A stretch of 63,908 bases of DNA, counting the filler, from an uncultured Methanosarcinales archaeon (GTDB lineage: Archaea; Nanobdellota; Nanobdellia; Woesearchaeales; JACPBV01): assembly GCA_964492935.1 (NCBI GenBank). It is 3 parts of 3 records of this genome, joined end to end, with 100 filler letters (N's around TTAATTAATTAA, not from the genome) between each part and the next. Parts side by side here need not be neighbours in the genome. Positions count along the whole stretch, not along the records: positions 26,878 to 52,281 come from CAZBLF010000015.1; 2 more parts are not named here. The stretch is one strand, 5' to 3'. The translations under genes were made by a program, and so were the position numbers. Below are positions 1 to 63,908 of this stretch, in pieces. Every line of letters begins with the position of its first letter. Position 1 is the first letter of the stretch. The notes under the pieces are model-generated. The model did not search any database, had not been told where the DNA came from, and was given only the letters and a program-made list of their open reading frames with translations.

Positions 1-83
1 TCTGAGATTGAGGGTGAAGATAATTATTTGTTGAAGCAGTTAGAGAGGATACCTTAATAAAGAGATTTTCATTTTTCTTGGGT

Positions 84-545
84 ATGGCTGATGAAGATAG
101 GTTGATTCAAAGCATAGCTTTAGCGCAGAGATCGATGGTGCGGCAGCTATATGATCGGGCGAGAGAGAATGGATTGCCCTTTGAGGATGAATCCTTGAGT
201 GGTTTCTTTGAACTGTTAGATAGGCCGATGGATTGTAGTTTACTTCTTGGAAAACATCCTTGGGAAGAAGCTTCACTTGATTATTTTTTAGTTGAGTCAA
301 GTGATAATTTGATCATTGGTTCTAGAAATCGTAGCACTGGTCTAGGTTACCGCTTGATGGAATTCTCTGATTCCGATGATGAGTTTGCGGTTCAAGCAAT
401 GTTTGCTAATCATGGCAAACCGCCTGAATGGAGCGAGGATAAGGGTGTTTGGACCTTTACTGGAGATTATTTTGCATACCATGATCAGGTTACTGTAGGG
501 TTGAGAGATGCTTTGAGTTCTCGAATCCCTCCTGGAGGAAACTGA
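84..545 (+). CDS. Hypothetical protein
   Basis: About 153-aa ORF from ATG 84; stop overlaps the next ATG (TGATG); no recognisable motif. Confidence 0.6.
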   Translation: MADEDRLIQSIALAQRSMVRQLYDRARENGLPFEDESLSGFFELLDRPMDCSLLLGKHPWEEASLDYFLVESSDNLIIGSRNRSTGLGYRLMEFSDSDDEFAVQAMFANHGKPPEWSEDKGVWTFTGDYFAYHDQVTVGLRDALSSRIPPGGN

Positions 546-1339
546 TGAAAGTCGTTACTATTCCTTTCAGCGCTGGTGGTTTGGGTAAGACTGCCGGAGT
601 TGAGGAAGGTCCGGATGCTATCCTTGCAGCTACGAAGGATTTCTTTTCTACGGAATCAGGTAGGGTGCCTTCGTTTGATGTTAGTTCGGTTGCAGTTGAT
701 AATGCTAATTTAGTTGAGACGAATGCTGCTATTGTTGCTAAGGCTGAATCTGTTTTGAAAGAAAAAGATGGTGCTGTTTTTCTTGGTGGAGATCACTCGA
801 TTACGTATTCACTTGTTAAGGCATTTGCTTCTGTGCATTCTTCAAATCCCGGAATTGTTATTTTTGATGCGCATGCGGATGCTTGTAGCGATTTTAATCC
901 CCCTACACATGAAGATTTATTGTTAGCTTTGGTGAAGGAGAAAGTGATTTTACCTTCTAATATTATTTTAGTTGGAATACGCAATTTGCATCCTGACGAA
1001 CTTGCTTTTTTGAAAGAACATAAGATCACGTATTATACGATGAAAGATATTACTAGTGATGGTAAGGAAGAGATTGCTGAAGCTATTATGTCGAAAGCTA
1101 AAGATTTTGATTCATTGTATGTTTCGTTCGATATCGATGTTTTGGATCCAGCTTTTGCTCCTGGAACTGGATACTTGGAACCTGGTGGATTAAGTACTAG
1201 AGAATTGTTGTTCTTTCTTCACAAATTGAAGAATCTTTCTAACTGGAAGGCTTCGGATATTGTTGAGGTTAATCCTTCGAAAGATGTTCGGGATTTGACT
1301 GCAACGGCTGCTGCTAAGATTTTGGTTGAGCTTTCTTGA
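545..1339 (+). CDS. Arginase/agmatinase (ureohydrolase) family protein
   Basis: Motifs GGDHS, DAHAD, SFDIDVLDPAFAPGTG..PGG and DIVEVNP. Confidence 0.9.
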   Translation: MKVVTIPFSAGGLGKTAGVEEGPDAILAATKDFFSTESGRVPSFDVSSVAVDNANLVETNAAIVAKAESVLKEKDGAVFLGGDHSITYSLVKAFASVHSSNPGIVIFDAHADACSDFNPPTHEDLLLALVKEKVILPSNIILVGIRNLHPDELAFLKEHKITYYTMKDITSDGKEEIAEAIMSKAKDFDSLYVSFDIDVLDPAFAPGTGYLEPGGLSTRELLFFLHKLKNLSNWKASDIVEVNPSKDVRDLTATAAAKILVELS

Positions 1340-1439
1340 CATGTCAATAACCTGCGGTGATTGAGCACATTTCCTTCGCCCGTGACAAGTACGGGTTGAA
1401 ACAAATGTTTATATAGAGTTAGACGAATCTTCTTACTAT

Positions 1440-1530
1440 GGGCCCGTGGTGTAACGGATAGCACAGTTGGCTTCGGTGGGTTAATTCCTGATGAAACCAG
1501 CTAATCGGGGTTCGAATCCTCGCGGGCTCA
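1440..1530 (+). tRNA. tRNA-Arg(UCG) with 19-nt intron (1477-1495) at position 37/38
   Basis: Acceptor GGGCCCG/CGGGCTC, anticodon stem GTTGG/CCAGC, loop CT-TCG-G|A, T arm CGGGG-TTCGAAT-CCTCG; relaxed BHB (CTTC/GATG); TTTATATA upstream. Confidence 0.92.
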
Positions 1531-1582
1531 TTTATTGTTCTCAAAAGCAACCTTTTTATAGTCATTGTTTCTGTATAAGTAT

Positions 1583-2503
1583 ATGGATAAAGAGGTGAAG
1601 AAGTACTTTCAGTATCTTATTGCTGCTATTGTTATAGTTGGTGTGTTGAATTTTGGTGGGTTGCAGTTGATTAAAACGCAGACGAACGGTAAATTGAACA
1701 CGATGGAGAATAATCTTGCTAATCAGATTCAATTGGTGGATAATACGGTTCATGATGTTAAACGCAATTTGACGATGGAGAATCGTGTTCAGGATGCGAA
1801 GATTGACAATAACCAGGATGATACGCATAAGGCGATTACTACGTTAACAAATATTGTTTCTGACATTCAACAGGAGAGTGATACTCAGCTGGAGAAATTG
1901 CAGCAGGATCTTGCTTCGTTAAGTGCTGATGCAAAAGACTTTTCTGCTATTGTTGAGCAGGTGTTGCCTTCAGTAGTTAGTGTACAGACTGACGTTGGAT
2001 TGGGAAGTGGAGCGATTATTTCAAAGGATGGTTACATTGTTACCAATGAACACGTGATTAAGGGTGCGAATGCTATGCGCATTGTTAAAGCGAACGGAGA
2101 TGCGTTTGCTGCTCGGATTGTAGGTATTAATACGGCAAAAGATGTTGCAGTTCTGAAGATATCGGGCAGTCACGAAGAGTTGTGGTTTGCTGATAAAAAT
2201 ACTATTCGGGTTGGAGAGAAGGTGATTGCTTTGGGCAGTCCAGGAGGATTAGATTTTACGGTAACTGAAGGAATTGTTTCGGCTGTTGGTCGGGAATTTA
2301 ATGGGAATTCATATGTGCAGACGGATGTTCCGATTAATCCGGGTAATTCGGGTGGTCCGTTGATTAATACGGATGGTCGGATTATAGGGTTGAACAACTT
2401 TAAGATTGCTGGTTTTGAGGGAGTTGGTTTTGCAATTGAATCGGACACGGTCGAGGAGATTGCCGATGGGTTTATTGCTGCGGATCAGGCTGCTCAGTCC
2501 TAG
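1583..2503 (+). CDS. Membrane-anchored HtrA/DegP-like trypsin serine protease without PDZ domain
   Basis: N-terminal TM plus coiled coil; catalytic TNEHV, DVAVL and INPGNSGG; start moved to ATG 1583. Confidence 0.9.
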   Translation: MDKEVKKYFQYLIAAIVIVGVLNFGGLQLIKTQTNGKLNTMENNLANQIQLVDNTVHDVKRNLTMENRVQDAKIDNNQDDTHKAITTLTNIVSDIQQESDTQLEKLQQDLASLSADAKDFSAIVEQVLPSVVSVQTDVGLGSGAIISKDGYIVTNEHVIKGANAMRIVKANGDAFAARIVGINTAKDVAVLKISGSHEELWFADKNTIRVGEKVIALGSPGGLDFTVTEGIVSAVGREFNGNSYVQTDVPINPGNSGGPLINTDGRIIGLNNFKIAGFEGVGFAIESDTVEEIADGFIAADQAAQS

Positions 2504-2544
2504 TTTTAGGTATTTTTATAAGTGAAAGTGCGTTCTTTTGGGGT

Positions 2545-3051
2545 ATGGCAAGTCTACTGAAATACCTTACTGCTAATGGTAGGAGGGGTATTGGTTACGA
2601 AAAGGAAGCTACGTTGGGCGTAGGGGTTTCTGAACATAAAAAGGGTAGAAAGAAAATTGATCTTACTGCTGAGGGTGTGCTGGATGTAGGTACGGTATTG
2701 AAGCATATATCTGAAGTTAAGTCCACTGAGTTTGATGGAGGAATTGATCTTAGGGTGACTGATTCTGAAGGTACTGTTCATGAGCATTTTGGTTTGGATC
2801 AGGAACATGTGATACCTAGGATTTGGGAATACTTTCCCGTTAAACCTTCGCTTACTGATGTAGTTCAGCAAGAGAGGTACTCAGATAATCAGACGGTACG
2901 CCACCACTATCATATTAGGAGGGGCACGCTTGCAGAACAACAGCCTGAAGAGGGAGGGCCACTCTTTAACGGAGATCTCGTAGCGGAGGCCTATATTGAT
3001 TTCATTCGAAAGGTAAGGTCAGATGGAACACGCCAGATTAAGAAGCCTTGA
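2545..3051 (+). CDS. Hypothetical protein
   Basis: 168-aa ORF with a TATA box about 25 nt upstream. Confidence 0.6.
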   Translation: MASLLKYLTANGRRGIGYEKEATLGVGVSEHKKGRKKIDLTAEGVLDVGTVLKHISEVKSTEFDGGIDLRVTDSEGTVHEHFGLDQEHVIPRIWEYFPVKPSLTDVVQQERYSDNQTVRHHYHIRRGTLAEQQPEEGGPLFNGDLVAEAYIDFIRKVRSDGTRQIKKP

Positions 3052-3117
3052 AATGATTACATAACATTTATAAATTGGGTGAAATCCCAAAACCATGATT
3101 AATTGGAGGTTATTACA

Positions 3118-5718
3118 ATGACACAATGGGTTTATAGTTTTGACGAAGGAAGCAAAGAGATGAAGGAACATCTCGGCGGTAAAGGAGCTAATTTGGCGGA
3201 GATGACGAAATTAGGTATTCCGGTTCCTCAGGGATTTACACTTACTACTGATGCATGTGCTGAGTATTACAAGCTTGATAGGAAATATCCGGAAGAGATG
3301 TTGGCGCAGATGGAGGAGAAGCTGCAGAAATTAGAATCGGAAACTGGAGCAAAATTAGGGGATGCAGAAAATCCATTGCTTGTTTCGGTTCGTTCGGGTG
3401 CGGTTGTTTCTATGCCGGGAATGATGGATACAGTGTTGAACTTAGGTTTGAATGATGTTTCGGTTGCTGGTTTAGCTAAAAAAACTGATAACGAACGATT
3501 TGTGTATGATGCGTATCGTCGCTTCATTAATATGTTTGGTAATGTGGTTATGAATGTTGATCACGAGCACTTTGAGGCTGAGATTCAGAAAGCTAAGGAT
3601 GCTAAGGGTGTTGAATTGGATACTGACTTGGATGCTGGTGACTTGAAACAATTATGTGAAGCTTACAAGGCATGTATTCAGAAGGGTGCTGGGAAAATGT
3701 TCCCGGAAGATCCTCGAGAACAGTTAAAGATGGCTGTTGATGCTGTTTTTGGTTCATGGAATAATAAGAGAGCTATTACATATCGAAGATTGAACAATAT
3801 TGTTAGATTGATTGGCACTGCGGTTAACGTGCAGGCTATGGTGTTCGGTAATATGGGCGATACGTCTGGTACGGGAGTGTTATTTACTCGAAATCCTTCA
3901 ACTGGTGAAAATAAGTTGTACGGCGAGTATCTGATGAATGCACAGGGTGAAGACGTTGTGGCAGGAATTAGAACGCCAGAAGATATTGATCATTTGCAGC
4001 AGCAGAACAAGGAAGTGTATGATGAGCTTGTTGCAATTTACTTGAAGTGTGAGCAACACTACAAGGAGATGCAGGATATGGAATTTACGATTCAGGAAGG
4101 TAAGTTGTACATTTTGCAAACGCGAACCGGAAAGCGAACTGCGCATGCCGCAGTTAGAATTGCGGTTGAGATGGTTGGTGAAGGTTTGATTGATGAAAAG
4201 GAAGCTGTTAAGAGAGTGGATGCTGAAGCACTCGATCAGTTATTGCACAAGGGCTTGGATCCTGAAGCTAAGAAAGAAGCTAAGGTGTTAGGTAAAGGAT
4301 TACCTGCTTCACCTGGTGCTGCAGTTGGAAAGGTTGTTTTCCATGCAGATGATGCTACTAAGCTTCATGAGGCTGGAGAACCCGTTATTTTGGTTCGAGT
4401 TGAGACGTCACCGGAAGATATTGAAGGGATGCACGTTGCTCAGGGTATTTTGACTTCTCGTGGTGGAATGACTTCGCATGCAGCTGTTGTTGCTCGAGGT
4501 ATGGGTACTTCATGTGTTGCAGGATGTTCTGATGTTAAGATTGATGAAGCTGGTAAACAATTTACGGCTGAAGGTGAAACCGTTAAAGAGGGTGATTTTA
4601 TCACGCTTGATGGTGGAACAGGTGAGGTTATCTTAGGTAAGGTTAACGTTGTTGATCCTGAATTGAGTGGAGACTTTTCCAAACTTATGGAATGGGCAGA
4701 CTCATTTAGGAAGATTGAGGTTCATACGAACGCCGATACCCCTGAAGATACGCAGAAAGCACTTGATTTTGGTGCTGAAGGTATTGGGTTGTGTCGAACG
4801 GAACATATGTTCTTTGAGGGCGATAGAATTAAGGCTATGCGAGAGATGATTCTTGCTCCGGATTTAGAGGGTCGTAAAAAAGCTCTTGCTAAAATTGCAC
4901 CGATGCAGAAAGAGGACTTTAAGGGAATCTTTTCAGTTATGGGCGATAAACCAGTTATTATTCGATTGTTGGATCCGCCGTTGCACGAGTTCTTGCCAAA
5001 AGAGGAGAAGGGCATTGCGGACATGGCATCAGAATTAGGTATTACTGCTGAAAAGGTTACTGAAGCTATCGATGATTTACATGAATTTAATCCGATGTTA
5101 GGATTTAGAGGATGTAGATTAGGTATTACGTATCCTGAAATTACTGAAATGCAGGCTCGTGCTATTTTAGAGGCTGGCAAGGAGGTTTCCGGAAGTATTC
5201 CTAAGATTGAGATTCCCCTGGTAGGTAATGTTAAGGAATACCTGATTGCTGAAGAGGTTATCTTGAAAGTTGCTTCGGAATTGGGCGTTGAGAGGAAGAA
5301 AGATTATGAGATTGGTACGATGATTGAGGTACCAAGAGCTGCTTTAACGGCTCATGAGATTGCAGCGCATGTTGACTTTATGAGTTTCGGAACGAATGAT
5401 TTGACGCAGATGACCTGTGGCTTTAGTCGTGACGATGCAGGTAAGTTTTTGGGTAAATACGTTGAACAGGGCGTCTATGAGCGAGATCCATTCCAAAGTA
5501 TTGATCAGACTGGAGTAGGTAAGATGATGGAGATCTGTATAGTCAATGCTCGAAAAGTTAATAAGGATATGGAGATTGGCATCTGTGGGGAACACGGTGG
5601 CGATCCTGAATCTGTTAAATTTTGCCATCGTATTGGCCTGAATAATGTGAGTTGTTCGCCTTTCAGAGTGCCTATCGCTCGATTGGCTGCTGCACAGGCT
5701 GCTTTAGAAGATGAGTGA
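3118..5718 (+). CDS. ppdK: Pyruvate, phosphate dikinase
   Basis: LGGKGANLAEM, SVRSGA..SMPGMMDT, GGMTSHAAVVARG, GLCRTEHMF; GGAGGT RBS before ATG 3118. Confidence 0.98.
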   Translation: MTQWVYSFDEGSKEMKEHLGGKGANLAEMTKLGIPVPQGFTLTTDACAEYYKLDRKYPEEMLAQMEEKLQKLESETGAKLGDAENPLLVSVRSGAVVSMPGMMDTVLNLGLNDVSVAGLAKKTDNERFVYDAYRRFINMFGNVVMNVDHEHFEAEIQKAKDAKGVELDTDLDAGDLKQLCEAYKACIQKGAGKMFPEDPREQLKMAVDAVFGSWNNKRAITYRRLNNIVRLIGTAVNVQAMVFGNMGDTSGTGVLFTRNPSTGENKLYGEYLMNAQGEDVVAGIRTPEDIDHLQQQNKEVYDELVAIYLKCEQHYKEMQDMEFTIQEGKLYILQTRTGKRTAHAAVRIAVEMVGEGLIDEKEAVKRVDAEALDQLLHKGLDPEAKKEAKVLGKGLPASPGAAVGKVVFHADDATKLHEAGEPVILVRVETSPEDIEGMHVAQGILTSRGGMTSHAAVVARGMGTSCVAGCSDVKIDEAGKQFTAEGETVKEGDFITLDGGTGEVILGKVNVVDPELSGDFSKLMEWADSFRKIEVHTNADTPEDTQKALDFGAEGIGLCRTEHMFFEGDRIKAMREMILAPDLEGRKKALAKIAPMQKEDFKGIFSVMGDKPVIIRLLDPPLHEFLPKEEKGIADMASELGITAEKVTEAIDDLHEFNPMLGFRGCRLGITYPEITEMQARAILEAGKEVSGSIPKIEIPLVGNVKEYLIAEEVILKVASELGVERKKDYEIGTMIEVPRAALTAHEIAAHVDFMSFGTNDLTQMTCGFSRDDAGKFLGKYVEQGVYERDPFQSIDQTGVGKMMEICIVNARKVNKDMEIGICGEHGGDPESVKFCHRIGLNNVSCSPFRVPIARLAAAQAALEDE

Positions 5719-5995
5719 AGAAAAAACATTAATGGTAACGGTACCTGAGGACGTTTTAGATAAGTTTCAATTCTATTGCGCTCAGCAGGGATGTACGCCT
5801 TCTTATAGAGTTTTGCAGTTAATTGAGAAGGATATGGGTGTTGCTCCGGATCCTGCTTTGGTTGAAAATCCGCAGTTACAGGAAGTTGCTATGGATACAA
5901 CTGGTCAGTCGGATGATCCTAAAATGCTGCATTCTGATGAAAAAGTTCCTACGATTGAGGAGCTTCGTACCCGAAAAGAACATTCTGAAGAGTAA
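5711..5995 (+). CDS. Putative ribbon-helix-helix DNA-binding protein
   Basis: N-terminus KTLMVTVPEDVLDKFQFYCAQQGCTPSYRVLQLIEK fits the RHH pattern; overlaps the ppdK stop. Confidence 0.55.
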   Translation: MSEEKTLMVTVPEDVLDKFQFYCAQQGCTPSYRVLQLIEKDMGVAPDPALVENPQLQEVAMDTTGQSDDPKMLHSDEKVPTIEELRTRKEHSEE

Positions 5996-6034
5996 GCTTT
6001 TTATAGTATAAGTTTCTGATTGTATTTGGTTAAT

Positions 6035-6727
6035 ATGAAATTACACTGTATTGCTTTGATTTTAGCTTTATTCTTAGTTGTGGGCTGTGCTGTCCAAGAG
6101 CCTATTGCACCTGAAGAGACTGTTGAAGAGGTTGAAACGGTTGAGATTGAAAGCGATGTTGATTCTGTTGAGGAGACTACTGACGAGGTAGTTGTTGAGG
6201 AAACTCCCGTAAGTGGTGAGCTTCCTAATGAAATTAGTGCTATTATCAAGAAAGGTGCATCTCGGCTTAGTAGTTATGATTACAACTATCGTGGACCGGA
6301 AAGTGGTCAGTTATTTAGCGTGACGGTTAAAGGGAGCAAGATGAGGATTATTCTTCCAGAGACTAATGTTGAGGAGCAGGGGAAATTCTATAATTATATT
6401 TACCTAGATACTGATGCGAAAACTGCTAAGGCGCATTGCGTTGGACATTCCAAATGTGGTGGAGTCGTAGGAGAGATTAAGGATTTGGTGTATGCTACTG
6501 CTTACCTTGACACCCCTCTAGATTGGTTGGCTCAGGTTACTTCTGCAGAGAAGATTGAGGAACGGCAGGTCGAGGGAAGAGATACTCTTATTCTGGAGAC
6601 CAATGTAGGTACGGTGGCTTTGGAGGAGTATTATGGTTTTGTGTATAGGATTGACAGTGACGATAACACATGGGTGTTTAGCGATGCCTCTTTTAATTCG
6701 GTGAAAGATTCCGAGGTTACTCCTTAG
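6035..6727 (+). CDS. Putative lipoprotein / secreted protein
   Basis: Signal peptide with lipobox-like VVGC followed by an acidic linker. Confidence 0.7.
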   Translation: MKLHCIALILALFLVVGCAVQEPIAPEETVEEVETVEIESDVDSVEETTDEVVVEETPVSGELPNEISAIIKKGASRLSSYDYNYRGPESGQLFSVTVKGSKMRIILPETNVEEQGKFYNYIYLDTDAKTAKAHCVGHSKCGGVVGEIKDLVYATAYLDTPLDWLAQVTSAEKIEERQVEGRDTLILETNVGTVALEEYYGFVYRIDSDDNTWVFSDASFNSVKDSEVTP

Positions 6728-7048
6728 ATGCCTAAGAAGAAAGCGGTTAAGAAGAATTTCTCATTAACAGATACTATTACTGCGGTTGGTGATGTGTTTA
6801 CGGTCATAAAGGCGAATAAGAGCTTGCTTACTGACTTGATTATGCATCCGATTGAGACGGTTAAGAAGGATATTCATTTGATGTTGGCTTCAGGTTTGTT
6901 CTTGGCTATGGGTATGTTCTTTTTATTATTTGCAGTTGCTCAGTATTTGGTTGAAAATTCAATTTTATCGTTAACTTCCGCATATGGGTTGATGGGCGTT
7001 ATTCTAGTTGTTCTTGGTTTCTTGATGCAAGTTGTTAGGAAGAGATAA
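6728..7048 (+). CDS. Small membrane protein (2 C-terminal TMs)
   Basis: Hydrophobic C-terminal helices; abuts the upstream gene. Confidence 0.6.
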   Translation: MPKKKAVKKNFSLTDTITAVGDVFTVIKANKSLLTDLIMHPIETVKKDIHLMLASGLFLAMGMFFLLFAVAQYLVENSILSLTSAYGLMGVILVVLGFLMQVVRKR

Positions 7049-7123
7049 CGCGCCTGCGAAGATTCGAACTCCGGACCTAATCCTTAGGAGGGATTCGCTC
7101 TATCCAGGCTGAGCTACAGGCGC
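7049..7123 (-). tRNA. tRNA-Arg(CCU)
   Basis: Minus strand GCGCCTG...AATCC-CT-CCT-AA-GGATT...GGAGTTCGAATCTTC-GCAGGCGCG cloverleaf. Confidence 0.95.
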
Positions 7124-7186
7124 ATAGAATAGTAAATTGTGGTTCATTATATATAGGTTTTTAAACGCTGAAGGGTTATTCTAGAC

Positions 7187-7630
7187 ATGGATAGAGGAAT
7201 TATTCGGGTAGGTACTACACTAGATATTGTTGCTCAGGCTGCTGCAGCGAGTGGCGTCTTTTCAGATGAGGCAGCATTTACTGTACCTGCCACGGATTCT
7301 GATTCGCTTTATGCGAAGCTTGATCGTTACTATAATCTGTTAGTTGAGCGTTTTCCTCAAAATGTAGGGTGGGATGGTGACAATTTTGAAATCCAGGAAT
7401 GGGATTGGACTAGCTATGCTTTGGACTATTGCTGGCGAGATAAGGTACTGGGTCTTTGTCTGGATGCACTCCCGCAAGCAGAGCGAAAGAGGATTTCTGA
7501 TGTTGCTCGGAGCATTTCGGAGGACCGGCCAGCAGATATTATTCTGGCAGACCCCATTATTGGCGTCCCTGTCCCCTTTCCTCAAGTACAACGGGTAACG
7601 TATACCAGTTTTGGTTCTAATCATTGGTAG
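7187..7630 (+). CDS. Hypothetical protein
   Basis: 147-aa ORF, no motif recognised. Confidence 0.55.
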   Translation: MDRGIIRVGTTLDIVAQAAAASGVFSDEAAFTVPATDSDSLYAKLDRYYNLLVERFPQNVGWDGDNFEIQEWDWTSYALDYCWRDKVLGLCLDALPQAERKRISDVARSISEDRPADIILADPIIGVPVPFPQVQRVTYTSFGSNHW

Positions 7631-7636
7631 GGTGAT

Positions 7637-8572
7637 ATGATGTATACTATAAAAGAAACACCTGAAGATTTTAAGGTTACTGAGATCGCTTGCTTTAGCG
7701 AGAGCGAACTGGGCGAGGGAGAATATACGTATTGTTTGCTGGAGAAGCGTAATATTGGGACGATTGAGGCGGTTAAACAGATTGCTGTTCGGTTAGGAAT
7801 TCCGGTAAAACGTATTGGTTTTGCAGGTAATAAGGACAAGAAGGCGGTTACTTCGCAGTTTATTTCTGTGGAAGGGGAGGTTTCTGATCTTTCGTTTGGA
7901 GATATTACGGTTACGGTTATTGGAAAAAGTGATACGCCGATTCATTTAGGATATTTATCGGGAAATAGTTTTGAGATTGTTGTTAGGGGTGTTGAGGTTC
8001 AAGATGTTAAGAGTCCTTTCATTATTCCTAATCTTTTTGGGGAACAGCGGTTTTCTTCTACGAATGCTGATGTTGGAAGGGCAATCGTTAAAGGTGATTT
8101 TAAGGGTGCTTGCGGCTTTGTTATTGCGCAGGGTGGCAGATTGCAGGAATCTGTTGAGGAGCACTTACATTCTAATCCTACAGATGTTGTGGGGGCATTG
8201 AGATGTGTTCCGGGGAAGTTATTGATGTTATTTGTTCATGCGTATCAGTCTTTGTTGTTTAATGAGTTGGTTTCTCTTGTTGAGGGTGATGTTGAGCTGC
8301 CACTGATTGGTTTTGGCACTGAAATTGATGAATTTGGTGAGGATGTACAGAAAGCGGTTGAGAATATTATGGAACGTGAGGAGATTACGTGTAGAGACTT
8401 TATTATTCGTGCGTTGCCGGAACTAAGTACTGAAGGTACTACTAGAACATCTCGTGTTGAGGTTGCTGATTTTGAGATGGTTGCGGTTGAAAATGGCGTT
8501 GTATTGAAGTTTAGCTTACCTAAGAATTCTTATGCAACGGTTGTGGTTGATCAGTTATTTGGAAAGAATTGA
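7637..8572 (+). CDS. truD: tRNA pseudouridine(13) synthase
   Basis: IKETPEDFKVTE, FAGNKDKKAVTSQ, GNSFEIVVR, NLFGEQRF, FSLPKNSYAT. Confidence 0.93.
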   Translation: MMYTIKETPEDFKVTEIACFSESELGEGEYTYCLLEKRNIGTIEAVKQIAVRLGIPVKRIGFAGNKDKKAVTSQFISVEGEVSDLSFGDITVTVIGKSDTPIHLGYLSGNSFEIVVRGVEVQDVKSPFIIPNLFGEQRFSSTNADVGRAIVKGDFKGACGFVIAQGGRLQESVEEHLHSNPTDVVGALRCVPGKLLMLFVHAYQSLLFNELVSLVEGDVELPLIGFGTEIDEFGEDVQKAVENIMEREEITCRDFIIRALPELSTEGTTRTSRVEVADFEMVAVENGVVLKFSLPKNSYATVVVDQLFGKN

Positions 8573-9184
8573 GTTTGCTTCTTTGATGATGTTTTCGATT
8601 TTGCCTTCTGCATTAATATCGCGAAGAATTCCTTTTTCTTGGTAGTAGTTGATAAGGGTTTTTGTTTGCTCGGAGTAGGTTTCTAGGCGGCGTTCGATGG
8701 TGGCTGCGTTATCATCAGATCTCTGAATGAGTTGTCCGCCGCACTGGTCACAGACGCCCTCTTGCTTAGGGGGCATGTTGATGAGGTGGAAGATCGCGTG
8801 GCAGTTTGCGCAGGTTCTTCTGTTTTCAACGCGTTCAAGGATGATTGCCTTGGAGCATTTTAGATTGAGGACATGGTCGATATGAGTGATATGTTCCAAT
8901 TCGTCTGCCTGTTTTTGAGTGCGAGGAAATCCGTCGAGAATGAAGCCGTTTTTTGAGTCTGAGTGTTTTAGTCGTTGTTTCAGTAGCTTGATTGCCAGTT
9001 CGTCTGGTACCAGTTGTCCCGCATCCATATACGGTTTTGCTTCCTTTCCGATCTCATCTAGGACTTTGATTGATTCTCGTAGTAAGTCTCCAGTGCTAAT
9101 CTGGGGAATGTTGAATTTTTTCACGAGACTTTTAGAAAGGGTCCCTTTGCCAGCCCCCGGAGGACCAAATATGATAATTCTCAT
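8555..9184 (-). CDS. adk: Adenylate kinase, bacterial-type with Zn LID
   Basis: GPPGAGKGT, ISTGDLLR, GFILDGFPRT, CANC...CDQC, QRSDD. Confidence 0.96.
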   Translation of the reverse strand: MRIIIFGPPGAGKGTLSKSLVKKFNIPQISTGDLLRESIKVLDEIGKEAKPYMDAGQLVPDELAIKLLKQRLKHSDSKNGFILDGFPRTQKQADELEHITHIDHVLNLKCSKAIILERVENRRTCANCHAIFHLINMPPKQEGVCDQCGGQLIQRSDDNAATIERRLETYSEQTKTLINYYQEKGILRDINAEGKIENIIKEANSILSK

Positions 9185-9238
9185 TTTTTCACTTCTAATG
9201 AGTTCAGAATATGTTTTTAAATGTTGTTATAAAAGAGA

Positions 9239-9311
9239 AGCCCCCGGGGAGAGTTGCACTCCCGACCTTGTGATTACAAGTCACACGCAATAGCTACTAT
9301 GCTACGGAGGC
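9239..9311 (-). tRNA. tRNA-Thr(UGU)
   Basis: Minus strand GCCTCCG...TGTGA-CT-TGT-AA-TCACA...GGGAGTGCAACTCTCCC-CGGGGGC-T. Confidence 0.93.
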
Positions 9312-9374
9312 GTGCTTACAATACCTCTTTGGGTCCTAGCCTTTGTAAAGGCTAGCTATCTTTGCTACGGAGGC
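9312..9374 (-). repeat. Duplicated 5' end of tRNA-Thr(UGU) fused to a 35-nt hairpin element (copy A)
   Basis: 9353-9374 repeats tRNA nt 1-21 (9291-9311); 9324-9358 is identical to 45319-45353. Confidence 0.9.
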
Positions 9375-9462
9375 ATGAGTGTTATGAGGACAGGCGGGGT
9401 TTTATAAAGATTATCTTTCCGGGATAGAAAACTATATATATTGTGGATGTTAAAATGAGGGT

Positions 9463-9798
9463 ATGAAGATTACAATTGACACGAAAGAGGACAGCCACGA
9501 GGAGATTGAGCATGCGTTATCGCTGTTGAAGTCGCTGGTGGGTAAGAAAGTGTATACGAACAGTCCTAATATCTTTGATAGTGGTAGTAATGTGGTTGGG
9601 TCAGAAGTGGTGGATGATGTGCCGGCTACTGAACAGGCTGCCGAACCTGCTAGTGGTAATATTTTTGGCAATATGTTTGGAGATAGTTCTGCTGCAAGTA
9701 GTAGTGCTCCTGCTAGTGCTGTAGAAACGATTGAGGTTGTGGATGAACCTGAAGTTGAAGAAGAATCTGATGATCATCCAGAAGTTATTACGTACTAA
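9463..9798 (+). CDS. Hypothetical protein with acidic low-complexity C-terminus
   Basis: 111-aa ORF, TATA and GAGGG RBS upstream. Confidence 0.65.
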   Translation: MKITIDTKEDSHEEIEHALSLLKSLVGKKVYTNSPNIFDSGSNVVGSEVVDDVPATEQAAEPASGNIFGNMFGDSSAASSSAPASAVETIEVVDEPEVEEESDDHPEVITY

Positions 9799-10421
9799 AT
9801 AGTTATTGACTTTGTTTCTTTTGCAATTAATGTGTTGTCTTTTGCATTAAGAAGTTCTACAAGAACGTATAATTTGGTATCCTTATTCTCGTAGCCGATG
9901 ACATAGTGAGAGGTTAATTCGTCGTCTAGCTTTTTGCTATTGGTCAATCCGGTTGGGATGAGCGAAGGATAGGTATACTCGGTGCGTTGACGGTCTTTTG
10001 CATCGGCGTCGGTGCTTGAGGTGTACCAATATAACCTTACTTTAGGTGTGAAGAGTTCTTTTTCGTTATCGATGATAATGAATACGGATTCCACTTTCAT
10101 GGTGTTGTTTCCCGCTAGGGTTTCGACATTGCCGATGCCTAGCGTGATGTTGCCCGTCAGTTCTTCATCTACGGGATCAGGTGTTACTACCACTTCGGGT
10201 TCCGGTTCAGGCTCGGGTTCTGGAGTTACTACAGTAGCTGCGGCTACCACGGGAGCGGTTACGGTTTCTATAATAGGAGTAGAAGATTGATCGCAGTTTG
10301 CACTCAACGGGTTGATGAAAACAGTAGCAACTAGCCCTATAATGATTGCGTAATAGATTAATCGCTCAATCCAGAATTTCTTCAGTTTGATGCTGATGAC
10401 CAGGTGATCGTCGCCGTCCAT
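9795..10421 (-). CDS. Membrane-anchored surface protein with Pro-Glu linker
   Basis: N-terminal TM, (PE)n linker, beta-rich C-terminal domain. Confidence 0.7.
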   Translation of the reverse strand: MDGDDHLVISIKLKKFWIERLIYYAIIIGLVATVFINPLSANCDQSSTPIIETVTAPVVAAATVVTPEPEPEPEPEVVVTPDPVDEELTGNITLGIGNVETLAGNNTMKVESVFIIIDNEKELFTPKVRLYWYTSSTDADAKDRQRTEYTYPSLIPTGLTNSKKLDDELTSHYVIGYENKDTKLYVLVELLNAKDNTLIAKETKSITI

Positions 10422-10455
10422 TTTGGTTATTGATTACTTCTCATTTATAAACATT

Positions 10456-10613
10456 TCTTTTCTTTGTATGTGCATAGCATCTTCGAAATTCTTGCTCTTG
10501 TTTTCTATAGTGCTGCGTTCCCGTAAGGAGCAACCCCTCGCAACGCACCTGCTTTTGAAGTATAATGGAATTTCGACCTGAGGAAGCTATACACATACAT
10601 TTCTCAGAAAAGA
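10456..10613. ncRNA. Candidate structured ncRNA or MITE (nested inverted repeats)
   Basis: TCTTTTCT/AGAAAAGA, TGTATGTGCATAGC/GCTATACACATACA, TCGAAATTC/GAATTTCGA and an inner GC-rich stem, all in an ORF-free gap. Confidence 0.5.
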
Positions 10614-10614
10614 G

Positions 10615-13032
10615 TTATAGGAAGCTACCTAGAGTGGATTGTTTCTTTGTTGTTGCGATTTCATCCTTTTTGATGTTAAAGACTTCGAAGATTTTCTCTA
10701 CAGCGGGAAGGACTTGGTGGTCGATATAGTAGTCGGCGTCGTACTGCTTTTGGGAGACTTCTTCGGGCATTCTGGCTTTATCTCGGATTTTGGTTCCGTT
10801 TTTGGTGATGATGAATGCGATTGTTGTTCCTGCGCCTACAGGGATGCCCTGCTTTTCCATTCTCATGGCAACTGCGACGTGGGGGCCGATGGCTTGATAG
10901 TTTTTGAGGTCTTTGGTGAGTTGCGTGGTGATGGTGCAGTCTTCCAATGGGATGAGATGTGCTTTGAGGTCTTTGGTTACTTTTTTTACGAAGGCTTCTG
11001 CGCGTTTGCTGTCGTGATCGGTGAGAATCATCTTGAGAACTTTTTCTTGAGTATTTTTGGCGATGGGACTAGTATTGCGTCTTACGGATTCGAAGCCGCG
11101 GACTTTTAGCTCGCCTTCCTTGTTCATGAGAGCATATCGTTTTTTTGCACCGCCTGATCCTGATTTGGTGGCTACGAAAATTCCTGCTGGGTAATGACCT
11201 TCATACTCGAGCTCCATGACGCCGGGAAGTTGTTTATTGATTTCTTTTTGGAATGATTTTACCTCTGCTAGTTTCTTTTCCTGTAGTGCGATGAAGATGC
11301 TATCGGTGTCGGAATAGATTATCTTGAAGCCGTGTTTGGTTGCTTCGGAGATGGTGTGTTTAATGTAATATCGACCATAGGCGGTTGTTGCCTCTGCGCA
11401 TTCATGGCAGTACCATCTTGCATTGGGAAAGCCGAGATAGCCATAGAATGAATTTGCCATGAGCTTTAGTGATTGAGAGGTTGCTTCTAATACGGGCGTG
11501 GACTGTTTTTTCATTGCTTCTTTGACTTTTTGTCTTCTCATAATAATTTCTCGGATTAATCTTGGGATGAAGCCGGGCGTGTCTTGGCAGAAGTAGTCCT
11601 TTTCTCCTTTCTCCCAGGGTGGAAGGATTTTCTTTTTGCATCCTTTCTTGTTCATGGTTCCGAGATCGATGTTATGGGATGCGATGATGGTGGGATATAG
11701 AGAGCGGAAATCGAAAATGGTGACGTCTTTGTAGATTCCGGGTTGCGGTTCATGGACATAGCCGCCAATCAATCTGTCTTGGTGTCGTGCGGCATAGTCT
11801 TCGTTGTGGGGTACGTCTGGTGCTAATTCGTTTGCTTTGAATGCCTCGCGCATGATGTAGGTTTCTACTAGTTGTGAGAATCCGGAGCGTGCGAGATCGG
11901 GAGCGGTCATGCCGACTATTTTGTTCATCTCGATGAGGTTTGGCCAGAGTTTTTCTGCTAATTTGATGGTGAGGTAGGTATCGTGGAGATTGTAGACGGC
12001 ATAGGGTTCGAGTTGTTTCGGTTTATTGTCCCAGACGTCATGAAGTAGACCAATATCTACGCCCACTTTTTGATCTCCTAGTAGTTTCTTGGCTACGGTG
12101 TCTAATTTGAGTGAGAATGCATCTAGTGTTGGTCCTAGCGATTTTCGTACGAATTTGAAGACATCGAAATGATTGATGCCGCGAATGTCTGCTGAGACCT
12201 TTCTTCTGCGTTCTATCTTTAATTCGGATCCGTCTAGTCCTATATCGAGTTTGATTTTGTGTTTTTTTGCTCTTGTTGCGAGATAGGGCATGTCGAATCC
12301 GTCGGAATAGTAGCCAGCAATGATATCGGGAGATTGTTCTTTGATGATTTCGACGCATCTTTTGATTAGTGTTGCTTCATCTTCGACAAATTCAATGTAG
12401 TCGTGCTTTGTGGGGAATTTTTTCCAGCAGAGCACTTTCTTGTAGCGTTTTCCGTGAAATGCGGCCATGAGAATGGGATTGCGTTCTGGATCGATGGTTT
12501 TTCCGTTAGGGCTGTAGGTTTCGATGTCAAATGCAAGGATGTTGGGATTGTCCATCATTTGTTCTTTTGCGGTTACTTTGGTTGCTTCAAATGTTGGGAA
12601 CTTGTCTTCTGTGAATGTGCCTGTGACTTCTATTAATCCTAGCGGGTAGATGTTCTTGTCGATGAGGTATTTCTTTCTAAAGGGGATGTCATATTCTTTT
12701 AATTCTACATTATCCCACTTTTTTATATCGACTCTGAGTTTGGGGACATCTGCAGGTAGGGATGCGGTTACTTTGAGTGCTTGTACTTCGTCTCCTAGAA
12801 AAGTTCTTTTTACGTGTTCTACTTTTGTTATGTACGCATCTTTTGTTTTTAGATTTTTGAGTTGTTCTGTGATGTCTTTTTTACTGATAACGTAGAAGTA
12901 GGGTTGGAACTTGGGATCTTGGATGCAAATGAGTTTGTTGTCTGTTGTTCTCGCATACAGATGGATGACTGCTTTGTTGTTGAGTACTTTATAGGTGATA
13001 TCTAGAACGTAAGCTTTGATTGTTTCTGACAT
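10615..13032 (-). CDS. polB: Family B DNA polymerase with 3'-5' exonuclease
   Basis: AFDIETY, GYYSDGFD, YNLHD, DFRSLYPTII, KLMANSFYGY, YSDTDS. Confidence 0.97.
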   Translation of the reverse strand: MSETIKAYVLDITYKVLNNKAVIHLYARTTDNKLICIQDPKFQPYFYVISKKDITEQLKNLKTKDAYITKVEHVKRTFLGDEVQALKVTASLPADVPKLRVDIKKWDNVELKEYDIPFRKKYLIDKNIYPLGLIEVTGTFTEDKFPTFEATKVTAKEQMMDNPNILAFDIETYSPNGKTIDPERNPILMAAFHGKRYKKVLCWKKFPTKHDYIEFVEDEATLIKRCVEIIKEQSPDIIAGYYSDGFDMPYLATRAKKHKIKLDIGLDGSELKIERRRKVSADIRGINHFDVFKFVRKSLGPTLDAFSLKLDTVAKKLLGDQKVGVDIGLLHDVWDNKPKQLEPYAVYNLHDTYLTIKLAEKLWPNLIEMNKIVGMTAPDLARSGFSQLVETYIMREAFKANELAPDVPHNEDYAARHQDRLIGGYVHEPQPGIYKDVTIFDFRSLYPTIIASHNIDLGTMNKKGCKKKILPPWEKGEKDYFCQDTPGFIPRLIREIIMRRQKVKEAMKKQSTPVLEATSQSLKLMANSFYGYLGFPNARWYCHECAEATTAYGRYYIKHTISEATKHGFKIIYSDTDSIFIALQEKKLAEVKSFQKEINKQLPGVMELEYEGHYPAGIFVATKSGSGGAKKRYALMNKEGELKVRGFESVRRNTSPIAKNTQEKVLKMILTDHDSKRAEAFVKKVTKDLKAHLIPLEDCTITTQLTKDLKNYQAIGPHVAVAMRMEKQGIPVGAGTTIAFIITKNGTKIRDKARMPEEVSQKQYDADYYIDHQVLPAVEKIFEVFNIKKDEIATTKKQSTLGSFL

Positions 13033-13065
13033 GAGGATGTTAGGGGGAAGGGAGTATATAAAATG

Positions 13066-13608
13066 TTATGAGAATGCTTTGCTGAGGAGGTCGGATTTGG
13101 TGATGATTCCTTTGATGTTGCCGTTTTCTGATACTAATACTAATGGAGAAAATCTTAAGAGTCCGGAAACTGCATCTAATGATGTGTTTGTTGAGATAAT
13201 CGCCGGAGCATCGCCCATAATATCTTCTACGGTGTTGCCTTTTTGGTGTAATAGTGCTTCAAGAATGATGGATTCTGAGACTATTCCGATGCTTTTGTTG
13301 TTTTCTAATGCCGGTAGTTGTGAGATATCTGCTTTCTTCATCTTTTCAAAGGCTGCTTTGATGGTTGCTTTGGGTGTTATGGAGATGATTGTCTTAGTCA
13401 TAATATCTTTGGCTTTTCCGTGCTCTTCCTTACCTAGATGTTCGATTGCATCTAGGATTTTCTTTGCTTTGGAATAGCTTGGATCAATACGCTCTGCCTC
13501 TATTTTTGCAATAAGACTTTGTGAAACTCCTACCTGTTTCGCAAACTGATGCTGCGTTAGGTTGAGTTGCTTCCTAATCTTCTTGATTTGCTGTAATGTG
13601 GCTATCAT
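13066..13608 (-). CDS. XRE-type HTH transcriptional regulator with C-terminal CBS pair
   Basis: LTQHQFAKQVGVSQSLIAKIE HTH plus two CBS repeats. Confidence 0.9.
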   Translation of the reverse strand: MIATLQQIKKIRKQLNLTQHQFAKQVGVSQSLIAKIEAERIDPSYSKAKKILDAIEHLGKEEHGKAKDIMTKTIISITPKATIKAAFEKMKKADISQLPALENNKSIGIVSESIILEALLHQKGNTVEDIMGDAPAIISTNTSLDAVSGLLRFSPLVLVSENGNIKGIITKSDLLSKAFS

Positions 13609-13771
13609 TTATGGGAATAATTGAGTGGCCTTTTTATGCTTTTTGGAATACGACGTATTTCAAACGGATTAATTATTGGAATTTCCTGTTGATTATTCTG
13701 ATTGGAATAATTTTGACGCAAATCCTTATATAGGGTCGGGAGTTAACTTGGATAGTTATGGAGGGATTACA

Positions 13772-14941
13772 ATGACAGAAAAAAACTATTTTTTTACATC
13801 GGAAAGCGTAACTGAGGCGCACCCGGATAAGGTGTGTGATCAGATTAGTGATGCTATTTTGGATGCTATTTTGAAGGTTGATCCTAATGGTAAGTGTTGC
13901 TGTGAGGTGTTCACGACTACGGGTTTAATCATGATTGGTGGCGAGATTACTACGAGTACGTATGTTGATGCTACGAAGATTGCTCGAGATACATTGAAGA
14001 AAGTAGGCTATACGAACCCGGAATATGGGATTGATTACAAGAGTTGTGCTGTTATTTCTGCTATTGATGAACAGTCTCCGGAGATTGCGCAGGGAGAGGA
14101 TGATGGAGATGGTGCTCATAAGGAGATGGGTGCTGGGGATCAGGGTTTGATGTTTGGTTTTGCTTGTAAAGAGACTAAGGAATTGATGCCTTTGCCTATT
14201 ATGCTTGCTCATGGATTAACTAAACGATTGACTGAATGTCGTGAGGAGGCTATTATTGATTATTTGAGGCCGGATGGAAAGTCGCAGGTTACGATTGAAT
14301 ATGATAAAGACCATAAGCCGTTGCGTGTGGATACCGTTGTGATTGCGGCTCAACACGATCCTGAACCGACTTCGGAACAGATTAAGGCCGATATTATTGA
14401 AAAGGTTATTCGACCGGTGTGTGGGGAGTATATTGATTCTGAAACTCGATTCTTGGTTAATGAGACGGGTCGTTTTGTATTAGGTGGTCCGCACGTTGAT
14501 ACTGGATTGACCGGTAGGAAGATTATTGTTGATACCTATGGCGGCATGGGTCGTCATGGGGGTGGAGCGTTCTCTGGAAAAGGTCCTAATAAGCAGGATC
14601 GTTCTGGTGCGTATGTAGCTCGATATGTTGCTAAGAATATTGTTGCTGCTGGCTTGGCGGATCGGTGCGAGGTACAGTTATCATATGCGATTGGATTTCC
14701 TGAACCTACTTCGATTTTAATTGAGACGTTTGGAACGGGCAAAGTTGAGGGTGATGTGTTGGAAAAGGCAGTTCGTTCTGTTTTTGATCTCACTCCAAGT
14801 GGCATTATTTCTAGTTTGGATCTGTTGCGCCCTATTTATGCGCAGACTGCAGCGTATGGTCATTTTGGTAGAGAAGAGGATGACTTTACGTGGGAACGGA
14901 CGGATAAAGCGGAAGCGTTGAAGAAATCTGTTGGATTGTAG
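13772..14941 (+). CDS. metK: S-adenosylmethionine synthetase, bacterial/eukaryal type
   Basis: [64 protein letters not shown] before ATG 13772. Confidence 0.95.
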
Positions 14942-15538
14942 ATGGATTCTTGCGCAAAAAACTTGCAGATGATTTTTGATAGTGATCGACGTATTGTTTT
15001 TGATACGAATGTTGCTGCTTTTGGAAAAGGTATGGGCTACTATCAGGCAGAGTTGCTTGATTTGTTACAAGGGCCCTCTAGAGCCTCTACCATTTCTGCT
15101 TGTTTTGAGGAGGCGCTATGGCTTTACACTCCAGAAGATTGGGTAGAGGATGGATTGGTCACAGAATATGACTTTGCTAGTTGTGAGTTTTCTGAGCAAT
15201 TGTTTCCGCATCGTGATGATCTTCTTAGTTTTTTAGCACCCTATACTTATCTTTTCGATGTCTCTCGTAAAAGGCCTTATACTGCTGTTGATGCGTCTTT
15301 GGCTGCTTTTGCTTTGGAGCTGTCTAAGGATGAACCTGTAGATTTTTTATCTGAGGATAGGAGATTGTGTGCGTGTCTTCAGTATTGCAGTACTTATCGC
15401 GAGCGGTTGAAAATTCCCATTGATATTGGGGGAGTTAGAGTTCTTACTCTTGTGAGGGAGGATGAGCTGTTCCATCCTATTTTCGATCTTGACCCTCCTC
15501 GTTCATTGGAAGGTGTGTATAACCAATTGGGAATTTAG
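14942..15538 (+). CDS. Putative PIN-domain protein
   Basis: IVFDTNV, VDASLAAFA and FLSEDRRL match the PIN acidic-residue pattern. Confidence 0.55.
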   Translation: MDSCAKNLQMIFDSDRRIVFDTNVAAFGKGMGYYQAELLDLLQGPSRASTISACFEEALWLYTPEDWVEDGLVTEYDFASCEFSEQLFPHRDDLLSFLAPYTYLFDVSRKRPYTAVDASLAAFALELSKDEPVDFLSEDRRLCACLQYCSTYRERLKIPIDIGGVRVLTLVREDELFHPIFDLDPPRSLEGVYNQLGI

Positions 15539-15605
15539 ATCTCTTTTACTTTTGTAGTTGAGTATGATAGCAATGTTTTTAAACAGCTAAAGTTTATTGT
15601 TTTTT

Positions 15606-15821
15606 ATGGGGCAGCAAGACGTTTATGATTTATTGAAGAAGTATAAGTCCAAGTGGCTTAATGCTCGAGAGATTGCTAATTTGCTGGATGCTTCTTTTAA
15701 TACGGTTGTTGGCAATTTGAAGCGGTTGCGGAAGGCAGGGATTGTTGTGTTCAAGAAAGCGTATCAGGTTGTGGAACCTGCGGGACGTAGAATTGTGTAT
15801 TTGTACCGATATAAGAAGTAG
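15606..15821 (+). CDS. Small winged-HTH protein
   Basis: LNAREIANLLDASFNTVVGNLKRLRKAG. Confidence 0.75.
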   Translation: MGQQDVYDLLKKYKSKWLNAREIANLLDASFNTVVGNLKRLRKAGIVVFKKAYQVVEPAGRRIVYLYRYKK

Positions 15822-15864
15822 TTCTTAGGAAATCTTTATATACTCTTTTTTCTGATAGGTGTGT

Positions 15865-16551
15865 ATGGCTAGTTATGCATACAATTTAGAGAACTTTGTT
15901 CAGATTCTGGAGAATTGGGGTTTGAGTGAGGTGATGCTGCCGTTCTTACTGGTTTTTGTTGTGTTTTTTGGGATCTTAGAGAAAGCAAACATTCTTGGGG
16001 ATCGAGCGAAGAAATATAATTTGGTTATTGCACTGGTTATTGGATTAATGGTGGTGGTGCCGCACGTTACTGGATTGTATCCTGCGGATAAGGATCCGGT
16101 TGACATTTTTAATGAGGCGATTCCTAGTATTTCTATTGTGATTGTTGCTGCAATGGGTGCCTTGATTTTGATTGGAACGATGGGTGGGAAAATAGCACAG
16201 AATCCTATGTATGCTACAGGAGGAGTGGTGCTGACGGCGGTGGTGATTTATGTTATTTCCGTTGATTTTATTGTTGCACCTTTAATATTAGGTATTGCGG
16301 CGGCATTAATGATTGTGAACTTCTTTAGTCGGGAGACTAAGCTCGAGGGCATTGTGCAGGGTTCGATTGCGATTTTTGGTTTTACCGTGGTGTTGTTCTT
16401 TTTTGGACGTGCTCGCGGCTGGTTTCATGCGTTGCCGGACTGGTTGGTGAATCCTATTTATCACGGTGCTATTATCTTTACGATGATTGTGTTTAGTTTG
16501 GTGGTGTATGCCTTTTCTGCAGATGAAGGTTCTTCTAGCAGTAAGGAGTAA
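15865..16551 (+). CDS. Multi-pass membrane protein of unknown function
   Basis: About 7 hydrophobic segments; LPFLLVFVVFFGILEK start. Confidence 0.75.
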   Translation: MASYAYNLENFVQILENWGLSEVMLPFLLVFVVFFGILEKANILGDRAKKYNLVIALVIGLMVVVPHVTGLYPADKDPVDIFNEAIPSISIVIVAAMGALILIGTMGGKIAQNPMYATGGVVLTAVVIYVISVDFIVAPLILGIAAALMIVNFFSRETKLEGIVQGSIAIFGFTVVLFFFGRARGWFHALPDWLVNPIYHGAIIFTMIVFSLVVYAFSADEGSSSSKE

Positions 16552-16553
16552 CG

Positions 16554-17066
16554 TTAGAATTCTATTAATTTGAAAATCTTATGTTTACCTAATTTTTCTC
16601 TTCCTTTTAGTTCGGGTAGCTCGATGACGATTGCGCATTCTACGATGTTGCCCTTTAGCTTTTCTTCTAGGTTAATTGCTGCTTTAAGGGAGCCGCCGGT
16701 TGCTAGGAGATCGTCTATGATGACTATGTTTTGATTTTCTTCAATGGCATCTTCGTGTATTTCTAGTGTGTTTTTTCCGTACTCCAATTCGTATTCTTCG
16801 CTGATGGTTTTTCCAGGTAGCTTACCTGGCTTTCGGATCGGGACGAAGCTGCAGCCTAGGTTGTAAGCTAGGACGCTCCCGAAGATGAAGCCGCGTGCTT
16901 CGATTCCAACAACTGCATCGATCTTTTTTTCTTTGTAGCGACTTGTTAGTTCGTCGCAGACATATCTAAATGCTTCTGGATGTTGAAGAAGGGTGGTGAT
17001 ATCGCGAAACATGACTCCTTCGATTGGCCAGTTTGGAACGCTTCGGATGTATTGTTTGAGATCCAT
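16554..17066 (-). CDS. apt: Adenine phosphoribosyltransferase
   Basis: FRDITTLL, GIEARGF, RKPGKLP, YELEYG, IIDDLLATGGS. Confidence 0.96.
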   Translation of the reverse strand: MDLKQYIRSVPNWPIEGVMFRDITTLLQHPEAFRYVCDELTSRYKEKKIDAVVGIEARGFIFGSVLAYNLGCSFVPIRKPGKLPGKTISEEYELEYGKNTLEIHEDAIEENQNIVIIDDLLATGGSLKAAINLEEKLKGNIVECAIVIELPELKGREKLGKHKIFKLIEF

Positions 17067-17850
17067 TAGCTGATCACCGATGTTTGTATATCAGTTTGGC
17101 AGGTGCATTCTTGGTCTTTGACATTTTTGATGGTTTCTAGAAGTACTTTTTTACTCTTTCTGCATTGTCCTTGAAGACTTTGAGGATATCAGTTACATTT
17201 GCTTCTTTTCCATCGATGAATGCGTCGTAGTCGGTTGCCATGCAGATAACACTGTAACAGATACCTTTTTCTCTGGCTAGAACACATCCGGGAACGGTGG
17301 ACATGTTGATGACATCTGCTTTCCATTGTCTCCATAAATGTGATTCAGCTTTTGTTGATAATCTTGGGCCTTCTATCGTTATTACGGTTCCTTTTTCTTC
17401 TGCTTTGTAGTTTAAGGTGTTGCATGACTCTTGAAAGTTTTTTCTTAGATGGTTGCAGAAAGGTTTGGCCATGGGAAGATGACAGACATGGTCTTTTTCG
17501 TAGAAGGTTGAAGGTCTTTTTGTTGTTCGATCTATGAACTGGTCGACTATTATGAAATCTCCTGGTGCTATGTCCTCTCTTAAACTTCCACATGCACTGG
17601 TTGCAAGAATGTGAGTTACACCTTGCTCTTTTAGGGCATGGATATTTGCTTGGTTGGGAACGTTGGTGGGCATGATTTCGTGTTTTTTACCATGTCGTGA
17701 AATGATGATGACATCTACTTCGTTAATGGTTCCTGACGTTAAAGTTGAAGAAGGTTTTCCGTATGGGGTGTCTACGTCTAGTTCTTGTGCGTCCCTTAGA
17801 AGTTCTGGATTTTCTAGTCCGGATCCGCCGATAATGCCTATTTTAACCAT
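17066..17850 (-). CDS. mtnP: 5'-methylthioadenosine phosphorylase; called ORF stops at 17137 and the natural C-terminus lies in the -1 frame
   Basis: IGIIGGSG, DTPYGKPS, SRHG, ACGSL, IEGPR, ATDYD; -1 frame gives VLLETIKNVKDQECTCQTDIQTSVIS*, ending in a TAATG overlap with apt. Confidence 0.85.
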
Positions 17851-17899
17851 GGTGTTGGTATGGGTTGAAGGTTTAAATATGTTTGCTTGGACTTAGAAA

Positions 17900-18607
17900 T
17901 TAGGATAGTTGTTTTTTAAGACGCCTTACGCCTCCCTTGGAATCAGTGCCTTCCTGTAGGTCTTTTTCAATACGCTTCAGCGCTGAGGCTATTTTTTCTT
18001 CTCGGTGTTGTAGTTCGTGCGTGTACTCATCAGTATAGGCGATCTCTTTTTCTAGAGTGTGTTCAAGTTTGATCAGTCTTCTATGCAATCGGACAAGTTG
18101 CATCGCTGCAGGAATTTTGAGAAATTCTTTCCTTTCCTTTGTCTGGCTCATGAAGGTAGGATAGTCGTTTTGGAGATAGAATGTAAGGTCCGTATCGATT
18201 GCTCTTTTTTTGATAATCTCTTCGTTGGTTGCGTTTAACAATTCTTTGGCGACCTCTGAATCTCTATGTGTTAACGCAATTGTCCATCCTCGGTTGTCGT
18301 TCATGTCCCGTCTGGAAGCATTACTTCCAGGGTGGTGCCAAAATGGACCAAGGTTACTTTTTAATTGTTCTATAAGCGTCTTGCGTTGTTCTTGCATCTC
18401 TTTGCTTATTCTTAGATTACTATTAAGATACTGGTAGAACTTCGGTTTCAATGCTAGGACTGCTTCAATTTGCAGTAGGTACTGATGCATCCGCTTTTTT
18501 GGTTGTCCTTCGGGAAGGTCCAGGCTAATAGTTAGAGCTTTCTGCACGATACTTGTGCGCACCTTCAGTATTTCATTGAATAATTTGTTGAGTTGTTGAA
18601 GGTTCAT
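17900..18607 (-). CDS. Hypothetical coiled-coil-rich protein
   Basis: 235-aa ORF, no motif recognised. Confidence 0.6.
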   Translation of the reverse strand: MNLQQLNKLFNEILKVRTSIVQKALTISLDLPEGQPKKRMHQYLLQIEAVLALKPKFYQYLNSNLRISKEMQEQRKTLIEQLKSNLGPFWHHPGSNASRRDMNDNRGWTIALTHRDSEVAKELLNATNEEIIKKRAIDTDLTFYLQNDYPTFMSQTKERKEFLKIPAAMQLVRLHRRLIKLEHTLEKEIAYTDEYTHELQHREEKIASALKRIEKDLQEGTDSKGGVRRLKKQLS

Positions 18608-18639
18608 TATTGTAATAGAAATTTTGTTGTATTTAAGTT

Positions 18640-19179
18640 TTACTGTTTTAGTTTTGTTTTTTCGGCCTTTTCACTTATGATTGCGGAATTGCCGGTGGGG
18701 TCTTCGATGATGATCTTTTGTTCTTGGCGTCCCCACATGATGTTGGTTATCTTTTTGAGCATGTTCTTTGCTTTCTTTCTTTCTGATTTGTCTTCGGCTC
18801 CGTTCTTCGCGGTTTCTACTTGTGCCTTTACACGTTCGAAGATTCCTTCGATGTTGGTGATGAATCCATTTGCGGCTGGGCCTGGAGTGATGGTGGTTAC
18901 ATGAGGTATTTTGATGGTTGCTTCACTGGATCTTATGACACGTACTTTCATGTCTTCTTCGCTAGAGATGTTGAAGGTGAATTTAGAGGGTTCTTGTGCT
19001 TCTAGTGCCTCGACATCTCCTTTATGGTATTTGCATGCACCACAGGTCATTGAAAAGATAGCTAGTTTACCAAAATAGGGAACTTCCTTCTCGGCTTCCA
19101 TGAGGGTTAATTCTTTCTTACCACACATCGGGCACTGTTCGCCGGTGATCGTGTCGACTTTGTCTTCTTCTTTGGCCAT
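18640..19179 (-). CDS. ZPR1 zinc finger protein
   Basis: CPMCG...VPYFG...CGACKY, ITPGP..GFITNIEG, IIEDPTGNS. Confidence 0.93.
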   Translation of the reverse strand: MAKEEDKVDTITGEQCPMCGKKELTLMEAEKEVPYFGKLAIFSMTCGACKYHKGDVEALEAQEPSKFTFNISSEEDMKVRVIRSSEATIKIPHVTTITPGPAANGFITNIEGIFERVKAQVETAKNGAEDKSERKKAKNMLKKITNIMWGRQEQKIIIEDPTGNSAIISEKAEKTKLKQ

Positions 19180-19261
19180 GACGGAGAAAGTGCGTCATTG
19201 ATTTTTAAGGGTTTCGATTAAGAACAATTACCTTTAAGAACTTCGAGTTTATACAGGTCGT

Positions 19262-20413
19262 ATGGTTGCTACATCGATGCATTATATTTTTGGTGTGTTG
19301 ATTGCATATTTTCTTGGCTATCGCGGAAATAAGAAATTTTGGATTGGTTTAGTTGCGGTGATTCCTGATTTGGATGCGATTTTCTTTATTGTTCTGGCTG
19401 CTGGTCGGAATATTTTCAATTATAGCTTGGATTTTTATGAGAGTTCGCAGACTGCAGTTATGATGTTGGGGCATCGAGGGATTAGTCATTCGTTGTTGTT
19501 GCTTGGTGTGGTGTTGTTGGTTACATTAGCTTTTACTCGAAAGAGGCAGACGTTACTTGCTGTTTTTTGCATTTGGGGCTCGCACTTGGTGTTGGATGCT
19601 TTAACTTCATGGAAGATGTTTCCGTTGTTGCCGTTTTCGTATGCTCCCTTTTATTTAGGGATTGTTGAGGTGTTTGATAGCTGGTTGATGTTCTTTACCT
19701 CGTTGATGTTGGCATTCTTGATCTGCTCATCGTTGATTGAGAATGAATCGAAGAAGGGCCCGGTGTTTGCTTACCTATTCTTTCTGTTGTTGGGAGTGTA
19801 TCCTGCAATAAGAATGAATGAATTTAATATTCAGACTCTGGTGCTGTCGCAGCTCGTTATGTTGGTTGCTATCGTGTATTGTGTTCAGGCGTTGAAAAAG
19901 CGTCGCAAGAGGAGGTTGGTTCGGTTTGTTGGTCGTGGCGTTAAGGTAAGTTCATTTCTTGCGGTTGGCTATCTAGTATTGTTGATTGTTGGAAAGGCTT
20001 TCTTTGCATTTTCTTATTCTGTGCCGTTTACTGCTCTTGAACCGTTGGAGGAATTTGCTTTTAATGGGAATACTCACACGTACGAGTTGATTGAGGGAGA
20101 TGCGTATCGTGTTGGAATGGTTTCATTGATGGGAAGGGAACAAGAATTAGTGATTCCGATTGTGGTTAATGATATTGGGGTTGATGGTCGATTGGTGCAG
20201 GAATATCGGGAAGCGTATGGGTATGCGTTGCATACGAACTGGATTAATTATCCGGTGTGGACGTTTAAATCTGAAAACGGCGAGATTTATGTTACTATTC
20301 GGTATGCTAAGAGTTTCTTGCCTACGGAGTTTAATCCTGGACCTTCTCGAGGTATGAATGTGCAATTGCAGGATGGGATGTTGATTCGTTATGGTAGAAC
20401 TCGGTTTGATTAA
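19262..20413 (+). CDS. Membrane-bound metal-dependent hydrolase (YdjM-like)
   Basis: H..., IPDLD, HRGISHS, SHLVLD motifs and multiple TMs. Confidence 0.82.
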   Translation: MVATSMHYIFGVLIAYFLGYRGNKKFWIGLVAVIPDLDAIFFIVLAAGRNIFNYSLDFYESSQTAVMMLGHRGISHSLLLLGVVLLVTLAFTRKRQTLLAVFCIWGSHLVLDALTSWKMFPLLPFSYAPFYLGIVEVFDSWLMFFTSLMLAFLICSSLIENESKKGPVFAYLFFLLLGVYPAIRMNEFNIQTLVLSQLVMLVAIVYCVQALKKRRKRRLVRFVGRGVKVSSFLAVGYLVLLIVGKAFFAFSYSVPFTALEPLEEFAFNGNTHTYELIEGDAYRVGMVSLMGREQELVIPIVVNDIGVDGRLVQEYREAYGYALHTNWINYPVWTFKSENGEIYVTIRYAKSFLPTEFNPGPSRGMNVQLQDGMLIRYGRTRFD

Positions 20414-21843
20414 TAGCCGCGACCGAATAGAATCTTAGCTACTGCTTCTTTATTGCATTGAACGCATTTTCCTGTTGCTAGGGTTTTTGCGAATGGGATG
20501 TTGAGTGATTTTGCACCGCCGGTTTTGTCTTTTGTGATTTCTTCACAGCTTTCTTGGCCGCACGATAGGGCTAGGGCTAGTTTTTTGTCATCGATCGCTT
20601 TCTTGAACTGTTTCATGTCTTTTACTTCAACAATGTTTTCTTCTAGTGCTTTTTTTGATTGTTTATAGAGATTTTTTTGGATTGCTTCTAGGGTTTTGTC
20701 TACGTAGTCTTTAAGGTCATCTATTTTGACGGTTTCTTTCTTTTGGAGATCTCTTCTGTAGACTACGACTTCATCTTTTTCTAGGTCTCTTGGGCCTAAT
20801 TCTATTCTGATGGGGACTCCTTTTAATTCGTATTCGTTGAATTTCCAGCCGGGCGAGTATTCGTCGCGATCGTCTAGTTTTGCATCTAGGGTTTTCGCGA
20901 TGTCTTTTGCGGCTTTCAGTACTTTTGCTTTTGAGTCTTTGAATAAGATAGGGACAATGACGGTTTTGATGGGCGCTAGGCTTGGAGGGAGTACTAAACC
21001 ATTGTCATCGCCGTGGACCATGATTAAGACGCCAATCATTCTTGTCGTTATTGCCCAGGTGTTCTGCCAGGCGTGTTCGGTCTTTTCGTCTTTGCTGAGG
21101 AAAGTGATGTCAAATGCTTTTGCGAAGTTTTGGCCGTCGTGATGAGCATCTGGGCCTTGGATTGCCTTGCCATTGGGTAGGAAGTACTCTATGGATAGGG
21201 TGTAGAGTGCTCCGGCGAACTTTTCGTGGTCTGTCTTTCTGCCGGGAACGCCGTGTAAGGCAAATAAGTCTCGAGAGACGTCTTCCCACATTTGGAGTCT
21301 TTGGTTGCACTCCTTTTCTGCTTCCTCTTGGGTTGCAAAGACGGTGTGGCCTTCGCACCAGAGGAATTCTCTCGTTCTTAGAAACGGTACAGGGTGTTTG
21401 AATTCCCATCGTACTACATTGTTCCATTGGTTGTACAGTAAAGGTAGATCTCTATGTGAACGAATCCACTTGGAATAGGATTCATACATGATGGTTTCTG
21501 AAGTAGGTCGAATAGCTAAGCGTTCGTCTAGTTTGGAGTCGCCTGCATGGGTTACCCAGGCTACCTCGGGAGAGAAGCCTTCAACGTGGGCTGCTTCCTT
21601 TTGGAGTAGTTTTTCTGGGATGAGAAGTGGGAAGTATACGTTTTCGATGCCATCTGCCTTTAGTCGTTTATCTACCTCTGATTGAATTTTCTCCCAGATG
21701 GCGTAGGAATAGGGTTTGAAGATGATGCAGCCGGAAACGGATGAATAGTCTGCTAGATCTGCTTTTTGGATGACTTCGGTGTACCAGGTGGACATGTCTT
21801 CGTGTTTCTTTACACTCAGGCCTGCAGATTGTTTTTTCCCCAT
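20410..21843 (-). CDS. proS: Proline--tRNA ligase, archaeal/eukaryal type
   Basis: WYTEV, RPTSET, QWNNVVRWE, FLRTREFLW.EGHT, C-terminal FGRGY. Confidence 0.97.
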   Translation of the reverse strand: MGKKQSAGLSVKKHEDMSTWYTEVIQKADLADYSSVSGCIIFKPYSYAIWEKIQSEVDKRLKADGIENVYFPLLIPEKLLQKEAAHVEGFSPEVAWVTHAGDSKLDERLAIRPTSETIMYESYSKWIRSHRDLPLLYNQWNNVVRWEFKHPVPFLRTREFLWCEGHTVFATQEEAEKECNQRLQMWEDVSRDLFALHGVPGRKTDHEKFAGALYTLSIEYFLPNGKAIQGPDAHHDGQNFAKAFDITFLSKDEKTEHAWQNTWAITTRMIGVLIMVHGDDNGLVLPPSLAPIKTVIVPILFKDSKAKVLKAAKDIAKTLDAKLDDRDEYSPGWKFNEYELKGVPIRIELGPRDLEKDEVVVYRRDLQKKETVKIDDLKDYVDKTLEAIQKNLYKQSKKALEENIVEVKDMKQFKKAIDDKKLALALSCGQESCEEITKDKTGGAKSLNIPFAKTLATGKCVQCNKEAVAKILFGRGY

Positions 21844-21883
21844 GTGCTAGAAGATAACGTTAGGGTATAAAAAGGTTATTGGT

Positions 21884-22537
21884 CTATACCTTGGCCCACA
21901 CATCCAACGTATTGTTGAAGTCTCCTAGTGATTCATCCTTGTGGTAGGGGAAAATCTTTGCTTTTTCGTGCGTACTAAGGGTTTCGAGATGCTTCCGGTG
22001 CCACTCTTTAATCACTTCCGAGGGTGCATCGTCTGGCACTATCAGTACTGGCATTCTTGCAGTTAATACTGGAGAATTGTATTTAAACAATACCCTTCGT
22101 TTTCTGAGTTCGCGAGGTAGTGGCTCTTCAAGGTATCGAATTATGGTTCCGAGCACTGCATGATCATACTTTTTGAGTTCTTCTAGGACTGTTTCGTTGT
22201 TGAAGAGGTCATCGACATATCGAATTGCGTACTTTTGATTCATGGGATGGAGACCTGATTCGCTAATAGGGAACCAGAACGGCCGTGTATACTCTGCGTT
22301 AGGGTTAATCAGATATTTCAATTCAAGGTGTTGTGATCCTGGTTCGTTAATGACTCCATTGTTACAGGCTTTGATTTTATGTTTTATGGGTTCCTGACCT
22401 CGCGTAGGAGGATGTTCAAGCGCATGTTCTACTAGTTCACCTACATTCTCGGGAACTATGAATGACTTTCTTAGGTCCAGGCTATTAAACAGGTCGTCTA
22501 GGTACTGTTGGGTTTGTGTGTTTTCGTTTTTTTCCAT
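21884..22537 (-). CDS. Hypothetical protein
   Basis: 217-aa ORF, no motif recognised. Confidence 0.6.
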   Translation of the reverse strand: MEKNENTQTQQYLDDLFNSLDLRKSFIVPENVGELVEHALEHPPTRGQEPIKHKIKACNNGVINEPGSQHLELKYLINPNAEYTRPFWFPISESGLHPMNQKYAIRYVDDLFNNETVLEELKKYDHAVLGTIIRYLEEPLPRELRKRRVLFKYNSPVLTARMPVLIVPDDAPSEVIKEWHRKHLETLSTHEKAKIFPYHKDESLGDFNNTLDVWAKV

Positions 22538-22642
22538 TTTGTCTCTACTATATAGTAATTAACCAGGTATTTAAATGTTTCGATTTTGTTCATTTCTGAG
22601 AGCCTTTATATTGTCCTTCTACCGACGGGAGCGATAGGTTTA

Positions 22643-22660
22643 TATAGATAGTAAAGAGTA
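22643..22660 (+). promoter_or_regulatory. Candidate operator TAT(A/G)GATAGTAAAGAGTA, copy 1 (overlaps the TATA of the regulator)
   Basis: 17/18 identical to 23571-23588. Confidence 0.5.
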
Positions 22661-22686
22661 CCCTATATATTATAGATACAAAGGAT

Positions 22687-23568
22687 ATGGACATACGAAA
22701 CGTACAGAAAACCGGCAATATGCATTATGTGTACCTGCCGACGAGTTGGTGTAAGCAGTACAAGATTAGTTCTTCGAGTAAGGTGAGTATTACTAGTAAT
22801 AATGATGGTAGTTTGACGGTTAGTCCGGATACGAGAGAGGCGGAACAGCATCATTTGACGTTGGATATTCCTTCTGCTACGCCTTCGATGTTGATTAAGC
22901 TGATTATGGCGTGTTACATCAATCCTACACAGTCTTTTACGCTAAAACTTGCAAAACAGACTAATTTGGCTGCGTTGTTGGATAAACGTAAGTCCATTTC
23001 TGCGTTAGAATTTGTGGAATTGGAGGGAGATACTATTACCCATGAGTCGAGTATCTCGATTAAGGATCCTAAAACGTTATTGAAGACGATGGTGAAGAAG
23101 ATTCACAGTCTTTCGCATGTGATGATCGATAACTATGATCTTGACCTGATTAATCGGTATGAGGAGGAGATTGATAAAAGTAAGCTGTTAATTACGAAAT
23201 CGGTTGTGAGTTCGTTGGCGGAGAACGTGGCGATGACGATTAAGCCGTTGGATTTACATTATATTGCTTTGGTTGCGTCGCATCTTGAGCGCATGGTGGA
23301 TTCATTGATTTTGGTAGATCGTAAGGAGACGGCATTCTTAAAACAGGTTTCCTCGATTCTTGAGTCTTTGAAGGAGCTAACTGATCAGTTATCGAGTCTT
23401 GACTTAACGAGAGTTATTGCGTTTGAGGCGCTGGCGACTGGATTGAGGACGCCGGACGTTAATAATATTAAGACGTATGGGATGAGAAGGATTAGAATTA
23501 ATTTGAATAAGGTGACTGAGGTCCTGTTTGATTGGGTGATTAGTAACAAAATAGCTAAAAACAAATAG
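22687..23568 (+). CDS. AbrB/SpoVT-PhoU type transcriptional regulator
   Basis: RNVQKTG...VYLPTSW AbrB N-terminus; EEEIDK and HLERMVD PhoU-like helices. Confidence 0.8.
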   Translation: MDIRNVQKTGNMHYVYLPTSWCKQYKISSSSKVSITSNNDGSLTVSPDTREAEQHHLTLDIPSATPSMLIKLIMACYINPTQSFTLKLAKQTNLAALLDKRKSISALEFVELEGDTITHESSISIKDPKTLLKTMVKKIHSLSHVMIDNYDLDLINRYEEEIDKSKLLITKSVVSSLAENVAMTIKPLDLHYIALVASHLERMVDSLILVDRKETAFLKQVSSILESLKELTDQLSSLDLTRVIAFEALATGLRTPDVNNIKTYGMRRIRINLNKVTEVLFDWVISNKIAKNK

Positions 23569-23570
23569 TG

Positions 23571-23588
23571 TATGGATAGTAAAGAGTA
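23571..23588 (+). promoter_or_regulatory. Candidate operator, copy 2 (upstream of the ATP synthase operon)
   Basis: 17/18 identical to 22643-22660. Confidence 0.5.
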
Positions 23589-23632
23589 TAGGGATATAAA
23601 AGCACACAAAATATCAGTCGTGGAGGGGTAAT

Positions 23633-23941
23633 ATGTTAGGAATTATACAAGAATTGAAAAATACTGAGAAAAAGGCAGCTCATATGATTGAGGATGCTGG
23701 TAAAAAGTCAACGGTTGATTTAGAGAAAGCTGAGCAGAAAGGAAATGATGCTTTTGAGGCATTGCAGGCAGATTTAGATAAGCAGAAGCTTGATCAATTA
23801 GCGGTTGCGCAGAAGGAAGTTGATGTTGAGGTAGCAAGGATTGAGAAACAAGGTAAAAAGGATCTTGAATCTTTGAAGAAAGCAGCTACTAGCAAGAAAT
23901 CTAAAATTGTAGGGGCGGTTCAGAAAGCAATTTTACAATGA
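23633..23941 (+). CDS. A/V-type ATP synthase peripheral stalk subunit H(G)
   Basis: About 100-aa charged coiled coil (IIQELKNTEKKA) directly before subunit I. Confidence 0.75.
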   Translation: MLGIIQELKNTEKKAAHMIEDAGKKSTVDLEKAEQKGNDAFEALQADLDKQKLDQLAVAQKEVDVEVARIEKQGKKDLESLKKAATSKKSKIVGAVQKAILQ

Positions 23942-25881
23942 GTAAACCTATTGAGATGAGTAAGGTTACGCTTTTTGCTCTACAGAAGGAGCGCGCTAGG
24001 TTATTAGGTAGTATTCAGGCCCTGGGTGTATTGCAGCCGGTCGAGATTAAGCGGGATTCGGTGGAATTAGAGAAACCTAGGCAGATTGGAACCATTAAAG
24101 AGGTTGCTGATAGTTTAATTGCAGTTAGTCGCTTGGTTCGTGTTTTGAAATTAGCAGAAAGAAAGACGGATATGGTTCAGAATGTTCTTGGATTGGAGTT
24201 TTTAGAGAAGAAAGGTATTGCACGCAAGGATGATGCTACTTTGTTACAGAATGCTCAAGACTTCTTGAAGGAGCATGAAGAGGGCTTAGTTGCGTTAGAG
24301 GAACAGCATACTGCTCTTGTTGAGGAAGAGGATGAGATTACTACACACAAGCAGGTTATTGAGCAGCTGTCGGCTTTGGATGTGCCGTTGGCTGAGCTTG
24401 CGGATACTTCGAAATTGGGTATGTTAGTTGCTCGCATTCCGGTTGAGCATGCTGCTGTGTTGAGGAAGGCATTGGAAAATAAAAAGACGGTTGCATTTAA
24501 GATGAATGCTTTGTCTAAGAAAGAATATGTTGTCACACTTATTAGTTTACAGCGCTCGTTACAGGATGCGAGTACGTTATTGAAGCAGCACGGTGGTTCG
24601 ATTATTTCACTGCCTGCATGGGCATTACGTGAGGATCCGAGTGACTATATTGGGTCGCAGCTTGAGCATGTTGGGGCTGAGAAGACTAAGGTGTTGGCGC
24701 AGATTACTGGTTTATCGGAGACTTTATTTGAGGAATCTGTTGTATTACGAGAGGAACTTGAGATTGCTAAGGAGCGTTTAGAGGCCACTCATAAGATGCT
24801 GGACTCGACGAGCTTTTTTGTGATGCAGGGATGGGTTCCGAGTAAAGATATTGATCATTTTAAGGATTCGCTTACAAAAGAGATGAAGGCGGTTACGGTG
24901 TTGGTTGAAGAACCTGGCAAGGATGATAACGTTCCGGTTGCGTTACAGAATCGGAAGTCTTTGAAGCCGTTTGAGATGCTGACTGAATTATATGCATTGC
25001 CTAAATATGGCGATTTAGATCCTACGTTTATTGTGGGCCCTTTATTCTTGATCTTTGCTGCATTCATGCTGACGGATGCGGTGTATGGATTGGGTTTGGT
25101 GTTGCTTGGTGCCGTTATTCTGAAGAAATTCGCTAAGTATGATGAGGGATTGAAGCAGATAGGTATCATTATTACTGGAATGGGAAGTTTGACGATGCTG
25201 TTTGGTGTTTTGACTGGTTCTTATTTTGGAGATTTGCCTAAATATTTCTTTGGTGTTTCGTCTGCTGAACTCGCATTCTGGAAAGATCCTTTGGCAGATC
25301 CATTGTATTTCTTGATTTTGTCGATTGCTGTAGCGGTATTATACCTGAACATTGGTTTTGTTTTGGGAATGAAAGAAGATATTCGTAAAAAGGATTACAA
25401 AACGATGCTTAGAGATAGAGTATTGTGGTTTGTGTTGCAGATTGGGATTGCGTTGCTCGCTTTGGGGATTAATCCTCCTTTACTCTTTGGGGTTGGACTT
25501 GCTACGTTGATACTTGCGGGTGCGGTTATTGGTATTGTGGTTATGCATGGTCCGCTTGGTTTGCTCGGTATTTCCGGTTTGATGGGAGATATGATTAGCT
25601 TTTCCCGATTATTTGCGCTTTCTTTGTCTACTGCCGGTATTGCTTTAGCCGTTAACTTGCTTGCTAACTTAGTGAGTGAGGTTCCGTTTGTAGGGCTAAT
25701 ACTTGCATTCTTGATTTTCTTGATGGGTCATACGTTTGGATTTGTTATGAATTCTATCGGAAGCTTTGTGCATTCGTTACGATTACAGTTTGTTGAGTTT
25801 TTTGGTCGCTTTTATGAGGGTGGTGGGGATAAATTCACGCCTTTGAAAGAGGACCGCTACTATTCGGAGGTTAAGGAATGA
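23938..25881 (+). CDS. atpI: A/V-type ATP synthase subunit I (a)
   Basis: QGWVP, YALPKYGDLDPT, MLTDAVYG, ISFSRLFAL, HSLRLQFVEFFGRFYEGGG. Confidence 0.96.
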   Translation: MSKPIEMSKVTLFALQKERARLLGSIQALGVLQPVEIKRDSVELEKPRQIGTIKEVADSLIAVSRLVRVLKLAERKTDMVQNVLGLEFLEKKGIARKDDATLLQNAQDFLKEHEEGLVALEEQHTALVEEEDEITTHKQVIEQLSALDVPLAELADTSKLGMLVARIPVEHAAVLRKALENKKTVAFKMNALSKKEYVVTLISLQRSLQDASTLLKQHGGSIISLPAWALREDPSDYIGSQLEHVGAEKTKVLAQITGLSETLFEESVVLREELEIAKERLEATHKMLDSTSFFVMQGWVPSKDIDHFKDSLTKEMKAVTVLVEEPGKDDNVPVALQNRKSLKPFEMLTELYALPKYGDLDPTFIVGPLFLIFAAFMLTDAVYGLGLVLLGAVILKKFAKYDEGLKQIGIIITGMGSLTMLFGVLTGSYFGDLPKYFFGVSSAELAFWKDPLADPLYFLILSIAVAVLYLNIGFVLGMKEDIRKKDYKTMLRDRVLWFVLQIGIALLALGINPPLLFGVGLATLILAGAVIGIVVMHGPLGLLGISGLMGDMISFSRLFALSLSTAGIALAVNLLANLVSEVPFVGLILAFLIFLMGHTFGFVMNSIGSFVHSLRLQFVEFFGRFYEGGGDKFTPLKEDRYYSEVKE

Positions 25882-26777
25882 TTTTCGGTAGTGGTTTAGT
25901 GGTAAGTGAGAGTATTGCTCAGAATGTTTTAGGTTCTGATCTTACTGCTGCGGTTACGGTTGAAGGATTTGGGGTTGTTAACGCTACTACTGCTGCATTG
26001 ACTAATGTTTCTTCATCCATTGTGGAGCATAGTAGTAGTTTCTTAGGACTTGACTTTGGAGGGATTGATGGTAAATCCCTAGCTATTATGGGTGCTGCGA
26101 TTGCGGTTAGTTGTGCAGGTATTGCTTCTGCTGTGGGGGCTGGGATTGTGGGTGCAACAGGAGCTAAGGAGGCTGCTGAAGATCCAAAACGGTTCTCGAC
26201 TGCATTGTTATTCCAGGCATTACCACAGACACAGGGTATTTACGGATTTTTGATTGCTATTCTTATTTTATTGGGTGCTGGCTTGATTGGTGGCGCTAAG
26301 GAAATTACGATTGCACAGGGGCTTGGTAGCGTTGGAGCTGGATTGGCTGTTGGTGTTGCTTCGGTTTCTGCTATCGGTCAGGGATTGGCTGCATCTGCTG
26401 GTATAGGTGCTTCGGCTCGAGATAAGAAGATGTTTGGTAAATCTATTTTGTTTTCGGTGTTGCCTGAGACGCAGGCATTGTATGGCTTTTTAGTTGCTAT
26501 TCTTATTTTAGTTGGATTTGGTATGTTTGGTTCTACTGCAGTTGATATTCCTATTGCAGCTGGATGGGCAGCGATTGGTGCTGGATTAGCAATTGGTTTA
26601 GCCGGTATTTCGGCAATTGGTCAGGGTACGGCTGCGGCATCTGCAATTGGTGCTGTTTTGGAGAAATCTAAATCTTTTGGTAAATCTATTATTTTTGCGG
26701 TGTTGCCTGAGACGCAGGCATTATACGGCTTTATTATTGCGGTTCTTATTTTGATTGGATTCGGTATTCTTGGTGGT
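25878..26777 (+). CDS. atpK: A/V-type ATP synthase subunit K (c) with at least 3 hairpin repeats, truncated by the contig end
   Basis: Three repeats centred on LPQTQGIYG, LPETQALYG and LPETQALYG. Confidence 0.93.
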
Positions 26778-26877
26778 NNNNNNNNNNNNNNNNNNNNNNN
26801 NNNNNNNNNNNNNNNNNNNNNTTAATTAATTAANNNNNNNNNNNNNNNNNNNNNNNNNNNNNNNNNNNNNNNNNNNN
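26778..26877. other. Artificial contig linker (N run with TTAATTAATTAA)
   Basis: 100-nt spacer with stops in all six frames; strand composition flips across it. Confidence 0.98.
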
Positions 26878-27045
26878 CACTACTCCAGCAACCTCCTTCG
26901 TAAAACGACAGGGCATATCTACATCTAACTTCCCTAAATAAGCATCAAAATGCTTCTGATCACCTAATGCATCGAGCTTCTTCTGCTTCCACAACGCATC
27001 CTGTTTTTTCTGGATACGCTCCAATCTTCGTTGCAATACATCCAT
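26878..27045 (-). CDS. Hypothetical protein, 3'-truncated by the contig end
   Basis: ORF from ATG 27045 runs into the N linker. Confidence 0.45.
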
Positions 27046-27094
27046 ACCTATCCCCTAACTAGACCATGAAGAACAATCTATAAAACAGTTTCGC

Positions 27095-29959
27095 TTACAG
27101 AACCAAAATAGCAGGTTTTCCCGGCAATGCGTACGTAGCCTTGTGCTCGTCACTCTTATCAGCACTCACTACAGTTACTACACAATCAAATTGATCTTTA
27201 ATAAAATCAGCAGCCTCAGCCAACATCTTCATCTCCTCTTTCTGTTTAAGTTCTACACTAGGAATCTTCCGAGAACCCACCATCCGTGGAATATTCTTAG
27301 AAATCCACTGACCATGCTTCTTGTACTTAGGAATCTTCATCAGCTCTCCCAAAACCGATTTAGGGTTGGGATCTTTTTCCATCATCGCAACTACATCAGT
27401 AAACAAAGCATATCTCCAGGAACTGCTTACGAAAAGCGAAATGGCCTCGGGCTTCTCAATCTTCGCTAACTTCAGTACCTGACGTATATCGCCTAACGTA
27501 TCCCGCAACAAAGCCTCTCCAACATGCATATGTTCCTTGATCTTTTTAGAATCAGCTACCGGCCACGAAGCATGAGAGATAAATCCACTTTCACCCATCT
27601 TCTCCCAGCACTCCTCAGCAAAATGCGGAACGAACGGCGCCAACATCAATACCTGAGCATTAAGATATAATGCAATGGCCTCCTGCGACGGCTCATCATG
27701 CGTCCTATTCAAATACCATTTCAAATGACGCTGCATATCTAAGAATCCATACTGAATTGCAGATTTAAACAACACATTCTCCATAGCCTCAGTTGCACGA
27801 GCAATACATTGATGTACCACCGAAATAAACCATTCATCGATATACTTTTTTGATTTCCTACCCTTGCCATGGTGCTCATCAATAAACAAATCTAGATCCG
27901 ATAACCTGCGTTTAGCAGTCTCCAAGAACTGCATATCATAATTAGCGTCATCCACGCCCTCTCCCGCATTAGCAGAGGTCAAACGAACAATATCCGGACC
28001 ATGCAAGGTATACAATTCTCGAGCCGTGAAAAAATTACCCTTCGACTTTGACATTTTCTCATTATTAACCATAATTCTACCATTCAACCCATACGATTTA
28101 GGCCAATGCTTCTTCGGAAAGATTGCAGTATGATTAAACACACAAAACGCCAAATGGTTTTGCAACAAATCCTTTGCAGAATTTCTAAAATCAAACGGAT
28201 ACCAATATTCGAAATCACCGCGCATCGTATCGACCATCTTTTTAGAAATCCCTGTACTAGCAACAACGTCCTCCACCTTTCCCTTCCCCAAAAAAACATA
28301 ATTGAAGAACCCATCATCTAATTTATCAGTAGAAAATCCATACTCAGACGGATTCTGTAAATATTTCGAAATAGTGCCATACGCCATCTGAAACGTACTA
28401 TCTGATAACGATTCAATCACCCACTTCTCATCCCAGGGTAACTGTGTGCCTAACCCAAATTCCCGTGTACAAGCCCAGTGATTCAACCAATCAACAACAT
28501 AATGAAATTGCTTCCGCACAACCTCGGGATGCATCTTCATCTCATCCAAACATTCATGCGTCTTTTTCTTCCACTCAGCATCATTATACTCAATAAACCA
28601 CTGATCGTCAACAATCTTAACCACACATTCTGCTAATGATCTACTTACCACTCTAGCAGTTAACTCATAAAACATCACGCCTTCGCCGCTTTTGATCAGT
28701 TCCTCTTTGATTGCTTCCTGACAATCAGGAACACTCATACCGCCGTATTTTCCAGTACTTTCTTTCATAACTCCTTTTCTAAAAACACGTCGATTCAACT
28801 CGCCTTTAGCTTTCTCGATCTTCGCTTTCTGCTCCGCTGAAGTAATTCCAAATTCCTGAGCAATCTCATCACCTAGATCATCTCCCATACCCGAAACATC
28901 GATGATAGGAATGGGCTTGAGCTTCTGAACAACCTTTTCGTCCATACCATATTTCTTAATAAGCTTGCTATCCGACTGAATTTTCCTAATTTCAATAAGA
29001 TCAACTGGATCTTCTAAGGCAGAATACACAATACCACTTCCAACATTAGCATCAATAAACCATGCAGGAACAACATACAAAGGATAATCCACCAACGGAC
29101 CCTGCGCCCATTTACCAATCAACTCACTTGCCGGAATCTCCCCAACAACTTCAGGCTTGAATCCAAGATGAAATTCTATTTTCTGGATTGCAGCATCTCC
29201 CACCACCCACTTCTCTCCCTTTACATGAACCACCTTGTACGTTGCATCGGGATCAACCCATAAGTTAGTCTGACCAAGTAATGCATCGGGACGCGTAGTA
29301 CCTGCCATCAAAATAAGATCAGAATCTTTCAGTGGAAATTTTGCCCAGATAAAATCCTTAGGAGTCTCTCCCTCCCCCTCTATCCGATCATGGTCACCCA
29401 CCGGAACATTTTCTTTAGGATCCCACACCACCGGATGCTCACCCTGCTTCACGTATCCTTTCTCTTTCAAAGCATTAAACTGCCATCGAATCATAGCATC
29501 ATATGGAGGATTCAAAGAAGTAGTCTTGAACGAATACCTCTCATCAATAGAAAATCCCATCGCCTTAACGTCTTTCAACGTTTCTTTCGGAAAATACTCG
29601 CACCAATACTCCGGATCGTTAAATTTAGGAATCTCCTCGGCCAAAATACCCATCTTCTTCAACGTCTCTATTTGAGTGGGCTCACCCTCAGCCACCCGCT
29701 TAGCGGCAGCAACAATAGGAGTTCCCGTGCAGTGAAACCCAAACTTAGCAAGAACATTAAACCCACGCATCCGTTTATAGCGAAGCATAACTTCACTCGT
29801 AGTATACGTAAACAAATGACCCAAGTGCAACAATCCGTTCATGTACGGATACACAATAGCTTCATAGAATTTCGGTTTCGAATTAACCTCAACCTGGAAC
29901 GCCTTCTCCTTCTCCCATCTCTTCTGCCACTTATCAGCAATCGAATTGAAGTCCAACAT
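27095..29959 (-). CDS. leuS: Leucine--tRNA ligase, archaeal type
   Basis: YPYMNGLLHLGH, FHCTGTPI, DHDRIEGEG, IESLSDST, KDLLQNHL, KMSKSKGN, PGKPAI. Confidence 0.97.
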   Translation of the reverse strand: MLDFNSIADKWQKRWEKEKAFQVEVNSKPKFYEAIVYPYMNGLLHLGHLFTYTTSEVMLRYKRMRGFNVLAKFGFHCTGTPIVAAAKRVAEGEPTQIETLKKMGILAEEIPKFNDPEYWCEYFPKETLKDVKAMGFSIDERYSFKTTSLNPPYDAMIRWQFNALKEKGYVKQGEHPVVWDPKENVPVGDHDRIEGEGETPKDFIWAKFPLKDSDLILMAGTTRPDALLGQTNLWVDPDATYKVVHVKGEKWVVGDAAIQKIEFHLGFKPEVVGEIPASELIGKWAQGPLVDYPLYVVPAWFIDANVGSGIVYSALEDPVDLIEIRKIQSDSKLIKKYGMDEKVVQKLKPIPIIDVSGMGDDLGDEIAQEFGITSAEQKAKIEKAKGELNRRVFRKGVMKESTGKYGGMSVPDCQEAIKEELIKSGEGVMFYELTARVVSRSLAECVVKIVDDQWFIEYNDAEWKKKTHECLDEMKMHPEVVRKQFHYVVDWLNHWACTREFGLGTQLPWDEKWVIESLSDSTFQMAYGTISKYLQNPSEYGFSTDKLDDGFFNYVFLGKGKVEDVVASTGISKKMVDTMRGDFEYWYPFDFRNSAKDLLQNHLAFCVFNHTAIFPKKHWPKSYGLNGRIMVNNEKMSKSKGNFFTARELYTLHGPDIVRLTSANAGEGVDDANYDMQFLETAKRRLSDLDLFIDEHHGKGRKSKKYIDEWFISVVHQCIARATEAMENVLFKSAIQYGFLDMQRHLKWYLNRTHDEPSQEAIALYLNAQVLMLAPFVPHFAEECWEKMGESGFISHASWPVADSKKIKEHMHVGEALLRDTLGDIRQVLKLAKIEKPEAISLFVSSSWRYALFTDVVAMMEKDPNPKSVLGELMKIPKYKKHGQWISKNIPRMVGSRKIPSVELKQKEEMKMLAEAADFIKDQFDCVVTVVSADKSDEHKATYALPGKPAILVL

Positions 29960-29984
29960 ACACTAAGAAATCATGGATTCGTAT

Positions 29985-30266
29985 TTAAGGTTTTTGGGGT
30001 GGTTGAGGAGTAACAGGCTTGACTTCGAACTTCAAAGGAACATCTCCCTGGTAAATCCAATCCACTATCTTCCGACCTTCAACAAGATGTAAAAAAAGAA
30101 ATCCTGAATTATAAGGAATGTAATTTGGACCTTCTCCCTCTATACATTTGATAACTGAGTCCATAGACGGCAATTCAGCTTCCAAAGAAGTAAGAATTTG
30201 GTCCAGCATTCCTGGTTGACCCCTATTCTCTCCCCCCTTGACAACCGTAAATTGGTAGTCTATCAT
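29985..30266 (-). CDS. Hypothetical protein
   Basis: 93-aa ORF directly downstream of rpoN. Confidence 0.5.
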   Translation of the reverse strand: MIDYQFTVVKGGENRGQPGMLDQILTSLEAELPSMDSVIKCIEGEGPNYIPYNSGFLFLHLVEGRKIVDWIYQGDVPLKFEVKPVTPQPPQKP

Positions 30267-30270
30267 GGTC

Positions 30271-30468
30271 TTATACTTTCTTAAACTGAGCCGAGATATC
30301 GATCAGATCAACGTGTCCCAAGAATAAAGCTCTGCAGCAGTAACGCTTCAAACCAAGCTCATCCATGGTCTTCTTCTTTTCGTCACCCTTCTTAACAGCC
30401 TCTAGGTATTTCTCCCAAAGCTGTCCAACGGGTTTTCCGCAACTGTAGCATCGTATCGGTATAATCAT
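30271..30468 (-). CDS. rpoN: DNA-directed RNA polymerase subunit N (Rpo10)
   Basis: MIIPIRCYSCGK...LGLKRYCCR; start moved to ATG 30468. Confidence 0.97.
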   Translation of the reverse strand: MIIPIRCYSCGKPVGQLWEKYLEAVKKGDEKKKTMDELGLKRYCCRALFLGHVDLIDISAQFKKV

Positions 30469-30472
30469 GGTA

Positions 30473-30874
30473 TCACCTGTAGCTCTTTTGTCTTTTTGCT
30501 CTTGCCTGTCCGTGCCTGTTAGGTTTGGAAGGTTCTTTTCTTCTAACATCAGCAACTAAAAGCTGCCTATCATATTTCAAAAAGATGTCTTTAAGCTTGT
30601 CATTCTTAGTAATTTCAGTAAGTGCCTTTGCAACTGCCAATCTACAAGCATCTGCCTGCGCACTTACTCCGCCGCCAGCAACTCGAACAGCGATGTCGTA
30701 TTTCTTTGCAACATCTCCTGCCAAAACCAAAGGCTCACGAATCTTGCTCTTCGACATTAATGGCTGTACAATAGATAAATCAGCACCATTAATCGTCACA
30801 ACACCCTTTCCTTCTCGAATAGTAGCTCGTGCGATAGCTCGCTTTCTTTTTCCTGAAGTTGTTAATATTTTCAT
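30473..30874 (-). CDS. rps9: 30S ribosomal protein S9 (uS9)
   Basis: SGKRKRAIARA, GGGVSAQA, YDRQLLVADVRRKE, RQKSYR. Confidence 0.97.
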   Translation of the reverse strand: MKILTTSGKRKRAIARATIREGKGVVTINGADLSIVQPLMSKSKIREPLVLAGDVAKKYDIAVRVAGGGVSAQADACRLAVAKALTEITKNDKLKDIFLKYDRQLLVADVRRKEPSKPNRHGQARAKRQKSYR

Positions 30875-31284
30875 TTTCCACCTATGATCTTACATACGTC
30901 TTCTACCGTAGCATATCTCATGATCTGTAATCGCTTTAAATGTGCATCCTCAAAAACCGTTGGCTTGTGCTGAGCAAACTGCTCAGGAACGCCCCTATGA
31001 CACTTAATCCGTGCATAGGCAATCTTCCCGTGGTGTCCCTTGTACGGCAACATCCCTCGAATCGATCGTCTAACGAACTTTTCAGGAACGCGAAAAAAGA
31101 AAGGACCTTTTGTTGAAGACCCCATCTGCTTCTTTGCAATGTAATCGGAATAAATTCTGTCCTTATTACCAGAAATAACAATCTTTTCACAGTTAACAAT
31201 ATCAACCTTTTTACCCAATTGAGCCTGCGTAGCGACAAAACTAGCCAATCTTCCCAATAACATATCAGTACCATCGACTATCAT
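30871..31284 (-). CDS. rpl13: 50S ribosomal protein L13 (uL13)
   Basis: LLGRLAS, VNCEKIVISG, GPFFFRVP, RRSIRGMLPYK. Confidence 0.96.
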   Translation of the reverse strand: MIVDGTDMLLGRLASFVATQAQLGKKVDIVNCEKIVISGNKDRIYSDYIAKKQMGSSTKGPFFFRVPEKFVRRSIRGMLPYKGHHGKIAYARIKCHRGVPEQFAQHKPTVFEDAHLKRLQIMRYATVEDVCKIIGGK

Positions 31285-31649
31285 TATCCAATCACCCGAA
31301 CACGCTTTCCTTTGGGACTTTCTTTAATAAAATCTTGGAGGGGAATCACAACGCCACCTGCCTCAACAATCTTCTTCGTTGCCTCTCCTGAAAACTGAAA
31401 AGCAGTAACCGTAAGTTTATGACTTAACACACCTGAACCCAATACCTTGCCCGGAACAACAACAACCTCGTCAGCCTTCGTAAATCTATTCAATTTAGAT
31501 AAATTAACAACTCTACGCGCACGTGAAGATCTACTAAGATCATCTGCTACACGCTTCCACAAAGGAATCTTCTCAGATCTAGAGCGATCCTCTAATGTTT
31601 CCAGTAAACCCTTTAATTCAGGGTTTGTAGGTCCTGTTCGTTTTGCCAT
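31284..31649 (-). CDS. rpl18e: 50S ribosomal protein L18e (eL18)
   Basis: TGPTNPEL, WKRVA, VNLSKL, VVPGKVLGSG; start moved to ATG 31649, outside the tRNA. Confidence 0.96.
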   Translation of the reverse strand: MAKRTGPTNPELKGLLETLEDRSRSEKIPLWKRVADDLSRSSRARRVVNLSKLNRFTKADEVVVVPGKVLGSGVLSHKLTVTAFQFSGEATKKIVEAGGVVIPLQDFIKESPKGKRVRVIG

Positions 31650-31660
31650 GTTTGTTACCA

Positions 31661-31771
31661 TGCGAGGGACGAGGTTTGAACTCGCGCAGGCACTAAGCCA
31701 CTAGGCGTTTGAAGTTCGCTTTCACGATCACTGCCTCAACCTAGCCCGTTTGACCACTCCGGCACCCTCGC
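31661..31771 (-). tRNA. tRNA-Leu(GAG) with 27-nt intron (31707-31733)
   Basis: GCGAGGG/CCCTCGC acceptor, CTAGG-TT-GAG-G|intron|G-CCTAG, long variable arm, canonical BHB (TTGA/TCAA); usual archaeal position between rpoD and L18e. Confidence 0.95.
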
Positions 31772-31772
31772 A

Positions 31773-32582
31773 CTATTGTTCTATTGCTTTCGCATCCTTA
31801 ATCTTCTCTGCAAGAAGGTCAAGTTTTTTTCCTAAAATGCCAGCTGCTTCAACCAAAATCTCTTTGGTATCTAACTGACCCCAGGACTCTAAAGTAAAAA
31901 TGAAATCGTCGGTTTTCTCAATAGTAAAACCTTCAGGATACAAATCAGCTGCAACCATGCACATGTCAGCGTCATTTTCCTTGTCTTTAGCAATAGAAAG
32001 CTTTCCGCCTTCTAATACTAAAATACCGTTCGGAACAAGCTCAACACACTTTTCCTTATCGTCAATCTTATCGTTATGAATAGTAACTTGAGCACGCTGC
32101 TTGTAAAAAATGTGACCAGGGCTCCATTTTACGTGGTCTTTACCCTTGCCAAGATAAGCACCACATTCTAATTCCAAACTTTGACCCTTCAATAATTTAA
32201 CAATCGGCAAGTCCCCTTCTACAGGCTTAACCTTAGGATCCTTAGTTTCGATATCCTTCGCATAGACGGTGCACGGACCCTTAGCTTTAAGCGTCATCGT
32301 TAATTTACACCGTGCAGATTCACGCTGATCCTCTTCAACATCCTCTGGAAGCATGTAACTTTTAGCATCAGTAGTAAGCGGAATAAGTCCAAGACGATGA
32401 GCAATCATCTCATCATACAAAATCGAGCTATTTTTTCTAAATTCAACATCCTCAATCGCCATCGTAGGAACATCCTCAATAACCGTTCGTCTCAATGCGT
32501 TCGCAAATGCGGGAGTGGTGTTCTTTACCAGAAAACTAACTGCGTTTCCTCCCTTATCCTGATCCAATAGTGTGACTTCCAT
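31773..32582 (-). CDS. rpoD: DNA-directed RNA polymerase subunit D (Rpo3)
   Basis: FANALRR, VPTMAIEDV, NSSILYDEMIAHRLGLIPL, GKDHVKW. Confidence 0.97.
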   Translation of the reverse strand: MEVTLLDQDKGGNAVSFLVKNTTPAFANALRRTVIEDVPTMAIEDVEFRKNSSILYDEMIAHRLGLIPLTTDAKSYMLPEDVEEDQRESARCKLTMTLKAKGPCTVYAKDIETKDPKVKPVEGDLPIVKLLKGQSLELECGAYLGKGKDHVKWSPGHIFYKQRAQVTIHNDKIDDKEKCVELVPNGILVLEGGKLSIAKDKENDADMCMVAADLYPEGFTIEKTDDFIFTLESWGQLDTKEILVEAAGILGKKLDLLAEKIKDAKAIEQ

Positions 32583-32977
32583 CAGACTCGCCTCCCTCTT
32601 TTTCCGCCTTTCTTCCTACATCCATCGTGTGGAAGCGGAGTTACATCCTGTATGATTCCAATACGTAATCCCATTCGTGATAGTGCTCTAACCGCAGCCT
32701 GTGCTCCGGGACCAGGATTATTAGGTCCGTTATGCCCACCAGGCGCCTTAATTTTAACGTGAATTCCACTGATACCCTTATCTCGAGCAATCTCAGCCAC
32801 TCTCTTAGCAGCAGTCATTGCAGCAGTAGGCGAACTCTCCATTCGATCTGATTTCACAACCTGTCCACCAGAACTCAAAGCGATAGTCTCCATTCCACTG
32901 ATATCAGTAATATGAATAATAGTATTGTTATAACTAGAGAAAATGTGCGCAACTCCCCATCTCATAGTGCTCTTCAT
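32582..32977 (-). CDS. rps11: 30S ribosomal protein S11 (uS11)
   Basis: [37 protein letters not shown]. Confidence 0.97.
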
Positions 32978-33675
32978 TCTTTAGTAGCCTCTTCTTTTGA
33001 CTCTTCCTTAGCATCAGCTTTCTCTTCTTTAGCCTTCTTTCCCTTAGCTTCAGCCTTATCCTTGGACTTAGAATCTGATTTTTCTTCCTTCACTTCTTCC
33101 TTAGCTTCTGCTTTGTCCTCTTTAGCTTCAGCCTTAACTTCAGCTTTAGAAGCTGCAACCTCAGGAGCAGCTCGCTCAGGATGTTCAGGATCTGACAATG
33201 AAGAACCCGGTGCCATCGAGATAGTATTCTCTTCAGCTACCGTTACAAGATACGAAGGAACAGTAAGTTTCTTACCCTCAACCAAAACGTGTTCGTGCAC
33301 AATAAATTGTCGTGCCTGAATAACCGATCGAGCAAGATGTTTCTTATGAAGAATAGTCTGTAATCGTCTGTCGAGCAAAGCCTTAACAGAAATACCCAAT
33401 ACATCCGCAACCCCACTTTCTGATTCAAGTAATCCTAATGATTGTAATTTTCCAAGAAGCTGTCGTCTCTCAATTTCAGCCTGCTCGCCACCTAAAGCAA
33501 TCAGACGTTTTGCCTGACGCATATAATTCTTAAGCAATGAATCAACCTTCCACAACTCCTTCTTATTCTTCAACCCATATTCCTTTAAGAGTGAAATTTC
33601 AGATTCCAATCTCTCCTTTTGCCAAGGATGCGTAGGTCCACGATACAATTTTCTAGTCTTCTTAGGGTCGCCCAT
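32974..33675 (-). CDS. rps4: 30S ribosomal protein S4 (uS4) with K/E/A-rich C-terminal tail
   Basis: [34 protein letters not shown]. Confidence 0.96.
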
Positions 33676-34217
33676 TATACTCTACCTGCCTTCGAGCCAG
33701 ATTTCTTTCTAACTCCTAAAGAAACCTTACCTTTATTTTTACGGAAGTTACTCTTCGTTTTCTGTCCGCGTACAGGTTTTCCCTGCATGTGTCTCACACC
33801 ACGGTACGATTTCATCTTCTTTAATGCTTTAATGTCATTATCCTTTACAAACGTAAGATCATTAGTAATCAAATGCATATCTTCTCCAGTATCCATATCT
33901 TTTCTTCGATTGAATGTCCAAATAGGAGCCCCAGCTGCAGCCGGATCCTTCAACACCTTGTCAAGTGCTGCCACATCAGCCTCTTTCAAATCGCCTACCT
34001 TCTTAGTAGCAGAAACCTTTGCTAATGCACAAATCATATTAGAAAATAAAGCGCCAACACCTTTAATCTTGCGTAAACCCATCACCAATGACTTCTTTCC
34101 TTCAAGATCAGTCTGAGCCACACGCACAAAGTGTCTAAATTCATCCTGTGCTTTCGCTACAGGTTTAACATCACTATTAACTTTTTTAACTTCAGCTTGT
34201 TTTGTTTCTTCAACCAT
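33675..34217 (-). CDS. rps13: 30S ribosomal protein S13 (uS13)
   Basis: FRHFVRVAQTDL, IKGVG, NRRKDMDTG, SYRGVRH..G.PVRGQKTKSN. Confidence 0.97.
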   Translation of the reverse strand: MVEETKQAEVKKVNSDVKPVAKAQDEFRHFVRVAQTDLEGKKSLVMGLRKIKGVGALFSNMICALAKVSATKKVGDLKEADVAALDKVLKDPAAAGAPIWTFNRRKDMDTGEDMHLITNDLTFVKDNDIKALKKMKSYRGVRHMQGKPVRGQKTKSNFRKNKGKVSLGVRKKSGSKAGRV

Positions 34218-34223
34218 AATCGG

Positions 34224-34278
34224 ACAGCCAGAAATTCATTTCATGAACCCTAAATGCGCTCTTATGAACTCGGGCTGT
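34224..34278 (-). promoter_or_regulatory. Candidate structured 5' leader of the rps13 operon
   Basis: Minus strand ACAGCC-C-GAGTTCAT...ATGAATTT-CT-GGCTGT stem ending 6 nt before the ATG; TTTTTAAG box upstream. Confidence 0.45.
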
Positions 34279-34578
34279 TACACCTGGGAAACTCACCTTA
34301 CTTAAAAAGCTTTGTATCGACAACACACCTGTCACCAAGCGCCAAACACAAAAAAACCGAAAAATATGCCAAAAAAAGCCCATAAATGACCTAATTGGAG
34401 ATTAAATAAGACCCAGAAATAAGAAAAAAAGGATAATAACAAATAAAAGAGAGCAATAAAAACAAATAAAACCCAAAATACTAAAAGAGAGCTTATTCAA
34501 CCGTAAACACCCTCATTTATATAGGATTGAGGTAAAGATTTATATATCGTTACCACATCCCCAGCACTGGGTGGTAGT

Positions 34579-36183
34579 GTGGAAGAGTTCGAAGAACAAG
34601 TCGAAAAAGCAAAAATTGGCCAAATTGTTTCTCTAGTGAAAACCATCGAAGAGCCCCTTGATGCAACGGAATTCTTCGCAAAACTCTCAAATTACGGAAA
34701 AAAGAAGTATTCTCTTCTCTTTGAATCAGCCGACATCGTTCCCAAGTATGGCGAACAAAGCATCGGATCGGCATCTCCCTGTCTAAAAGTATCGGGTCGC
34801 GGCGCAGAATTTGAAATTACAGCATTAAATGATACTGGATTACAATATATCAAGACAATCAAGAAGGATCTCAAGTTTGTGGACAAATTAGTGCATAAAA
34901 AGAACATTCTGTATGGCATCTTACAACCACAAAGAAAAAACACAAACGAAGATGACCGCATCAAGGCCAAAACTCATTTTGACATTCTCAGAACAATCGC
35001 ATTCAAGTTCAAATCAGCAGACGCACCCGACAACGTGCATGGTGGCCTCTTTGGAGCATTCGGCTATGATATGATTGACCAATTCGAAGATCTCCCAAAA
35101 AATGAGCAAAACACCTTGGATACGCCTGATTACGAATTGTATTACCTTGACAATCTCTTTGTAACCGATCATAAAAAAGGAGTAACCAAGATCATTGTAA
35201 ATGCATTAATCACTGAAGGAAATAGAAAAACACTCATCCAACAGGCAAAAAAAACAATGGGCGAATATGAAAAAACGTTGGAAAAGAAGCTGGTAACTCC
35301 TAAAAAGACAAAAAGCAAAGACTCGGAAATCGAAACCGACACCACTGCAAGTGAATACGAAGACATTGTTTCCGAAATCAAGAACAAAATCTTCCGTGGC
35401 GATATCTTCCAGGCCGTTCCCTCTCGAACATTGATCCAGAACACCACTGCAGAACCCCTCCTAATCTATGAAAAGCTCAAATCCATCAATCCATCACCCT
35501 ACATGTTCTACATCCATCAGGAAGACGGTATTCTTCTGGGCGCGTCTCCAGAAATGGCACTACGTGTGCAAGGAAACGAACAAAAGATTGTCGAAATACG
35601 TCCGATTGCCGGTACGAAACCGCGTGGCCTAACACCAGAAAACGCTATCGATCCCGATCTCGATGCAAAGTACGAAGTAGAACTCAAAACCGACAAAAAA
35701 GAGATCGCAGAACACACCATGCTCATCGATCTAGCTCGAAACGATATCGCTCGAGTCTCCGAACCCGGAACACGATTCTGCAACGAACCCTTTGTTATAG
35801 AAAAATATTCACACGTTCAACATCTCGTTTCAAATGTACAAGGCACCCTAAAAGAAGGTCTCGATGCACTCCATGCCTATCTCGCAACCATGAACATGGG
35901 AACCCTTACCGGTGCACCCAAAGTGGAAGCAATGAAACTAATCAGAACTCACGAAAAGGAAAGTCGTGGATTTTACGGTGGAGCCGTCGGATACATCACC
36001 CCAGAAGGGAATATGGACACCACCATCACCATTCGCTCGATGTATCTTCGAGCAAACAAAGCCTACATTCGTGCAGGCGCAGGCATTGTGCATGACTCCA
36101 TTCCCGAGCAAGAATTCCAGGAAACGGAAAAGAAAGCACAAGCATGCCTCAAAGCCCTAGAAATGGCGGAGGCAGCAAAGTGA
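34579..36183 (+). CDS. trpE: Anthranilate synthase component I
   Basis: LLFESAD, NPSPYM, GASPE, PIAGT, EHTMLIDLARND, MNMGTLTGAPK, RAGAGIVHDS. Confidence 0.96.
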   Translation: MEEFEEQVEKAKIGQIVSLVKTIEEPLDATEFFAKLSNYGKKKYSLLFESADIVPKYGEQSIGSASPCLKVSGRGAEFEITALNDTGLQYIKTIKKDLKFVDKLVHKKNILYGILQPQRKNTNEDDRIKAKTHFDILRTIAFKFKSADAPDNVHGGLFGAFGYDMIDQFEDLPKNEQNTLDTPDYELYYLDNLFVTDHKKGVTKIIVNALITEGNRKTLIQQAKKTMGEYEKTLEKKLVTPKKTKSKDSEIETDTTASEYEDIVSEIKNKIFRGDIFQAVPSRTLIQNTTAEPLLIYEKLKSINPSPYMFYIHQEDGILLGASPEMALRVQGNEQKIVEIRPIAGTKPRGLTPENAIDPDLDAKYEVELKTDKKEIAEHTMLIDLARNDIARVSEPGTRFCNEPFVIEKYSHVQHLVSNVQGTLKEGLDALHAYLATMNMGTLTGAPKVEAMKLIRTHEKESRGFYGGAVGYITPEGNMDTTITIRSMYLRANKAYIRAGAGIVHDSIPEQEFQETEKKAQACLKALEMAEAAK

Positions 36184-36758
36184 AAGCACTCTTTATCGAC
36201 AATTTTGATTCATTTACCTATAACATCGTAGATGAATTCCGCAAGCAAGGCTGCGAAGTCACCGTCTTCAGAAACAACATCGACATGAAGATCATTGACG
36301 AACACATCAAGAAAGAAAAACCCCAGCTCATTGTAATTTCCCCAGGCCCCGGAACACCCAAGGAAGCCGGCAACAGCAAAGAAATCATCACCACCTATCA
36401 CGAAACCATCCCTATTTTCGGAGTCTGTCTCGGCCATCAAGCGATCATCGAATGCTTTGGCGGACGCATCGACAAAGCCGTGGAAACCATTCACGGAAAA
36501 GCCTCAAAAATCTCACATGACAATCAAGGCATTTTCAAGAATATCGCAAGCCCTTTCCAAGCAGGACGCTATCATTCACTTGTCGGCTACGATATTCCCT
36601 ATTGCCTCGAAGTGACCGCACGATCCGTAGAAAGAGATGTCGTTATGGCAGTGCGCCACAAAGAATTTCCCGTTACCGGAGTCCAATTCCATCCCGAATC
36701 TATTCTCACGCCAGAAGGTGCTGAGATTATCAAGAATGTAATTGACTCAGTACAATGA
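36180..36758 (+). CDS. trpG: Anthranilate synthase component II (glutamine amidotransferase)
   Basis: IDNFDSFTYN, ISPGPG, GVCLGHQ, RYHSL, QFHPES; GTG start overlapping the trpE stop. Confidence 0.96.
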   Translation: MKALFIDNFDSFTYNIVDEFRKQGCEVTVFRNNIDMKIIDEHIKKEKPQLIVISPGPGTPKEAGNSKEIITTYHETIPIFGVCLGHQAIIECFGGRIDKAVETIHGKASKISHDNQGIFKNIASPFQAGRYHSLVGYDIPYCLEVTARSVERDVVMAVRHKEFPVTGVQFHPESILTPEGAEIIKNVIDSVQ

Positions 36759-37765
36759 TTTCTGAAATTATTAATCAATTGAAAGAAAAAAAAGACCTTT
36801 CTTCAGAGCAAGCAGAACACACCATGAACGAGATCATGTCTGGCAACCTGTCAGACGACGAGATCATGCAATTTCTCGTAGCGCTGAAAGAAAAAGGAGA
36901 ATCAATCGAAGAGATAACTGCCTGTGCTCACGTCATGCGTCAAAAAGCAGAACACATACATCCTCAACCTCAACCACTTATCGATATCGTAGGTACGGGG
37001 GGCGACAAAACCAACACCTTCAACATTTCAACCGCGTCCGCCCTTGTGGTTGCCGGCTGCAACATCCCCGTAGCAAAACACGGCAACAAAGCAGTCTCCT
37101 CCAAAGCAGGAGCCGCAGATGTGCTCACCGCACTGGGCATTAACATCAATCTTGAACCCAAACAAGTAGAAGAATGTATCAACGAGCTGGGCATCGGATT
37201 CATGTTCGCTCCAAAATTCCATCCTGCGATGAAATATGCCATCGCAGCAAGAAAAAAACTAGCCACGAGAACCATTTTCAATATCCTTGGTCCATTAACC
37301 AACCCTGCATCAGCACCCTATGAATTAATGGGTGTTTTCGATGAAACGTTAGTAGAACCTCTAGCACATGTCCTCGAAAAACTAGGCTGTAAACAAGCAA
37401 TGGTCGTCCATGGTAGTGGAATGGATGAATTAACGCTGACCGGAACCTCCACCATTGCAGAACTTAGAGACGGAAAAGTAACCTGTTCAACCCTCTCACC
37501 AGAAGACGTAGGACTCCAAACAACTACTCTAGAACAATTGCAAGGAGCAGACGCGGAAGCAAACGCCGCAATCATCATGAATATCCTAGAAGGAAAAGAA
37601 ACAGGTCCCAAAAGAGACATTGTCTTACTCAATGCAGGTGCCGCAATCTATATCGCAGGAAAAGCAGAATCTATCAAAGAAGGAATCGAACAAGCAAAAA
37701 ATTCTATTAACTCCGGAAGCGCTCTCGAAAAGCTTAATAAGCTGAAAGCGTGGACCAATAACTAG
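36755..37765 (+). CDS. trpD: Anthranilate phosphoribosyltransferase
   Basis: DIVGTGGD..NTFNIST, KHGNKAVSS, FHPAMK, RTIFNILGPLTNP. Confidence 0.97.
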   Translation: MISEIINQLKEKKDLSSEQAEHTMNEIMSGNLSDDEIMQFLVALKEKGESIEEITACAHVMRQKAEHIHPQPQPLIDIVGTGGDKTNTFNISTASALVVAGCNIPVAKHGNKAVSSKAGAADVLTALGININLEPKQVEECINELGIGFMFAPKFHPAMKYAIAARKKLATRTIFNILGPLTNPASAPYELMGVFDETLVEPLAHVLEKLGCKQAMVVHGSGMDELTLTGTSTIAELRDGKVTCSTLSPEDVGLQTTTLEQLQGADAEANAAIIMNILEGKETGPKRDIVLLNAGAAIYIAGKAESIKEGIEQAKNSINSGSALEKLNKLKAWTNN

Positions 37766-37789
37766 TAAACACTCCACTAGCAAAAGAAA

Positions 37790-38542
37790 ATGATACTAGA
37801 CAGCATTGTAGAACAAAAGAAAAAAGAGATTGAACAGCGAAAGCAACAGTTTCCTATAGACACGCAGCTAGAAAAAAGCACTCGCAACTTCAAGAAAGCA
37901 ATCTCCCAACCCGGCGTCAACATCATCGCCGAAATAAAAAAGAAATCTCCCTCCGCTGGCGATATTAGAGAAAACTTCAACACAAAAGAGATCATCCAAA
38001 TCTACGACCAACACCAAACAGTCAAAGCAATCTCCGTCCTAACCGACAACACCTTTTTCGGAATGTCTCCAGATGCATTAAAAGAAGTCGCAAAGTACAC
38101 CAACAAACCCCTACTCAGAAAAGAGTTCATCATAGATGAATATCAAATTCGAGAGAGCCGCTACTATGGTGCAGACGCCATCCTATTAATCGCATCCCTT
38201 CTCCAGAAATCAAAACTCAATCGATTCATTAAGAAGGCGAAAGAATTAGGAATGGATGCACTGGTAGAGGTCCACACCAAGAAAGAACTCGATCAAGTAT
38301 TGCAAACAGATGCAGAAATCATCGGAATCAATAATAGAAACCTAGATACGCTCAATGTAAATCTAGAAACAGCAAATAAATTGGCCGTGCACATCCCACC
38401 TCAAAAAACCATTGTAGCAGAATCCGGCTACAACACTGCTGAAGACCTCAAGAAAGCGCGATCAGATGCCTTCCTCATCGGCACCTCACTCTTACAATCT
38501 AAAGATATCAAGAAAAAACTAGACGAGTTAACAAATGACTAA
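37790..38542 (+). CDS. trpC: Indole-3-glycerol phosphate synthase
   Basis: IIAEIKKKSPS, ISVLTD, LRKEFIID, LVEVH, IGINNRNL, VAESG. Confidence 0.96.
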   Translation: MILDSIVEQKKKEIEQRKQQFPIDTQLEKSTRNFKKAISQPGVNIIAEIKKKSPSAGDIRENFNTKEIIQIYDQHQTVKAISVLTDNTFFGMSPDALKEVAKYTNKPLLRKEFIIDEYQIRESRYYGADAILLIASLLQKSKLNRFIKKAKELGMDALVEVHTKKELDQVLQTDAEIIGINNRNLDTLNVNLETANKLAVHIPPQKTIVAESGYNTAEDLKKARSDAFLIGTSLLQSKDIKKKLDELTND

Positions 38543-39179
38543 AGTAAAAATCTGTGGAATTGCAAATTCGGATGACGCCTTACAAGCAGCCGTTCTCGGA
38601 GCAGAGTATCTAGGCTTCCTGGTAGAAATTGACTTTTCTGAAGATAGCATTACACGACAAGAAGCAGAACAACTCATAAAAAAACTACCATTGGAGGTGC
38701 AACCTGTGCTAGTTACGTATCTTCAACAATCAACGCCTATCATCCATCTCGCAGACCACATCAAACCAGCCATTGTCCAACTCCATAACGATATCTCCCT
38801 AGAAGAGATCGGAAAAATAAGATCGGCACTACCAAAAATAAAACTGACCAAGACTATCTCCGTTACCAATGCAAGCTCTCTAGAAAAAGCAAAAGAATTC
38901 GAGAAACATGTAGATTTCATTCTGTTAGACACTAAAATAGGCGAAAGAAAAGGCGGCACAGGAAAAACCCATGATTGGTCTCTCAGTGCCGAAATCGTAA
39001 AAGCACTGTCAATACCCGTCTTCCTCGCAGGAGGCCTAAATCCACAAAATGTAGCGGAAGCTATAAAAACAGTACATCCGTACGCCGTAGATGTAAATAG
39101 TGGTGTTAAAGCCACGGCAAAACGAAAGGACCATAAAAAAATGGAACAATTCATAAGAGGTGCGAAACATGGAAATTAA
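38535..39179 (+). CDS. trpF: Phosphoribosylanthranilate isomerase
   Basis: VKICGI, VQLH, GGTGKTHDW, LAGGLNPQNV, VDVNSGV. Confidence 0.96.
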   Translation: MTKVKICGIANSDDALQAAVLGAEYLGFLVEIDFSEDSITRQEAEQLIKKLPLEVQPVLVTYLQQSTPIIHLADHIKPAIVQLHNDISLEEIGKIRSALPKIKLTKTISVTNASSLEKAKEFEKHVDFILLDTKIGERKGGTGKTHDWSLSAEIVKALSIPVFLAGGLNPQNVAEAIKTVHPYAVDVNSGVKATAKRKDHKKMEQFIRGAKHGN

Positions 39180-39489
39180 AAAATTATCATCGCTACTGGT
39201 GACCTTAATTATTCTGAATAATGTAATATCACTCATTCCACTACCGAGCATCATCGACACACTAGCAATCATCGGAGCAACCGTGCTATTAATGATCGGA
39301 ATCTCAAAAGGAGGAACCATTGGAAAAGCATATCTGGTAACCTGCTTCCTTGTCGGAATCTATGCACTTATTGCAATCCTCTCCTTTGTCGGAGTTTCAC
39401 TACCGTTTGCAGGCTTCCTCTTTCTCGCCTATCGGTGGGTCATGATTGCGGCTCTAGGATTACTGATCTTTCAAGTTTTTAGCGACTAA
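39169..39489 (+). CDS. Small 4-TM membrane protein inside the trp operon
   Basis: Highly hydrophobic ORF of about 106 aa; GAGGTG RBS; overlaps trpF and trpB (TAATG). Confidence 0.7.
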
Positions 39490-40673
39490 TGAAAAAAGGG
39501 TACTTTGGAGAATTTGGCGGCATCTATATGCCTGAAACGTTAATACCTGCGGTGCAACAACTCGAACAGGTCTTTATCTCCGCACAGCAGGATGGCAACT
39601 TCAAAAACGAGTTCGAACGCATCCTAAAAGAATTCGTCGGACGTCCCACCCCCATCACTTTCTGTAAAAATCTATCGGAACAGCTCGGCTGCAAACTCTA
39701 TCTCAAACGAGAAGATCTCGCGCATACGGGCGCCCACAAGATCAACAATGCGATTGGTCAAGCCCTGTTAGCAAAAAGAATGGGCAAAAAAAGAATCATC
39801 GCCGAAACCGGAGCAGGCCAACATGGTGTCGCAACCGCAACCGCAGCTGCTTTTCTCGGACTCGACTGCACCATCTACATGGGAACAATTGACATCGAAC
39901 GCCAAAAACCGAATGTCTTCAGAATGAAATTACTCGGAGCAAAAATACAACCCGTAGATTCCGGTTCTAAAACATTAAAAGATGCCATTAATGAAGCACT
40001 GCGTGATTGGGCCGGATCAGTAGAAACAACACATTATCTTTTAGGATCAGCACTCGGACCGCACCCCTATCCCGAAATGGTGGCCTACTTCCAAACCGTC
40101 ATCGGAAAGGAAGCAAAAAAACAAATCCTCAATCTAGAAGGAGCACTTCCAGACGCCGTCATCGCGTGTGTAGGTGGCGGCTCAAATGCAATCGGTATCT
40201 TCAAAGGCTTCATTCAGGATAAAAATGTGAGATTAATAGGAGTAGAAGCCGGCGGTCGCGGCATCAAACGCCATCATCACGCCGCACGCTTCGCCGATCC
40301 CGAAGCAGGACGCATCGGAATCATTCATGGAACAAAAACCTACGTCCTACAAGATGAAGATGGCCAGATCGACAATACCCATTCCGTTTCCGCAGGACTC
40401 GACTATTCGGCAGTCGGACCAGAACACGCTCATCTGAGAAAGATAAAACGCGCAGAATACGATTTCGCCACCGATACCGACTGCCTGAAAGGATTCCAAG
40501 AACTCTCCAAGAAAGAAGGCATCATCCCAGCCCTAGAATCATCACATGCCGTTGGCTATCTCCTAAAACACCACGCCGAATTCAAAGATCAGGTAGTTCT
40601 GATCAATCTCTCCGGTCGCGGCGATAAAGATCTGAACATAGCATCAAAAGCACTCGGAATAAAAATAGAATGA
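39489..40673 (+). CDS. trpB: Tryptophan synthase beta chain (TrpB1)
   Basis: [55 protein letters not shown]. Confidence 0.98.
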
Positions 40674-41473
40674 ACCCACTACTAACCAAATTCAAAGCAC
40701 TTGAAGACAATGTAGAGCGAGCTCTCATCCCGTTCCTCGTTATTGGAGATCCAGACTACAAAACAAGTTTAGACCTCCTAAAAGCAGTAGCCAAAGAGGC
40801 AGACATGCTAGAATTAGGATTCGCCTTCTCCGACCCCATCGCAGACGGAAAAACAGTGCAACAAGCAGATCAACGAGCACTCAAAGCAGGCATGACGACA
40901 GAAAAGAATTTCGAATTAATCAAAGAGCTCAGAAAAGAAACCGATATTCCCATCAATCTCCTAGTCTACGCAAACCTCATCTACCAACAAGGTATTGGAA
41001 AATTCTTTCGTCTAGCACAACAAGCGAAAGTAGATTCTGTCCTGATAGCAGACGTCCCGCCAGAAGAATCCAATGAATTCGAAATCAGAGCAAGAAAACA
41101 CAAAATCCAGCTCATCTTCATGGTAAGCCCGTTAACAAACAAAGAACGCCTGCAAAAAATAGAAAACAAAACAACCGGCTTCATCTATTATGTAGCCAGA
41201 TTAGGAGTGACCGGTGCACAAGAAGATCTCAAGGCACGTAGTCTCAAACATCTTAAAGAAATCAAACCCATCATTCGAAAGCCTATCTGCGTAGGATTCG
41301 GCATCTCAAATAAAGACCATGTTCGAGCAGTAGTAGAAGCAGGAGCCGATGGAGTAATCGTAGGATCTGCCCTTATCAAGATTATAGAACAAAACCTTAA
41401 TAAGAAGGAAGAGCTGATACAACAATCAGTAGCCTTCGTAAAAGAGCTAAAGGAAGCAACACGGTATGTCTAA
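40670..41473 (+). CDS. trpA: Tryptophan synthase alpha chain
   Basis: [47 protein letters not shown]. Confidence 0.97.
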
Positions 41474-42584
41474 AGCAAAAGTAACTCCCTGGGAAGTGAA
41501 AGGTGTAGTAGATTACGAAAGACTCATCAAAGAATTCGGCACCAGCCATCTTACCGATTCACTCACAAAAAAGATAGAGAAACAAGCAAAAAAATCACAC
41601 CATATGCTCAGAAGAAAAATCTTCTTCTCCCATCGAGATCTTGAAATATTCCTAAAAGAACACGAAGAAGGCAAGAGCGTAGCACTCTACACGGGTCGCG
41701 GCCCTTCCGGAGAAACACACTTAGGACACATCGTACCGTGGATCTTCACAAAGTATTTGCAAGACGCACTAGACATTCCACTCTATTTCCAGATAACAGA
41801 TGATGAGAAATTTCTGTGCAAAGATCTCACTCTAGAAGAAACAAACAAGCTAGCATATGAAAATGCATTAGATGTTATCGCCATGGGCTTCGACCCTAAA
41901 AAAACATTCATCTTCGTAGATACCGATTACGGAAAGACCATGTACAAGCTAGCAGTTAAAGTCTCAAAAAAAATAACGGCTTCTTCTGCACAAGCAGTCT
42001 TCGGATTCAACAACACCACAAACATCGGAATGTACTTCTGGCCCGCCATGCAAGCTGCTACATGCTTCCTACCCACTGAACATCAGAAAAAACCAACCAG
42101 AACCTTAATACCTGCAGCCATCGACCAAGATCCCTATTGGAGAATAGCCAGAGATGTAGCTCCTAAATTAGGCTACCCCAAAACGGCAGCCATTCACTGC
42201 ACCTTCCTCCCCTCACTGCTAGGACCGGAAGGCAAAATGTCAACCTCAGAAGGCACCCACGCTACCATCTTCACCACCGACACTCCCGATGAAGTTAAAA
42301 AGAAAATCAACAAGTACGCCTTTTCAGGAGGACAAGACACGCTAGAAGAACATCGAAAGAAAGGGGGCAATCCCAATATCGATGCAGCCTACCAATGGTT
42401 AACCTTTTTTGAGGAAGACGACAAAAAATTGAAGAAAATCTACAACGATTACAAGTCTGGAAAATTACTCAGCGGAGAGCTAAAAGCAATCCTCATCGAG
42501 AAAGTAAATGCGTTCCTAAAAATTCACCAAGCAAAACGAGAGAAAGCACGCAAACAACTAAACAAATTTATTCTTAAGGATTAA
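41466..42584 (+). CDS. trpS: Tryptophan--tRNA ligase, archaeal type
   Basis: VTPWEV, YTGRGPS, HLGH, QITDDEKF, AIDQDPY, KMSTS, AFSGG. Confidence 0.97.
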   Translation: MSKAKVTPWEVKGVVDYERLIKEFGTSHLTDSLTKKIEKQAKKSHHMLRRKIFFSHRDLEIFLKEHEEGKSVALYTGRGPSGETHLGHIVPWIFTKYLQDALDIPLYFQITDDEKFLCKDLTLEETNKLAYENALDVIAMGFDPKKTFIFVDTDYGKTMYKLAVKVSKKITASSAQAVFGFNNTTNIGMYFWPAMQAATCFLPTEHQKKPTRTLIPAAIDQDPYWRIARDVAPKLGYPKTAAIHCTFLPSLLGPEGKMSTSEGTHATIFTTDTPDEVKKKINKYAFSGGQDTLEEHRKKGGNPNIDAAYQWLTFFEEDDKKLKKIYNDYKSGKLLSGELKAILIEKVNAFLKIHQAKREKARKQLNKFILKD

Positions 42585-42650
42585 CTAAATCCAAACCTTT
42601 ATATAAACTCAAAACAAGAATTCTAACGGGGATTTAGTAATGCAGAAAAA

Positions 42651-43931
42651 ATGGCATACTTCAGCGATCTACAAAAAAAGCCAGTTTTGGATAAGTCAGA
42701 AAACAAAATTGGCAGATTTCAAGACGTCGTCTTCATAGACGGAGAAGAGTTTGCCGAAATCACCCACTTAATCTACAAATCTGATGATGGCTATCTAAAA
42801 AAAATCCCATGGGATCTAGTCGAAGAACTCAAAGAAGAGAAAGCAGGTAGAAAACTACAGATAGACATCATCATCGATCGTGACGATGAAGAAATAAATC
42901 CTGCCTTTGTGAGAGGAAATGAACTCACATTAGGAGACGTTCTTGACAAACAATTAGTAGATGTTGATGGTGTAAAAGTAGTTCGTGTCAATGATATCAT
43001 TCTAGGAAAAGTAGAAGGAAAATTCTGTGTAGTCGCCGTTGCCGTAGGAATGCGGAGCATGGTGCGCCGTCTAGGATTCCCCAAACTTGCAAAAATGTTC
43101 ACCAAAGAATCATCCGACTACGCCATCAAGTGGGATAAAGTAGAGACGTTAGGCAACCATCATCACGATATTCACGTTAAGATTCAAAAGAAACAAATCT
43201 CCGATCTCCACTCCGAAGACATTGCAGATATTATGGAAGATTTGGATAACAAAGAACGAGCCCTCATCTTCAAAACATTAGATCATAAAAAAGCAGTACG
43301 TACCTTAATTGATGCCGAACCCCATGTCCAAGAATCATTCTTCAAATCGTTAAGACTCAAGAGCATAGCAGAAATCATAGAAAACATTCCTGCCTCACAC
43401 GCAGCAGATCTACTGGGAGAAATGCAAAAATCAAAAGTAAAGAAAATTCTCTCCTATATCGACAAAGAACACGGAGCAACCATCAGAGAAATTCTGCATT
43501 ATCCTGAAGCGACGGCCGGAGCAATTATGCATACCAATATCATTACCGTTCCTCAAACCTACACGGCCCAACAAACCATCGCACTGCTGAGAAAAAAGAA
43601 ACCGCCCACAAATAGAACCTTCCATCTCTATGTAACTAATCGAAAGAAACGACTCCTTGGAGTAATTCCTCTACGTTCACTTATTACTGCTTCTTCAAGA
43701 AAGAAAGTAGACAAAATTATGCAGAAAGACATCATTAAAGTAAATCTGCATACGACAAAAGAGGAGATAGCAAAAGTCATAGCACGATATGATCTATTCA
43801 CCGTGCCGGTTGTTGATGATGATGACGTCATCCAGGGAGTGGTAACAGCTGATGAAGTGTTAACTGAAATCATGCCAGAATCCTGGAAACGTAGCAGATT
43901 ACGACCGCTTTTGCTCAACAACGATGAGTAA
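42651..43931 (+). CDS. Soluble PRC-barrel + MgtE N-domain + CBS pair protein (no TM domain)
   Basis: VLDKQLVDVDG.KVVRVND, LHSEDIADI, YPEATAGAIM, two CBS repeats. Confidence 0.88.
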   Translation: MAYFSDLQKKPVLDKSENKIGRFQDVVFIDGEEFAEITHLIYKSDDGYLKKIPWDLVEELKEEKAGRKLQIDIIIDRDDEEINPAFVRGNELTLGDVLDKQLVDVDGVKVVRVNDIILGKVEGKFCVVAVAVGMRSMVRRLGFPKLAKMFTKESSDYAIKWDKVETLGNHHHDIHVKIQKKQISDLHSEDIADIMEDLDNKERALIFKTLDHKKAVRTLIDAEPHVQESFFKSLRLKSIAEIIENIPASHAADLLGEMQKSKVKKILSYIDKEHGATIREILHYPEATAGAIMHTNIITVPQTYTAQQTIALLRKKKPPTNRTFHLYVTNRKKRLLGVIPLRSLITASSRKKVDKIMQKDIIKVNLHTTKEEIAKVIARYDLFTVPVVDDDDVIQGVVTADEVLTEIMPESWKRSRLRPLLLNNDE

Positions 43932-45180
43932 TATCAAGAAAGCAGTTAAATCTCGCTGGAAGTTCTCTCTCATTTTGCTTGCGGTTGTCGGTCCGGGATT
44001 AATCACCTCGATCGTAGACAACGATGCAGGCGGTATCACTACCTATTCTATTGCCGGAGCTCATTTCGGCTACACCATGTTGTGGTCCCTTATCCCTGTA
44101 ACCTTTGTATTAATCATCATCCAAGAAATGATAGCGCGTATGGGCGTCGTTACCGGGAAAGGGTTGTCCGATCTTATTAGAGAAAAATTTGGCTTGCGAG
44201 TGACCTTTGTGCTGATGCTGCTCGTTTTCATTGCCAATCTCTCAATTATAGTATCAAACTTCGCAGGAATGGCTGCTGCCTCCGGTTTGTTCGACCTCAG
44301 CAAGTATCTGGTGGTACCGCTCATTGCGTTGGCCATCTGGACGGCCATCATCAAACTCAACTACAAGGCAATAGAAAAAGTCTTTCTCTTATTGTGTCTC
44401 TTCTACATCGCATATATCTTCTCAGGATTCTTTGCTCAACCCGATTGGTCGTTAGCAACAAAAGAACTCTTCACCCCTCACTTTTCGTGGGATATGAGTT
44501 ATATTGTCATTCTTATTGGAATCATCGGAACCACCATCACCCCCTGGATGCAATTCTATCTTCAATCGACCATCGTCGAAAAAGGAGTTCAAATTAAAGA
44601 CTACAAATACACAAGAACAGAAGTCATCGTAGGATCTATTATAACAGATATCGTAGCATTCTTCATCATCGTTGCGTGTGCAGCAACCCTATTCAAAAGC
44701 GGAATCCAAATAGAAACCGCTGCAGATGCCGCTCGTGCCCTCGTACCGTTTGCCGGAGCCTATGCAGGAATGCTGTTTGGAGTGGGCCTTTTTGCAGCCT
44801 CCCTGGCAGCAGCATTTATCATTCCACTAGCAACCTCTTTTCAAATCTGCGAAGGTATGGGTTGGGAATCATCACTTAATAGAAAATTCAAAGAGGCGCC
44901 TCAATTCTATGGAATCCTTGCATTCCTGATCATTGTGGGTGCGGGCGTCACACTCATCCCCCGTGTTCCGCTACTTAAGGTCATCATCACCTCGCAAGTG
45001 ATTAATGGTATTGCATTACCCTTTCTTTTAATCTACATCCTCAAACTCATTAACGATAAGAAACTGATGGGGGACCACGTAAATTCCCGTTTCTACAACG
45101 TAGTCTGCTATTCCACCGTTATCGGCGTCATCGCCCTTTCTGGAATAATGTTTGCCGCTCCATTCTTTGGAATGGCATAA
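43924..45180 (+). CDS. Nramp-related divalent cation (probably Mg2+) transporter
   Basis: GPGLI..VDNDAGGITTYS, QEM.ARMG.VTG.GL, IGTTITPWMQF; DAGG/TITPW variant instead of DPGN/MPH. Confidence 0.9.
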   Translation: MSNIKKAVKSRWKFSLILLAVVGPGLITSIVDNDAGGITTYSIAGAHFGYTMLWSLIPVTFVLIIIQEMIARMGVVTGKGLSDLIREKFGLRVTFVLMLLVFIANLSIIVSNFAGMAAASGLFDLSKYLVVPLIALAIWTAIIKLNYKAIEKVFLLLCLFYIAYIFSGFFAQPDWSLATKELFTPHFSWDMSYIVILIGIIGTTITPWMQFYLQSTIVEKGVQIKDYKYTRTEVIVGSIITDIVAFFIIVACAATLFKSGIQIETAADAARALVPFAGAYAGMLFGVGLFAASLAAAFIIPLATSFQICEGMGWESSLNRKFKEAPQFYGILAFLIIVGAGVTLIPRVPLLKVIITSQVINGIALPFLLIYILKLINDKKLMGDHVNSRFYNVVCYSTVIGVIALSGIMFAAPFFGMA

Positions 45181-45186
45181 GAAAAA

Positions 45187-45273
45187 AGCCCCCGGGGAGA
45201 GTTGCACTCCCGACCTGCGCTTTGCTCGATTGCGATTACGAGAGCGCCGCTATAGCTACTAAGCCACGGAGGC
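45187..45273 (-). tRNA. tRNA-Thr(CGU) with 14-nt intron (45223-45236)
   Basis: GCCTCCG acceptor, GCGCT-CT-CGT-A|ATCGCAATCGAGCA|A-AGCGC, CTCG/CGAG central helix (BHL-type). Confidence 0.92.
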
Positions 45274-45369
45274 AGGGTAAGGTGTTTGCTCGTGCTATTG
45301 CTTCACAATAGCACTTAGCCTCTTTGGGTCCTAGCCTTTGTAAAGGCTAGCTACCTAAGCCACGGAGGC
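45274..45369 (-). repeat. Duplicated 5' end of tRNA-Thr(CGU) fused to the 35-nt hairpin element (copy B) plus a second hairpin
   Basis: 45348-45369 repeats 45253-45273; 45319-45353 is identical to 9324-9358; GTGCTATTG-CTTCA-CAATAGCAC at 45292-45314. Confidence 0.9.
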
Positions 45370-45427
45370 ACAAGCATTCTCACACGAAATCAGCAACATT
45401 TATAAATCTTGACACCAAGATGAGCAT

Positions 45428-46270
45428 ATGCCAAAGAGAGGTGGTAGTAAAGAAGAACTAACAGTTGGAAAACTAGCATTCTATAATCTCTTATTCATAG
45501 CACCCATTGCATTCTCCTACTTTATCGCCACATATCTAGCACGATTTATTGCACCTAACCTGCAAGCATCACCCCAGGTCATTACCACCATCCTCATGAT
45601 CCCGTTTACCTACCTTGTCTTTTTCTTTGTAGTACCCTACATCAATGCAAGAGAAAATGTTAAAGGTGTACGACATGCACTGGTAGCATTTCTGATTCTG
45701 GGCATCTTCACCGCACTCCCTGCAATCCTCGTTCGAGGAGATTTCTCCATCCTACTTACCCAACTCCTTCATATCGCATCCTATATTGTCGTAACATTCA
45801 TCATCTGCCCAGAAGTACTCGGAATTGATATCGATCTTCAGCATTGGTTTAAGCGCCATCGACAACTCTTCATTCTTCTCATCTACGCCTCCATCCTCAT
45901 TTTCTATATCCTCGGTTTCGCCCAGCTCTATCACAGCATCTACCTCAACCAAGATACCGCGTTCTCCTTTTCACAAGAAGGCACCCCTACCTATGGAACC
46001 TTCGTCTATTACTCCATTGTCACGTTTACGAGCGTAGGCTACGGCGATATCACTCCAGCAACCTCATCGGCCAGACTTGCATTTGGCATTGAAGCTCTAC
46101 TAAGCGCAATCATCAACATCGTCTTCATCGCCATCCTCTTAGTCTACATTTCTAACTCCCAAGCCTTCCTGAGACATAATGCCGATGAAAAGATTATGAA
46201 AGAAGAAAAGAAGATTGAGCGGAAAGAAGAAAAAATTCTCAGAAACCAAAGACGCACAAAAAAGAAATAG
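45428..46270 (+). CDS. Potassium channel family protein with extra N-terminal TMs
   Basis: Pore signature YYSIVTFTSVGYGDITP. Confidence 0.88.
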   Translation: MPKRGGSKEELTVGKLAFYNLLFIAPIAFSYFIATYLARFIAPNLQASPQVITTILMIPFTYLVFFFVVPYINARENVKGVRHALVAFLILGIFTALPAILVRGDFSILLTQLLHIASYIVVTFIICPEVLGIDIDLQHWFKRHRQLFILLIYASILIFYILGFAQLYHSIYLNQDTAFSFSQEGTPTYGTFVYYSIVTFTSVGYGDITPATSSARLAFGIEALLSAIINIVFIAILLVYISNSQAFLRHNADEKIMKEEKKIERKEEKILRNQRRTKKK

Positions 46271-46364
46271 CTCAGACCGAGGCCTTCAGTATGAGGGATT
46301 AAAATCTCTAGTGAGATTTCAATAACCAACACATTTATTAACAGATTTCTAACTCATAAGCACC

Positions 46365-48128
46365 ATGAAACGCATTGCTGTTGTAGAAAAGGAGCGCTGC
46401 AATCCTGAGGGATGTGGCGGCTATCTCTGTATAAAGAAAAGCCCATTAAATAGGATGGGCGTAGAAGCAATAGTCCAAGGACCAGACGGCAAAGCGCAAA
46501 TAAACGAAGATCTTGCAACCGATGCATTACAAGTAGTCGTCAATGTCTGCCCCTTCCATGCTATTCACATGGTCAAATTGCCGGAACACCTTACAACAAG
46601 ACCCATCCATCGATACGGAAAAGACCAATTCATTCTCTATTCTCTCCCTACCCCTACCTTCGGCAAAGTCGTAGGGATCATTGGAGTAAATGGAATTGGA
46701 AAGTCTACCGCCATCAAAATCCTAGCTGCCGCACTGAAACCTAATCTAGGTGACTCAGAACGCACCGATGTCGATGTCGATGAGCTAATCAAACTCTTCA
46801 AGGGAACCGAAATGCAGATCTTCATGGAAAAATTCAAGAAAGAAGAAATCATTGTCAGCTTTAAACCCCAAGAGGTAGAATTAATCCAGAAAAACGCGAA
46901 AGGAAAAGTAAAAGAACTACTTGACAAAGTCAATGAAACCAAAAAGCTCAAAGAAGTCATCGAAGTCCTAGAACTCACCAATATTCTCGATACCGATATC
47001 AATAAAATCTCCGGTGGAGAGATGCAACGAGTCGCCATCGCTGCTACCGTCCTAAAAAAAGCAAATCTCTACATCTTTGACGAACCATCCTCCTTCCTAG
47101 ACATCAAACAGCGTCTAAAAATAGCAAGATTCATTCGAGATCTAGCCAATGAAGAGACCTCTGTATTAGTAATAGAACACGACCTCATCGTCATGGACTA
47201 TATGACCGACCTCGTCAACATTATGTATGGTAAAGAGAAAGTCTACGGCATCGTTTCTCAACTTAAACCAGCAAAAACCGGAATGAATGCCTATCTAGAG
47301 GGCTATCTCAAAGATGATAACGTCCGATTTCGCGACCATAAGATAGAATTCGACATTCGCTCAGCTGATAAAGAAAAAAAGAAGGATGTACGCTTTGAAT
47401 GGCCCGCCATGGAAAAGAAATTAGGCAATTTCCACCTCAAAGCAAATGCAGGTTCCATAAAAAACCAGGAAGTCATCGGAATCCTAGGACCAAATGGTAT
47501 TGGCAAGACCACCTTCATGAAATTACTAGCAGGAGTTGAAGAACCCGATTCAGGAAAACTAGACACCACCGTTTCAATCTCCTACAAACCCCAAAATCTA
47601 GCATCAGATTCAGAAGAACTAGTGATGAATGTCCTCAAAGAGGCAATTCAATACCACACCAACGATATTATCGACCCGTTAAACCTTAAAGATCTCTTTA
47701 CGCGCCAGCTCAAGCAACTTTCAGGTGGAGAACTCCAACGAGTAGCTGTGGCAGAAGCCCTAGGAAAGAAAGCCGATATTATTCTACTAGACGAACCCTC
47801 CGCATATCTAGATACCGAACAACGCCTCAACATTTCAAAAATTATAAGAAACGTAGCCGACACCACCGGAAAAGCAATTCTTGTAGTCGACCACGATCTA
47901 GTGTTTTTAGATTACGTCGCAAACCGACTAATCGTCTTCGAAGGTGAACCCGCAATAGAAGGAAAACAAATCGGTCCAGTAAAAATGGAAGAAGGAATGA
48001 ATCTGCTCTTAAAAGAAGTCGAAATCACTTTGAGAAGAGATGAACAAACAGGCCGACCTCGCATCAACAAACTAGATTCTGTAATGGATCGCAAACAAAA
48101 AGACGCTGACAAGTATTATTACAGCTAA
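46365..48128 (+). CDS. Ribosome recycling ATPase ABCE1/RLI1
   Basis: Two ABC NBDs (GVNGIGKST, SGGEMQR, DEPS; GPNGIGKTT, SGGELQR), C-terminal RRDEQTGRPRINK; Fe-S domain partly degenerate. Confidence 0.96.
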   Translation: MKRIAVVEKERCNPEGCGGYLCIKKSPLNRMGVEAIVQGPDGKAQINEDLATDALQVVVNVCPFHAIHMVKLPEHLTTRPIHRYGKDQFILYSLPTPTFGKVVGIIGVNGIGKSTAIKILAAALKPNLGDSERTDVDVDELIKLFKGTEMQIFMEKFKKEEIIVSFKPQEVELIQKNAKGKVKELLDKVNETKKLKEVIEVLELTNILDTDINKISGGEMQRVAIAATVLKKANLYIFDEPSSFLDIKQRLKIARFIRDLANEETSVLVIEHDLIVMDYMTDLVNIMYGKEKVYGIVSQLKPAKTGMNAYLEGYLKDDNVRFRDHKIEFDIRSADKEKKKDVRFEWPAMEKKLGNFHLKANAGSIKNQEVIGILGPNGIGKTTFMKLLAGVEEPDSGKLDTTVSISYKPQNLASDSEELVMNVLKEAIQYHTNDIIDPLNLKDLFTRQLKQLSGGELQRVAVAEALGKKADIILLDEPSAYLDTEQRLNISKIIRNVADTTGKAILVVDHDLVFLDYVANRLIVFEGEPAIEGKQIGPVKMEEGMNLLLKEVEITLRRDEQTGRPRINKLDSVMDRKQKDADKYYYS

Positions 48129-49043
48129 TCACTCCAAGATCTCAACATCATCAACAACACCATCCGAATCTACATCAACACCTTCTACAACCTTCGCATC
48201 TACACTCTTCTTATGTTTATTTCCAGAAGAAATCAAAGAAAAATAACGAGTAAATGCGATTATAGCAGCTCGCGTACCAGCATACCGCTTCCCAGCAACA
48301 AGCAAAACAGAAGATTTAGGATTAAACGGATTCACAATCTTTTGAATAACACCAATCTCATCTGAATCATACTTTTTTTTAGACAATTTAGAAATAATTG
48401 AACTACTCTTCGAATCAAAATAGATTGGCAGGGACTTAGCCATCTTTGCAGTAACCGCATTCACCACCGGACCACCGATCACAATAAGATTGCCCGTTAA
48501 ATCCCGAACCTCGGTATCCAATTTAACATGTAGTCTATCCACATTGTGAACAAAACTTCCTAAAAACAATGCCAAGTCCATCCCGTAATACCCATCTCTC
48601 GAACGAGCCTTATCCGGCCCATGCGGATCCGGACTACCCACAATAATATCGGCATCCAGTTTACCATTAACAATAAACGGCTCTAAAAAAGGCTCAGCAG
48701 CAGGCTCCAAATCAAGCTGCCTTGTAGCTTCAAACTCTTTAAATTTGAAAAAGAACGCATCCTGCACCAATCCATAGTACTGTCTAACAACCCCCTGAGC
48801 AACCTCGCTTTTAACAACTGTAATCAACCCTGCTTTTTCCAAATTACGAACATGATAATACACTCGCTGCTCATGCACCTTCAGTTTCCGAGCAATCGCC
48901 ATAGGATAACTACTCTTTTTCGCCAACAACGAAAGAATTTGAGAAGAAAGCACAGAATTAAAGTGCTTCAAACTACTCAAAGAGACCTCTTTAGCCGAAA
49001 GTGAAGTCACCTTCCCACCGTCCTTATTTACGAGTAAAACCAT
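48129..49043 (-). CDS. ArsR-like HTH protein with conserved archaeal C-terminal domain
   Basis: YPMAIARKLKVHEQRVYYHVRNLEKAG; IIVGSPDPHG, NLIVIGGPVVN, D.DSDG.VD. Confidence 0.8.
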   Translation of the reverse strand: MVLLVNKDGGKVTSLSAKEVSLSSLKHFNSVLSSQILSLLAKKSSYPMAIARKLKVHEQRVYYHVRNLEKAGLITVVKSEVAQGVVRQYYGLVQDAFFFKFKEFEATRQLDLEPAAEPFLEPFIVNGKLDADIIVGSPDPHGPDKARSRDGYYGMDLALFLGSFVHNVDRLHVKLDTEVRDLTGNLIVIGGPVVNAVTAKMAKSLPIYFDSKSSSIISKLSKKKYDSDEIGVIQKIVNPFNPKSSVLLVAGKRYAGTRAAIIAFTRYFSLISSGNKHKKSVDAKVVEGVDVDSDGVVDDVEILE

Positions 49044-49116
49044 TATAAATCCTTTTTTAATACTACTAACAATAGTTTAATATTCATTTATATATAAGGT
49101 TTACTCTCAAAGCCTA

Positions 49117-50904
49117 ATGTGCGGTATAGTTGGAGCTATTGCGGAGAGAAATGTAGCACCCCTTCTTCTAGAATCGCTAAAAAAATTAGAGTATCGTGGC
49201 TATGACTCTGCAGGTCTGGCAACCATTGAGCAAAACACACTTACCGTAAAGAAAGACCAAGGAAAAATAAACGAGGTAGACGAAAAAGTAGACCTCCACA
49301 ATCTCAAAGGAAATATCGGATTAGCCCATACGAGATGGTCAACCTGTGGATCGGTTACAAAAGAAAACGCCCATCCCCATCAAGATTGCACAAAAAAAAT
49401 AGCCATCGTTCACAACGGAATCATCGAAAACCATGAAGAGTTAAGAAAGCAACTACAACACCACGAATTCACCTCAGAAACCGATACCGAAGTCATAGCA
49501 CATCTCATAGAAGAGAACAACCAAGGAAATCTGGTCCAGGCAGTCTCCAAAACCCTTAAACAGTTGGAAGGATCCTATGCCCTAGGCATTATCGAAGCAG
49601 CTAACCCTCATCAACTCATAGCTGCAAGAAAAGAAAGCCCACTCATTATAGGAATCGGAGAAAATGAAAACTTCATCGCCTCAGATGCACCAGCCATTCT
49701 CAATCAAACTAAAAACGTAATCTATCTTGAGAACGAAGAAATAGCTGTACTCACTAAAGACGAAGTAGAAATCTTCGATCTAGAAGGAAATAAAAAGGAA
49801 AAAGAGATCCAAACCATAGAATGGGATGCAGAAAAAGCAGAGAAGCAAGGCTACGAACACTTCATGCTCAAAGAAATCCATGAACAGTCCGCAAGCATAG
49901 CAGAAACCCTCAATCAAGACATCGAACATACACTCGACCTCAAAGACATCAAAAGAATCATCATCGTTGCCTGTGGAACCTCCTGGCACGCCGGCCTAGT
50001 GGGAGAGTTCATGATTGAGGAATTAGCAAAAATACCAGTCGAGGTAGAATACGCCTCCGAATTCCGCTACCGAGATCCCATCATAGAAAACAACACATTA
50101 ATCATTCCCATCTCTCAATCGGGGGAAACAGCAGACACGCTAGCAGCACTAAAAGAAGCGAAAGAAAAAGGAGCAAAGATACTTTCAATAGTAAATGTAC
50201 AAGGTTCATCCATAGAGCGAGAATCCGATGCAGTCCTCTACACAAAAGCAGGACCCGAAATTGGAGTAGCATCAACAAAAGCATTCACCGCCCAGCTCAC
50301 AGTCCTCTATCTACTTACCTTACACCTAGGAAAGGTAAAAAATACACTTCCCGCGTCACAAATCCAAAACAGAATCCGAGATCTAAGAAAACTTCCACTG
50401 CAAATAGAGCAAGCCATTGAAGAGTCGCAACACATCAAAAAATTGGCAACACTTTTCTACGAAAAAAACCATGCACTCTACCTAGGACGTGGCATCAACT
50501 ACCCTATCGCCCTAGAAGGTGCACTAAAACTCAAAGAAGTCTCCTATATCCATGCAGAAGGCTATCCCGCAGCCGAGATGAAACACGGCCCCATCGCATT
50601 AATTGACGAACAAATGCCCATCGTCGTAATCGCAACCAAAGATGACCGTACCTACAAGAAAGTCATCAGCAATATTGAGGAAGTCACCGCTCGTGGAGGC
50701 GTCGTCATCGCAATTGCAACTCAGGGCGACACCGAAATAGCAAAAAAAGTAGACCATGTCATCTACATACCAGAAAACTCTTATATCCTAACGCCCCTAC
50801 TTGCTACAATACCATTACAACTATTCGCCTATTACATTGCAACCCTAAGAAAGCACGATCCCGACAAACCAAAAAACCTAGCAAAGAGTGTGACGGTAGA
50901 ATGA
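49117..50904 (+). CDS. glmS: Glutamine--fructose-6-phosphate aminotransferase
   Basis: MCGIVG, LEYRGYDSAG, HNGIIEN, SQSGETADT, VASTKAF, EMKHGPIAL, NLAKSVTVE. Confidence 0.98.
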   Translation: MCGIVGAIAERNVAPLLLESLKKLEYRGYDSAGLATIEQNTLTVKKDQGKINEVDEKVDLHNLKGNIGLAHTRWSTCGSVTKENAHPHQDCTKKIAIVHNGIIENHEELRKQLQHHEFTSETDTEVIAHLIEENNQGNLVQAVSKTLKQLEGSYALGIIEAANPHQLIAARKESPLIIGIGENENFIASDAPAILNQTKNVIYLENEEIAVLTKDEVEIFDLEGNKKEKEIQTIEWDAEKAEKQGYEHFMLKEIHEQSASIAETLNQDIEHTLDLKDIKRIIIVACGTSWHAGLVGEFMIEELAKIPVEVEYASEFRYRDPIIENNTLIIPISQSGETADTLAALKEAKEKGAKILSIVNVQGSSIERESDAVLYTKAGPEIGVASTKAFTAQLTVLYLLTLHLGKVKNTLPASQIQNRIRDLRKLPLQIEQAIEESQHIKKLATLFYEKNHALYLGRGINYPIALEGALKLKEVSYIHAEGYPAAEMKHGPIALIDEQMPIVVIATKDDRTYKKVISNIEEVTARGGVVIAIATQGDTEIAKKVDHVIYIPENSYILTPLLATIPLQLFAYYIATLRKHDPDKPKNLAKSVTVE

Positions 50905-51368
50905 ACATAAGAAATGCACAAGAACAAGACGCAGCTCAAATAGCAGCAGTCCTAGAAGATGCATATAATATAGATTCAATACAAGAAGGCATCACCATCT
51001 TCAAAAAAGAACAAACAAAAGGCTACCACTATCTCGTCGCAGAAGAAGACAACAAAATCGTAGGAATAACCACATGGCAAATGCATGGTCTCCCTAAACA
51101 CCAACTAGCCGAGCTCGATAGAATCGCAGTCCTCAAAACCCATCAAGGCAAAGGCTTAGGCAAACAACTCTTCGATGCACTCCTAAAAGAAGCATCTAAA
51201 GAATACGAAAAACACAATCAAAAACTAAGAAAACTCTACCTCTTAACACACGCAGATAACGAGCAAGCACAAACGTTCTACAAGAAGTTAGGAATGCAAC
51301 AAGAAGCAATCCTAAAAAACCATTTCTACGAAGGTAAGGATGAGTTCATCTTCAGTATCTTCCCCTAA
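50901..51368 (+). CDS. GNAT family N-acetyltransferase
   Basis: IAV...HQGKGLGKQL motif A and N..AQTFYKKLG. Confidence 0.9.
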   Translation: MNIRNAQEQDAAQIAAVLEDAYNIDSIQEGITIFKKEQTKGYHYLVAEEDNKIVGITTWQMHGLPKHQLAELDRIAVLKTHQGKGLGKQLFDALLKEASKEYEKHNQKLRKLYLLTHADNEQAQTFYKKLGMQQEAILKNHFYEGKDEFIFSIFP

Positions 51369-51405
51369 CAACAACCCATATAAACAACCACAATTCCATC
51401 AAGCA

Positions 51406-51855
51406 ATGCCTCACATCCCAACTAAACCAAAATCCGATAGAGAGTTCTTTGAAATCCTCAGTAATATTATCTTCGTAGCAGGATTCCGTTATTCAGTCGT
51501 TCAAGCCAGATAGCCACACATCATGAAAGCATTCAAGAATTTCGACATAAAGAAAGTTGCCAAACTAAACATGGAAGACATAGTAAAAGCAGAAGGAATG
51601 ATCAAGAACAAACCCAAGATCCAGGCAATTATCGACAATGCAAAAATATGCCTAGAAATCACGAAAGAACACCAAGGCGTGATGAAATACATGGAAAGCC
51701 TCCACAAACTCCACAAAAAAGATCCACTCTTCAATCCTTCCTTACAAGAAGACGTCCAAAGATTCAACAGAATAGGAAAAACTACGAGCGTCTGGATCGC
51801 ATATGTTGTTACAAGAGAGAATAATCTACTAACTAAATCTTACAGAATCCATTAA
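51406..51855 (+). pseudogene. DNA-3-methyladenine glycosylase I family gene interrupted by an in-frame TAG (51511-51513)
   Basis: In frame: SDREFFEILSNIIFVAGFRYSVVQAR*PHIMKAFKNFDIKKVA...IKNKPKIQAIIDNA; TAG sits where Trp (TGG) is expected. Confidence 0.75.
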
Positions 51856-52202
51856 TTTTCGATAGCATCTATTCTTCTAATCTCGCCAAATACCTGCTTA
51901 GCAAGGTCTTTTAGTTCGGCCTGCAAATTGGGTTGAGGTCCAAGTGAACCCTTTTTGATTTTTCTGACGATGCTATCATGAAACTTCTTTGCCTCTGATC
52001 CTTTTGGATCCTCTTTCTTTGGCCAGAGTACAGTGGATATTCTATTCGGAAGAACTGCGTGCGATCCAAATTTTTTCTGGCATGCTAGCGATAAACCTCG
52101 ACCATCCATCCAAATCTCCCAGGGTCCAAAAGGACGAGGAATACCCGTTTGGACAGTATATCCTTGAAATTTATCGCTGCCAACCTTAGTAAAAGTAATC
52201 AT
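51852..52202 (-). CDS. Hypothetical protein
   Basis: ORF from ATG 52202; convergent 4-nt overlap with the upstream gene. Confidence 0.5.
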   Translation of the reverse strand: MITFTKVGSDKFQGYTVQTGIPRPFGPWEIWMDGRGLSLACQKKFGSHAVLPNRISTVLWPKKEDPKGSEAKKFHDSIVRKIKKGSLGPQPNLQAELKDLAKQVFGEIRRIDAIEN

Positions 52203-52228
52203 AAAAATAATAATAAACAAGAACTATT

Positions 52229-52281
52229 TGAACTACCACTAGGCTAAAGCCATAGTGGAATCGTCAAAGTAATCACTTAGT
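52229..52281. mobile_element. IS200/IS605-like subterminal hairpin at the contig end
   Basis: TGAACTA-CCACTA-GGCT-AA-AGCC-A-TAGTGG resembles AACTACC..GGCTAAAGCC.. ends of Y1/TnpB elements; assembly breaks 23 nt later. Confidence 0.6.
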
Positions 52282-52381
52282 NNNNNNNNNNNNNNNNNNN
52301 NNNNNNNNNNNNNNNNNNNNNNNNNTTAATTAATTAANNNNNNNNNNNNNNNNNNNNNNNNNNNNNNNNNNNNNNNNNNNN
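52282..52381. other. Artificial contig linker (N run with TTAATTAATTAA)
   Basis: Same 100-nt spacer design as 26778-26877. Confidence 0.98.
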
Positions 52382-52389
52382 CGCACAAT

Positions 52390-52887
52390 TCAATCCCTAA
52401 GTCTATGAGGAACCACATTTCTACCAAAAGCCTCATACATCAGAAGGTTGGCCAATAGAGTATGATATTCAGCAGAGGTTTCAACGCGACCGACAATACT
52501 AGAGATATACCGAGAATCCTTAACGGTGTGGTCCACCTCAAAACCTAATAACACACCGAACTCATCCGCAATCCGCTCAACCCCAGGAGGAGGAGCATAA
52601 TCGGACACATTTTGACCCGCCACATCAAGCTGATTACCAAAACCAAATTGTTGAAAAGCCATAACCTCCCCTCCGGCATGAGTGGTACTAATAGCTGCAA
52701 ATGCATCGTTTTCCGATCCAGGATACGCTTCACCCATAATCTTAGCCAATCCACTATCTGATATAGTTATTCCCGATGAAGCTCCATCACGACTACCCCT
52801 CACCTTAACAGTAGGATATACTCCTTGTAATTGTCTAATAACAGAACTAAGCACAGTATCCTCCGTTCCAACTGTCGCATGCTGCAT
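52390..52887 (-). CDS. Hypothetical protein
   Basis: About 165-aa ORF; TTTAAATA box upstream. Confidence 0.55.
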   Translation of the reverse strand: MQHATVGTEDTVLSSVIRQLQGVYPTVKVRGSRDGASSGITISDSGLAKIMGEAYPGSENDAFAAISTTHAGGEVMAFQQFGFGNQLDVAGQNVSDYAPPPGVERIADEFGVLLGFEVDHTVKDSRYISSIVGRVETSAEYHTLLANLLMYEAFGRNVVPHRLRD

Positions 52888-53001
52888 AATTATCTTAACT
52901 GTATACAAACAAGTATTTAAACTTTCACTTCAGTCTTGATGATGAAGATAATCCACTCACAATCAACCTTCTTTTTAAACAAAATCCCATTCTAAACCAG
53001 T

Positions 53002-53424
53002 ATGCCTATAGAAATAATCATGCAACCAGAAATACTCTTCAGGGGAGTCACCCAAGAAGGCTTCGATAGATTAATACATCCAGACAGACAGAATGAATAT
53101 ATTGACGTAGGCCGATATACCATCAGATGGCTGGATGCTCTAGGATATGCACTTGAATATGCAGTAACATACGGTTCTAAAGCACGCATGATCCTACTTC
53201 ATGACCCCTCAAAATACAAACACAAAAAAACATCCGAAGAGGTATTTGAGATTAAAGAACCCATCCGCCTAGACGACCCAGACACAACTATTTTAACTGA
53301 AGAAAAGAATTTAGGAGACTTATGTGCATACGAAAACGAGGGCGTAATCATGACTAGAGAACAAGTAAACGAATACGCAGCAGAAGTAAGAGAAAAGTTA
53401 AAAAGATCAAAAGGCAGACAATAG
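53002..53424 (+). CDS. Hypothetical protein
   Basis: 140-aa ORF; TTTTTAAA box upstream. Confidence 0.55.
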   Translation: MPIEIIMQPEILFRGVTQEGFDRLIHPDRQNEYIDVGRYTIRWLDALGYALEYAVTYGSKARMILLHDPSKYKHKKTSEEVFEIKEPIRLDDPDTTILTEEKNLGDLCAYENEGVIMTREQVNEYAAEVREKLKRSKGRQ

Positions 53425-53556
53425 TTCCCAATCAGTAAACTAAGTTCTCCAGAAAAGTAATCTCCTTTCATCAATAATTTACTTTGACAGTCAAAAGTAA
53501 TTATTATAACAATTTTCCACAACTACAAACATAATATAAATCTAAAAGGTGATACC

Positions 53557-53877
53557 ATGAATCTAAAAAACAGTGAATTAATGAGTAGAATCGGATTAGG
53601 AATCTTTTTCCTAGTGTTCGGACTACTAAAACTAACCAAGGGAACCTGGTTTATAGAAGGACCCTACAAAATGTTCTACGGAATAGGATTTTCATCAATA
53701 CTGATTGCGATACTAGGAATCATCCAAATTGCGATGGCAATCTCCTTTTTCACAGACAAGTACGCAAGACAATCTGCATACGTAGCAGCAGGAATGATGC
53801 TCATCACAATAGTAGCAACACTACCCAAGATTGCATCAACCTTCACCCTACCGCCACCAGCAGCACCGCCCTCTTAA
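53557..53877 (+). CDS. DoxX-family membrane protein, probably 3'-truncated
   Basis: RIGLGIFFLVFGLLK N-terminal motif, 3 TMs, abrupt end after PPPAAPP. Confidence 0.7.
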   Translation: MNLKNSELMSRIGLGIFFLVFGLLKLTKGTWFIEGPYKMFYGIGFSSILIAILGIIQIAMAISFFTDKYARQSAYVAAGMMLITIVATLPKIASTFTLPPPAAPPS

Positions 53878-53996
53878 AGAAAGTAGCAAAAATATTTCCC
53901 TACCTAAGAATTATCTCAGCAATCCTAATAATTGTAGCAGGATTCTATGTAGCCTATTACCAGATCGCAATCAATCAGATCCTAGTTCCGTTGTAA
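53871..53996 (+). pseudogene. Orphan 3' fragment resembling the last TM of a CcdA/DsbD-type protein
   Basis: Different frame reads LLKKVAKIFPYLRIISAILIIVAGFYVAYYQIAINQILVPL*, with no local start codon. Confidence 0.4.
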
Positions 53997-54381
53997 GACT
54001 TCTCTTAGCATCTATTGTTTTCGCATCCGCACCACCCCGTAAAAAAACAGAGAGCATTGCAATCGACAGTCCCAAATCACGAATCATCACATCGTTATAT
54101 CCTAACGATACGCTAATACCGAACAAATGCAGGAACAACAAACCAGAAGCTAATCGAGTAAACAAACCAACCAACAACAACCCGCCTAGAACAACTTCAG
54201 CAATCCCGTTCAACAATACGAACAGTTCAGCACTAATAGGCAAGTTAAACACAAACCCAGGAAGATATCCCATCCAAGACGCACTATCAAAGATCTGATT
54301 CAATCCAAACCATAAAACAACCAGTGCCAGTCCAATTCTCAGGACCGGAGCACTCCAAGCTTTATATCTATCAAAATCCAT
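53971..54381 (-). CDS. DoxX-family membrane protein
   Basis: VLRIGLALVVLWFG, NGIAEVVLG.LLLVG.FTR, IRDLGL. Confidence 0.85.
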   Translation of the reverse strand: MDFDRYKAWSAPVLRIGLALVVLWFGLNQIFDSASWMGYLPGFVFNLPISAELFVLLNGIAEVVLGGLLLVGLFTRLASGLLFLHLFGISVSLGYNDVMIRDLGLSIAMLSVFLRGGADAKTIDAKRSLTTELGSD

Positions 54382-54891
54382 CTATTCCACCACCAGCTTT
54401 CCGCGCATGCCACCATGCCCAGATCCACAGCTTACAGAACAAAAGAAGTCAAACGTCCCCTTTTTGTCAGCAACAAATTCAATGTTCACCGTATTGCCCG
54501 GTGCTAAAAACTCTCTAACGCCAAATGTAGGGAGAGCGAATCCGTGATCAACATCCGAACTCGTAACGGCTAACTTAACCGTATCGCCCTCATTCACCGT
54601 AATGGTTGAAGGAATAAATTCAAACTTCTTTGCCTCCACCGTAAATGATTTAACATTTGATTCAGGGGGTGCTGGCGGAGTAACATCTTCAACTTCCGGA
54701 GCCACCTCTTCAACCGTTTCAATAACATCAACAGGTTCAGGAACAGCATCAACATAATCTGCCTCCGCTTCATCCTCATGATGCCCATCTGCATTCGTGT
54801 CATCATGGGGCGTAACAACAACCCCACTCCCTCCACATCCAGCAACAACTAATGCCAGTATCAAAATCATTCCCAGTAATATTTTTCTCAT
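54382..54891 (-). CDS. Lipoprotein with CuA-type cupredoxin domain
   Basis: Lipobox VAGC; DVDHGF and FFCSVSCGSGHGGMRGKLVV CuA ligand pattern. Confidence 0.9.
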   Translation of the reverse strand: MRKILLGMILILALVVAGCGGSGVVVTPHDDTNADGHHEDEAEADYVDAVPEPVDVIETVEEVAPEVEDVTPPAPPESNVKSFTVEAKKFEFIPSTITVNEGDTVKLAVTSSDVDHGFALPTFGVREFLAPGNTVNIEFVADKKGTFDFFCSVSCGSGHGGMRGKLVVE

Positions 54892-54901
54892 CCTTCACAC
54901 C

Positions 54902-55339
54902 TCATTTTTGAAAGTCACATCCAGTCAAATCACGCAAACGCTCAAACGACTGCACCTTTTCATACTTTTTTCCATCAATAATCCACGTAGGCCTATAAAC
55001 TAAATCTTCCTTTATCTGATAAGTGACATACTTAAACGATTTTCCAAACATCCCTTTTTGAGCATTCGTATACTGGCACCAATCCTCTCCCTGCATAACA
55101 ACGCCCTTTTCCGTCAAACACTGAGCAAAACCATCCCATTTACCCGGTGTCATCGCCCGAATCGTAAGAGGCAAGCCAATAATAATAATCAAACCAATAA
55201 GAATACTAGTAATAATCACCTTAGTCTTTTTCTTACTCGAAGCCCGACCCGCATCAATAGAAGTATGCTGATCCTCTCGCTCACCCTGCAGAGCTCTATC
55301 CTCTTCATCTAATCGTTTCTGCTTATTTGGATTAATCAC
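54902..55339 (-). CDS. Membrane-anchored thioredoxin-like protein with degenerate CxxC (WCQYT)
   Basis: FAQCLTEKG..M.G..WC...QK.MFG.SF, PTWII.G, L..LTGC pattern. Confidence 0.65.
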   Translation of the reverse strand: MINPNKQKRLDEEDRALQGEREDQHTSIDAGRASSKKKTKVIITSILIGLIIIIGLPLTIRAMTPGKWDGFAQCLTEKGVVMQGEDWCQYTNAQKGMFGKSFKYVTYQIKEDLVYRPTWIIDGKKYEKVQSFERLRDLTGCDFQK

Positions 55340-55412
55340 TTAAACCCCCAAAACCCTAGAAACATAGTTCCTTTTTAAAACTTGTGAAAAGAGGAAAAAC
55401 TAACTTTTGATA

Positions 55413-55542
55413 CTATTCATACAATTCTATCGAAGGATGAAACGCATACCACGCATATCCTCACTTCGTTCGGGACACGTGGTCTGCTTTACTACTCTGC
55501 CACACCATAAAGTCCTGTCGAAGGATGGAACGCATACCACGC
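55413..55542. repeat. Duplicated 3' end of the DUF3179 gene joined to a REP-like hairpin
   Basis: 55430-55454 vs 55518-55542 24/25 identical (32/37 extended); hairpin CCACG..TCC-TCACTTCGTTCG-GGA..CGTGG at 55449-55482. Confidence 0.85.
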
Positions 55543-56538
55543 GAACCAGAAATCTCTTTCTTTAACAATTTCATTACCTACATCATCAACAATCGTAATA
55601 ATCCCAGCAGCGTCTCGTGTTAAGGTAACACCCACACCCCCCACCGTATCTGAAATCACCGATTCAGCAATCAAATCCTTCTCCTGATACGCCTTATACG
55701 TTCCTTTAACTTCAATCCCAAACACCACCGTCTTCGCATGAATTCGATCATCTTCCTCCTCAACCGAAAAGAACAAAAAGCTATCCTCATAATACGAACC
55801 ATACGGATCTCGACCATAGGCTCTCGACATACCCGTATCCTGATTCAACACCAAAGCATCGGCATGCAATGACTTAAAATCTCTCCAAACCACCGTATCC
55901 ACAGAAACCTCAGTTAATTCAGTTCCCACCAAGTCTCCAACAATCGCCTTCCCATCAATCTGCTGCCAGTAGGTATCCGTAACATCGTCATACATCACCA
56001 AATTCGAGTTATACAACTTACCTGACGTCCCAAACCGAGCAACCGTAATCTCTCCATCAACAACAATCCGTCTATCATACGCAATACCGCTTCCACAAAG
56101 AGGACAATACGTCACCGCAATCGGATCCCCACCAATAATATCGTTAGCAATCTCGTGCCACACCATAATCTGCAAGGGATATACTTTCTTCTCACCGTTA
56201 TTGATAACAACTAATACTAATTCAGTATCCCCAATAAATGCCGATGCATCCGCAACCGAAACAAAGTTCAAATTATCAATATCTAAAGCAGGAATGCCTC
56301 TATCCACCCCAATCCCTCCTTTAGGAGGTCCACCACTCCGAATCTTATCAGGATTAACAATAAATTTCACTCCAGCATCGGTAACCCAAATCTTATCGGT
56401 AACCGTTTTCAACTCCCCAACAGCACTACCCGCATCGCTACTCTCTACCACACGCTCAGCTGACGAAACAGGCTCCTGACTAGTACACCCATACAAGAAT
56501 ACCAACAACAAAACCGAAAGAGCTATTTGTTTGTTCAT
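55492..56538 (-). CDS. DUF3179-domain lipoprotein
   Basis: Lipobox LYGC; SGGPPK..IPAL, WHEIAND, TYCPLCGSG, GTSGKLYNSNLVMYD, FWFAWYAFHP. Confidence 0.88.
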   Translation of the reverse strand: MNKQIALSVLLLVFLYGCTSQEPVSSAERVVESSDAGSAVGELKTVTDKIWVTDAGVKFIVNPDKIRSGGPPKGGIGVDRGIPALDIDNLNFVSVADASAFIGDTELVLVVINNGEKKVYPLQIMVWHEIANDIIGGDPIAVTYCPLCGSGIAYDRRIVVDGEITVARFGTSGKLYNSNLVMYDDVTDTYWQQIDGKAIVGDLVGTELTEVSVDTVVWRDFKSLHADALVLNQDTGMSRAYGRDPYGSYYEDSFLFFSVEEEDDRIHAKTVVFGIEVKGTYKAYQEKDLIAESVISDTVGGVGVTLTRDAAGIITIVDDVGNEIVKERDFWFAWYAFHPSTGLYGVAE

Positions 56539-56600
56539 ACCCCAATAAACGCACCAACTCTATTTATAAGTTCTCTTTCACCCTCAAAACAAACCCTGAG

Positions 56601-57116
56601 TCACAAAACTTCGTAAGAAAGAATCTTTTTCAACTTCTCAGCATCCGGAACCAATTCCTCTAATGCACCACCAGCAATCGTCTTACCACCCGACTTCAAA
56701 TAAGACGCATACTGCCTAACAGATTCCGCATCATCAACATCAATCATATGATTCAGCAAAAACCACAAGTTCAACTTCTCACCATACTCCTTACAACTCA
56801 TAGAAATCTTACAATGCAACGGCTTCACCACATGCACACTGCATTTACCCTCAACAAAAAAACTACAAACACCATACGGCTTATTATCAGCACGAATCAA
56901 TTTGGGACGAAATTTCTGAAGATGAAACAACTCAACTTCTTCCAAATGTTTTTTCTTCAACTCCTCCTCAGAAACCTTCAAAAAAGCAGCCATCGGTTGT
57001 ACATCAGCATCCGCCAAGAACCCAGAACCCATAGAACAACCATGCGAGCAAGCTGAACATTTACAAGCAGGCGCCAATGAAAGTATTTCCTTTTGAGAAG
57101 TTGCTCTAGTAATCAT
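56601..57116 (-). CDS. YkgJ-like cysteine-cluster (Zn/Fe-chelating) protein
   Basis: CKCSACSHGC, CSFF...CSVH..KP..C. Confidence 0.75.
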   Translation of the reverse strand: MITRATSQKEILSLAPACKCSACSHGCSMGSGFLADADVQPMAAFLKVSEEELKKKHLEEVELFHLQKFRPKLIRADNKPYGVCSFFVEGKCSVHVVKPLHCKISMSCKEYGEKLNLWFLLNHMIDVDDAESVRQYASYLKSGGKTIAGGALEELVPDAEKLKKILSYEVL

Positions 57117-57140
57117 GAAAACTGATACGTGTGCAAGAAT

Positions 57141-57827
57141 TTAAGCCTTTGCAATAAAATCGGCAATCTCAGATTCGGAATGGGGGATAACTACTTCCAA
57201 ATTCGGTAATTCAGACGCAACGGGAAGTTCCTGTTGACTATGAGTTAGCTCGATAACCTGATCATTCACCATAGGACGTTCAGGATTCGAATTATATCTA
57301 TCAAGTGAAACATCTAGCCCGGGATCAAGATATACCAACGTTTTTGGAGATGCTAGAAGATCAAATGAAGAATCTTTGACCTCGATCATTTCAAGATAAG
57401 AAGAAAATAAGGCTTGCCTCATTACTTTATTGAGCAACAGCGTTTCAATTACGGGAGTTTTATCCGAGTCATCAGCGAGACGATCAACAATATGTGAACT
57501 CACAACCTGTTGAAGCATAATCATCCAAATCTGAGGACCCTGCCTAGAGAATTCCGACTGTAACGCTTTGTACTTAGCTCCCAAGTCATACGAATCCAAC
57601 TGAGAGATATCCATCCCGCAGTTCGTAATCATCTGAGGATAGAAACTCGCAAGAGCCGTAAAAAACAGATTAGGATCATTCTCCACCCTATCATGCAAAT
57701 CGTCAACGACAAGAGGGAGATACCGATCAGGGTGCTTTGAAGAGAGCTCTCGCACCAGACTACTCTTACCAGAGTAAGGAATTCCTCCTACCAGCAGGAT
57801 GGGAGTTGTGCTCTGTTCAGGAACCAT
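57141..57827 (-). CDS. P-loop NTPase/kinase of unknown specificity
   Basis: LLVGGIPYSGKSS Walker A motif. Confidence 0.65.
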   Translation of the reverse strand: MVPEQSTTPILLVGGIPYSGKSSLVRELSSKHPDRYLPLVVDDLHDRVENDPNLFFTALASFYPQMITNCGMDISQLDSYDLGAKYKALQSEFSRQGPQIWMIMLQQVVSSHIVDRLADDSDKTPVIETLLLNKVMRQALFSSYLEMIEVKDSSFDLLASPKTLVYLDPGLDVSLDRYNSNPERPMVNDQVIELTHSQQELPVASELPNLEVVIPHSESEIADFIAKA

Positions 57828-57903
57828 ACTCTCAAGAATACGTTTCGCTATAAAAATCCACCTAACTTTATATAGCTACAAAACAAAAACCAGATATAAA
57901 TAA

Positions 57904-58797
57904 TTAACGAAAATGAGAATAGGCAACCGAAGCTCCCAGTAGCCCTACATGTTCATTCCTAATGAGGTATATTGGAATCGACCGCAGGGTCTTTTGTAAT
58001 GGGCCGCGTCGAAACTCTTTCTTGAAGTCAGCTCCAAACAACCAAGGATGTTTCACAGCTATCCCTCCAGCAAGATACAATCCACCCGTACATAAGGTTT
58101 CCAAGGCGAAATTTCTACATGCCCGAGCATACACGGAAACAAAAAGAGCAACCGTCTTCTTACCTGCAGCACTCTTACGAAAGGAAAAAACCTCGGAAGC
58201 ATCTACCTTTTTGCCAGAAAAAAATTCAAATATTAAAGAAAGACCCTTACCACTTAACACATCCTCGTACACTAACTCTCTCTTCTTTCTCTTCATTAGA
58301 AAAGCACGAATCTTTGAATGATCTAAAACAAGATCTGCATGCCCTCCCTCAGAAGCTAACGGAACATACCTACCAGACGAGTAAGTCAGAATGCTCTTTC
58401 CAAGACCAGTACCAGCCCCCATCACCGCTTTGGTACCATGCCTCACCTGAACTCCCTTCTGGATGACATGTACATCCCTATCCCTTAACAGATTCACCCC
58501 AAAACCGAGAGAGGCAAAATCATTCAGCAACACCACGTCTTTTAGACCAGTTCTCCGCATAATTTCATGAGCATCAACCACAAGATCAGCATTCGTCATC
58601 TCAACACGATTGCGCACAACAGGCCCAGCAACCGCCAAACAACACTGAGTAGCAGAAACAGAGGTAAGATACTCTTTCAACAAAGAAATAAAATCGCTAC
58701 TACAGGGCGTACACATCGAGCGAACCTTTTTCAATCCATGGTCATAAATACCAAAGCGCGCATTCGTACCGCCAATATCCCCTACAAGAAGAGCCAT
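57904..58797 (-). CDS. glk: Glucokinase, bacterial Glk type
   Basis: GDIGGTNARF, AVAGPV, NDF, GAGTGLG, SEGGH, E.VLSG.GL, GGLYLAGGI. Confidence 0.93.
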   Translation of the reverse strand: MALLVGDIGGTNARFGIYDHGLKKVRSMCTPCSSDFISLLKEYLTSVSATQCCLAVAGPVVRNRVEMTNADLVVDAHEIMRRTGLKDVVLLNDFASLGFGVNLLRDRDVHVIQKGVQVRHGTKAVMGAGTGLGKSILTYSSGRYVPLASEGGHADLVLDHSKIRAFLMKRKKRELVYEDVLSGKGLSLIFEFFSGKKVDASEVFSFRKSAAGKKTVALFVSVYARACRNFALETLCTGGLYLAGGIAVKHPWLFGADFKKEFRRGPLQKTLRSIPIYLIRNEHVGLLGASVAYSHFR

Positions 58798-58867
58798 AAG
58801 TCCATATCTGCAATCATCCTATAATAATATTTGCTTTACAAATACAAATAACCATTGCACCAGGCAT

Positions 58868-60673
58868 CTACGTTTTGATTCGTGGCAAACACACCGGACG
58901 CCGAGCACCCTGTCCACTTAACAAAATAGCAGTCGTCAACAAAGAAAGATGAGTATATGCCTGCGGAAAATTACCTACTAATTCACCGGTTGCCAGATCA
59001 ATATCCTCCGAAAATAATCCAAGATGGTTAGAATATTGGATGACTGAATTAAAATACCGTTCAGCTTTCTTCTTCTGCCCCGAACGATACAAAGCATCAA
59101 TGAACCAGAACGTACAGACAGAAAATGAATTCACCGGCTTTCCAAAGTCATCTTTTATAGTATAGCGCATCACCAATCCTTTCTTACAGAGCTCTTTTTC
59201 AATCGCATCTATCGTAGATTTCATGCGCTTATCCTTTGCATCCAAAAAGCCATAGTAAGGCATCAACAACACACTCGCATCCAAACTCTCACTACCGTAA
59301 GACATAGTAAAGGCTTTCTTCCTAACACTCCAAGCTTTCTTCAGAATGCTCTCCTTGATCTCGTCACGATGACGTTTCCAATCATCAAAAGGAGCTTTCT
59401 TCTTGAAAAACAAACCCAGCTCAATTGCCTTCTCTAACGCAACCCAACACATCAATTTAGAATGCGTAAAATGCTTCTTCTTCCCTCTAAATTCCCAAAT
59501 GCCTTGGTCGGTATCCCTCCAATGGCGAATAACATACGCCACAAGTCGTCGGACAAGTTTCCATGCCGCAGCATCAAGCTTCTTGACATAGGTATAATGG
59601 ACATAAAATTTATGAATCGTATCAATAACCTCCCCCGGAACATCTATCTGACTCTGCTTATAGGCTGAATTCCCTATGCGCACCGGCTTCGAGTGCATAT
59701 ACCCTGCTAAATGATTAAGTGTTCGCTCCCGAAGATCCCGCTCACCCTCAACCCCATACATGATGTGCAGGTCCGCCATGTCAGATCCCTTGAGGAGGGG
59801 CAGCGCCACCTTTCTCAAAAAGCGCATATAATCCTGGGCCTCATCAAAATGACAAATCCGAGTAAAAGCATTGATAGTAAACGAACTATCCCTCAACCAA
59901 CAGTACCGATAATCATACGTCCTCGACGATCCGACAACTTCGGGAAGCGAAGTAGTTGCTGCCGCGACGATTGCACCACTCCGGTCATACGTAAGCAACT
60001 TAAGCGCCAATGCCGAGCGGATAGCAGCATCCCGTTGTAACGTAGGCCATGTAGCTCTGTCAACAAAATCCTGCCAGTACGCAAGAGTAAGGCGTAAATT
60101 CCTCTTAATATACGGCAACCCCGTCTGCGAGACATGCTCTCCCAGTCCCACAATAAAGTAAGAATCATCCGTCAACGTAACCGGTTTACCCTCTAATATT
60201 TCTTGTTCATCAAAACTCGAGCATAAGGACAAGAATCCTCGAGCATGCCGTGCAACAATATGTCCTCGCTCATGTTTAAAGGCAGTCTTTCCTCGCGCAT
60301 AATCAAGGCGTGGACTAAAACCAACCATCACCTGCGGTTTTCCTGAATGAACCTCAATCAAACGGTAGATTTTATTATCTCTCATCAACTTCCCCTTTTT
60401 CCGGTAGCGACAAAAGAAATCAATCACCGAGAAAGTACCATCTCTACACGTAAAACTGGTCTTCAATACATTCGTCTCCGCAACATATGACTGACTAGCC
60501 GTATAGGCATGCACAGGAGTTAAAGAAAAGTGACCTCCCTTTTCCTCATCCAAAAGCTTGGCAAAAACACTAGGGCTATCAAATCGGGGAAAACAACACC
60601 AATCAATACTCCCCTCCCTGCTAATCAAAGCAGCAGTCTTACAATTACCAATAATCCCATAGTCCAAGCCCAT
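58868..60673 (-). CDS. Glycoside hydrolase family 15 (trehalase-like)
   Basis: IDWCCFPRFDSPSVF, AAATTSLPE, DYRYCWLRD, GIWE.R, GLFSEDID, GNFPQAYTH. Confidence 0.93.
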   Translation of the reverse strand: MGLDYGIIGNCKTAALISREGSIDWCCFPRFDSPSVFAKLLDEEKGGHFSLTPVHAYTASQSYVAETNVLKTSFTCRDGTFSVIDFFCRYRKKGKLMRDNKIYRLIEVHSGKPQVMVGFSPRLDYARGKTAFKHERGHIVARHARGFLSLCSSFDEQEILEGKPVTLTDDSYFIVGLGEHVSQTGLPYIKRNLRLTLAYWQDFVDRATWPTLQRDAAIRSALALKLLTYDRSGAIVAAATTSLPEVVGSSRTYDYRYCWLRDSSFTINAFTRICHFDEAQDYMRFLRKVALPLLKGSDMADLHIMYGVEGERDLRERTLNHLAGYMHSKPVRIGNSAYKQSQIDVPGEVIDTIHKFYVHYTYVKKLDAAAWKLVRRLVAYVIRHWRDTDQGIWEFRGKKKHFTHSKLMCWVALEKAIELGLFFKKKAPFDDWKRHRDEIKESILKKAWSVRKKAFTMSYGSESLDASVLLMPYYGFLDAKDKRMKSTIDAIEKELCKKGLVMRYTIKDDFGKPVNSFSVCTFWFIDALYRSGQKKKAERYFNSVIQYSNHLGLFSEDIDLATGELVGNFPQAYTHLSLLTTAILLSGQGARRPVCLPRIKT

Positions 60674-60714
60674 AACAAAAAATCAGCAAAGCGACTTTAA
60701 TAATATTGCGGAAA

Positions 60715-62901
60715 TCACAACAGCTTGTGCAACAACGACAGGACATCAACATAGTTAACAACACGATAACGAGCCTTAGACTGTCCAGGGCGCACCTTAA
60801 TAGTATATGCACGCTCCGGAACCTGTTCAAAAACATCCTCATCCGTAGCGTCATCGCCAAGCGCAAGGATAAATTCGGGATCTCCAGAAAGCCACGGTTC
60901 GAGGGCCTGACCCTTATGAATACCAGACGGTTTAATTTCAAGCACGCGATTTCCCTCAAGCAACTGCAGATCAAAATTACTAAGAAGTGCCAACAACAAA
61001 GCCTTCAACGCTGCCAACCGTACCGAAGCAAGTCCAGAATCCACCTCACGATAATGCCAGGCTAGGGAAAAGTGCTTCTCCTCAATAAACGAACCAGGAG
61101 TTCGATCACAATAACCTTGAAGAAGTCCACGAACAAAATCCTTCCAATCATCTGAACGAGACGAAAAACACTCCCAAGAACCATCAGGTTTCTTAGTCCA
61201 GGCTCCATGTTCAGCAATAAGTGCAACACCCATCTTACCAAAATGTTCATCTAAGAAGTTCCTATCTCTCCCACTAATCAAGACGACCGTAGCAGTTGAG
61301 CGCAACGATTTCAAAAGGGTAATCAACTCAGCGTCAGGTGTAGCAAGGAGGGGATCTTTTGAAAAAGGAACCAACGTACCGTCATAATCGAGAATCACCA
61401 ATCGATTCTGCGATGACCGAAAATCAGTAATCAGCTGCAATTCTTTCTCTGGACTCAATAACAAAGAGGACAAAGAGGCCTGCTCCGCTTTTGCACCATT
61501 CAAACCTGCCAAAAACTGTTCAGCCCATCGTTGAGAGGTAAATCGTTCAAGGCGTTTTCTCATGACGCTCATTCCAGCAATCTGTTCCTGTACCGGCATC
61601 GTAAGTGCAGTATACAATGCATCCGCAACCTCCTGTAGGTTATGAGGATTCACCAATAATGCCTCCCCAAGATCTTTCGCACTCCCTGCCATCTCACTCA
61701 GAATAAGTACACCTTTATTGCGCTCTCGACTTGCAACAAATTCCTTAGCAATAAGATTCATCCCATCTCTCTCGGGTGTGACCAAAGCAACATCTGCAGC
61801 AGAGTACAATCCCAAAAGCTTTTCAAAAGGCAAAGAATCATACATATAAACCACGGGAGTCCATTCCAAGGAACCATACTTTCCATTAATAAGCCCCACC
61901 ATCCGATCGAGTTCTCGTTTCAAGGAGGCATATTCAGGTACTTTTGTTCGTGAAGGCACAGCCACCAAGATAAGGGAAACCTTGCCAACAAACTCAGGGT
62001 GGTGAGACAGAAAGCAATCATAGGCAAGCAATCGAGCTACCACCCCTTTAGAATAATCAAGTCGATCCACCGAGAGAATCAAAGAACGATTACCGATCTG
62101 CTTCTTAATCCGAGCACATTCTGCTGTAACAGAATCCTCTTTGAGTTGACGCTGAATATCCTCGAAGTCAATCCCTAGTGGAAAACTATCCGTCTTCACA
62201 ACTCTCTTATCCGTAGAAAGCAATCCAAGCGTATGATCATGCCCCAACAACTGACGAACACTCTCCAGAAAATGACCCACATAATCATAATTGTGGAATC
62301 CAACTAAGTCCGCACCCAGAAGACCCTCCAGAATCTCCTTACGATAGGGAAGTCTCCGAAACAATTCGAAGGAGGGAAAGGGAATATGCAGAAAAAAGCC
62401 AATCGTTGCTTTTGGAAGCCGCTCCCGAAGAAGTCCGGGCAAGAGCATCAAATGGTAATCATGAATCCAGATAATATCGCCCTCCTGATAGTGCTCCAAC
62501 ACCACATCCCTAAACTGCTCGGTAACTCGCTTCGCAGCTTTCCACCAAGACTGCTTATACTGAACATATTGGGGAAAGTAATGAAACAACGGCCAAAGGG
62601 TGTTATTGGAAAATCCATGATAGTACTCGTCGATATCTTTCGATGAAAGAGCAACCCCCCTACATTGGTGTTGCACCAGCAGCTCCTCAACGTCGTTCTC
62701 TTTTCCCTCAAGGTGTTCTCGTGCAACACCATTCCATCCAATCCAAAGAGGTGAAGCATCACTATACAAGGAACGAAGCCCAGAAACAAGACCTCCAATC
62801 GAAGGCGTAACAGAAAGTGAAGGTTTTTCAACTACCGTAACAGGAAGTCGATTCGATACAAGAAGTACTCTGCCAGTAATTACGATGGTAAACGCCTTCA
62901 A
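60715..62901 (-). CDS. Bifunctional trehalose-6-phosphate synthase/phosphatase (TPSP, OtsA-OtsB fusion)
   Basis: [38 protein letters not shown], then HAD LDYDGTL and GDD.TDED; exact start uncertain. Confidence 0.95.
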
Positions 62902-63152
62902 AAAGAGAACAGAAGCATCTATTTATAGATACCGAAACCAGAATCCCTCACCAGAGCATCCATAGATTTTGAGCAGCTAACTTGAGAAAAACCAAAGAAC
63001 TAGTAACCATTAAAATGCCGGCAAAAGTTAGTGTTTCTGAGCGATGCAAAAACAGGTTTCAGCAGACGTGAGACATGCGCAAAGGGATAGACCAAACTCC
63101 CCTCATCGAGAGGAGCAGCTCTTTTCTGTAAGAAGTAATAAGAAATCCCCCA

Positions 63153-63788
63153 CTAAACCAAATCCCGAACAAATCCCTCACGCTCTCCCTTCCTCAACGA
63201 CTCAATCTTTGCTTGCATCCCCTCTCTACTCTGATCTACCTCAGCTTGAAAGGAAAGATACGCCTGAACAAGAGAACTCTGACAGAGGTCGCCAGCAGCA
63301 TTTTCAGATGTAACCTCCAACGGAGGAGCAACTATAATGCGCTCACCCAGAGTGAGGTACAGCTTTTCGAGAGCCGATTCCACCTGACCAAGTTCAAAAA
63401 GAAGGTCTCGTTTAATTCTGTCCAGGAAGGGAGCCTCTCCGACCGCAACAGACTTAGCGATAGCAGCTTCAACAAAAGAGCGTCGGGGCCCATATCTCAC
63501 CAAAAGAGCAACCTCCAAAGGCCCTTTACTGGAAAGGTTTCCCTCAGTAACATCCTCAATAAGCCGGTGAATCTCAGAGTCAAGATACTCTGGGTGTGAA
63601 ACGCGTGAACAGGAAAGGTCAATCAAGTATCGTTCCAGAAGATGAGGATCATGAATTCGCTTCGGATCTGATGAGTTAAAAAGGGCAGTATGGAATGATC
63701 GAAGTGCTTCAACATTCTCCAGTCCCCCTCCATCCAAATTCCCAGAGGGCTCTACTCGGTCATTAAGATCCTCGAAGTCTTCACTCAT
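63153..63788 (-). CDS. Hypothetical protein
   Basis: ORF from ATG 63788 preceded by a GGTGGTGA RBS. Confidence 0.55.
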   Translation of the reverse strand: MSEDFEDLNDRVEPSGNLDGGGLENVEALRSFHTALFNSSDPKRIHDPHLLERYLIDLSCSRVSHPEYLDSEIHRLIEDVTEGNLSSKGPLEVALLVRYGPRRSFVEAAIAKSVAVGEAPFLDRIKRDLLFELGQVESALEKLYLTLGERIIVAPPLEVTSENAAGDLCQSSLVQAYLSFQAEVDQSREGMQAKIESLRKGEREGFVRDLV

Positions 63789-63908
63789 GTAGTCACCACC
63801 ACTCAAGAACTCATCCAAACTTAAAAAACTAACTATTGCTTCCGATGATGCACTAATCCATACAAACCAACCAACGCCCAAGTAAAATTCAAAACCACGA
63901 ACGGCATA

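Follow-up and report, generated by a model that had tools for sequence, protein, structure and literature searches.

A probable truncated mobile element and a duplicated tRNA 5' end upstream of tRNA-Thr(UGU) in a DPANN archaeon

In the genome of an uncultured archaeon (GCA_964492935.1) the gene for tRNA-Thr(UGU) is preceded by a second copy of its own 5' end, joined to a palindrome, and the question arises what this structure is and how it came to stand between a promoter and a tRNA gene. The window, i.e., the whole stretch of DNA analysed, is 63,908 nt long with filler included and comes from the genome called G000 here; G001 is another genome of the same genus (g1). The host is a tiny marine archaeon belonging to an order of the DPANN, Woesearchaeota type. 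The locus probably holds a truncated copy of a small, non-coding, structured DPANN mobile element, which together with a duplication of ca. 22 bp of the tRNA 5' end makes up a derived insertion before tRNA-Thr(UGU).

Table 1. Features of the two tRNA-Thr loci of the window and inserts at other tRNA genes of G000 (positions are counted from the first letter of the window unless a contig is named)
Feature	Position	Strand	Evidence or remark
TATA-like box TTTATAAA, tRNA-Thr(UGU) locus	9401..9408	-	26 nt 5' of the first base of the duplicate; read from the sequence
Left direct repeat, 22 nt, GCCTCCGTAGCAAAGATAGCTA	9353..9374	-	copy of tRNA-Thr(UGU) nt 1-21
Hairpin H1, perfect 20-nt palindrome CTAGCCTTTACAAAGGCTAG, 9-bp arms	9336..9355	-	sequence, fold
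Conserved single-stranded core GACCCAAAGAGG	9324..9335	-	family consensus GAYCCAAA plus 4 variable nt; invariant columns
Spacer, 12 nt, TATTGTAAGCAC	9312..9323	-	sequence
Intact tRNA-Thr(UGU); first 21 nt are the right direct repeat (9311-9291)	9239..9311	-	ARAGORN; Rfam tRNA, 61.1 bits
Box TTTATAAA, tRNA-Thr(CGU) locus	45399..45406	-	29 nt 5' of its duplicate
Left direct repeat, tRNA-Thr(CGU) locus	45348..45369	-	tRNA-Thr(CGU) nt 1-21 plus one extra base; alignment score 39, 23 nt
H1 (45350-45331) and core (45330-45319)	45319..45350	-	identical to the first locus; CM 52.2 bits
Second hairpin H2, 9-bp stem	45292..45314	-	fold z -4.95; compensatory changes preserve H2 in G001
tRNA-Thr(CGU), 14-nt intron at 37/38	45187..45273	-	Rfam match; ARAGORN on identical metagenome copies
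Insert at tRNA-Glu, G000	C19:10509-10700
Insert at tRNA-Val(GAC), G000	C3:52324-52450
Insert at tRNA-Ile, G000	C19:12240-12470
Insert at tRNA-Pro(GGG), G000	C2:7850-7980
Insert at one tRNA on C46, G000	C46:4400-4780
Insert at tRNA-Ser, G000	C3:47900-48432

The duplicate differs from the start of tRNA-Thr(UGU), GCCTCCGTAGCATAGTAGCTA, by one substitution and one extra base (local alignment score of 33 over 25 nt, three flanking bases counted in), and its last three nucleotides, CTA, are at the same time the first three of the H1 palindrome. The fusion of a tRNA 5' copy with a palindrome, described in the first-pass annotation, is confirmed by both sequence and alignment, as is the position of the promoter box at initiation distance from the duplicate. 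The insert proper is 41 bp long, or 63 nt with the left repeat, and the tRNA downstream of it is complete without any removal (ARAGORN, Rfam) and identical to its G001 orthologue over the compared stretch.

A 35-mer of the insert (9358-9324) occurs in two exact copies in the window, against an expectation of 0.00 from shuffled sequences. The second copy, at 45319-45353, which had likewise been noticed at first pass and holds, sits at the other tRNA-Thr, on the next contig of the assembly, after a repeat of the 21-22 nt with which its own tRNA begins. At both loci direct repeats of the tRNA terminal segment flank the insert, with one copy lying within the intact tRNA (at tRNA-Thr(CGU) the right repeat is 45273-45253, against the left one at 45369-45348), as at the borders of att sites. 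As with MITEs, the window copy is short, non-coding, and multi-copy, and both filled and empty sites are known; terminal inverted repeats are absent from the window copies, the sole inverted repeat being the H1 palindrome at one end. The 12-nt spacer looks, by eye, like a cut-down version of the H2 region within the 45-nt spacer (45318-45274) of the CGU locus, and the window copy is a truncated, eroded member of its family, comprising H1, the core, and a 12-nt stump. Three scans with Rfam 15, including those at thresholds of E<=1-5, gave tRNA matches only at or near the elements. Elsewhere in the window, 6151-6223 (+) is a weak match to the C/D-box snoRNA snoR43 (30 bits vs. a gathering score of 50), and 1439-1531 (+) is a tRNA left unnamed by ARAGORN (anticodon 'cggt'), whose anticodon loop holds a 22-nt insert in the Rfam tRNA alignment.

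In G001 (contig C21) the same promoter box lies 25 nt 5' of the same tRNA with nothing between them, the 63 nt being missing. The leader is also absent from all five tRNA-Thr(UGU) loci compared in other genera of the family (G005, which is marked unpublished, G010, G007, G004, and G003) and from both tRNA-Thr(CGU) loci (G011 and G008), and of 14 family genomes two have the strict motif, both of which belong to genus g1. Since the site is empty in G001 and in five other family genomes, the filled state is derived, and on this comparison of sequences the 63 nt between the promoter and tRNA-Thr(UGU) can be regarded as shown to be a derived insertion. By parsimony, the UGU leader would have been gained in the G000 line, and the CGU leader in the ancestor of the genus, since the latter is found in G001 too, where its 5' copy has decayed; alternatively, the repeats may have allowed a precise loss of the UGU leader in G001. 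The first-pass annotation had proposed a tiny mobile element, had suggested a comparison of orthologous tRNA-Thr loci for empty sites, and had held that a leader common to every relative would speak against mobility. The leader is missing from all seven tRNA-Thr loci of the other family genera, and the mobile reading proves largely right in view of the empty G001 site and of a multi-copy, patchy family. The contig of G001 with the empty site also holds an insertion of its own (L002, C21 ~2360-2490): ~130 bp just 5' of the tRNA-Thr(UGU) promoter, absent from G000, with terminal inverted repeats starting GGTATGTGCATAGCTGC and flanked by repeated CAGGAAAG. Its inverted-repeat motif is the boundary of larger units bearing H1, core, and H2 in genomes G084 and G099.

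Copies of the module were searched for at three levels of sensitivity. The exact G000 core with two mismatches allowed was found in 9 of 201 genomes, which is near the control rate for single matches and a strong undercount. A pattern built from seven copies, with the 5' half of H1 left out, gave 35 loci in species-representative genomes, 33 of them in records with archaeal titles (10 Woesearchaeota, 12 Nanoarchaeota/Nanoarchaeia, 9 'Methanosarcinales', 1 Aenigmatarchaeota, and 1 'uncultured archaeon') and two in bacterial ones, which look like chance (repeat scores of 17-18). The same pattern gave 43 loci on metagenome contigs, and two motif patterns gave 0 matches in a viral contig collection. 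Finally, CM R1, which covers H1, core, and H2, detected the family at E<=1e-3 in 30 of the 151 genomes sampled from the order, with 1-11 copies in each (G125, marked unpublished, is among the positives).

The structure recurs with the sequence. CTA stands at the 5' side of H1 in 32 of 33 copies, and the fourth H1 pair is of the Watson-Crick type (G-C, A-T, or T-A) in 31 of 33, although the 5' half was not in the search pattern. A fold of H2 with z<-1.5 was obtained for 27 of 35 copies vs. 5 of 34 control windows; in an alignment of 27 sequences 98.1% of cells are paired, a value reached by 0 of 500 shuffles, and five of the seven H2 pairs change on both sides. The copies also erode: H2 and H3 are lost in the window copy, and H3 in L068 as compared with L066. 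Together these data show a structured, non-coding, multi-copy, patchy family with a conserved two-hairpin core and a preference for the ends of tRNA and small-RNA genes. No description of it was found in the literature outside subscription journals, and it has no Rfam family. Readings of the module as a K-turn, C/D box, H/ACA, T-arm mimic, CRISPR-repeat-like sequence, or small ribozyme were rejected by eye, their defining motifs being missing. A search of G000 for the complement of the single-stranded core, as a pairing RNA partner, gave no telling match.

According to a reading of the listing, 24 of the 33 archaeal loci touch a tRNA gene; of the 43 metagenome loci, 24 have a tRNA called by ARAGORN at a distance of up to 400 nt, and several others hold parts of a tRNA that it cannot call. 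The copies occur in the following arrangements: (i) a duplicate of the tRNA from its 5' end to the D-loop, followed by the element and the intact tRNA, which is the type of the window, with Thr, and also Asn and Gly, as hosts; (ii) the mirrored arrangement on the opposite strand, in which the duplicate comprises the tRNA 3' end as far as the T-loop or T-stem; (iii) the intact tRNA, the element from the discriminator base, and then a copy of the 3' end; (iv) the element inside tRNA introns; (v) the element at other sites, among them the 5' end of a C/D-box sRNA gene; and (vi) the element within larger units with terminal inverted repeats (G084, G099, G086, and G199), one of which, in G199, has a 9-bp target duplication. 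Both orientations and non-RNA sites are represented. The commonest host, across genera, is tRNA-Thr with all three anticodons.

A direct repeat abutting H1 with a score of at least 22 was found in 22 of 37 rows (length 11-45 nt, median 22 nt), and in most repeat-bearing rows it runs 0-6 nt into H1, which constitutes junctional microhomology. The sRNA gene of arrangement (v) (L135, G084:C229, ~20250-20520), with a terminal stem GCGCC/GGCGC, C box GATGATGA, and D box CTGA, follows a repeat of its own first 24-27 nt plus the element, so the target class appears to be small stable-RNA genes and not tRNAs alone. Before one tRNA-Thr (L052/L102) two elements of different subfamilies stand in tandem, each with a 5' copy of its own and the outer one decayed, which indicates repeated insertion at the same kind of site. 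In a metagenome locus behind tRNA-Met (L094) the element tail has an inverted 10-nt copy (GAGTGGATTT) of the tRNA T-arm.

Some family members are shown to be bona fide BHB introns. In L103 and L118 the element lies within the T-loop of two different tRNA-Pro genes, at position 59/60. Its 5' border consists of the T-stem CCCGG, UUCA, a 3-nt bulge, and the H1 5' arm, and its 3' border of a copy of the H1 3' arm, UGAA, a 3-nt bulge, and CCGGG, so that the T-stem, a 4-bp helix UUCA/UGAA, two 3-nt bulges, and a 9-bp helix form the canonical BHB motif. Cuts after the second base of each bulge take out 80 nt and restore a 7-nt T-loop; after this cut in silico ARAGORN calls tRNA-Pro(UGG), and on the uncut sequence no tRNA. 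In two further genes the element lies in a 37/38 intron, namely in L060, a tRNA-Thr(UGU) which has a leader copy as well, and in L136, a tRNA-Arg(UCG), with the central helix CUUC/GAAG. By these four loci the family is related to, and in part made of, archaeal tRNA introns; this kinship, like the truncation of the window copy and the occurrence in MITE-like units, had escaped the first-pass annotation.

In G000 itself CM R1 finds three copies (52, 43, and 16 bits). Behind tRNA-Gly(GCC) on G000:C19 there is a longer version, in which ~70 nt, including two hairpins, lie between the same H1 arms, and which is closed by a 19-nt repeat of the tRNA-Gly 3' end; at tRNA-Gly(GCC) of G001 a short and a long copy stand in tandem. 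Inspection by eye suggests that the short form is the long one with the part between two CAAAA stretches deleted. ARAGORN counts 16 tRNAs in G000 vs. 28 matches above the Rfam cut-off, and, since many of the latter are 106-143 nt long, most tRNA genes of this genome are taken to be interrupted. Other small repeat-flanked inserts (39-130 nt), bounded by copies of 5' or 3' tRNA ends, were seen at six tRNA genes (Table 1); those at Val and Ile also hold an inverted copy of the tRNA end, and the C46 locus has an N stretch. H2 of the tRNA-Glu leader shares 22 of 26 bases, by eye, with the L080 element. A third tRNA-Thr, probably GGU (L025, G000:C3:52183-52320), has the same first 27 nt followed by an interruption of ~90 nt; motifs resembling a C box and a D box (AGATGAA ... 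CTGA) in the latter mean that a C/D-box sRNA may sit inside an intron. Throughout the order (the window loci, L002-L020, and L047-L130), tRNA-Thr has the T-loop UGCAACU or a similar one, without the usual UUC, and the D-loop palindrome UAGCUA in place of GG, which together suggest a D-loop/T-loop contact that has co-varied. The palindrome may explain why tRNA-Thr is the favourite host.

As to the route of arrival, DNA-level recombination with the tRNA terminal segment as the shared sequence would be the likeliest mechanism: an excised circle with a single repeat may have been integrated in an att-like or Campbell-type manner, or copy-choice may have taken place between tRNA-Thr loci; the source would be a copy associated with tRNA-Thr. 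The sequence by itself is compatible both with this route and with an entry into the D-loop, as proposed at first pass. Repeat-flanked copies of this kind would be the state that can give rise to an intron when one repeat is lost. Recombination of this kind is favoured by the lack of a linked recombinase, by the searches of G000 (84.8% complete) for TnpB (PF07282, 0 matches), RT, and Cas1, none of which was found, and by repeats that vary with the target, a variation that one site-specific enzyme would not easily accommodate. None of 149 ORF pieces flanking the 33 loci matches an integrase or transposase family, the neighbours being housekeeping genes only. G000 has two XerA-like recombinase genes, located on contigs other than those of the elements, and tyrosine recombinases do not track the element count in a comparison of five genomes with five, being no more numerous in element-rich genomes (5, 2, 1, 4, and 1) than in element-free ones (3, 2, 4, 2, and 3). 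Between two inverted copies in G199, 3.7 kb encodes carbamoyltransferase and SGNH-type proteins.

The XerA-like genes (G000:C42:5171-6242 and the whole of C57, 1,681 nt; L151 and L152) code for proteins 86% identical to each other. A small ORF that weakly matches the Vsr endonuclease stands behind each of them, and a segment of ~120 nt located 5' of them recurs on five other contigs; the pair and these repeats may represent strain heterogeneity or a mobile unit.

The repeats also limit the choice of partner. At the UGU and CGU loci each upstream 5' copy has the variable bases of its own tRNA's type, and the extra base is A in the former and G in the latter, so the left repeat at 9374-9353 is not derivable by a single crossover with the 45369 copy as it now stands. 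It resembles, with GCA, then A, then AGATAGC, the loci L067, L091, and L130 more than the 45369 copy, and this likeness, combined with the cut-down H2 spacer, is a further misfit with a single crossover with the second copy of the window.

From the promoter spacing, transcription is predicted to start near the base with which the upstream copy begins, so that the precursor of tRNA-Thr(UGU) would carry a 63-nt structured leader; the empty G001 site implies an almost leaderless transcript. Removal of the leader by RNase P is suggested by the intact downstream tRNA and by the gene for archaeal RNase P RNA in G000 (117 bits). In the MFE fold the 3' acceptor strand pairs with the upstream copy and not with the true 5' end (z -3.57), which makes a competition of the two 5' copies in the modelled precursor possible.

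Such a precursor admits another reading: the hairpin, core, and 5' copy may be a functional part of pre-tRNA-Thr that is selected and kept by the cell, and not a parasite. It could control folding or processing through competition for the 3' acceptor, or provide a small RNA released by RNase P. The computed fold agrees with this, as does the prevalence of tRNA-Thr of every anticodon among the hosts across genera. At the CGU locus, moreover, H1 and the core differ between G000 and G001 at 1 of 32 positions and H2 is kept by compensatory changes, while the adjoining intergenic DNA is strongly diverged; this conservation fits host function as well as copy correction. However, the pattern is absent from 12 of 13 other family genomes and from every tRNA-Thr locus compared in other genera, the module is also known from other tRNAs, an sRNA gene, non-RNA sites, and MITE-like units, in either orientation, and its copies erode, the upstream 5' copy on G001:C46 having decayed by G7A and a 9-nt deletion. 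A host-selected leader is accordingly rather unlikely.

An origin as the scar of a larger element, i.e., of a virus or plasmid that was integrated at the tRNA 5' end by its integrase and then mostly deleted, with attL, a stump, and attR remaining, is unlikely. The repeat does extend from the tRNA terminus to a stem-loop, as archaeal att sites do, and there is a precedent, in the available extract of Sugahara 2012 (PMC3293823), in a 5' fragment, a 1.9-kb recombinase element, and a rebuilt tRNA-Thr. What speaks against a scar is that dozens of loci have the same structured module of ~50-100 nt between the repeats and not random stumps, and that neither an integrase nearby nor a match among viral contigs was found. 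Nor did any locus turn out to have a long element behind H1; in L082 the 10 kb examined hold no repeat of at least 9 nt from the last 30 nt of the tRNA, and the genomes behind L050, L069, and L077 have no second copy of the 18-nt tRNA 3' end.

According to a third alternative the upstream copy is the true exon 1 of a gene with a D-loop intron, and the element together with the downstream 5' copy is removed by the tRNA splicing endonuclease. The family does include true BHB introns, the TATA spacing places initiation at the upstream copy, the two copies of UAGCUA, being self-complementary, could pair into a central helix, and EndA is present in G000. Yet no canonical BHB can be drawn for the window copy on inspection, and none appears in the computed fold: between the D-stem and the candidate 4-bp helix stand five unpaired bases, a distal helix is missing, and the candidate overlaps H1. 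The completeness of the downstream tRNA and its identity to the G001 gene, the decay of the upstream copy on G001:C46, and the presence of RNase P RNA also count against a D-loop intron, which makes it very unlikely.

Finally, an assembly or binning artefact (the first-pass annotation had named an assembly artefact as what would refute its reading), in which the two tRNA-Thr loci were misjoined through their common 35-mer, has a negligible probability: the 35-nt repeat does break short-read contigs, several of which end at it as in short-read graphs, but contigs of four other metagenome runs, including X14, X8, X9, and X6, cover the junctions (record 2 of X14 spans 9245-9557, record 10 of X8 spans 9100-9353, and records 21 and 22 of X9 span 9240-9358 and 9329-9560, all with 0 differences), the metagenome contigs L097 and L123 have the identical locus, and such spanning by contigs of independent runs excludes an artefact. 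A contig with the empty-site junction (9375 to 9311) was not seen among the contigs of the four runs, which by itself does not demonstrate its absence.

The reading of the window copy as a truncated mobile element may be extended, though only tentatively, to a previously undescribed class of DPANN mobile elements, which would insert at small stable-RNA genes with duplication of ~20 nt of the gene end, leaving the gene functional, and, on loss of one repeat, could become BHB introns. Leader, trailer, MITE-borne, and intron copies would then be stages of one process, with tRNA-Thr of the window at the first of them, and successive stages of intron gain in archaeal tRNA genes would have been caught alive. 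Intron gain by such genes, their splitting, and the scattering of their fragments form an old open question, and according to the abstract of a 2026 preprint on Asgard tRNA introns the arrival route 'remains open' (10.64898/2026.10.13.758758); the element may help to show how introns are acquired. One family is found in four states, namely as an insertion flanked by tRNA 5' or 3' repeats, as a canonical or T-loop BHB intron, at a C/D-box sRNA gene, and in a MITE-like unit, and a gain dated between two genomes of one genus provides alignable material for tests of insertion and intron conversion. For annotation, the elements explain why tRNA finders miss or mis-call genes here, as in the disagreement of ARAGORN and Rfam over G000. 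The window copy alone is a small eroded remnant, probably of little effect on the cell, and its interest lies with the family behind it.

Among known systems, the IS200/IS605 and REP/RAYT elements (HUH, Y1) resemble the family in having a subterminal hairpin as the most conserved feature. They make no target duplication and insert beside a fixed target of 4-5 nt, whereas the H1 family has long target repeats, which argue against membership of the Y1/HUH family. For the link to Y1/HUH enzymes considered at first pass no signature was found, the proteins searched for in G000 being TnpB and RT, of which neither was detected. MITEs are likewise short, non-coding, multi-copy, and patchy, and in G084, G099, G086, and G199 the module lies within units with terminal inverted repeats; the window copy and the copies at tRNA ends, however, lack such repeats and are asymmetric, with a hairpin at one end only and variable repeats of 11-45 nt.

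With archaeal BHB introns the family shares the occurrence of related sequences in different tRNA species (L103 and L118 at 59/60, L060 and L136 at 37/38), and 'transposition' of such introns between tRNA genes was reported in Thermoproteales (Fujishima et al. 2010, in the available extract of the review PMC4033280). The window copy differs in lying outside the tRNA body and having no BHB, and it comes from a DPANN lineage and not from the Thermoproteales. Most copies of the family form a leader or trailer with target repeats at its borders, a state for which no report was found among intron families.

The borders of SSV- and pNOB8-type integrations into archaeal tRNA genes, and especially the Caldiarchaeum tRNA-Thr(GGU) case, as far as the available extract of Sugahara 2012 (PMC3293823) goes, resemble the window locus in having a partial copy of the tRNA terminus 5' of a complete tRNA-Thr and foreign DNA between the two. 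The view of the first-pass annotation that neither standard model fits was too strong, since 5'-terminal tRNA repeats have been described there in archaea; the same extract ties such insertions to intron gain. The direct repeat comprises nt 1-27 in Caldiarchaeum and nt 1-21 in the window, and both run from the gene end to a stem-loop. The Caldiarchaeum insertion is 1,868 bp long and has a putative recombinase, whereas that in the window (relatives 40-200 bp) has no ORF and no recombinase nearby. In contrast to the Caldiarchaeum case as presented in that extract, the H1 module is one and the same structure found at many different tRNAs with different repeats.

Follow-up and report, generated by a model that had tools for sequence, protein, structure and literature searches.

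The window analysed here is the whole stretch of 63,908 nucleotides, which belongs to a 1.15-Mb genome that is 84.8% complete (G000) and is compared below with a sister species (G001). On the minus strand, the tRNA-Thr(CGU) locus consists of a TATA box, a near-copy of the tRNA 5′ end, two hairpins and the intact tRNA gene, in the sequence originally read from this strand (Table 1). The near-copy differs from tRNA positions 1-21 solely by one extra G after position 15, and is a dead fragment. The repeated element at this locus, copy B, is confined to the DNA before tRNA position 1, outside the mature tRNA sequence; within it, CTAA stands between the core and hairpin 2. The TATA box is 21 nt from the ATG (45428, + strand) of a divergent K+ channel ORF, which matched Pfam Ion_trans_2. 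In six other tRNA genes, a TATA-like box ends 24-26 nt before +1, as counted by eye. The tRNA-Thr(CGU) gene was missed by ARAGORN in bacterial mode and by Rfam at the gathering score. Its 14-nt anticodon-loop intron, which is lacking in the G001 ortholog, forms a canonical bulge-helix-bulge when drawn by hand and judged by eye, with CUCG/CGAG between the bulges UAA and CAA.

Table 1. Features of the two copies and their neighbouring tRNA genes, in window coordinates.
Feature	Position	Strand	Remarks
TATA box TTTATAAA	45399..45406	-	Original tRNA promoter; 29 nt upstream of the fragment
Fragment (direct repeat 1), GCCTCCGTGGCTTAGGTAGCTA	45348..45369	-	22-nt near-copy of tRNA-Thr(CGU) positions 1-21
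Hairpin 1 ("pal"), CTAGCCTTTACAAAGGCTAG	45331..45350	-	Constant left end of the element
Unpaired core, GACCCAAAGAGG	45319..45330	-	Conserved; columns invariant or near-invariant
Hairpin 2, GTGCTATTG-TGAAG-CAATAGCAC	45292..45314	-	Homologous to the second hairpin of the element family
Element tail, GAGCAAACACCTTACCCT	45274..45291	-	18 nt; homologous to tails in G001 C46 and C35
Direct repeat 2	45253..45273	-	First 21 nt of tRNA-Thr(CGU)
Intact tRNA-Thr(CGU)	45187..45273	-	ARAGORN with introns; G000:C15 18310-18396
Anticodon-loop intron	45223..45236	-	14 nt; position 38
Copy A	9312..9374	-	Directly upstream of tRNA-Thr(UGU) (9239..9311)
Copy A fragment	9353..9374	-
Copy A hairpin 1	9336..9355	-
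Copy A core	9324..9335	-
Copy A remnant of hairpin 2	9312..9323	-	12 nt
Copy A TATA box	9401..9408	-

A search of metagenomes with the core pattern returned nine loci, of which four resembled copy B and two copy A over the printed stretch. Contigs from other runs join the tRNA to the element and the element to the promoter without differences. Copy B is not an assembly artefact, and its sequence recurs in independent metagenome contigs. Among the DNA contigs of four runs, neither an empty allele of copy B within the population nor an excised form was found; one joint listed among these contigs was the shorter form of copy A. No RNA run was listed as containing this stretch, and three RNA runs of shared samples contained next to none of its words.

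Copy A had been correctly identified, and the start of its fragment is now corrected to 9374. A 35-nt core is invariant between the two copies, as had been claimed, and occurs exactly twice in the 1.15-Mb genome. With up to two mismatches, GCCTTTACAAAGGC gave four matches, representing two sites read on both strands, against 0.33 expected, and none of 100 shuffles reached four. A relaxed regular expression for hairpin plus core recovered only copies A and B and one chance site in G000; a long-form copy on contig C19 was detected by the core pattern only. Copies A and B are truncated differently. The short tail of copy A is, as first proposed, a deletion derivative of hairpin 2, and copy B is itself truncated, since the third hairpin of the family is missing.

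Each fragment is identical to the local tRNA over positions 1-15 (copy B and a copy in genome G181, which belongs to another family) or 1-12 (copy A), and all differences lie 3′ of the identical block. These include an extra purine shared by all three. The 3′ part of the fragment reads AG-R-TAGCTA, counting this purine, in all three copies and differs from their local tRNAs; therefore, it travels with the element. The proposal that each duplicate derives from its local tRNA consequently holds for the first 12 or 15 positions, and fails for the element-borne 3′ part.

Comparison with the sister species revealed filled and empty sites. At tRNA-Thr(UGU), G000 has a filled site and G001 (contig C21) an empty one with the same promoter flank, whereas the reverse holds at tRNA-Thr(GGU); the tRNA-Thr(CGU) site is filled in both. 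Fragments in G001 have decayed: they carry changes that break the acceptor stem (A7, G5), contain deletions and are shortened to 10-13 nt.

The copies belong to a larger family. When 401 genomes of the order were scanned with the pattern, eight other genomes yielded 14 matches with the same hairpin-plus-core architecture. A covariance model (R1), which matches copy B at 18413-18473 of G000 C15, detected the family in 19 of 151 sampled genomes of the order at E≤1e-4, and at E≤0.1 gave 19, 14, 8 and 7 matches in G181, G084, G260 and G199, respectively. All 17 of the other R1-positive genomes were labelled as the same order, in a sample that may not have included other orders. Individual genomes contain 2 to 19 copies. 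The further copies that the original prediction looked for exist, and its reading of a non-autonomous, palindrome-bearing element rather than a chance repeat is supported.

Members comprise a hairpin of the form CTA-NNN-TTT..AAA-NNN-TAG, a core resembling GACCCAAAGAGG, a 7-bp hairpin and often a third hairpin. They are about 38-250 nt long and contain no ORF. The left end is constant and the right end variable: the right ends of 11 repeat-flanked copies matched in sequence neither the left hairpin nor one another. Hairpin 1 can accommodate apical-loop insertions of 47-61 nt (G000 C19, G001 C60 and G199:C81). Elements about 95% identical over about 75 nt adjoin clearly diverged tRNAi-Met genes in two families (G154 and G336), pointing to recent spread. 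Viral contigs gave no match to the core pattern, and no published description of this element family was found.

Two structural claims of the original prediction did not survive this comparison. The DNA to the left of the hairpin was target-derived in every member examined, contrary to the idea that the tRNA 5′ end had replaced the left arm of a palindrome, and no copy carried CCTCTTTGGGTC on the left. The proposed GCCUC:GAGG(C) closing stem is indeed part of the minimum-energy structure predicted for the isolated leader (-35.7 kcal/mol, z -3.69), but it is not conserved across copies: in G001 C35 the pairing is disrupted, in G181 only 3 bp of it remain, and GAGG is part of a family consensus, AAAGARG, that is present whatever the flanking repeat.

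Covariation in the two hairpins was strong. Compensatory changes were found in 6 of the 8 pairs of hairpin 1 (41 distinct copies) and in 7 of 7 pairs of hairpin 2, or 13 of 15 overall, and 96.9% of cells were paired, a fraction that is inflated because the alignment was fitted to the model. None of 500 shuffles reached the observed values, and slid controls gave 35-47%. Within the hairpin pairs, G-U (7) was no more frequent than A-C (7), and hairpin 1 contained no G-U pair. This pattern of substitutions therefore points to hairpins that are constrained as DNA rather than as RNA.

The targets of the family are diverse. Besides tRNA-Thr, the module was found at nine other kinds of tRNA gene (Arg, Gly, Val, Tyr, Ser, Met, Gln, Glu and Leu). 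It also occurs at one 5S rRNA gene, one box-C-like target and some non-RNA sites, so that the specific targeting of tRNA-Thr first suggested is not supported. In approximately 27 of the 57 R1 matches read, the copy adjoins or interrupts a tRNA, 5S rRNA or box-C-like target, or carries a repeat of one; the same holds for 9 of 9 further copies in G000, G001, L040, L056 and L068. Copies abut or interrupt their targets in either orientation; among the tRNA-linked copies read (about 30), some 19 run in the same direction as the gene, forming a leader, trailer or intron, and some 11 are antisense. In at least seven genomes the hairpin starts exactly at the tRNA 3′ end, including tRNAi-Met in five families. 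A conserved function in the host might explain the copy behind tRNAi-Met (five genomes, five families).

Direct repeats of the target, 12-35 nt and variable in length, usually flank the copies; two sets of copies gave ranges of 13-26 nt and 14-29 nt. Perfect 29-nt repeats surround a 61-nt element at a non-tRNA site (G107:C19), and nested insertions with repeats of 26 nt and 35 nt occupy a tRNA-Val gene (G260:C38). The partial tRNA copies are in direct orientation, with the block of identity ending at the gene terminus. The outer repeat boundary mostly lies 0-4 nt from that terminus, and 7 and 13 nt from it in two copies. No conserved word precedes hairpin 1 in the copies read.

Two tRNA-Arg(UCG) genes bear copies as introns. 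In G084:C200, a 140-nt intron starts with the module, CUUC/GAAG pairing is found at the junctions, and a bulge-helix-bulge could be drawn by hand. In G336:C60, a tRNA-Arg(UCG) results once three inserts are removed in silico, and two of the three contain the module.

We could link no transposase, integrase or reverse transcriptase to this family. The ORFs around copies (15 in one set and 66 in another) encode housekeeping proteins or integrases adjoining tRNAs, and a scan of the 66 neighbouring ORFs found no gene shared between copies. Between two inverted copies in G199:C58 lie genes for a carbamoyltransferase and an SGNH hydrolase rather than for a transposase. A Y1 (IS200/RAYT-like) transposase gene is single-copy in G000 (C16:1666-2010) and was present in all five carriers checked first. 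A link with this gene was rejected: in the wider sample it occurred in 8 of 19 R1-positive and 48 of 132 R1-negative genomes, and BLAST comparison of Y1 loci with R1 loci in five genomes gave no match. TnpB was found in none of five genomes. RVT_1 was detected in two of five carriers (G181 and G084), and not in G000, which is 84.8% complete, G260 or G199.

The interpretation that we favour is that the "leader" of tRNA-Thr(CGU) is probably a truncated copy of a small (about 60-250 nt), ORF-less, non-autonomous mobile DNA element, presumably selfish DNA. Such elements would insert, in either orientation, mainly at the ends or loops of stable-RNA genes with high transcription. Each insertion would duplicate, on its two sides, the 12-35 nt from its own position to the gene terminus, so that one intact gene copy survives, and copies inside a tRNA would persist as introns if a bulge-helix-bulge is able to form. 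In the case of tRNA-Thr(CGU), the element sits at the D-loop, with positions 1-15/21 present twice. The old promoter now faces a dead fragment, and the tRNA would therefore have to be transcribed by read-through with a 95-nt 5′ leader, which RNase P would remove.

Two routes of insertion can be envisaged. The most likely would be integration of a small excised form that brings along a short duplicate of the gene end and crosses over in the first 12-15 nt, a step that could be catalysed by an integrase or guided by homology. Ranked second is target-primed copying, which would generate long target-site duplications of variable length. The clustering of outer repeat ends at the gene terminus, for the most part 0-2 nt past it, is not predicted by a simple staggered-cut duplication. 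As a separate observation, an excised form carrying a gene end predicts that the 5′ part of the tRNA is element-derived, yet this part is isoacceptor-specific in copies A and B.

The module could instead be a functional leader or small RNA, serving as a host processing or stability signal or as a released small RNA that rides on tRNA transcription and is freed by RNase P, tRNase Z or the splicing endonuclease. The predominance of co-oriented copies, the hairpins that begin exactly at the tRNA 3′ end, the strong covariation and the tolerance of apical insertions in hairpin 1, which is typical of RNA stems, are in keeping with this explanation. We nevertheless consider it unlikely, given the antisense copies, the parity of G-U and A-C, the 132 of 151 sampled genomes without a match as against 2-19 copies in carriers, and the different truncations of copies A and B. 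No Rfam family matched the module: at the gathering score the window gave tRNAs only, and at E≤1 the 13 long-copy loci gave only tRNA, 5S and two sub-threshold chance matches. The shared regulatory leader offered as an alternative in the original prediction is similarly weakened by presence and absence that flip between sister species, by the antisense copies, by the decayed fragments in G001 and by the lack of a G-U excess.

A slightly less probable alternative is that these loci are attL/attR remnants of a large tRNA-integrated virus or plasmid that has been deleted almost entirely, with the shared module representing the arm adjoining attP. Partial tRNA copies that end at the gene terminus are a signature of tRNA-targeting integrases, as Williams is said to have described in 2002, and the fragments reported here end in this way. 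Tyrosine integrase genes also adjoin module-bearing tRNA genes (G181 C6, C16 and C18; G260 C142); this association is confounded, because the integrases near R1 copies all adjoin tRNA genes. Against remnants of this kind, no module copy had an integrase between two repeats, and the integrase-adjacent tRNAs had no second repeat within 14-20 kb. It would also take dozens of independent deletions, all sparing the same 50-250 nt, and neither the perfect repeats around the 61-nt element at a non-tRNA site nor the nested insertions and intron positions fit this origin.

It is very improbable that the upstream fragment is a genuine 5′ exon separated by a large D-loop intron from downstream position 21, despite a promoter at the usual distance from the fragment and not from the tRNA, an A13-U22 pair that the copy A fragment would provide where the tRNA has U-U, the self-complementarity of TAGCTA and a whole-precursor minimum-energy fold in which the fragment pairs with the 3′ acceptor strand: no bulge-helix-bulge could be drawn by hand, TAGCTA:TAGCTA pairing lacks flanking helices, the shortened G001 fragments with A7 or G5 would break the acceptor stem, the downstream gene is complete, RNase P RNA is present and the empty sites encode the same tRNA. 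Leaderless transcription without RNase P, which would force use of the upstream fragment, was also rejected, with RNase P RNA detected in G000 at 117 bits (cut-off, 84) and a Pop5-like protein present in a relative. Nor does hairpin 1 appear to serve as the tRNA promoter. The distance of its TATA-like centre, TTTACAAA, from +1 is 30 nt in copy A and 67 nt in copy B, and such a promoter would place the covarying hairpin 2 at or after the predicted start.

Several known systems share features with the mobile element that we propose. Small, non-autonomous, multi-copy and structured, it resembles MITEs; however, it lacks terminal inverted repeats, its palindrome is a hairpin at one end only, and its duplications are 12-35 nt and variable whereas those of MITEs are short and fixed. 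REP/REPIN-RAYT elements and IS200/IS605 derivatives are likewise short, ORF-less hairpin repeats with Watson-Crick covariation on DNA. In contrast to the present family, REP/RAYT and IS200/IS605 elements insert without duplicating their target, next to a conserved tetra- or pentanucleotide or other fixed target, and reach much higher copy numbers; the present family has long variable repeats, no target word, and neither co-occurrence nor shared sequence with Y1. One constant end with a variable or truncated other end, the involvement of small-RNA genes, and long target duplications of variable length recall SINE-like target-primed retroposition. Unlike SINE-like elements, however, the family has no A-rich tail or internal promoter, its hairpin constraint is DNA-like, and reverse transcriptase was not found in the carriers G000, G260 and G199.

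The nearest parallels involve archaeal tRNA genes. In Caldiarchaeum (Sugahara et al. 2012, PMC3293823), a tRNA-Thr 5′ fragment is followed by a 1.8-kb recombinase element and then the tRNA. As described there, mobile DNA lies between the 5′ fragment and an intact tRNA-Thr, close genomes are heterogeneous and a link to intron gain is drawn, all as in the present case; the element reported here differs in being 38-250 nt long, non-coding and part of a multi-genome family. For the "transposition" of tRNA introns in Thermoproteales (Fujishima et al. 2010, as relayed in PMC4090602), gain is thought to occur at the DNA level. Relative to the introns summarised there, the present module also occurs outside the mature tRNA, in both orientations and with duplicated gene ends, the family extends to a 5S rRNA gene and non-RNA sites, and it has a conserved two- or three-hairpin architecture in a DPANN order.

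The origin of archaeal tRNA introns, fragments and split forms is the question that this family addresses, and a 2026 preprint on Asgard tRNA introns states that "how they arrive remains open". The element may show how tRNA introns arise. Since the family is recognisable by sequence and structure, occurs both as end insertions and as introns, and has filled and empty sites, the question of intron gain becomes testable. More tentatively, the family could be a live example of archaeal tRNA intron gain, possibly through a RAYT-like Y1 HUH protein, a reading that we think possible though doubtful. Hairpin DNA would insert into heavily transcribed stable-RNA genes, at single-stranded regions in their loops or ends; near-end insertions would survive through duplication of the gene end, and deeper ones only where a bulge-helix-bulge forms, becoming introns. 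The same module would then have been caught at every stage, as leader, trailer, dead fragment and intron. A Y1 HUH protein, the one transposase type recognisable in the phylum, could act on DNA hairpins in a manner unlike that of IS200/IS605; Y1 was the only transposase KO with strict matches across 256 Nanobdellota proteomes, according to a preprint (10.64898/2026.05.13.725050).

For the single locus, the consequence is modest: a tRNA that would have to be made from a precursor with a 95-nt leader. In annotation, the element causes real tRNA genes to be overlooked and false fragments to be called, as illustrated by tRNA-Thr(CGU), which standard finders missed.

The element upstream of tRNA-Thr(CGU) (copy B) is a truncated copy from a family of small, hairpin-bearing insertion elements associated with stable-RNA genes, which is apparently undescribed. 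Copy B lies on contig C15 of a 1.15-Mb genome (G000) with a completeness of 84.8%, in which C14 corresponds to window 1-26777. The originally described site is real: the order of its parts was confirmed on the minus strand, and the arrangement of copies B and A was seen again in independent metagenome contigs. DNA runs of 17 studies contain the stretch, one of these possibly being its source. The copy B fragment, a near-copy of the tRNA 5' end, corresponds to positions 1-21 of tRNA-Thr(CGU) with one G added behind position 15. ARAGORN detected this tRNA gene only when introns were allowed, placing the intron at position 38 (window 45223-45236). An exact search of the genome for the 35-nt core gave just two occurrences. 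The hairpin 2 remnant in copy A bears out the proposal that its tail is a deletion derivative of that hairpin. In the two window tRNA-Thr genes (9239-9311 and 45187-45273, minus strand), the T-loop is non-canonical (UGCAACU where UUCRAAU would be expected) and the D-loop, AGUAGCUA, lacks the customary GG; the Thr genes of G001, the sister species, and of G181 share both features.

Parts of the two window copies, states of the tRNA-Thr genes in the sister species, and insertion contexts of the element (other G-numbers, genomes of the same order; C, contig; L040, a metagenome locus)
Feature	Location	Strand or orientation	Remarks
TATA box TTTATAAA	45406-45399	minus	29 nt between box and fragment
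Fragment, 22 nt	45369-45348	minus	
Hairpin 1 CTAGCCTTTACAAAGGCTAG	45350-45331	minus	
Core segment GACCCAAAGAGG	45330-45319	minus	CTAA comes next
Hairpin 2	45314-45292	minus	then 18-nt tail
tRNA-Thr(CGU), complete	45273-45187	minus	
Copy A	9374-9312	minus	fragment-hairpin-core before tRNA-Thr(UGU), layout as copy B; 12-nt hairpin 2 remnant, no tail
tRNA-Thr(CGU)	G000; G001 C46		G000 filled, 14-nt intron; G001 filled, no intron, fragment reduced to GCCTCCATGG, hairpin 2 GTACTCTTAC-TTCG-GTAAGTGTAC
tRNA-Thr(UGU)	G000; G001 C21		G000 filled (copy A); G001 empty, position 1 directly abutted by same promoter flank
tRNA-Thr(GGU)	G000 C3; G001 C35		G000 empty, two introns; G001 filled
Class a	Tyr G109, G260; Ser G079; a tRNA in G181:C6; tRNAi-Met G154, G336, G220, G079, G047	same	immediately past tRNA 3' end
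Class b	Thr (five), Arg G181, Gln G061, Tyr G074	same	upstream of tRNA, its first 14-22 nt copied before hairpin
Class c, 3' end	G001 C60, G000 C19, L040, G260:C142, G220:C35	antisense	outside gene; reverse-complement gene-end copy precedes hairpin
Class c, 3' end	G260:C38	antisense	two nested insertions, repeats 26 nt and 35 nt
Class c, 3' end within T-loop	G125 (two)	antisense	
Class c, 5' end of tRNA-Ser	G181:C16 (two)	antisense	
Class d, 5S rRNA gene 3' end	G260:C92		16-nt repeat; 5S identity by Rfam
Class d, 24-nt target	G084:C229		box-C-like ATGATGA
Class e, tRNA-Arg(UCG)	G084:C200		140-nt intron, canonical position; hairpin starts 2 nt past 5' splice site
Class e, tRNA-Arg(UCG)	G336:C60		copies in D-loop and at 37/38; third insert in T-loop
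Class f	about 30 of 57 matches		no recognisable RNA gene

Filled and empty loci were both found when the tRNA-Thr genes of G000 and G001 were compared. The states at Thr(UGU) and Thr(GGU) are opposite in the two genomes; thus, presence or absence flips between close relatives. Each empty site holds exactly one copy of the repeat. Hairpin 1 of the G001 Thr(GGU) copy (CTATCC...GGATAG) shows a compensatory change. In G001, the fragments have deletions as well as changes expected to disrupt the acceptor stem (A7 and G5); the fragment is therefore not a working exon. Intron content also differs between the sisters: Thr(GGU) of G000 (C3:52185-52315) has inserts of about 29 and 31 nt, and that of G001 has none.

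Fragment and tRNA agree fully over positions 1-15 in both copy B and the G181 copy (G181 belongs to another family, and its own tRNA reads AGTAGCCA), and over positions 1-12 in copy A, with all differences lying 3' of the identical block. One of these differences, an extra purine (AG-R-TAGCTA), is common to all three copies. The 5' part thus follows the local gene (GCCTCCG versus GCCTCTG; TGGCTT versus TAGCA), and the 3' part goes along with the element. The proposal that each duplicate derives from its local tRNA therefore holds for the 5' part but not for the 3' part. An element form with a short tRNA-like segment would recombine with the gene inside its first 12-15 nt, which predicts the observed fragment pattern. 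Another possibility is a true duplication of only 15 nt, with (R)TAGCTA as an end of the element itself that resembles the D-loop. The pattern does not agree with single-step spread from copy B to copy A within G000, as the copy A fragment belongs to the TAGCA...AGATAGCTA type, though the hairpin 2 remnant of copy A is B-like.

A pattern scan for a 21-nt core (up to 3 mismatches) across 401 genomes of the order gave 23 matches outside G000, against 10 for the reversed-pattern control. On reading the loci, 14 matches in 8 genomes showed hairpin plus core and 9 were due to chance. In longer copies, the core is immediately followed by a 7-bp hairpin, and there is a third hairpin whose loop measures 17-19 nt. 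No Rfam family matched the module in the window or the long-copy loci. The covariance model R1, built over hairpin 1, core and hairpin 2, found further copies, as the original prediction had proposed to look for: 19/151 genomes of an order-wide sample and 18/151 of a phylum-wide sample were positive (E<=1e-4, strict filters). At E<=0.1, matches numbered 19 in G181, 14 in G084, 8 in G260, 7 in G199, 5 in G336, 4 in G079, 2 in G109 and 2 in G220 (flagged as unpublished, like G125), with 4 in G000 and 5 in G001, counts that include reverse-strand matches on the palindrome.

Contexts were classed by reading the flanks of 57 R1 matches and of further copies found by the pattern scan. The module occurs at Tyr, Ser, iMet, Arg, Gln and Gly tRNA genes and at 5S rRNA. 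The original interpretation is partly right: a non-autonomous hairpin element is supported, further copies and empty sites having been found, but specificity for tRNA-Thr is not. Some class a copies are followed by a second copy of the tRNA's final 13-24 nt (G109; G079 twice), and some class f copies have perfect 29-nt repeats (G107:C19, G074:C52). The class d ATGATGA target could, as a guess, be a C/D RNA. Inner repeat boundaries in tRNAs lie in or beside loops (D-loop, 14-22; anticodon, 37-39; variable/T-stem junction, about 48; T-loop, about 57-59), and outer boundaries are concentrated at the gene terminus, which a simple staggered cut leaves unexplained.

Several individual loci were more complex. 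In G000 (C19:3846-4050), an antisense long form lies behind tRNA-Gly(GCC), with hairpin 1 split by a 61-nt insert containing two inner hairpins; a copy of the last 11 nt of the tRNA plus 13 nt of flank follows. The orthologous site, G001 C60, contains an extra tandem unit whose hairpin 1 is short. At L076 (G199:C58:8500-15142), an element lies inside each arm of an inverted repeat (about 230 nt per arm) enclosing 3.7 kb with carbamoyltransferase and SGNH hydrolase genes; the 60-90 nt outer to the hairpins are repeated as well, and therefore the target there is repeated DNA. Three G084 copies (L097, L101 and L104, on C92, C180 and C191) share 35 nt more left of the hairpin (…CGACGAGCGTTATGAGGGGATGCCCC), representing either a repeated target or a longer subfamily. 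On G000 C3 (47850-48440), the 3' part of tRNA-Ser(UGA) recurs behind the gene as two dead copies in tandem, the T-loop of each split by an 88-nt hairpin-rich insert that begins CTACAAACC...GGTTTGTA and has no R1 match.

The main interest of the family is that one module was caught both as a repeat-flanked insertion and as a tRNA intron. With its inserts removed in silico, G336:C60 was called by ARAGORN as tRNA-Arg(UCG) of 71-74 nt. At the other class e locus (L116, G084:C200:433-3492), 14 nt of the tRNA 5' end recur about 52 nt upstream and 9-10 nt of its 3' end recur 16 nt downstream, which together with the intron indicates three separate events at this gene. Full-text searches found no published description of the element; supplements of the nearest papers might list similar repeats. 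These papers concern tRNA intron 'transposition' in Thermoproteales (reviewed in PMC4090602), a tRNA-Thr fragment in Caldiarchaeum accompanied by a recombinase element of 1.8 kb (PMC3293823), and a census of Asgard tRNA introns, whose mode of arrival that census leaves open. Another intron-containing tRNA, at window 1439-1531 (plus strand), has an ambiguous identity: in bacterial mode ARAGORN gave a 'cggt' anticodon that it could not name, intron mode yielded SeC(tca) and an intron of 19 nt, and Rfam scored it as tRNA at 45.8 bits with a 22-nt insertion.

RNAalifold predicted both hairpins from nine long copies, with compensatory changes in 8/15 pairs. Among 44 model-aligned copies (41 distinct), 13/15 pairs showed both-sided changes and 96.9% of cells were paired, a fraction inflated because the alignment was fitted to R1. 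None of 500 shuffles attained the observed values, and slid partners paired at 35-47%. An RNA helix made from one strand should tolerate G-U but not A-C. Here, G-U/U-G and A-C/C-A each accounted for 7 cells, with no G-U in hairpin 1; since G-U was no commoner, the constraint appears strand-symmetric. On these small numbers it resembles what a DNA hairpin or cruciform would impose. In G000 C19:3949-4027, G001 C60 and G199:C81, the apical loop of hairpin 1 has taken up 47-61 nt, which argues against a dimeric protein site on duplex DNA.

Evidence of recent movement comprises filled and empty sites in sisters, perfect long repeats, nested insertions and, in G154 and G336, elements with about 95% identity across about 75 nt that lie beside tRNAi-Met genes which have diverged. 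The search for a responsible enzyme yielded no assignment. The 81 neighbouring ORFs scanned were housekeeping genes or tyrosine integrases beside tRNA genes, where such integrases usually lie; no second repeat was found within 14-20 kb of the integrase-adjacent tRNAs. A single-copy Y1 (IS200/RAYT-like) gene was present in 5/5 first-checked carriers, but was no commoner in R1-positive (8/19) than in R1-negative genomes (48/132) of the 151, and no sequence shared between Y1 flanks and R1 loci was found. The TnpB zinc-ribbon domain was found in 0/5 genomes and RVT_1 in 2/5, not including G000. In the available part of one report, K07491 is the sole transposase KO with strict matches in 256 Nanobdellota proteomes (10.64898/2026.05.13.725050). 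The Y1 HUH transposase of G000 (C16:1666-2010; 142 aa, single copy, HIH motif, YxxxQ, without TnpB) is followed by a hairpin, CCCCGCAC-TAAA-GTGCGGGG, and then AGGAGGTCAC; this downstream motif is also found behind the G181 homolog.

In six other tRNA genes, the distance from the end of the TATA-like box to position 1 is 24-26 nt; the boxes of copies A and B end 26 nt and 29 nt, respectively, before the fragment. This spacing fits the fragment, not the tRNA, and on this basis transcription of tRNA-Thr(CGU) would have to pass through fragment and element. An archaeal RNase P RNA is present (G000 C10:16827-17218, 117 bits), and RNase P should be able to remove the 95-nt leader. The minimum-energy fold of the leader alone agrees with the predicted folding. 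In that of the whole precursor, the fragment is predicted to pair with the 3' acceptor strand, a possible misfolding cost. The TATA box (window 45399-45428 region) is palindromic and lies 21 nt from the ATG of a divergent K+ channel gene (Ion_trans_2); it may serve both the tRNA and the channel side, and the arrangement is kept in G001 C46.
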